Shown here in pieces: positions 1 through 14,875 of a stretch of 14,875 nucleotides of DNA (position 1 is its first letter; every line of letters begins with the position of its first letter). A model generated the notes under the pieces. The model saw nothing but the letters and a program-made list of their open reading frames with translations. It was not told the origin of the DNA and searched no databases. Location: positions 1-14,875 of the forward strand of contig JASFEA010000078.1 of the NCBI GenBank assembly GCA_050125095.1, given 5' to 3'. A program made the translations under genes and the position numbers. Origin of the DNA: a bacterium. GTDB taxonomy: Bacteria > Arandabacterota > Arandabacteria > Arandabacterales > JALGWA01.

Positions 1-87
1 CGGAACGGGGTCGGGTACTTCGGCATGGCTTAGCGGCGAAGTGTTCCTGGCGAGGTCGGTGAGGGCCTCCAGTACCATCGCTTTCAT
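1..87 (-). CDS. Zinc-dependent alcohol dehydrogenase family protein, N-terminal 29 aa (runs off the left edge)
   Basis: Not in the ORF track. ATG at 87 with AGGAG RBS upstream gives MKAMVLEALTDLARNTSPLSHAEVPDPVP, a typical MDR/Zn-ADH start (MKAMVL...PL...EVPDP.P). Confidence 0.65.
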   Translation of the reverse strand, partial: MKAMVLEALTDLARNTSPLSHAEVPDPVP

Positions 88-193
88 GTGTCACAATCTC
101 CTGCATTGAGCCGTATGCGAAGACCAATACGAGCATCATCGCCTCTTGCGCTTGGTTTGACAAGCTGGAAAGCCGCAGGATGCCGGCGGGTAC

Positions 194-1366
194 CTATCGC
201 GGAGGCGCCCCGGATCCCGCACAGGCTGAATCGAAAACGTCAATCGACCCGAGCACCTCTCCCGAGAAGTCGAAGACGGTGACGTTCTCCCAGGCCGAAC
301 CCAACGACGGCGCGGATATCCACTCGGGCGCCCAGTAGAAGACACCCAGCCCCAGCGAGCCCGGCACGTCGGCCACGATGTCCATGAGGTCAGCGAGAAA
401 CGCGCGCTGTCCCGCGACCGTGGCGGGATAGCCCGGCAGCAGGTGCTCCGGCAGGCCCACCATGTTATGCGTGTTGTCATGCCAGTCCAGCGTCCAGGGG
501 TAGGCCGTCTCCGCGATCACGATATCCTTACCGTAGCGGTATGAGAGGTCGGCGAGATTGGCCTCGAGGTCGTCAAGCGTGCCGTGCCACCACGGGTAGA
601 AAGACTGGCCGATTATGTCGAAGTCCACACCCTCGGCGATGAGGTGGTCGAAGAACCAGCGGCCCGCACTGTTGTCACCGCCGCGGTCTATGTGGATCAT
701 GATCCGGACGCTGTCCTCCGGCGCAGTCGCATCCCGGACGCCCCGGATCCCGGCGGATACGAGAGTCCCGAATACTTCCCATTGCTCCTCTGAATCGAAT
801 GAATCACATACGCGTCCGTCGTCCCAGAGCATGCCGCAGATAATCTCGTTCCCGATCTGCACCATGTCCGGCATCGTGCCCTGCGCGTCGAGCGCCTCAA
901 TCACGCTTCGCGTATACTCGCGCACGCTGTCCGCGAGCGCCTCGCCCCCCACGCCCGACCAGGCCGCCGGCTTCTTCTGACGCCCCGGGTCCGCCCAGGT
1001 GTCGGAGTAATGGAAATCGACTAGCAATCCAAGGCCCTTCTCCCTGGCGCGCGCCGCCATCAGGAGTGTGCTCCCAAGGTCGCAATAGCCCCCGGCCGGG
1101 TCCAGCCATATTCTAAGGCGAATGAAGTTGAAACCGTGATCCCGGAAGATATCGAGCGCGTCGCGGGGCTCTCCGCCCTCGGTGTAGATGCCTCCCCCGT
1201 CCTCAACCTGCTCGAGGAAGGAGACGTCCGCGCCCTTTATGAATTCAACCTGGCCGCATTCGCCGTCCAATGAGAGAAATACGGCCACGAGGGGCACAAG
1301 CAGACACAGGACAGGAGCCCGCAGCCAAGTCCGCAGTCTTCGGAGGCCGCGCGATTGGACGGGCAC
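194..1366 (-). CDS. Secreted arabinogalactan endo-1,4-beta-galactanase (GH53)
   Basis: Motifs IKGADVS, IRLRIW, DFHYSDTWADPG.Q.KP.AW, VQIGNEI (acid/base Glu), IAETAYP (nucleophile Glu) and GVFYW; basic then hydrophobic N-terminus. GTG start overlaps the upstream TAG by 1 nt (TAGTG). Confidence 0.93.
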   Translation of the reverse strand: MPVQSRGLRRLRTWLRAPVLCLLVPLVAVFLSLDGECGQVEFIKGADVSFLEQVEDGGGIYTEGGEPRDALDIFRDHGFNFIRLRIWLDPAGGYCDLGSTLLMAARAREKGLGLLVDFHYSDTWADPGRQKKPAAWSGVGGEALADSVREYTRSVIEALDAQGTMPDMVQIGNEIICGMLWDDGRVCDSFDSEEQWEVFGTLVSAGIRGVRDATAPEDSVRIMIHIDRGGDNSAGRWFFDHLIAEGVDFDIIGQSFYPWWHGTLDDLEANLADLSYRYGKDIVIAETAYPWTLDWHDNTHNMVGLPEHLLPGYPATVAGQRAFLADLMDIVADVPGSLGLGVFYWAPEWISAPSLGSAWENVTVFDFSGEVLGSIDVFDSACAGSGAPPR

Positions 1367-3321
1367 TATCGTACCCTGACCACCTTCTGGCTCACGCTTA
1401 TATCGCCCGATTCAAGGCGACAGAAGTATGCCCCGGGAGACACTCTCCTGCCCATGTCATCAAGCCCGTCCCAGGCGGTTGACCGCGTACCGGGCTCGGC
1501 CACGCCCTCAAGTAACGTTCTGACCTTCCGTCCCTTGATGTCATAGACCTCGAGCCTGATGTGGGAGACAACCGGCACCGTGAATGACAAACGCGTGCTG
1601 GTGGTGAAGGGACTCGGATAAGCCGGCCCGAGCGCGAATCCCCCATGCGCGGCCTGCACCGCCTCCACCGCCGCGTTCGGATTGACTACCGTGAACGAAT
1701 CGACAATCGAGCTGCCCGTATTGATCGCCTCGAAGTGAAGCAGGGGACCGTCGATATCGACCGTGCAGAAGTGGTAGGTCTTAGAAGTCGCGACTATGTA
1801 TGGATAGGAGTCATTTGGAGTATAAAGCGGCGCACCCGCGCCACCCGTCGTAACATGATGTATGTCGTTTACCACGGCGCGTGCGTAGTAATGGTTATGG
1901 CCTGCGAAGAGCATCGAGACGCCATGCTGGATAAGAAGAGGATGGATGACCGACTGAACTGTCGTGTTGTTCTCATGGCCCCCGGCCGACCAGCCCGGCT
2001 CATGGAGGTAGACTATCTTATACGGCTTGTCCGTAGTGGCCAGGTCGTTCACCAGCCACGCAAGCTGAGGAGACCCCGTCCCGTATGGCACGTACTGGTC
2101 AAGGACGGTGAAATGCACGGGCCCGTAATCAAAAGACCAGTACCTGTCGGCGACGTATGGACAAGGGAAGTACTTCTCAAAGAGAACCCCGTCTTCCTCG
2201 TGATTCCCCATACATGACTGATAGGGCAGGCAGGCCATCATCTCTCGAAGATAAGCGTAATCGGCGAATAGCTCGGTGTCCCATTCGGATTCGATATCCC
2301 CGTCCGACACCAGATCTCCCATCGACAGGATAATGGTCTGGAGGTCGGGGTCGGCCGTGTACTCAGCGATAACGTCCTGGGCCACCAGGTTATGGGCCGC
2401 AGGATACGTGCGGCAGTCGCCATAGGCAAAGAACTTGACCTGCATGGCTTCATCCGCCGGCGCGGCCCGGAAGGACCCGGCGTACTGCCCGGCCCCGGCA
2501 TTAACTCTATAATGATAGAGATTGCCGGGAGTGAGGCCGGTGATTGTATATGTATGCTGATAGTCCGTCCCGTAGACACCGGTCTCCGCGCTCCCCATCG
2601 AGTAGGAAGTATCGGTGCCCCACTCTATAAGGCACGAGTCCGGCAGCGAGAGCTGCCAGTGCACGTCCATCTCAGTATTGACATCGGAGTATATGAGGTA
2701 TGGCTGCTTTCTCACTAGCGTGGGCAGCGTTTCGAGACCAATCAGCTCGAGGTCGAAGCTTATATCTGAGCTCGTCCGCGACTGCTGGTGTATCTCGACC
2801 GCGATGACGTTGCTGCCGGCGAAGAGATCGTCCGCATAGAAATAGAGATCCTGGAAGGCGTCCTCATCACTGCTCCCGATAACATTCGGCGCGAGCGTCA
2901 TATAGCCGACCGGGCCATCCGGCATGTTGGCTCGTCTGACCTCGGTCCCGTTGAGATAGACAACCGCTCCGTCGTCCCGGACAAGCCTCAGCTTCATGCA
3001 GACGTAAGGCGAAGGGTCTACAACGTCGAAGGCATGCCTGAAATACGTCGTCACGTATTTGCTGCTCGAGCTGGGGCCGTAGCTCACCACGGTCGCCTCA
3101 TCCCCGTCGCCGTAGCCGAGCTGGGCGGGTCCGCTCGCCCATGCCGTGTCGGCGAATCCCGGAGCCGTCCAGGCCGCACCCTGGTCGGAGCCGTCATCGA
3201 GATACTTCCAGACGGAACCCGCGGAAACAAAAGTCATATCGGCGTGGGCTGCCGTCGAGGCCAGAACGGCCAGGAGCGCGATAACACCGGCACTCTTGAG
3301 ATATAAGTGTTCTGAAAGCAT
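1366..3321 (-). CDS. Secreted calcineurin-like metallophosphoesterase (PAP-like) with N-terminal beta-sandwich domain, FN3-like domain and C-terminal FlgD-Ig/T9SS-type sorting domain
   Basis: Signal peptide ending AHA. N-domain WKYLDDGSDQG...LGYGDGDE...DDGAVVYLNG...AVEIHQ; FN3-like HTYTITGLTPG..YHYRV; metal motifs GDCR, GDLV, GNHE, HEP, GHNH; C-terminal YPSPF...VYDIKGRKVRTL...WDG.D..G..V.PG.YF.RL. Confidence 0.88.
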   Translation of the reverse strand: MLSEHLYLKSAGVIALLAVLASTAAHADMTFVSAGSVWKYLDDGSDQGAAWTAPGFADTAWASGPAQLGYGDGDEATVVSYGPSSSSKYVTTYFRHAFDVVDPSPYVCMKLRLVRDDGAVVYLNGTEVRRANMPDGPVGYMTLAPNVIGSSDEDAFQDLYFYADDLFAGSNVIAVEIHQQSRTSSDISFDLELIGLETLPTLVRKQPYLIYSDVNTEMDVHWQLSLPDSCLIEWGTDTSYSMGSAETGVYGTDYQHTYTITGLTPGNLYHYRVNAGAGQYAGSFRAAPADEAMQVKFFAYGDCRTYPAAHNLVAQDVIAEYTADPDLQTIILSMGDLVSDGDIESEWDTELFADYAYLREMMACLPYQSCMGNHEEDGVLFEKYFPCPYVADRYWSFDYGPVHFTVLDQYVPYGTGSPQLAWLVNDLATTDKPYKIVYLHEPGWSAGGHENNTTVQSVIHPLLIQHGVSMLFAGHNHYYARAVVNDIHHVTTGGAGAPLYTPNDSYPYIVATSKTYHFCTVDIDGPLLHFEAINTGSSIVDSFTVVNPNAAVEAVQAAHGGFALGPAYPSPFTTSTRLSFTVPVVSHIRLEVYDIKGRKVRTLLEGVAEPGTRSTAWDGLDDMGRRVSPGAYFCRLESGDISVSQKVVRVR

Positions 3322-3371
3322 GATCCCAATACCTCTCCCTGAAAGTCCGTGATCGTAGGCTTCCCGCGCCT

Positions 3372-3400
3372 ATTCTATCAGATATCGGGGCAATTAACAA
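3372..3400 (-). promoter_or_regulatory. Putative sigma70 promoter for the metallophosphoesterase-GH53 pair
   Basis: Minus strand TTGTTA (3400-3395), 17-nt spacer, TAGAAT (3377-3372) with extended -10 TG. Confidence 0.6.
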
Positions 3401-3407
3401 GCGCTCC

Positions 3408-3461
3408 GCCCGTCTACTCAGATGCGCAAGCCGGACTTGAAGTCAGCCTGAACAGGCGGGC
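3408..3461 (-). terminator. Stem-loop immediately after the HD gene stop (possible terminator or stabiliser)
   Basis: In the minus-strand RNA, GCCCGCCUGUUCAG pairs with CUGAGUAGACGGGC (14 bp, 2 G-U, 1 mismatch), with an inner GACU/AGUC hairpin. The U-tract is weak. Confidence 0.4.
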
Positions 3462-4055
3462 TCATTCGGCGAGGAACCCTTGCTCTACGGCATCCCGGAT
3501 GAGACCGGCTGCGAACTCCCAGACGCCGGGCATGTGACCCGCAATCGGTTGCGCGCGCATGAGGACACGTTCGCTCGTAACCTGGTGCTTCTGCCACGAT
3601 TTGCCGCCCGAGTGGTAGTTGAGAAGCAGTGGCTGCAGGCGGTCAAGCGCGTTGGCGAAGCGTGCCTCCCGCGTGGTCATCTCCTCGAACTCATCCCAGA
3701 GTGATCTTATCTCGCTCCCCTGGTCATCGGGAAGCATGGCGAAGATACGATCGGCCGCCCGGGTCTCGCGCTCGCTCTTGTCCTTCGCCCCCTCTTCGTC
3801 ATAGCAGTAGGTATCGCCGGCGTCTATCTCTACAAGATCATGGACTAGTACCATCTTGAGGACCTTCAGAATGTCGACGCTCCTGCCCTCTGCATACTCG
3901 GCCAGCAGTATCGCCATCATGGCAAGATGCCACGAATGCTCCGCGTCATTCTCGTGGCGATTCGTTCCAATCACCACGGTCCGCCGCAGCACCTGTTTGA
4001 TCCTGTCTATCTCCACGATGAACGCCATCTGCTTCTCGAGACGTTCGCTATCCAT
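3462..4055 (-). CDS. HD-domain phosphohydrolase (HD_3 / YfbR-like 5'-deoxynucleotidase family)
   Basis: ENDAEHSWHLA, HDLVEIDAGD, LW.EFE, EARFA.ALDRLQP motifs; AGGAGG RBS. Confidence 0.9.
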   Translation of the reverse strand: MDSERLEKQMAFIVEIDRIKQVLRRTVVIGTNRHENDAEHSWHLAMMAILLAEYAEGRSVDILKVLKMVLVHDLVEIDAGDTYCYDEEGAKDKSERETRAADRIFAMLPDDQGSEIRSLWDEFEEMTTREARFANALDRLQPLLLNYHSGGKSWQKHQVTSERVLMRAQPIAGHMPGVWEFAAGLIRDAVEQGFLAE

Positions 4056-4120
4056 GGCAGCGCCCTCCTGAGATCATGCCGGAATGCCGGGACGCCCGCG
4101 CCGGCATCAAAGCGCTTGCA

Positions 4121-5005
4121 CTACTTGGCCAGCAGGTCCTTATCAAAGGAAGCGAGCTCCCCGCCCAGCTTCCAGATGCGGAGCCTGGATTCCTTGGGCT
4201 TGCCCAGAAGTTCATACATCTCCCTGTTGAGTCCCCAGAGCTCAATCCCCGTAAGCGTAACGGGTTCATGGGGCAATGTAATCCTCTTATATGAAATCCC
4301 GGGGAATATATTGAGAAGACGAGGCGTCAGCACAAGAAGGTCTATCTTGGTAGACCCCGTTTCGGTACGGGTAATCTTAAGGGGGTAGTACAAGTGGTCG
4401 GTCTCGAAGCGGTATTGAATCGCCTCACTGGTCCTGGGTTCCTCACACAGCGAAACCACATCGAAGACAAAATACTTGAATCCCTCCACCAGGTACTCCT
4501 GGACTACGGGCTTCAGTGACTCGGGTATGGTCGGATTCTCGGCGCCGGCCGAGTCCAGGTACTCCACGACCCAGGCGACAAAACCAGTCTCGTCGAGCAC
4601 ATGTGTGACCGAGATGTCGTGCGACCCGATCCTTTCATGGAACGTGACTTCTCCGGCCGGTTTCTCGTCCTCTTCCCCGGGTCCCTTTGCGCCACGCGTC
4701 GTCATCTTCTCAACCAGCTTTCTGTTGATGAGGGCGGTCGCCTTTGCAAATACTTCAACATCACCCTTCTTGACGACCGGCTCGGATGGAAGCGGAAGAA
4801 CCTCTAGCACCATTGTGGACTCGGAAGCCGCAAGATCCGTCGAGAGCAGCAATATCTCCTCCTCGCCGTTCCAGGCGATAAGCGCGCGCTGGTTGGGCTC
4901 GAATATCTCGACTCCGGGTTTGAACGGAATCGACCCGCGGTCGGCGCAGGCCGTCGATATGGCCAGGGCGATCATGATCGCCGCGAAACAGACTGTTCTT
5001 TTCAT
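4121..5005 (-). CDS. Secreted DUF2330-like protein
   Basis: Signal peptide, then Q.ALIAWNG.EE.LLL, VLPLPSEP.V, IG.HDISV, Y...GF.YFV, I.YRF....LYYPLKIT. ATG overlaps the upstream TGA (ATGA). Confidence 0.7.
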   Translation of the reverse strand: MKRTVCFAAIMIALAISTACADRGSIPFKPGVEIFEPNQRALIAWNGEEEILLLSTDLAASESTMVLEVLPLPSEPVVKKGDVEVFAKATALINRKLVEKMTTRGAKGPGEEDEKPAGEVTFHERIGSHDISVTHVLDETGFVAWVVEYLDSAGAENPTIPESLKPVVQEYLVEGFKYFVFDVVSLCEEPRTSEAIQYRFETDHLYYPLKITRTETGSTKIDLLVLTPRLLNIFPGISYKRITLPHEPVTLTGIELWGLNREMYELLGKPKESRLRIWKLGGELASFDKDLLAK

Positions 5006-5463
5006 TCTCTTCCCTCCATGGCCTGAAGATCTTTCCTGAAGTGTATCTTGCGCTGCACTTCTTCATAGCCGAGCGCCCTGTGCGCCGCCGGGCTGTCTGG
5101 GTACCTGGGTGTCGTGTCGGAAGCCATCTCGAGGCATCCCCTGGCGCGCGCCCATTTCTCAGCCTCTTCCACCAGCCGCCGGCCTAACCCGCGTCTCCGC
5201 ATGTCCGCGTCCACATACCAGCCTTCCAGGTAGCCCACGTTCCTCGTCCTGCACTTCTCGGCAGTCTGACGAATGGACACCTCCACCATTCCGCACAGGC
5301 CGCCACCCTCCCTCTCGGCTACGAAAACGGGCTGGGTCTCGAGCCGGCCGAGCATGTCGGAAACTTCGGCCTTGAGCTCGTCCGGGTCATGATGGGGCCA
5401 GAGCGCCATGCGCATTCGCAGCCACTCTTCAACGTCATGCTCTGTCAGGTAGCGGATATTCAT
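5002..5463 (-). CDS. GNAT acetyltransferase, aminoglycoside 6'-N-acetyltransferase AAC(6')-I-like
   Basis: Start moved to ATG 5463 (GGAGA RBS, 4 nt after the tag stop). Motifs WLRMRMALWP, GYLEGWYV, RRRGLGRRL (acetyl-CoA binding), WAR.RGC.EMASDT, HRALGY, FRK.L. Confidence 0.82.
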   Translation of the reverse strand: MNIRYLTEHDVEEWLRMRMALWPHHDPDELKAEVSDMLGRLETQPVFVAEREGGGLCGMVEVSIRQTAEKCRTRNVGYLEGWYVDADMRRRGLGRRLVEEAEKWARARGCLEMASDTTPRYPDSPAAHRALGYEEVQRKIHFRKDLQAMEGRE

Positions 5464-5467
5464 GCGC

Positions 5468-5551
5468 TTATCTCCCAGCTTTACTCCCGCGTGTCCTGCC
5501 GCTTGCCCTACCGCTCTTACTGCCTCTCTTGATGCCGCTCTTAATGCCGCG
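5468..5551 (-). repeat. Seven degenerate 12-nt tandem repeats encoding the basic C-terminal tail of Tag
   Basis: Minus strand: CGCGGCATTAAG AGCGGCATCAAG AGAGGCAGTAAG AGCGGTAGGGCA AGCGGCAGGACA CGCGGGAGTAAA GCTGGGAGATAA = RGIK SGIK RGSK SGRA SGRT RGSK AGR*. Confidence 0.8.
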
Positions 5552-6145
5552 CATCTTCCCAACCTCTTTATGTCTGAAGCAGGAGACAAGGTGGTCATTC
5601 ACCATTCCCGCGGCCTGCATATATGCGTAGCAGATGGTCGGGCCGACGAAACTGAAGCCGCGCTCTTTAAGGTCCTTGCTCATTGCCCTGGACTCGGAGG
5701 TCTCACAGGGGATCTGCTTCAGCGCTTTCCACTTGTTCTGTCTGGTCTTGCCGCCCACGAACTGCCAGATATATCTGTCGAAGCTCCCGAACTCCTCCTG
5801 CACCTTCAGAAAAGCGCGCGCATTCCTGACGGCGCCCTCAATCTTGCGCCTGTTCCTTACGATGCCGGGGTCCCTGAGCAACCTCTCGATCTTGCGCCCG
5901 TCGAACTTCGCTACCTTCCTGGGGTCGAATCCCGCGAAGGCTCTGCGGTAGCCGTCACGCTTATTGAGGATAGTGCTCCAGCTCAAGCCCGCCTGGGCGC
6001 CGTCAAGCACGAGGAATTCGAAATGGGTAATATCGTCATGAACCGGCACTCCCCACTCCTCATCGTGATACCTCATGTAAACCGTCCCCGACTTCTCCGT
6101 GGCCCATGGGCACCTTGTCTGTTCGCGCTCAAGCCTCACTGCCAT
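5468..6145 (-). CDS. tag: DNA-3-methyladenine glycosylase I
   Basis: RCPW, YHDEEWG, QAGLSW.TIL.KR, IVRNR.KI, GF.FVGPT.CY..MQA.G.VNDH...C (Zn ligands C, H, H, C). Start ATG 6145 with GAGGAG RBS. Confidence 0.95.
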   Translation of the reverse strand: MAVRLEREQTRCPWATEKSGTVYMRYHDEEWGVPVHDDITHFEFLVLDGAQAGLSWSTILNKRDGYRRAFAGFDPRKVAKFDGRKIERLLRDPGIVRNRRKIEGAVRNARAFLKVQEEFGSFDRYIWQFVGGKTRQNKWKALKQIPCETSESRAMSKDLKERGFSFVGPTICYAYMQAAGMVNDHLVSCFRHKEVGKMRGIKSGIKRGSKSGRASGRTRGSKAGR

Positions 6146-6170
6146 AACCTGCGGCTCCTCTCTTTTCTCT

Positions 6171-6199
6171 ACTCTACGAAAGCTTAACATGTTACGCAA
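6171..6199 (-). promoter_or_regulatory. Putative sigma70 promoter for tag, with a palindrome in the spacer
   Basis: TTGCGT (6199-6194), 17 nt, TAGAGT (6176-6171); perfect palindrome TAACATGTTA at 6185-6194. Confidence 0.5.
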
Positions 6200-6255
6200 A
6201 CCGATGGAACAGGCGCTACATCCGGACGCCCGGGGGCGGACAATGGGAGCAGTAC

Positions 6256-6753
6256 TCAGGGGGTAAGCGAGTAAATGAAATACCTCTCGTCGCCCCGCAT
6301 TATCGTCTGCTCCTGCTTCATGCCGATCTTCTCGGAGACTTTCCGCGAGGCAATATTGTCGGGCCTTATCAGGCTTATGATTCTGGGCATGTGGAGGGTA
6401 AACAGGGCAAAGTCGCGGACGGCCCGCGCCGCCTCGGAGGCAAGGCCCTGGTTCCAGTAGTCGCTGCGGAAGTCATAGCCCAGTTCCACTTCCTGCTTCC
6501 CTTCAACCTCCATGTGCTCTAGCCCGCAGTCCCCGACGATAACCTGGTCATCCTTGTGAATCACGGTGAAGAGCCCGTAGCCATGCTTTTGCTGGTGGAT
6601 GATGTTGCGCCAGACCCACTTTTCCATCTGGCCGCGGTTAAATGGCGGGACACCGAAGGACTTCATGACCTTGGGATCCGCAAATATCTTCAAGAGCCCG
6701 TCAATGTCCTCCGGCCGCATCATTCTCAATATGAGACGTCTTGTCTCAAGCAA
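6256..6753 (-). CDS. GNAT N-acetyltransferase, RimJ/RimL family
   Basis: LETRRLILR, GDCGL, EVELGY, YWNQGLASEAA, I.PDNIAS.KV.EKIGM. TTG start directly abuts the upstream TGA. Confidence 0.9.
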   Translation of the reverse strand: MLETRRLILRMMRPEDIDGLLKIFADPKVMKSFGVPPFNRGQMEKWVWRNIIHQQKHGYGLFTVIHKDDQVIVGDCGLEHMEVEGKQEVELGYDFRSDYWNQGLASEAARAVRDFALFTLHMPRIISLIRPDNIASRKVSEKIGMKQEQTIMRGDERYFIYSLTP

Positions 6754-7548
6754 TCAGAATCCCCGGACGATTATGGTGCCATTGACAACTGAAAGTCCAA
6801 TCGTGCCGTCCCCTTCCCCCAGCCTGCCCGTCAGCGAACCCGGCGCAGTGACGATATCCACGAGCGGCAGGTTGGGGAAACTGACGCCGCCGTTGACGAA
6901 GCTCGCAGAGAACATCGCTGACGTACTCACCGGTACCTGTATGTCTATCTCGCCGTTCACGACGCTCATGCTCACGACTGCCTGAGGCGGCAGCGTCACA
7001 TCTCCCTCTATCCTACCATTGACCACGCTCCCTGTGACGCTCGCTATGATGTCGGCGAGCGATAGGGTTCCATTTACCACCTGCGCCGCTACCGGCTTTT
7101 CGACCGAGTCTATGGAAATGGTGCCGTTCACGCCGGCTATACTCACCGCAAGGTCGGTCGGTATGACTATGTCGTAATCGACTTCATATAGCCTTCCGCC
7201 GGAATATTCGGGCTGGTCGGTCACGGCGCTTACGATACCCGCCTCGTTCGTGACCTCGACGCTAATAGAGTCAAGGTGTTCCAGCGCGTCATCCGGGCTG
7301 TCCGAAGTCACGCGCTTCTCGCCCCTCACCACGATGGAGTCCGACCAGGCCGAACCCGTGATGCTAATGTCGCCCGATACACCCGAGACCGTGAGCAGCA
7401 CCTGCTCGAAGACCTGGAACCTGTAATAGAATGGCTCTTTGGCGACCGAATCCCGGTCCGGGCCGGTGGTGCTGTCGCTGCAGCTCGAAACCAGGAAAAA
7501 CAGGCCGAGGACCACAAGCAGCGTGATCTTAAAGGCGTGCTTTCTCAT
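6754..7548 (-). CDS. Lipoprotein with DUF4097-type beta-strand repeats (putative adhesin family)
   Basis: Hydrophobic stretch with lipobox VSSC; repeated (V/G/F)VNG.(I/L/V) turns; VDY.I.IP motif; GGAGG RBS. Confidence 0.8.
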   Translation of the reverse strand: MRKHAFKITLLVVLGLFFLVSSCSDSTTGPDRDSVAKEPFYYRFQVFEQVLLTVSGVSGDISITGSAWSDSIVVRGEKRVTSDSPDDALEHLDSISVEVTNEAGIVSAVTDQPEYSGGRLYEVDYDIVIPTDLAVSIAGVNGTISIDSVEKPVAAQVVNGTLSLADIIASVTGSVVNGRIEGDVTLPPQAVVSMSVVNGEIDIQVPVSTSAMFSASFVNGGVSFPNLPLVDIVTAPGSLTGRLGEGDGTIGLSVVNGTIIVRGF

Positions 7549-7577
7549 CGTCTCCCTCCGTTATCAGGGGCAAACCC

Positions 7578-7606
7578 AGAATACCACGCCTAACGGCCGA
7601 TGTCAA
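7578..7606 (-). promoter_or_regulatory. Near-consensus sigma70 promoter upstream of the DUF4097 lipoprotein
   Basis: TTGACA (7606-7601), 17 nt, TATTCT (7583-7578) with extended -10 TG. Confidence 0.75.
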
Positions 7607-7614
7607 AACAGGCC

Positions 7615-8070
7615 TCAGCGGGAAGGCGCTCTTGCCGCCGTCTGCAGAAGCACGATACCCACAATGATCGACGCAAGCCCCACGGCGATCCTCAGGTCCA
7701 CGTGCTGGGTGCCGCGCGCAAGACCCAGCAGCGTACCTGCTAGCGGCGCGAGGGCGAATGCTATCGCCAGTGTCACGCCCAGATTCTCAGAGGTCGCCAA
7801 TGCCGCATAGAACGCCCACATCCCCAGGCTTCCGGCCACGATGCCGCCGGCGACGACTATGGTCACCCAGGCCCGCGTATTCGACGGATCGGCGATGGAC
7901 TTCCAAGCGGGAATCGACACCAGCCCCAGTATGATAACGGCGATGCCTGTCCTTAGGGCGATCCCGGCTATGGGCGGGAGCCCCAGCTTCTGAAGAGCCG
8001 CCTTCTCGAAGTAACCTCCCACTCCCCAGGCGACGCCGGCGATTATGGCATAGATGATGTAGGGTTTCAT
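7615..8070 (-). CDS. Small EamA/DMT-superfamily membrane protein (single repeat, about 5 TM helices)
   Basis: Start moved to ATG 8070 (GGAGG RBS). YAIIAGVAWGVGGYFEKAAL, ..ALRT, G...FY.AL; five hydrophobic segments in 151 aa. Confidence 0.8.
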   Translation of the reverse strand: MKPYIIYAIIAGVAWGVGGYFEKAALQKLGLPPIAGIALRTGIAVIILGLVSIPAWKSIADPSNTRAWVTIVVAGGIVAGSLGMWAFYAALATSENLGVTLAIAFALAPLAGTLLGLARGTQHVDLRIAVGLASIIVGIVLLQTAARAPSR

Positions 8071-8135
8071 GCTCGCGTCCCTCCGTTGTTCTTGACTCTC
8101 AACAGATAAAACACGATGCGAGGAATTCAATCAAT

Positions 8136-8195
8136 GCAAAAAGCGGAACCGTCCGTGCCGGGACACCTTACTCCTGTCATGGTCCCGGCCGACGG
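8136..8195 (-). terminator. Intrinsic-terminator-like hairpin
   Basis: Inverted repeat CCGTC..GCCGGGAC (8149-8164) / GTCCCGGC.GACGG (8182-8195), followed on the minus strand by TTCCGCTTTTTGC. It lies just after the stops at 8205-8210. Confidence 0.5.
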
Positions 8196-8207
8196 CCACA
8201 AAGGCTA

Positions 8208-8330
8208 CTACTTCGGAAAGAGAAATTGAATCTGCACGCGCAGCGACCAGTCGGCCCCGCAGTTAGGCGCGACAAGGTTGTAGTAGTACTGCGCTGCAAC
8301 GTTGACCGGTAGCTTCCCGAGTTTTTGGAA
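8208..8330 (-). pseudogene. 3' remnant of an outer-membrane beta-barrel gene ('neuromedin U'-annotated / phenol-MetA-like channel family)
   Basis: Not in the ORF track. The minus strand reads FQKLGKLPVNVAAQYYYNLVAPNCGADWSLRVQIQFLFPK** (double TAG). This matches the family C-terminus as I recall it (K.GK.PVN....YYN...P....W.LR.Q.QFLFPK). The frame is closed upstream by TAA at 8408-8406 and there is no signal peptide. Confidence 0.7.
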
Positions 8331-8530
8331 CCGCATCATGGAGTAGCTCGGGCAGATGCATCTCATGTGGAAGGCCCAGGCACGCATTGCTTCACGATGA
8401 GGCGCTTACCTATCGCGTCTCATTCGACAACCTCATTCGTCACAATCCCGCCAAAGTGCCTTGTCGAGCCGCTGGCCGCCCAAAACCGGCTTATGCCTAT
8501 ACAGGGCTCACGAAGAGACCTATGAAGGAA

Positions 8531-9511
8531 CTACTGCCGCTCGAGAAGGCCATCGATTTCGCGCATCTGCTCCTGCGCGAGCGGGCCGAACTCCATTGCC
8601 CCGGCATTCTCCTCAACCTGGCTCACGGTGCGAAAGCCGGGAATGGGTACGTTCTTCGGGCTCCGTGCCCACAGCCACGCCAATGCTCCCTGGGCCACCG
8701 TCCTTCCGCCGCTGCAGAGGATCTGGCGAATGGCTTCGCGCCTCTCCAGCCACTCCGGATTGGGCCGCCCGTCTTTGAAGTATTTCATCCACTCGGGGCT
8801 CTTCTCACCTCGGACGTCGTCGGGAGATGCCTTGGTTTCACCTGTGTACTTATCCGTCAGGACTCCCATCGCAAGCGGACCGCGGTTGATGGCAGCCAGG
8901 TCGTAACTCTCACAGATGGAAATCACGGCAGGGTTGTCGTCCAGCACGTTCAGCTGCAACTGAATCGCCGTGCACCTCGGCCCCTGAGCGAAGACCTCCG
9001 CCCGGTCCGGAAAATCTGTGCTCCAGCCATAGGCGCGGATTTTGCCCTCGGCCACAAGCTCTTCGAGCGTGTCGCGCACCGGCAGGGCGTCGTCCGCAGG
9101 GAACGCGTTGTCATGGAATTGAAACAAGTCGACGTAGTCGGTATTCAGGCGGCGCAGGGAATCTTCCAGAGCGGCCCGAATGCCGGCCGGTGATGTGTCC
9201 ACGCCCGTAACCTTACGTGCGGTCTCATCAAACACCGCATTGAATTTGGTGGCGATCACAACCTCAGTCCGGCGGCCGGAAAGCGCCCTGCCGAGAACGC
9301 GTTCGCTGTGTCCCGTGCCATAAACATTGGCCGTGTCGAAGAAATCGACTCCCCGTTCGAGCGCAGCATGGATGGCGCGGACAGACTCCTCGTCATCTAC
9401 TTCACCCCAACCGAGTGGGTGATTCCCATCGCCCCAGGGTCCACCAATCGCCCAGCAACCCATACCTACGCTGCTCACCTCAATCCCAGAGCGTCCCAGG
9501 TTGCGCCTCAT
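8531..9511 (-). CDS. Aldo/keto reductase
   Basis: Start moved to ATG 9511 (AGGAGAGG RBS). RNLGRSGIEVS.VGMGCWAIGG, DTANVYG.GHSE, IATKF, SLRRLNTDYVDLFQFH, IPGFRT; catalytic D/Y/K/H tetrad present. Confidence 0.93.
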   Translation of the reverse strand: MRRNLGRSGIEVSSVGMGCWAIGGPWGDGNHPLGWGEVDDEESVRAIHAALERGVDFFDTANVYGTGHSERVLGRALSGRRTEVVIATKFNAVFDETARKVTGVDTSPAGIRAALEDSLRRLNTDYVDLFQFHDNAFPADDALPVRDTLEELVAEGKIRAYGWSTDFPDRAEVFAQGPRCTAIQLQLNVLDDNPAVISICESYDLAAINRGPLAMGVLTDKYTGETKASPDDVRGEKSPEWMKYFKDGRPNPEWLERREAIRQILCSGGRTVAQGALAWLWARSPKNVPIPGFRTVSQVEENAGAMEFGPLAQEQMREIDGLLERQ

Positions 9512-9640
9512 AAGTCCTCTCCTTGCTCCCTGATCAATAGGATGTTCACACTCTCCGTTGGACGGCTTCCGCATCTGCTGGCGGTATGACCACTTCTTTC
9601 GCGAAACGCCCTTCGACCTCCTTTGGATGCCCCGCTGACA

Positions 9641-9671
9641 GCGGCGGTTCATCAGTAAACATAACCGCCGC
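9641..9671. other. Perfect 9-bp inverted repeat downstream of the tRNA
   Basis: GCGGCGGTT (9641-9649) / AACCGCCGC (9663-9671) with a 13-nt loop; a minus-strand TTGACA lies at 9681-9676. Confidence 0.5.
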
Positions 9672-9719
9672 GGGATGTCAAGAATAGCCCGCCGGGGTGA
9701 ATCGTAGATGAAAAGCAAT

Positions 9720-9797
9720 TGGCGTCCCCAACGGGATTCGAACCCGTGTTGCCGCCGTGAAAGGGCGGTGTCCTAGACCGGGCTAGACGATGGGGAC
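9720..9797 (-). tRNA. tRNA-Glu (anticodon UUC), CCA encoded
   Basis: Minus strand GTCCCCA TC GTCT AGCCCGGTCTA GGAC A CCGCC CTTTCAC GGCGG CAAC ACGGG TTCGAAT CCCGT TGGGGAC G CCA; all four stems pair. Confidence 0.97.
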
Positions 9798-9808
9798 GCC
9801 CAGATGCG

Positions 9809-10591
9809 TTACTTATTTTTGAAGTCGGGCTTACGCTTCTCTAAGAAAGCCGTCGTGCCTTCCTTGCAGTCTTCTGTCGCGAATACAAGACCGAAGAGGT
9901 CGGCTTCGAGAACCAGTCCCTCTTCGAGCGTGACATTGAGACCGCTGTTAACAGCTTCCAGGCAGTATTTTAGTGCTATGGGTGCCTTAAGCGCAATAGT
10001 CTTCGCGAGCTTCTCGCATGTTTCCATGAGCTCGGCCTGCGGAACGACTTTGTTGACGAGCCCCCACCTGGCCGCCGTCTCGGCGTCGATGGGGTAGCCC
10101 GAGAGTATCATCTCCATGGCGCGGCCCTTCCCCACGAGCCTCGGGAGCCGCTGGGTGCCGCCGTAGCCGGGGATCAGGCCCAGGTTCACCTCGGGCTGCC
10201 CCATTTTGGCATTGTCGGAGGCAACGCGGAAGGTGCAGGCCATGGCGATCTCGCAGCCCCCGCCCAGGGCGAAGCCGTTCACGGCGCCTATCACGGGCTT
10301 GCCGAGATTCTCCATTAGGGTAAGGAGTCCCTGGCCCCGCTTGGCGTAGTCCCTCGCGCCGTCGCAATCCAGTGTCTTGAACTCGCCGATGTCGGCCCCC
10401 GCGACGAATGACTTCTCGCCGGCCCCGGTCAGGATTACCACGCGGATGCTATCGTCGGCCTTTAGGTCTTCGAAGGCGTCGATGAGCTCCTTGACCGTTG
10501 CTATGCTCAGGGCGTTCAGCACTTTGGGCCGGTTCACGGTCACGTAGCCGATGCCGTCCCTTTTCTCTAAGATTATGTTCTCATACGCCAT
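9809..10591 (-). CDS. crt: Short-chain enoyl-CoA hydratase (crotonase)
   Basis: NRPKVLNAL, FVAGADI, AVNGFALGGGCE, GQPEVNLG.IPG.GGTQRL.RLVG, AFLEKRKP.F; both catalytic Glu present; GGAGG RBS. Confidence 0.92.
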   Translation of the reverse strand: MAYENIILEKRDGIGYVTVNRPKVLNALSIATVKELIDAFEDLKADDSIRVVILTGAGEKSFVAGADIGEFKTLDCDGARDYAKRGQGLLTLMENLGKPVIGAVNGFALGGGCEIAMACTFRVASDNAKMGQPEVNLGLIPGYGGTQRLPRLVGKGRAMEMILSGYPIDAETAARWGLVNKVVPQAELMETCEKLAKTIALKAPIALKYCLEAVNSGLNVTLEEGLVLEADLFGLVFATEDCKEGTTAFLEKRKPDFKNK

Positions 10592-10611
10592 TTGTAACCT
10601 CCGTCTCGCAA

Positions 10612-11721
10612 CTAAAGGGGCAGGGTGTCCACGGTTTCAGGATATGTCTTGGCTTTCTCTTCTCCTCTTAAGACCCTCAGCGAACCCAGCACGAGGGCTT
10701 CCATCTCGTCCTCGCCGGGATAGATCATGACCGGGGCGATATGCCCGACTCGTTCCTTGATCCAGCCCACTATCATCTCACTCCCAGAGAGGCCCCCGGT
10801 CAGCACGATTGCGTCGACGTCGCCCATCAGCACCGTCGCCATCGCCCCGATTTCCTTGGCTATCTGGTAAGCCATAGTCTGGTAGACGAGGGCCGCGTGC
10901 TCGTCGCCCGATCTCACCCTCTCCTCCACTTCCCTGGCGGAGTTACTTCCCAGATGGGAAACAAGCCCGCCGTGGCCTATGAGCTCGCGCTTGGCCTCTT
11001 CCCTGCCGAGCTTGTTATCGAAGATGAAGTCGATGAGCCCCATGGTGGGAACGGTACCGGCGCGCTCGGGGGTGAACGGGCCGCCCGAGTTGGCGTCATT
11101 AGCGTCCACGACACGGCCCCTCCTCAAAGGGCATACGGATATGCCGCCCCCCATATGGGCCACTATGAGATTTATCTCCTCGAGGCTCTTCTTCATGTCA
11201 GCCGCCGCCAGGCGCGCGGTGGCCTTTATGTTGAGGGCATGCGCGAGGCTCCGCCTCGCCACGGTCTTAAGGCCGGACAGCCGCGCCATGGGTTCGAATT
11301 CGTCCACGCTGGGTGGGTCCACCATGAATGCGGGAATCCCGAGGTCCCAGCCTATGCCATAGGCAAGCACCGGTCCCAGGTTGGCCGCATGCTGGCCCTG
11401 CACACCCTCGCGGCCGTCGTTTATCATGAGCTGGTTGACTTCATACGTGCCGCTCACCACCGGCCTCAAGAGCCCTCCCCTACCGACCACAGCCGTGAGC
11501 GAATGCACGTCGATATCGTTCCGCCGGAGCGCATCCAGTATGGTCTTCTTCCTGAACTCGTACTGGTCCCAGATACTCTCGAAAGGTGAGAGGTCGAGCT
11601 CGGAGTGCCTGATGGTCTCCTCAAGCACCGCCGTCTCGTTGTCGAATACGGCGATCTTGGTGGAGGTGGAACCCGGATTGATGGCGAGTATCCTGTGCTT
11701 GTCGGTCTTGTTCTCAGGCAT
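10612..11721 (-). CDS. buk: Butyrate kinase (branched-chain carboxylic acid kinase)
   Basis: INPGSTSTK, GRGG, HA.NLG, VDP..VDE, HALN.KA, HMGGGIS, GPF.PER, LTGG, PGEDE. Start is ATG 11721 or GTG 11724, with GAGGT RBS. Confidence 0.95.
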   Translation of the reverse strand: MPENKTDKHRILAINPGSTSTKIAVFDNETAVLEETIRHSELDLSPFESIWDQYEFRKKTILDALRRNDIDVHSLTAVVGRGGLLRPVVSGTYEVNQLMINDGREGVQGQHAANLGPVLAYGIGWDLGIPAFMVDPPSVDEFEPMARLSGLKTVARRSLAHALNIKATARLAAADMKKSLEEINLIVAHMGGGISVCPLRRGRVVDANDANSGGPFTPERAGTVPTMGLIDFIFDNKLGREEAKRELIGHGGLVSHLGSNSAREVEERVRSGDEHAALVYQTMAYQIAKEIGAMATVLMGDVDAIVLTGGLSGSEMIVGWIKERVGHIAPVMIYPGEDEMEALVLGSLRVLRGEEKAKTYPETVDTLPL

Positions 11722-11739
11722 CACTGACCTCGGTCTTCT

Positions 11740-12828
11740 CTAGACCTCCGGCTGCGGGGCCTTTGCGAGAATGCTTCTCACGCCGCCCACCCGCTCTATC
11801 CGGTCCTCGGCCATCCTGCGCGCGGCCCGGAAGGGTGGCATACTCTCTCTCTCCGCATAGTCGAATACGCTTACGAGCACTTCGAATATCTCGCATGCTC
11901 TCGCGATGGTCTCCTGCTCGGTCGCCGCCTGCAGACCGTCGGAGGTCTGGAAGAGCTCGCCCGCGCTGATGACGAAGTCGGGCGCGTACAGTATTTCTTT
12001 CTTGTGAAGGTAGTCCCCCACGCTGCTCGATTCCAGGATGTCATAGGCAGCACCTGCTATGATCTTGCACTTGAGTTTCTCGGCCCTCTCCTGGGTGATA
12101 ACCCCGCCGAAGGCGCAGGGCGAGAAGATGTCGCAATCGCATTCGTAGATTTCATCGGGCCTCACGATCTCGGCCGAGGGCACCAGGTCCTGAACGCGCT
12201 TCATGGCGTCATAGACGATGTCGGTGATTATGAGGCGCGCGCCCTCTTCATCGAGATACCGCGCCAGGTTGTAGCCGACCTCACCCACGCCCTGTATGGC
12301 CACTGTGCGCCCCTTCACGGATGAGACGCCGTACTTGGCCTTGCAGCAGGCCCGCATCCCCCACAGGACCCCGTGGGCGGTGGCTTTGCCGCCCAGGCTT
12401 CCTTCGCGGGCGCGGCTGACGAAGGGCGCGATATACCCGGTCTCGCGCCTTATGTAGAGCATATCGCGGTCGTCCGTGCCGAGGTCGGCGTAGGTTATGA
12501 ACCGCCCGCCAAGGCCCTCGATGAACCGGCCGAATGCCCGGAAGTAGGCTTCGCTCTTGCCGCCGGCGGGATCTCTCCAAAGTATCCCCTTGCCGCCCCC
12601 CGTGTCGCAGTCCGAGACCGCGGCCTGGTAGGTCATGCTGCGGGAGAGCCTGAGCGCCTCGCTAATCGCGGCGTCTTCCGACCCGTAGTCCCACATCCTT
12701 GTGCCGCCCAGGGCCGGGCCCAGGGTGGTATCGTGCACCGCTATTATGGCGCGAAGCTCCGTCCTCTGGTCATAGCAGAAGACCAGCTCCTCATGTCCGT
12801 ACTCGTCCATGAGGTCGAATATGCCCAC
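11740..12828 (-). CDS. Glu/Leu/Phe/Val dehydrogenase family protein, leucine-dehydrogenase-like with an altered active site
   Basis: HDTTLGPALGGTRM, GGGK, QGVGEVG Rossmann motif, ITDI, CDIFSPCA.G, YAPDFV; GTG start with GGAGG RBS. Substrate-binding residues are substituted (see findings), so no gene symbol is assigned. Confidence 0.9.
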   Translation of the reverse strand: MGIFDLMDEYGHEELVFCYDQRTELRAIIAVHDTTLGPALGGTRMWDYGSEDAAISEALRLSRSMTYQAAVSDCDTGGGKGILWRDPAGGKSEAYFRAFGRFIEGLGGRFITYADLGTDDRDMLYIRRETGYIAPFVSRAREGSLGGKATAHGVLWGMRACCKAKYGVSSVKGRTVAIQGVGEVGYNLARYLDEEGARLIITDIVYDAMKRVQDLVPSAEIVRPDEIYECDCDIFSPCAFGGVITQERAEKLKCKIIAGAAYDILESSSVGDYLHKKEILYAPDFVISAGELFQTSDGLQAATEQETIARACEIFEVLVSVFDYAERESMPPFRAARRMAEDRIERVGGVRSILAKAPQPEV

Positions 12829-12883
12829 GTTTTACCTCCCGTAGGGTTAAGAGGCCGGCATCGGATACAACCCGGCCTAGCAC

Positions 12884-12912
12884 TAGATACCACATAGGCA
12901 GGCGCATGTCAA
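12884..12912 (-). promoter_or_regulatory. Putative sigma70 promoter for the dehydrogenase-buk-crt-tRNA operon
   Basis: TTGACA (12912-12907), 17 nt, TATCTA (12889-12884) with extended TG; a 7-bp hairpin AGGCCGG/CCGGCCT (12852-12878) follows. Confidence 0.55.
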
Positions 12913-12931
12913 ACGCTTAGGTTCCGGGCGG

Positions 12932-14449
12932 CTACCAGGTGCCCGAGCCGATCTCAATAACGTAGGTGAGCCGGTCTATGTCGAAAAAACCGTAGTTCTT
13001 GATACCCGCCCGTATGCCCCAGAAGTCGGTGAGGAAGGACATGAAGCTGAATGGCGAGTGGGCCAGGTTGGCCCTGAACCTTATGCCGGTTTCCATCACG
13101 AAGTCGTTTCTGGTCTTTGTGGTCCACCTGTCGTCCTCATAGACATCGTACTTGTCCCACTCCCAGCCGGCGGAGAGGTACCCGTCCATCCAGCGCGAGG
13201 CCGATGGCGTGTAGTGGAGCATGTACCCGATATCACGCAGACGCTTGTCCTTCAAGTAAACGCGCTGGCAGATGTAGCCGCCCGCGACGGGGTCCTCGAA
13301 CGTCTTGACGATGAAGAAGGGCAGAATCACGTCAACGCCGAGATCGCCGTCGGCCATGAGCGACACCGAGATCGACTTGACAAACGACTCGGCGTTTCCC
13401 CACTCCACTACATGCGCCAGGCTCGAGGCACTCTCCACATCCGGCCAGTCGGGGTCGCCCTTGTCGGCGATGAAGTGAACCAGGTCGCGCTCGGCCTTCT
13501 CCGCCGACGGGAACGGCCTGAGCTCGTATATGGCCGCATCGGGAGCGTACCACCCGCCCTCACTGTGGATCTCGCGCAGGGGGCTGTCGGGCGGCAGGGG
13601 CGGAAATACCCTGAACCCGGGTCTCCTCACCTTGGTCATCCAGGCCTGGTAATTGCCTGTGAAGAGACCCCCGCTCCTCAGGACGTCGCGCACGCCCCAG
13701 GCGTCATTCACGCGCCTGTTGACGTCATAACCGGGAGTGAAGTAGCCGTCGGCGTTCTTGTCGGTGCACGATGCGTGCTTGCCTTCCTCCACGAGGATGT
13801 GGAGCGGGAACTTGACATACTCGTCTATGGAGAGCGTATTATCGTACCAGAGCACCCCGTGGGCCTTCCCCACGGCGCGGGTGACGGCGACGTTGTAGGG
13901 GCACTCCAGGCATTTCTCCCGCTTCCAGATCAGGACCTTGAGCTCGACCGACTCGACATCATGCGCATGGCCCCCGAAACCGGCTTCGGAGCTGTAGTAG
14001 AAGAAGTAGTCAAGGTCTACGGCAACCACGTTACCCAGGTCTATAACCGACTCGCCCCTGTCGTCAGGATCGGGCATGTAGGCGGTCTCCCTGTCGCCTG
14101 CCACCATGAGGTTCCGGACGCGGTAGTAGACAACCGCCCTCCCGCGATCTTCCTCGAACGGGAAGGGCTCCGGGAGCATGATGTCCTTCCCCTCCGTGTC
14201 CCCGAGCAGGGGCTCGTCGGGAGAGAACCACAGGACGGGCCCGCAGTAAGCCGCCAGGTCTTCGACAGTCATGAGGGAGTCGTCTCCGGACCACACAACG
14301 GCCTGCACTGTCCTGGAATCACAGCAGGGGATATCCTCGGGGTCCATCTCGATAGAGGTGAGTTTCCTTCTTCCTTCCGCCGGCCACGCGAGGAGCGCGA
14401 GGGACGTCAAAAAAACCAGCAGCAGAACCATACAATTGGGGGATTTCAT
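12932..14449 (-). CDS. Secreted hypothetical protein (505 aa): NPP1/Vps62-like motifs plus probable C-terminal outer-membrane beta-barrel
   Basis: Start moved to ATG 14449 (AAGGAGG RBS); signal peptide MKSPNCMVLLLVFLTSLALLAWPAEG; long ORF with GC-rich third codon positions; C-terminal amphipathic strands ending in Trp. The CDS is well supported; the function is not. Confidence 0.8.
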   Translation of the reverse strand: MKSPNCMVLLLVFLTSLALLAWPAEGRRKLTSIEMDPEDIPCCDSRTVQAVVWSGDDSLMTVEDLAAYCGPVLWFSPDEPLLGDTEGKDIMLPEPFPFEEDRGRAVVYYRVRNLMVAGDRETAYMPDPDDRGESVIDLGNVVAVDLDYFFYYSSEAGFGGHAHDVESVELKVLIWKREKCLECPYNVAVTRAVGKAHGVLWYDNTLSIDEYVKFPLHILVEEGKHASCTDKNADGYFTPGYDVNRRVNDAWGVRDVLRSGGLFTGNYQAWMTKVRRPGFRVFPPLPPDSPLREIHSEGGWYAPDAAIYELRPFPSAEKAERDLVHFIADKGDPDWPDVESASSLAHVVEWGNAESFVKSISVSLMADGDLGVDVILPFFIVKTFEDPVAGGYICQRVYLKDKRLRDIGYMLHYTPSASRWMDGYLSAGWEWDKYDVYEDDRWTTKTRNDFVMETGIRFRANLAHSPFSFMSFLTDFWGIRAGIKNYGFFDIDRLTYVIEIGSGTW

Positions 14450-14483
14450 AGGGGCCTCCTTTGCCCGCGTCCCGGACTGGTCA

Positions 14484-14511
14484 AGATTAGCAGAAGCTGG
14501 TGGTGCGGCAA
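14484..14511 (-). promoter_or_regulatory. Putative sigma70 promoter for the 505-aa protein
   Basis: TTGCCG (14511-14506), 16 nt, TAATCT (14489-14484) with extended TG. Confidence 0.5.
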
Positions 14512-14543
14512 AGCTCAATCCGTGCGGTCCAGCCAAAAACGGT

Positions 14544-14573
14544 TTGACTTGGGGCGCGCCTGCGGGGTACCAT
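14544..14573 (+). promoter_or_regulatory. Putative divergent sigma70 promoter for the carboxyltransferase
   Basis: TTGACT (14544-14549), 18 nt, TACCAT (14568-14573). Confidence 0.55.
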
Positions 14574-14690
14574 CATCCAAGGTTTCCGGGTGCCCGAGCT
14601 TACCCGGTTGTGTCCTGACTCAATCAGAAAGAGGTGGCCCCCGCCGCCGAATTGCGTCTTTTCGCTTCAGCCGGAAGGCAGGTGATAGGG

Positions 14691-14875
14691 TTGCGCAAGT
14701 CCACCGAAGAGCGGCTCCAAGATCTCAAGAAGAAGAAGGAACGCGTCCCCCTGGGGGGAGGCCAGAAGAGGATAGAAAAACAGCACGAAGCGGGCAAACT
14801 GACCGCCCGCGAGCGCATCGACCTCATTGTGGACAAGGGCTCGTTCCAGGAGCTCGGCGTCTTTGTGACCCATCG
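14691..14875 (+). CDS. Acyl-CoA carboxylase/decarboxylase carboxyltransferase subunit (PccB/MmdA-like), N-terminal part, runs off the right edge
   Basis: Not in the ORF track. TTG 14691 (or in-frame GTG 14682) gives MRKSTEERLQDLKKKKERVPLGGGQKRIEKQHEAGKLTARERIDLIVDKGSFQELGVFVTH; GGG..RI.KQH..GKLTARERI..L.D.GSF.E is diagnostic. Confidence 0.9.
   Translation, partial: MRKSTEERLQDLKKKKERVPLGGGQKRIEKQHEAGKLTARERIDLIVDKGSFQELGVFVTH

Follow-up and report, generated by a model that had tools for sequence, protein, structure and literature searches.

The protein encoded at 11740-12828 on the minus strand of the window (the whole 14,875-nt stretch of DNA that was analysed) represents, on the evidence of its sequence, a previously undescribed branch of the leucine/phenylalanine/valine dehydrogenase family, called type A here. 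It is quite possibly an NAD(H)-binding accessory or sensor protein other than a leucine dehydrogenase (LeuDH), working together with butyrate kinase (Buk) and a second LeuDH paralogue called type B. We arrived at a probable accessory or sensor role in amino-acid fermentation because the residues that hold the amino acid were lost, while both the buk gene and a paralogue without the catalytic lysine K80 were constantly found with type A.

Gene, reading frame and fold

Translation yielded a single open frame of 362 aa, in agreement with the absence of frameshifts stated in the initial annotation. The gene and its upstream signals are:

11740..12828 (-): type A LeuDH-like gene (P0001, 362 aa) with ELFV fold, intact NAD site and remodelled substrate cleft
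12828-12826 (-): start codon GTG, from the translation
12835..12840 (-): GGGAGG as ribosome-binding site, 6 nt upstream of the GTG, read from the sequence
12884..12912 (-): promoter-like TTGACA-17 nt-TATCTA in the 103-nt upstream gap, picked by eye at a place where the promoter scan gave no flag

The protein is a member of the Glu/Leu/Phe/Val dehydrogenase (ELFV) superfamily, with both Pfam domains above the gathering score (ELFV_dehydrog_N, PF02812, 80.3 bits, cut-off 25.3; ELFV_dehydrog, PF00208, 62.1 bits, cut-off 23.4). Using phmmer against PDB chains, residues 3-352 were aligned to residues 3-351 of LeuDH 6acf (E 2.3e-99) nearly without gaps, and 8gxd and 3vpx were matched in the same nearly gapless manner. 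The identity to solved LeuDH was 40-44%. An AF2 model of the protein (pLDDT 87.4) gave TM values of 0.85-0.91 when compared with LeuDH structures by Foldseek. The two-domain LeuDH fold is present and colinear with the solved enzymes, as had been proposed from the sequence at the outset. The NCBIfam profile for the tryptophan dehydrogenase ScyB (NF035922) scored 313 bits, below its cut-off of 600, and the ESM Atlas search returned generic Leu/Phe/Val dehydrogenase clusters only.

Remodelling of the substrate cleft

For residue comparisons, the type A clade was sampled with 120 homologues of 50-100% identity from two phyla. As type A carries an inserted residue, P217, its numbering runs +1 versus LeuDH after ~217, so that LeuDH N261, N262 and G290 correspond to Y262, D263 and E291. 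The codons concerned and their conservation are:

12625..12627 (-): Q68 codon CAG (LeuDH carboxylate-binding K68), from the alignment; Q in 119/119 homologues with the residue present
12589..12591 (-): K80 codon, the LeuDH catalytic Lys, kept; K in 117/119, M in 2
12484..12492 (-): Y113-A114-D115 codons (LeuDH A113-E114-D115); Y113 in 119/120, D115 in 120/120
12274..12291 (-): G180-V-G-E-V-G185, dinucleotide-binding glycine motif; G180, G182 and G185 invariant
12040..12045 (-): Y262-D263 codons, with TAT for Y262 at 12045-12043 (LeuDH carboxylate contacts N261-N262); Y262 in 120/120
11956..11958 (-): E291 codon (LeuDH G290); E in 117/120, lost together with K80 in both of the K80M sequences, the only two found

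Thus, type A has Q68, Y113, A114, Y262, D263 and E291 for K68, A113, E114, N261, N262 and G290 of LeuDH. The motifs MTYK, ITAEDVGT, AGSANNQL, NAGGVINV and GNPS of LeuDH read MTYQ, ITYADLGT, AGAAYDIL, SAGELFQT and SLGG. Unchanged in the alignment are GGGK (K80), D115, T150, G180-x-G182-x-x-G185 and D203, so that both K80 and D115 of the LeuDH catalytic site are present. The alignment with the PDB chains confirmed the residue swaps and the retained K80, D115 and NAD motif listed in the initial annotation, whose codon positions for Q68 (12627-12625) and Y262 (12045-12043) were also correct.

All 122 canonical representatives carry K and N at positions 68 and 261/262, where Q68, Y262 and D263 are found in type A. 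The small or hydrophobic pocket of LeuDH (A113, G290, V291, V294) is missing as well, with Y113, E291, L292, F293 and T295 standing at LeuDH A113, G290, V291, I292 and V294. Table 1 of PMC8766677 gives LeuDH positions 68, 113, 114, 261, 262, 290, 291 and 294 as carboxylate-recognising or less than 6 A from the substrate, and every changed cleft position of type A falls within the set of that table. Judged by residue identities, the bulky or acidic Y113, Y262, E291 and F293 at pocket-lining positions would fill the pocket. Type A presumably cannot hold an alpha-amino or 2-oxo acid in LeuDH fashion, and LeuDH activity is probably lost. Binding of NAD(H) is predicted from G180, G182, G185 and D203, all of them invariant.

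Conservation across homologues

With both carboxylate-binding residues replaced throughout the clade under purifying selection (dN/dS 0.08-0.12), the original view that the protein is not an ordinary LeuDH was sustained, and the proposed search for homologues sharing Q68, Y113 and Y262 returned a clade in which these residues are near-invariant. T150 was found in 120/120 and the GGG loop in at least 118/119 sequences. The two K80M sequences (P0054 and P0055) both carry E291G, are just 78% identical to one another, and retain Q68, D73, D75, Y113, D115, T150 and Y262. Position 80 is also occupied by N, M, S, A, Q or G in A-superfamily representatives, and the buk-linked relatives in L220-L222 have lost K68, K80 and GxGxxG altogether. 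The K80M sublineage and the many A-superfamily relatives without K80 suggest that this residue is dispensable for persistence of the gene. In the tree, type A was placed outside the canonical LeuDH radiation (split 96).

Link to butyrate kinase and the helix motif

The genes downstream of type A and the helix motif within it are:

10612..11724 (-): butyrate kinase (buk), starting 15 nt past the type A stop; NCBIfam profiles for butyrate kinase matched at 493 and 477 bits, both over their cut-offs
9809..10591 (-): short-chain enoyl-CoA hydratase (crotonase, crt), third operon gene; profile matches
8531..9718 (-): aldo-keto reductase, 90 nt after crt on the same strand; in one other relative only (L118)
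12187..12222 (-): D203 (NAD ribose-binding Asp) and helix motif Y206-D207-x-x-K210-x-x-Q213-D214; helix 206-215 in the model

Type A heads a buk-crt operon, just as first described. The order A-buk-crt was found in 10/10 related loci whose contig reaches so far, and the 534-aa gene upstream of type A was not conserved in relatives. In 41/41 assessable genomes buk directly followed the A-superfamily gene (14 from the phylum of the window, 10 Zixibacteria, 8 with type A', 3 with type C and 6 with degenerate forms). A-superfamily relatives that lack K80, and even those whose NAD glycine motif is gone, keep this link. In the third phylum, buk followed canonical LeuDH in 0/12 cases. Type A shares its neighbour with canonical LeuDH in 15/75 loci, all of them from Bacillota, in which buk lies less than 300 nt away. 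We are aware of the fact that adjacency to buk can mirror a shared pathway alone. Fusions of A with Buk, Ptb or B were absent among 5 longer proteins, an observation of little weight.

The motif D-x-x-[YF]-[DE]-x-x-K-x-x-[QKE]-D was present in 117/120 type A sequences and 17/29 non-canonical representatives, while it was found in 0/122 canonical representatives and in 0/120 sequences of a set of type B and canonical proteins. By these sequence counts, the A superfamily is characterised by the helix motif YDxxKxxQD that follows D203. Together with the universal buk link, this motif marks the superfamily better than any catalytic residue. Helix periodicity and residue identities point to an exposed polar face at 206-214.

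The type B paralogue

Type B retains K68 and N261 and has lost K80 (Q/H/Y/C/S), often together with D115. Such variety at position 80 is what a loss of function would lead one to expect. One type B gene lies at 7678-8742 of contig C101 in G000. A type B protein without K80 was found in 31/34 genomes with A or A' from three phyla, with 1 genome not assessable and 2 exceptions. The paralogue search suggested in the initial annotation detected no canonical K68/N261 LeuDH in the genome of the window; a partner keeping K68 and N261 was found, however, without K80. The genes for A and B are located within operons for branched-chain amino acids and short-chain acyl-CoA, and in some cases flank them. 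G020, G089 and five third-phylum genomes hold both genes in a single cluster, and in G089 a Leu-catabolic operon has one of them at either end. Some Zixibacteria have a separate buk for A and for B. In a quick tree, the K80-keeping L213 was sister to type B' (100).

Two minor observations concern type B. The conserved charges at positions 124 and 306 have opposite signs in A and B in two phyla and might act between or within chains. One HGD-D match was found; the idea that type B acts as a 2-hydroxy-acid dehydrogenase whose product goes to a 2-hydroxyacyl-CoA dehydratase is unsupported.

Comparison with known systems

LeuDH (Bcd; 6acf, 1leh, 3vpx, 8gxd; ptb-bcd-buk operons of Bacillota) has fold, length, K80, D115, T150 and the NAD motif in common with type A. 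In type A, however, K68 and N261/N262 have given way to other residues, Y, E and F stand at A113, G290 and I292, and the D203-helix motif and a K80-less companion paralogue are additional. In the engineered amine dehydrogenases described in PMC8766677 (e.g., K68S/N261L with E114V) positions 68, 261, 114, 291 and 294 were changed, as in type A, which likewise combines replaced K68 and N261 with retained K80 and D115. The engineered replacements are small and hydrophobic there, whereas those of type A are large or acidic (Y262, Y113, E291).

A recent preprint (bioRxiv 10.1101/2025.10.31.685773) describes ADLP of Thermus thermophilus, which has no catalytic Lys and binds NAD+/NADH. Its gene adjoins that for butyryl-CoA:acetate CoA transferase, and the NAD+-bound ADLP complex inhibits this transferase. 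ADLP resembles type A as an amino-acid-dehydrogenase look-alike with a kept NAD(H) site, encoded beside a terminal short-chain fatty-acid enzyme, and its clade is also defined by lost canonical active-site residues. Type A has the dinucleotide motif and the gene neighbour for a short-chain-acid enzyme (buk, 41/41) in common with such a regulator; the loss of the catalytic residue does not apply, as K80 is present in the protein of the window. ADLP further differs as an alanine-dehydrogenase homologue without catalytic Lys and with a CoA transferase as partner, and its complex is proven, while any complex of type A is hypothetical. Due to the different fold family, ADLP serves as an analogy only.

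The Thermus glutamate dehydrogenase GdhA/GdhB (3aoe) belongs to the ELFV superfamily and consists of co-occurring paralogues, as do A and B; at least one of the two is non-catalytic according to the same preprint (bioRxiv 10.1101/2025.10.31.685773). GdhB is a complete enzyme, whereas A and B each lack an essential LeuDH residue, so co-occurrence was found for A and B (31/34) but a complete-enzyme paralogue was not. The analogy to GdhA drawn initially is therefore a loose one: the paralogue pair speaks for it, the missing complete LeuDH site in either protein against it.

Possible functions of type A

Both alternatives raised initially, a natural amine dehydrogenase and a non-catalytic NAD(H)-binding subunit, survive. 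The K80-less partner, the dispensable K80, the helix motif and the universal buk link lean the balance toward the second. As an accessory or sensor protein, type A would bind NAD+/NADH and contact its partner via the polar helix face after D203 (Y206, D207, K210, Q213, D214). This partner might be Buk, whose gene begins 15 nt downstream, or type B, inherited along with A and still offering its leucine-binding residues without a catalytic lysine, or both. In this way, the fermentation of branched-chain amino acids and short-chain acyl-CoA could be tuned to the redox state at its ATP-yielding end. The physical contact and the regulatory effect are both inferences here. On the other side, the catalytic set is conserved in the type A clade as in a working enzyme, and it is not obvious why a pure NAD sensor should require K80, D115, T150 and the GGG loop. 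Moreover, K68 changed to Q with N261 and E114 replaced is the pattern of the engineered amine dehydrogenases in PMC8766677.

An alternative is a natural amine dehydrogenase-like enzyme, which we consider rather unlikely. It would be active, deaminating or aminating a substrate without alpha-carboxylate by means of K80/D115 and NAD(H), and pass its product via acyl-CoA and acyl-phosphate to Buk. Native amine dehydrogenases (AmDH4/MsmeAmDH type), whose reaction this would be, have a fold unrelated to LeuDH. Near-invariance of K80, D115, T150, the GGGK loop and the NAD motif in 120 sequences, the dN/dS of 0.08-0.12 and the coincidence of the K68Q, N261 and E114 changes with LeuDH/PheDH engineering sites (PMC8766677) agree with such activity, and D263 or N263 and E291 might offer a site for a cationic or polar group. 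However, no evident amine-making or amine-using step is encoded in the conserved neighbourhoods, where branched-chain amino-acid and acyl-CoA catabolism prevail, and a search of the 91%-complete genome gave neither Kce nor KamA, both markers of lysine fermentation. The four larger pocket side chains would leave little room, the K80M/E291G sublineage persists, the gene order is unchanged in relatives without K80 or Rossmann motif, and the helix motif and the obligate type B partner are left unexplained. A role in lysine fermentation with a 3,5-diaminohexanoate or 3-aminobutyryl-CoA type substrate was considered separately and rejected, since neither Kce (PF05853) nor the KamA C-domain (PF12544) was detected in this 91%-complete genome.

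The complementary losses of A (K68/N261) and B (K80, often D115) and their co-occurrence in 31/34 genomes of three phyla would fit a hetero-oligomeric A/B enzyme, assembled in the manner of LeuDH subunits, for a divided first step of branched-chain amino-acid catabolism. B could, for example, bind the amino acid and transfer the hydride, with A providing water/ammonia chemistry or allosteric control. The bracketed Leu operon of G089, the common clusters of G020 and the third phylum, the lack of a detected canonical LeuDH in the genome of the window, and the opposite charges at 124 and 306 in both phyla are in line with it. We nevertheless regard it as improbable. The swapped charges could form a salt bridge within one chain, an IlvE-type aminotransferase plus GDH can supply deamination, and A and B have each their own buk in some Zixibacteria. 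In solved LeuDH, PheDH and GDH all active-site residues come from one subunit, so that neither site would be complete in the heteromer. The extended form, a split reaction in complex with Buk, is doubtful and a long shot: the branched-chain amino acid would be bound and turned into the imine by B, and water and ammonia would be left to A. A decaying, functionless LeuDH gene would account for the absence of residues considered indispensable for binding the substrate in LeuDH, but is most improbable given the intact frame, the good ribosome-binding site, the signature fixed in 120 homologues from two phyla and the conserved synteny. Simple decay via scattered substitutions, named beforehand as the counter-case, was rejected as the signature is fixed at a dN/dS of ~0.1.

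Annotation and wider meaning

In a literature search outside subscription journals, nothing was found on the type A clade (LeuDH with Eisenbacteria, Zixibacteria, pseudoenzyme, or buk/ptb paralogs), and for native amine dehydrogenase with the LeuDH family the same search returned engineered or unrelated enzymes only. Type A adds a large, conserved and uncharacterised branch to a textbook family, with a surface-helix motif and a fixed buk link as hallmark, and forms, with type B, a co-inherited pair of paralogues whose active-site losses complement each other. Should type A sense the redox state for Buk, the control of short-chain fatty-acid output by dehydrogenase-derived pseudoenzymes would reach beyond the one Thermus case into several phyla and a second fold. 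Should it be an active enzyme, the LeuDH scaffold would have a natural amine dehydrogenase, a result of direct interest to biocatalysis. A reaction divided between A and B in complex with Buk would make them the first known split-function amino-acid dehydrogenase and would link deamination directly with substrate-level phosphorylation in at least 3 phyla of uncultured fermenters. All type A-like proteins were named "leucine dehydrogenase" in the source annotation. Due to this automatic assignment, reconstructions of Eisenbacteria-like bacteria, Zixibacteria and related fermenters may credit them with an enzyme which is possibly missing.

The Type A Gene and Its Alignment to Leucine Dehydrogenases

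The gene of interest encodes a protein similar to leucine dehydrogenase (LeuDH), here called type A together with its close homologues. It is followed on the same strand by three further genes:

11740-12828 (-): type A, 362 residues
10612-11724 (-): butyrate kinase (buk)
9809-10591 (-): crotonase (crt)
8531-9718 (-): aldo-keto reductase

A GGGAGG box was located 6 nt 5' of the GTG start (-). In the 103-nt gap upstream of type A a TTGACA-17 nt-TATCTA element (-) was read by eye, while the promoter scanner gave no flag there. Translation showed a frame open throughout. Both ELFV dehydrogenase Pfam domains were found, and the protein aligned nearly without gaps to the solved LeuDHs 6acf (E 2.3e-99), 8gxd, 3vpx and 1leh. 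The following motifs were replaced:

LeuDH motifs and their counterparts in type A
MTYK: MTYQ (Q68)
TAED: TYAD (Y113, A114)
AGSANNQL: AGAAYDIL (Y262, D263)
NAGGVI: SAGELF (E291, L292, F293)
GNPS: SLGG

K80, D115, T150, GxGxxG and D203 were retained. All motif changes reported in the initial annotation were found in this alignment and its codon positions agreed with the window sequence; the intact K80, D115, GxGxxG and NAD-selecting Asp in an unshifted frame were likewise confirmed. In Table 1 of PMC8766677, each position changed in type A is given as carboxylate-recognizing or within 6 Å of the substrate. An AF2 model built from 120 homologues reached a pLDDT of 87.4, with lower confidence at residues 139-143 and around 285-305, and matched LeuDH structures with TM 0.85-0.91.

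Conservation of Type A

The 120 best non-redundant matches (50-100% identity) came from two groups, named Candidatus Eisenbacteria and Zixibacteria where the sources give names; phylum labels were taken from these source names and not from the window's genome. Q68 and D75 were found in 119/119 homologues, D73 in 118/119, Y113 in 119/120, Y262 in 120/120, and E291 and F293 in 117/120 each. Of the retained residues, K80 was present in 117/119, and D115 and T150 in 120/120. Pairwise dN/dS, calculated for pairs with unsaturated dS, was 0.08-0.12. With the signature nearly fixed at such values, simple decay of a LeuDH gene is excluded. The suspicion that this is not an ordinary LeuDH was borne out: judging by these alignments, type A would not function as a leucine dehydrogenase.

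A quick-method tree with 86 sequences placed type A of both phyla in a single clade (97*), and type A plus more divergent forms lacking K68 were split from all canonical LeuDHs, which bear K68 and N261, by a starred branch (96*). K80M occurred in just two type A sequences, the sole carriers of E291G. As these two share 78% identity and keep all remaining signature residues, type A has, on this sequence evidence, survived the loss of K80, and an interaction of K80 with E291 is probable.

A Second Paralogue Without K80

The window's genome (268 contigs, 91% complete) contained one further LeuDH-like gene, called type B:

contig C101, 7678-8742 (= locus L002, 1498-2562): type B

It shares 40% identity with type A of the same genome. 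K68, N261/N262 and the Leu-type pocket are kept; K80 is changed to Q, T150 to C and T112 to A. The canonical K68/N261 paralogue considered in the initial annotation was therefore recovered as far as these two residues go, but not at position 80. By its residues type B looks like a ligand-binding, non-catalytic LeuDH.

All genome samples consisted of incomplete MAGs. Among 18 genomes of the window's phylum, type A was found in 15, each with a type B gene, and neither was found in the remaining 3. Of the type B genes 14 could be assessed: they had Q (10), H (3) or Y (1) at position 80, D115 was changed to G in 12 and T150 to C in all 14. The type B clade of the protein database (78 members, at least 61% identity to the copy of the window's genome) lacked K80 in 78/78 cases (Q 62, H 14, Y 1, gap 1), with G115 in 50 and C150 in 77. 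The next 42 matches were canonical LeuDHs of at most 58% identity, all with K80, D115 and T150. In a sample of 101 Zixibacteria genomes type A was detected in 10, and a GGGQ (K80Q) LeuDH in the same 10/10; one genome had the K80Q form but no type A, and a further genome (G020) carried both. A third phylum (87 genomes) yielded a counterpart, A', in 8, with K68 changed to S, N261 to T, S or P, G290 to D or E, and K80 kept. It was accompanied in 6/8 by a B' gene whose residue 80 is C, Y, Q or S; of the other two, one had a companion keeping K80 and one no detected companion. Over all genomes with A or A', a companion without K80 was present in 31/34, with 1 not assessable and 2 exceptions.

Since the replacement at position 80 of type B varies, it looks like a loss of function, while the fixed residues replacing K68 and N261 in type A look like a specific new arrangement. 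The alignments also showed opposite conserved charges in both types at positions 124 (K/R in A, D/E in B), 306 (E in A, R/K in B), 207 and 210 (K in A, E/D in B or B'), which could reflect either a contact specific to the A-B pair or an internal salt bridge whose charges have been exchanged.

Helix Motif and Adjacency to buk

Comparison with 116 canonical representatives gave two sets of conserved type A-specific positions, one in the cleft and one in the helix directly after the NAD-binding Asp (Y206, D207, K210, Q213, D214; helix 206-215 in the AF2 model). The spacing of these polar residues (i, i+1, i+4, i+7, i+8) suggests a single exposed helix face.

Occurrence of the motif D-x-x-[YF]-[DE]-x-x-K-x-x-[QKE]-D
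Type A sequences: 117/120
Non-canonical 50%-cluster representatives: 17/29
Type A': 5/8
Type C, a further LeuDH-like form: 3/3
Further degenerate forms checked: 4/4
Canonical representatives: 0/122
Type B and canonical sequences: 0/120

Across this A superfamily position 80 was K, N, M, S, A, Q or G. A buk gene directly followed the superfamily gene in 41/41 assessable genomes (14 of the window's phylum, 10 Zixibacteria, 8 with A', 3 with type C, 6 with degenerate forms). The proposed clade sharing Q68, Y113 and Y262 and tied to buk was found in the window's phylum and in Zixibacteria. Canonical LeuDH was followed by buk in 0/12 cases in the third phylum; elsewhere it adjoined buk at 15/75 loci, in Bacillota only. 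In one relative K68, K80 and the GxGxxG motif are gone; it keeps the helix motif and is followed by buk and a second, more degenerate LeuDH-like gene recognizable by its N-terminal ELFV domain alone (modules L220:3491-6703, L221:3040-6274, L222:3708-6931).

Type C (third-phylum L190, L196, L197 and G021:C343) carries R68, S80, E115, E291 and the helix motif, followed by buk. In some genomes the number of LeuDH-like paralogues rises to three or four. LeuDH-like domains (G183:C103:55248-56285, G185:C8:53550-54587, G186:C382:2890-3876) also occurred within open frames of ~1,190-1,250 aa; fusions with E1_dh, creatininase and chorismate-binding domains were listed as well.

Genomic Neighborhood

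The position of type A at the head of a buk-crt operon held in the window and its same-phylum relatives: A-buk was found in 14/14 assessable genomes of the phylum, and A-buk-crt wherever the contig was long enough. Adjoining genes, often divergent, encode carboxyltransferase, biotin carboxylase, biotin carrier, methylmalonyl-CoA mutase and epimerase. In Zixibacterium G089 a single strand carries, in this order, epimerase, A, buk, HMG-CoA-synthase-like protein, thiolase, OB-fold protein, carboxyltransferase, enoyl-CoA hydratase, biotin carboxylase, carrier, 3-hydroxyacyl-CoA dehydrogenase, thiolase, two acyl-CoA dehydrogenases, crt and B; A and B thus flank an operon for leucine and branched-chain catabolism. 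In genome G071, A-buk lies 10 kb from ACAD-crt-B-buk2-ptb-IlvE-ptb, the third-phylum cluster reads A'-buk-ACAD-EtfB-EtfA-ACAD-x-B', and in the window's phylum type B is two genes from phosphate butyryltransferase. The window's genome encodes four 2-oxoacid:ferredoxin oxidoreductase alpha subunits, an IlvE-type aminotransferase and GDH, and it has a second buk; a convincing E1 of a branched-chain 2-oxo-acid dehydrogenase was not found in it at 91% completeness. As read from these neighborhoods and the gene content, types A and B are set in a fermentative breakdown of amino acids that ends in acyl-phosphate and ATP.

Possible Functions of Type A

Tentatively, we regard type A as an accessory or sensor protein, a reading given somewhat less than an even chance. 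Three non-catalytic features run through the whole superfamily, namely a missing K68, the helix motif and adjacency to buk, as expected for partner-binding pseudoenzymes, and the loss of the catalytic Lys, in some members also of the NAD motif, with the gene arrangement intact fits such a family. The superfamily would then consist of partner-binding pseudoenzymes, and the window's member, which retains its NAD site, would be one that responds to NAD(H). However, K80, D115 and T150 are almost perfectly conserved in type A proper, and true LeuDH of Bacillota also adjoins buk. That conserved catalytic set, together with changes resembling those of engineered amine dehydrogenases, would suit a natural amine-dehydrogenase-like enzyme, which we consider rather unlikely given the bulky pocket residues, the relatives without K80 and a conserved gene context offering no plausible substrate. 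Still less probable is a heteromeric enzyme dividing the chemistry between A and B: their residue losses are complementary and their co-inheritance is strict, but each active site lies within a single subunit in the known structures of this family.

For the accessory or sensor reading, Thermus would offer a direct precedent in logic, by analogy. According to bioRxiv 10.1101/2025.10.31.685773, ADLP, an alanine-dehydrogenase look-alike without the catalytic Lys, binds NAD+/NADH, its gene adjoins that of a butyryl-CoA:acetate CoA transferase, and NAD+-bound ADLP inhibits this transferase within a complex; the GdhA/GdhB hetero-oligomer is mentioned in the same paper.

Other Genes of the Window

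In the aldo-keto reductase an N-terminal extension of ~80 residues precedes the Pfam domain, which starts at residue 84; one relative only (L118) also has this reductase gene. A 534-aa ORF (12932-14536 (-)) with high GC3 (0.81) and a signal-peptide-like N-terminus had no Pfam/NCBIfam match and was not conserved beside type A in relatives. A GNAT acetyltransferase (5002-5598 (-)) reached 133 bits against the NCBIfam model for aminoglycoside 6'-N-acetyltransferase group E, slightly below the cut-off of 140; in its longest form the ORF overlaps with the 3-methyladenine glycosylase gene (5468-6199), which makes a later start probable. The region 194-3321 (-) encodes a GH53 galactanase. It also encodes a metallophosphatase of 651 aa whose C-terminus bears a T9SS (Por) sorting domain. 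Together these suggest a lifestyle of secreted polymer degradation using type IX secretion.
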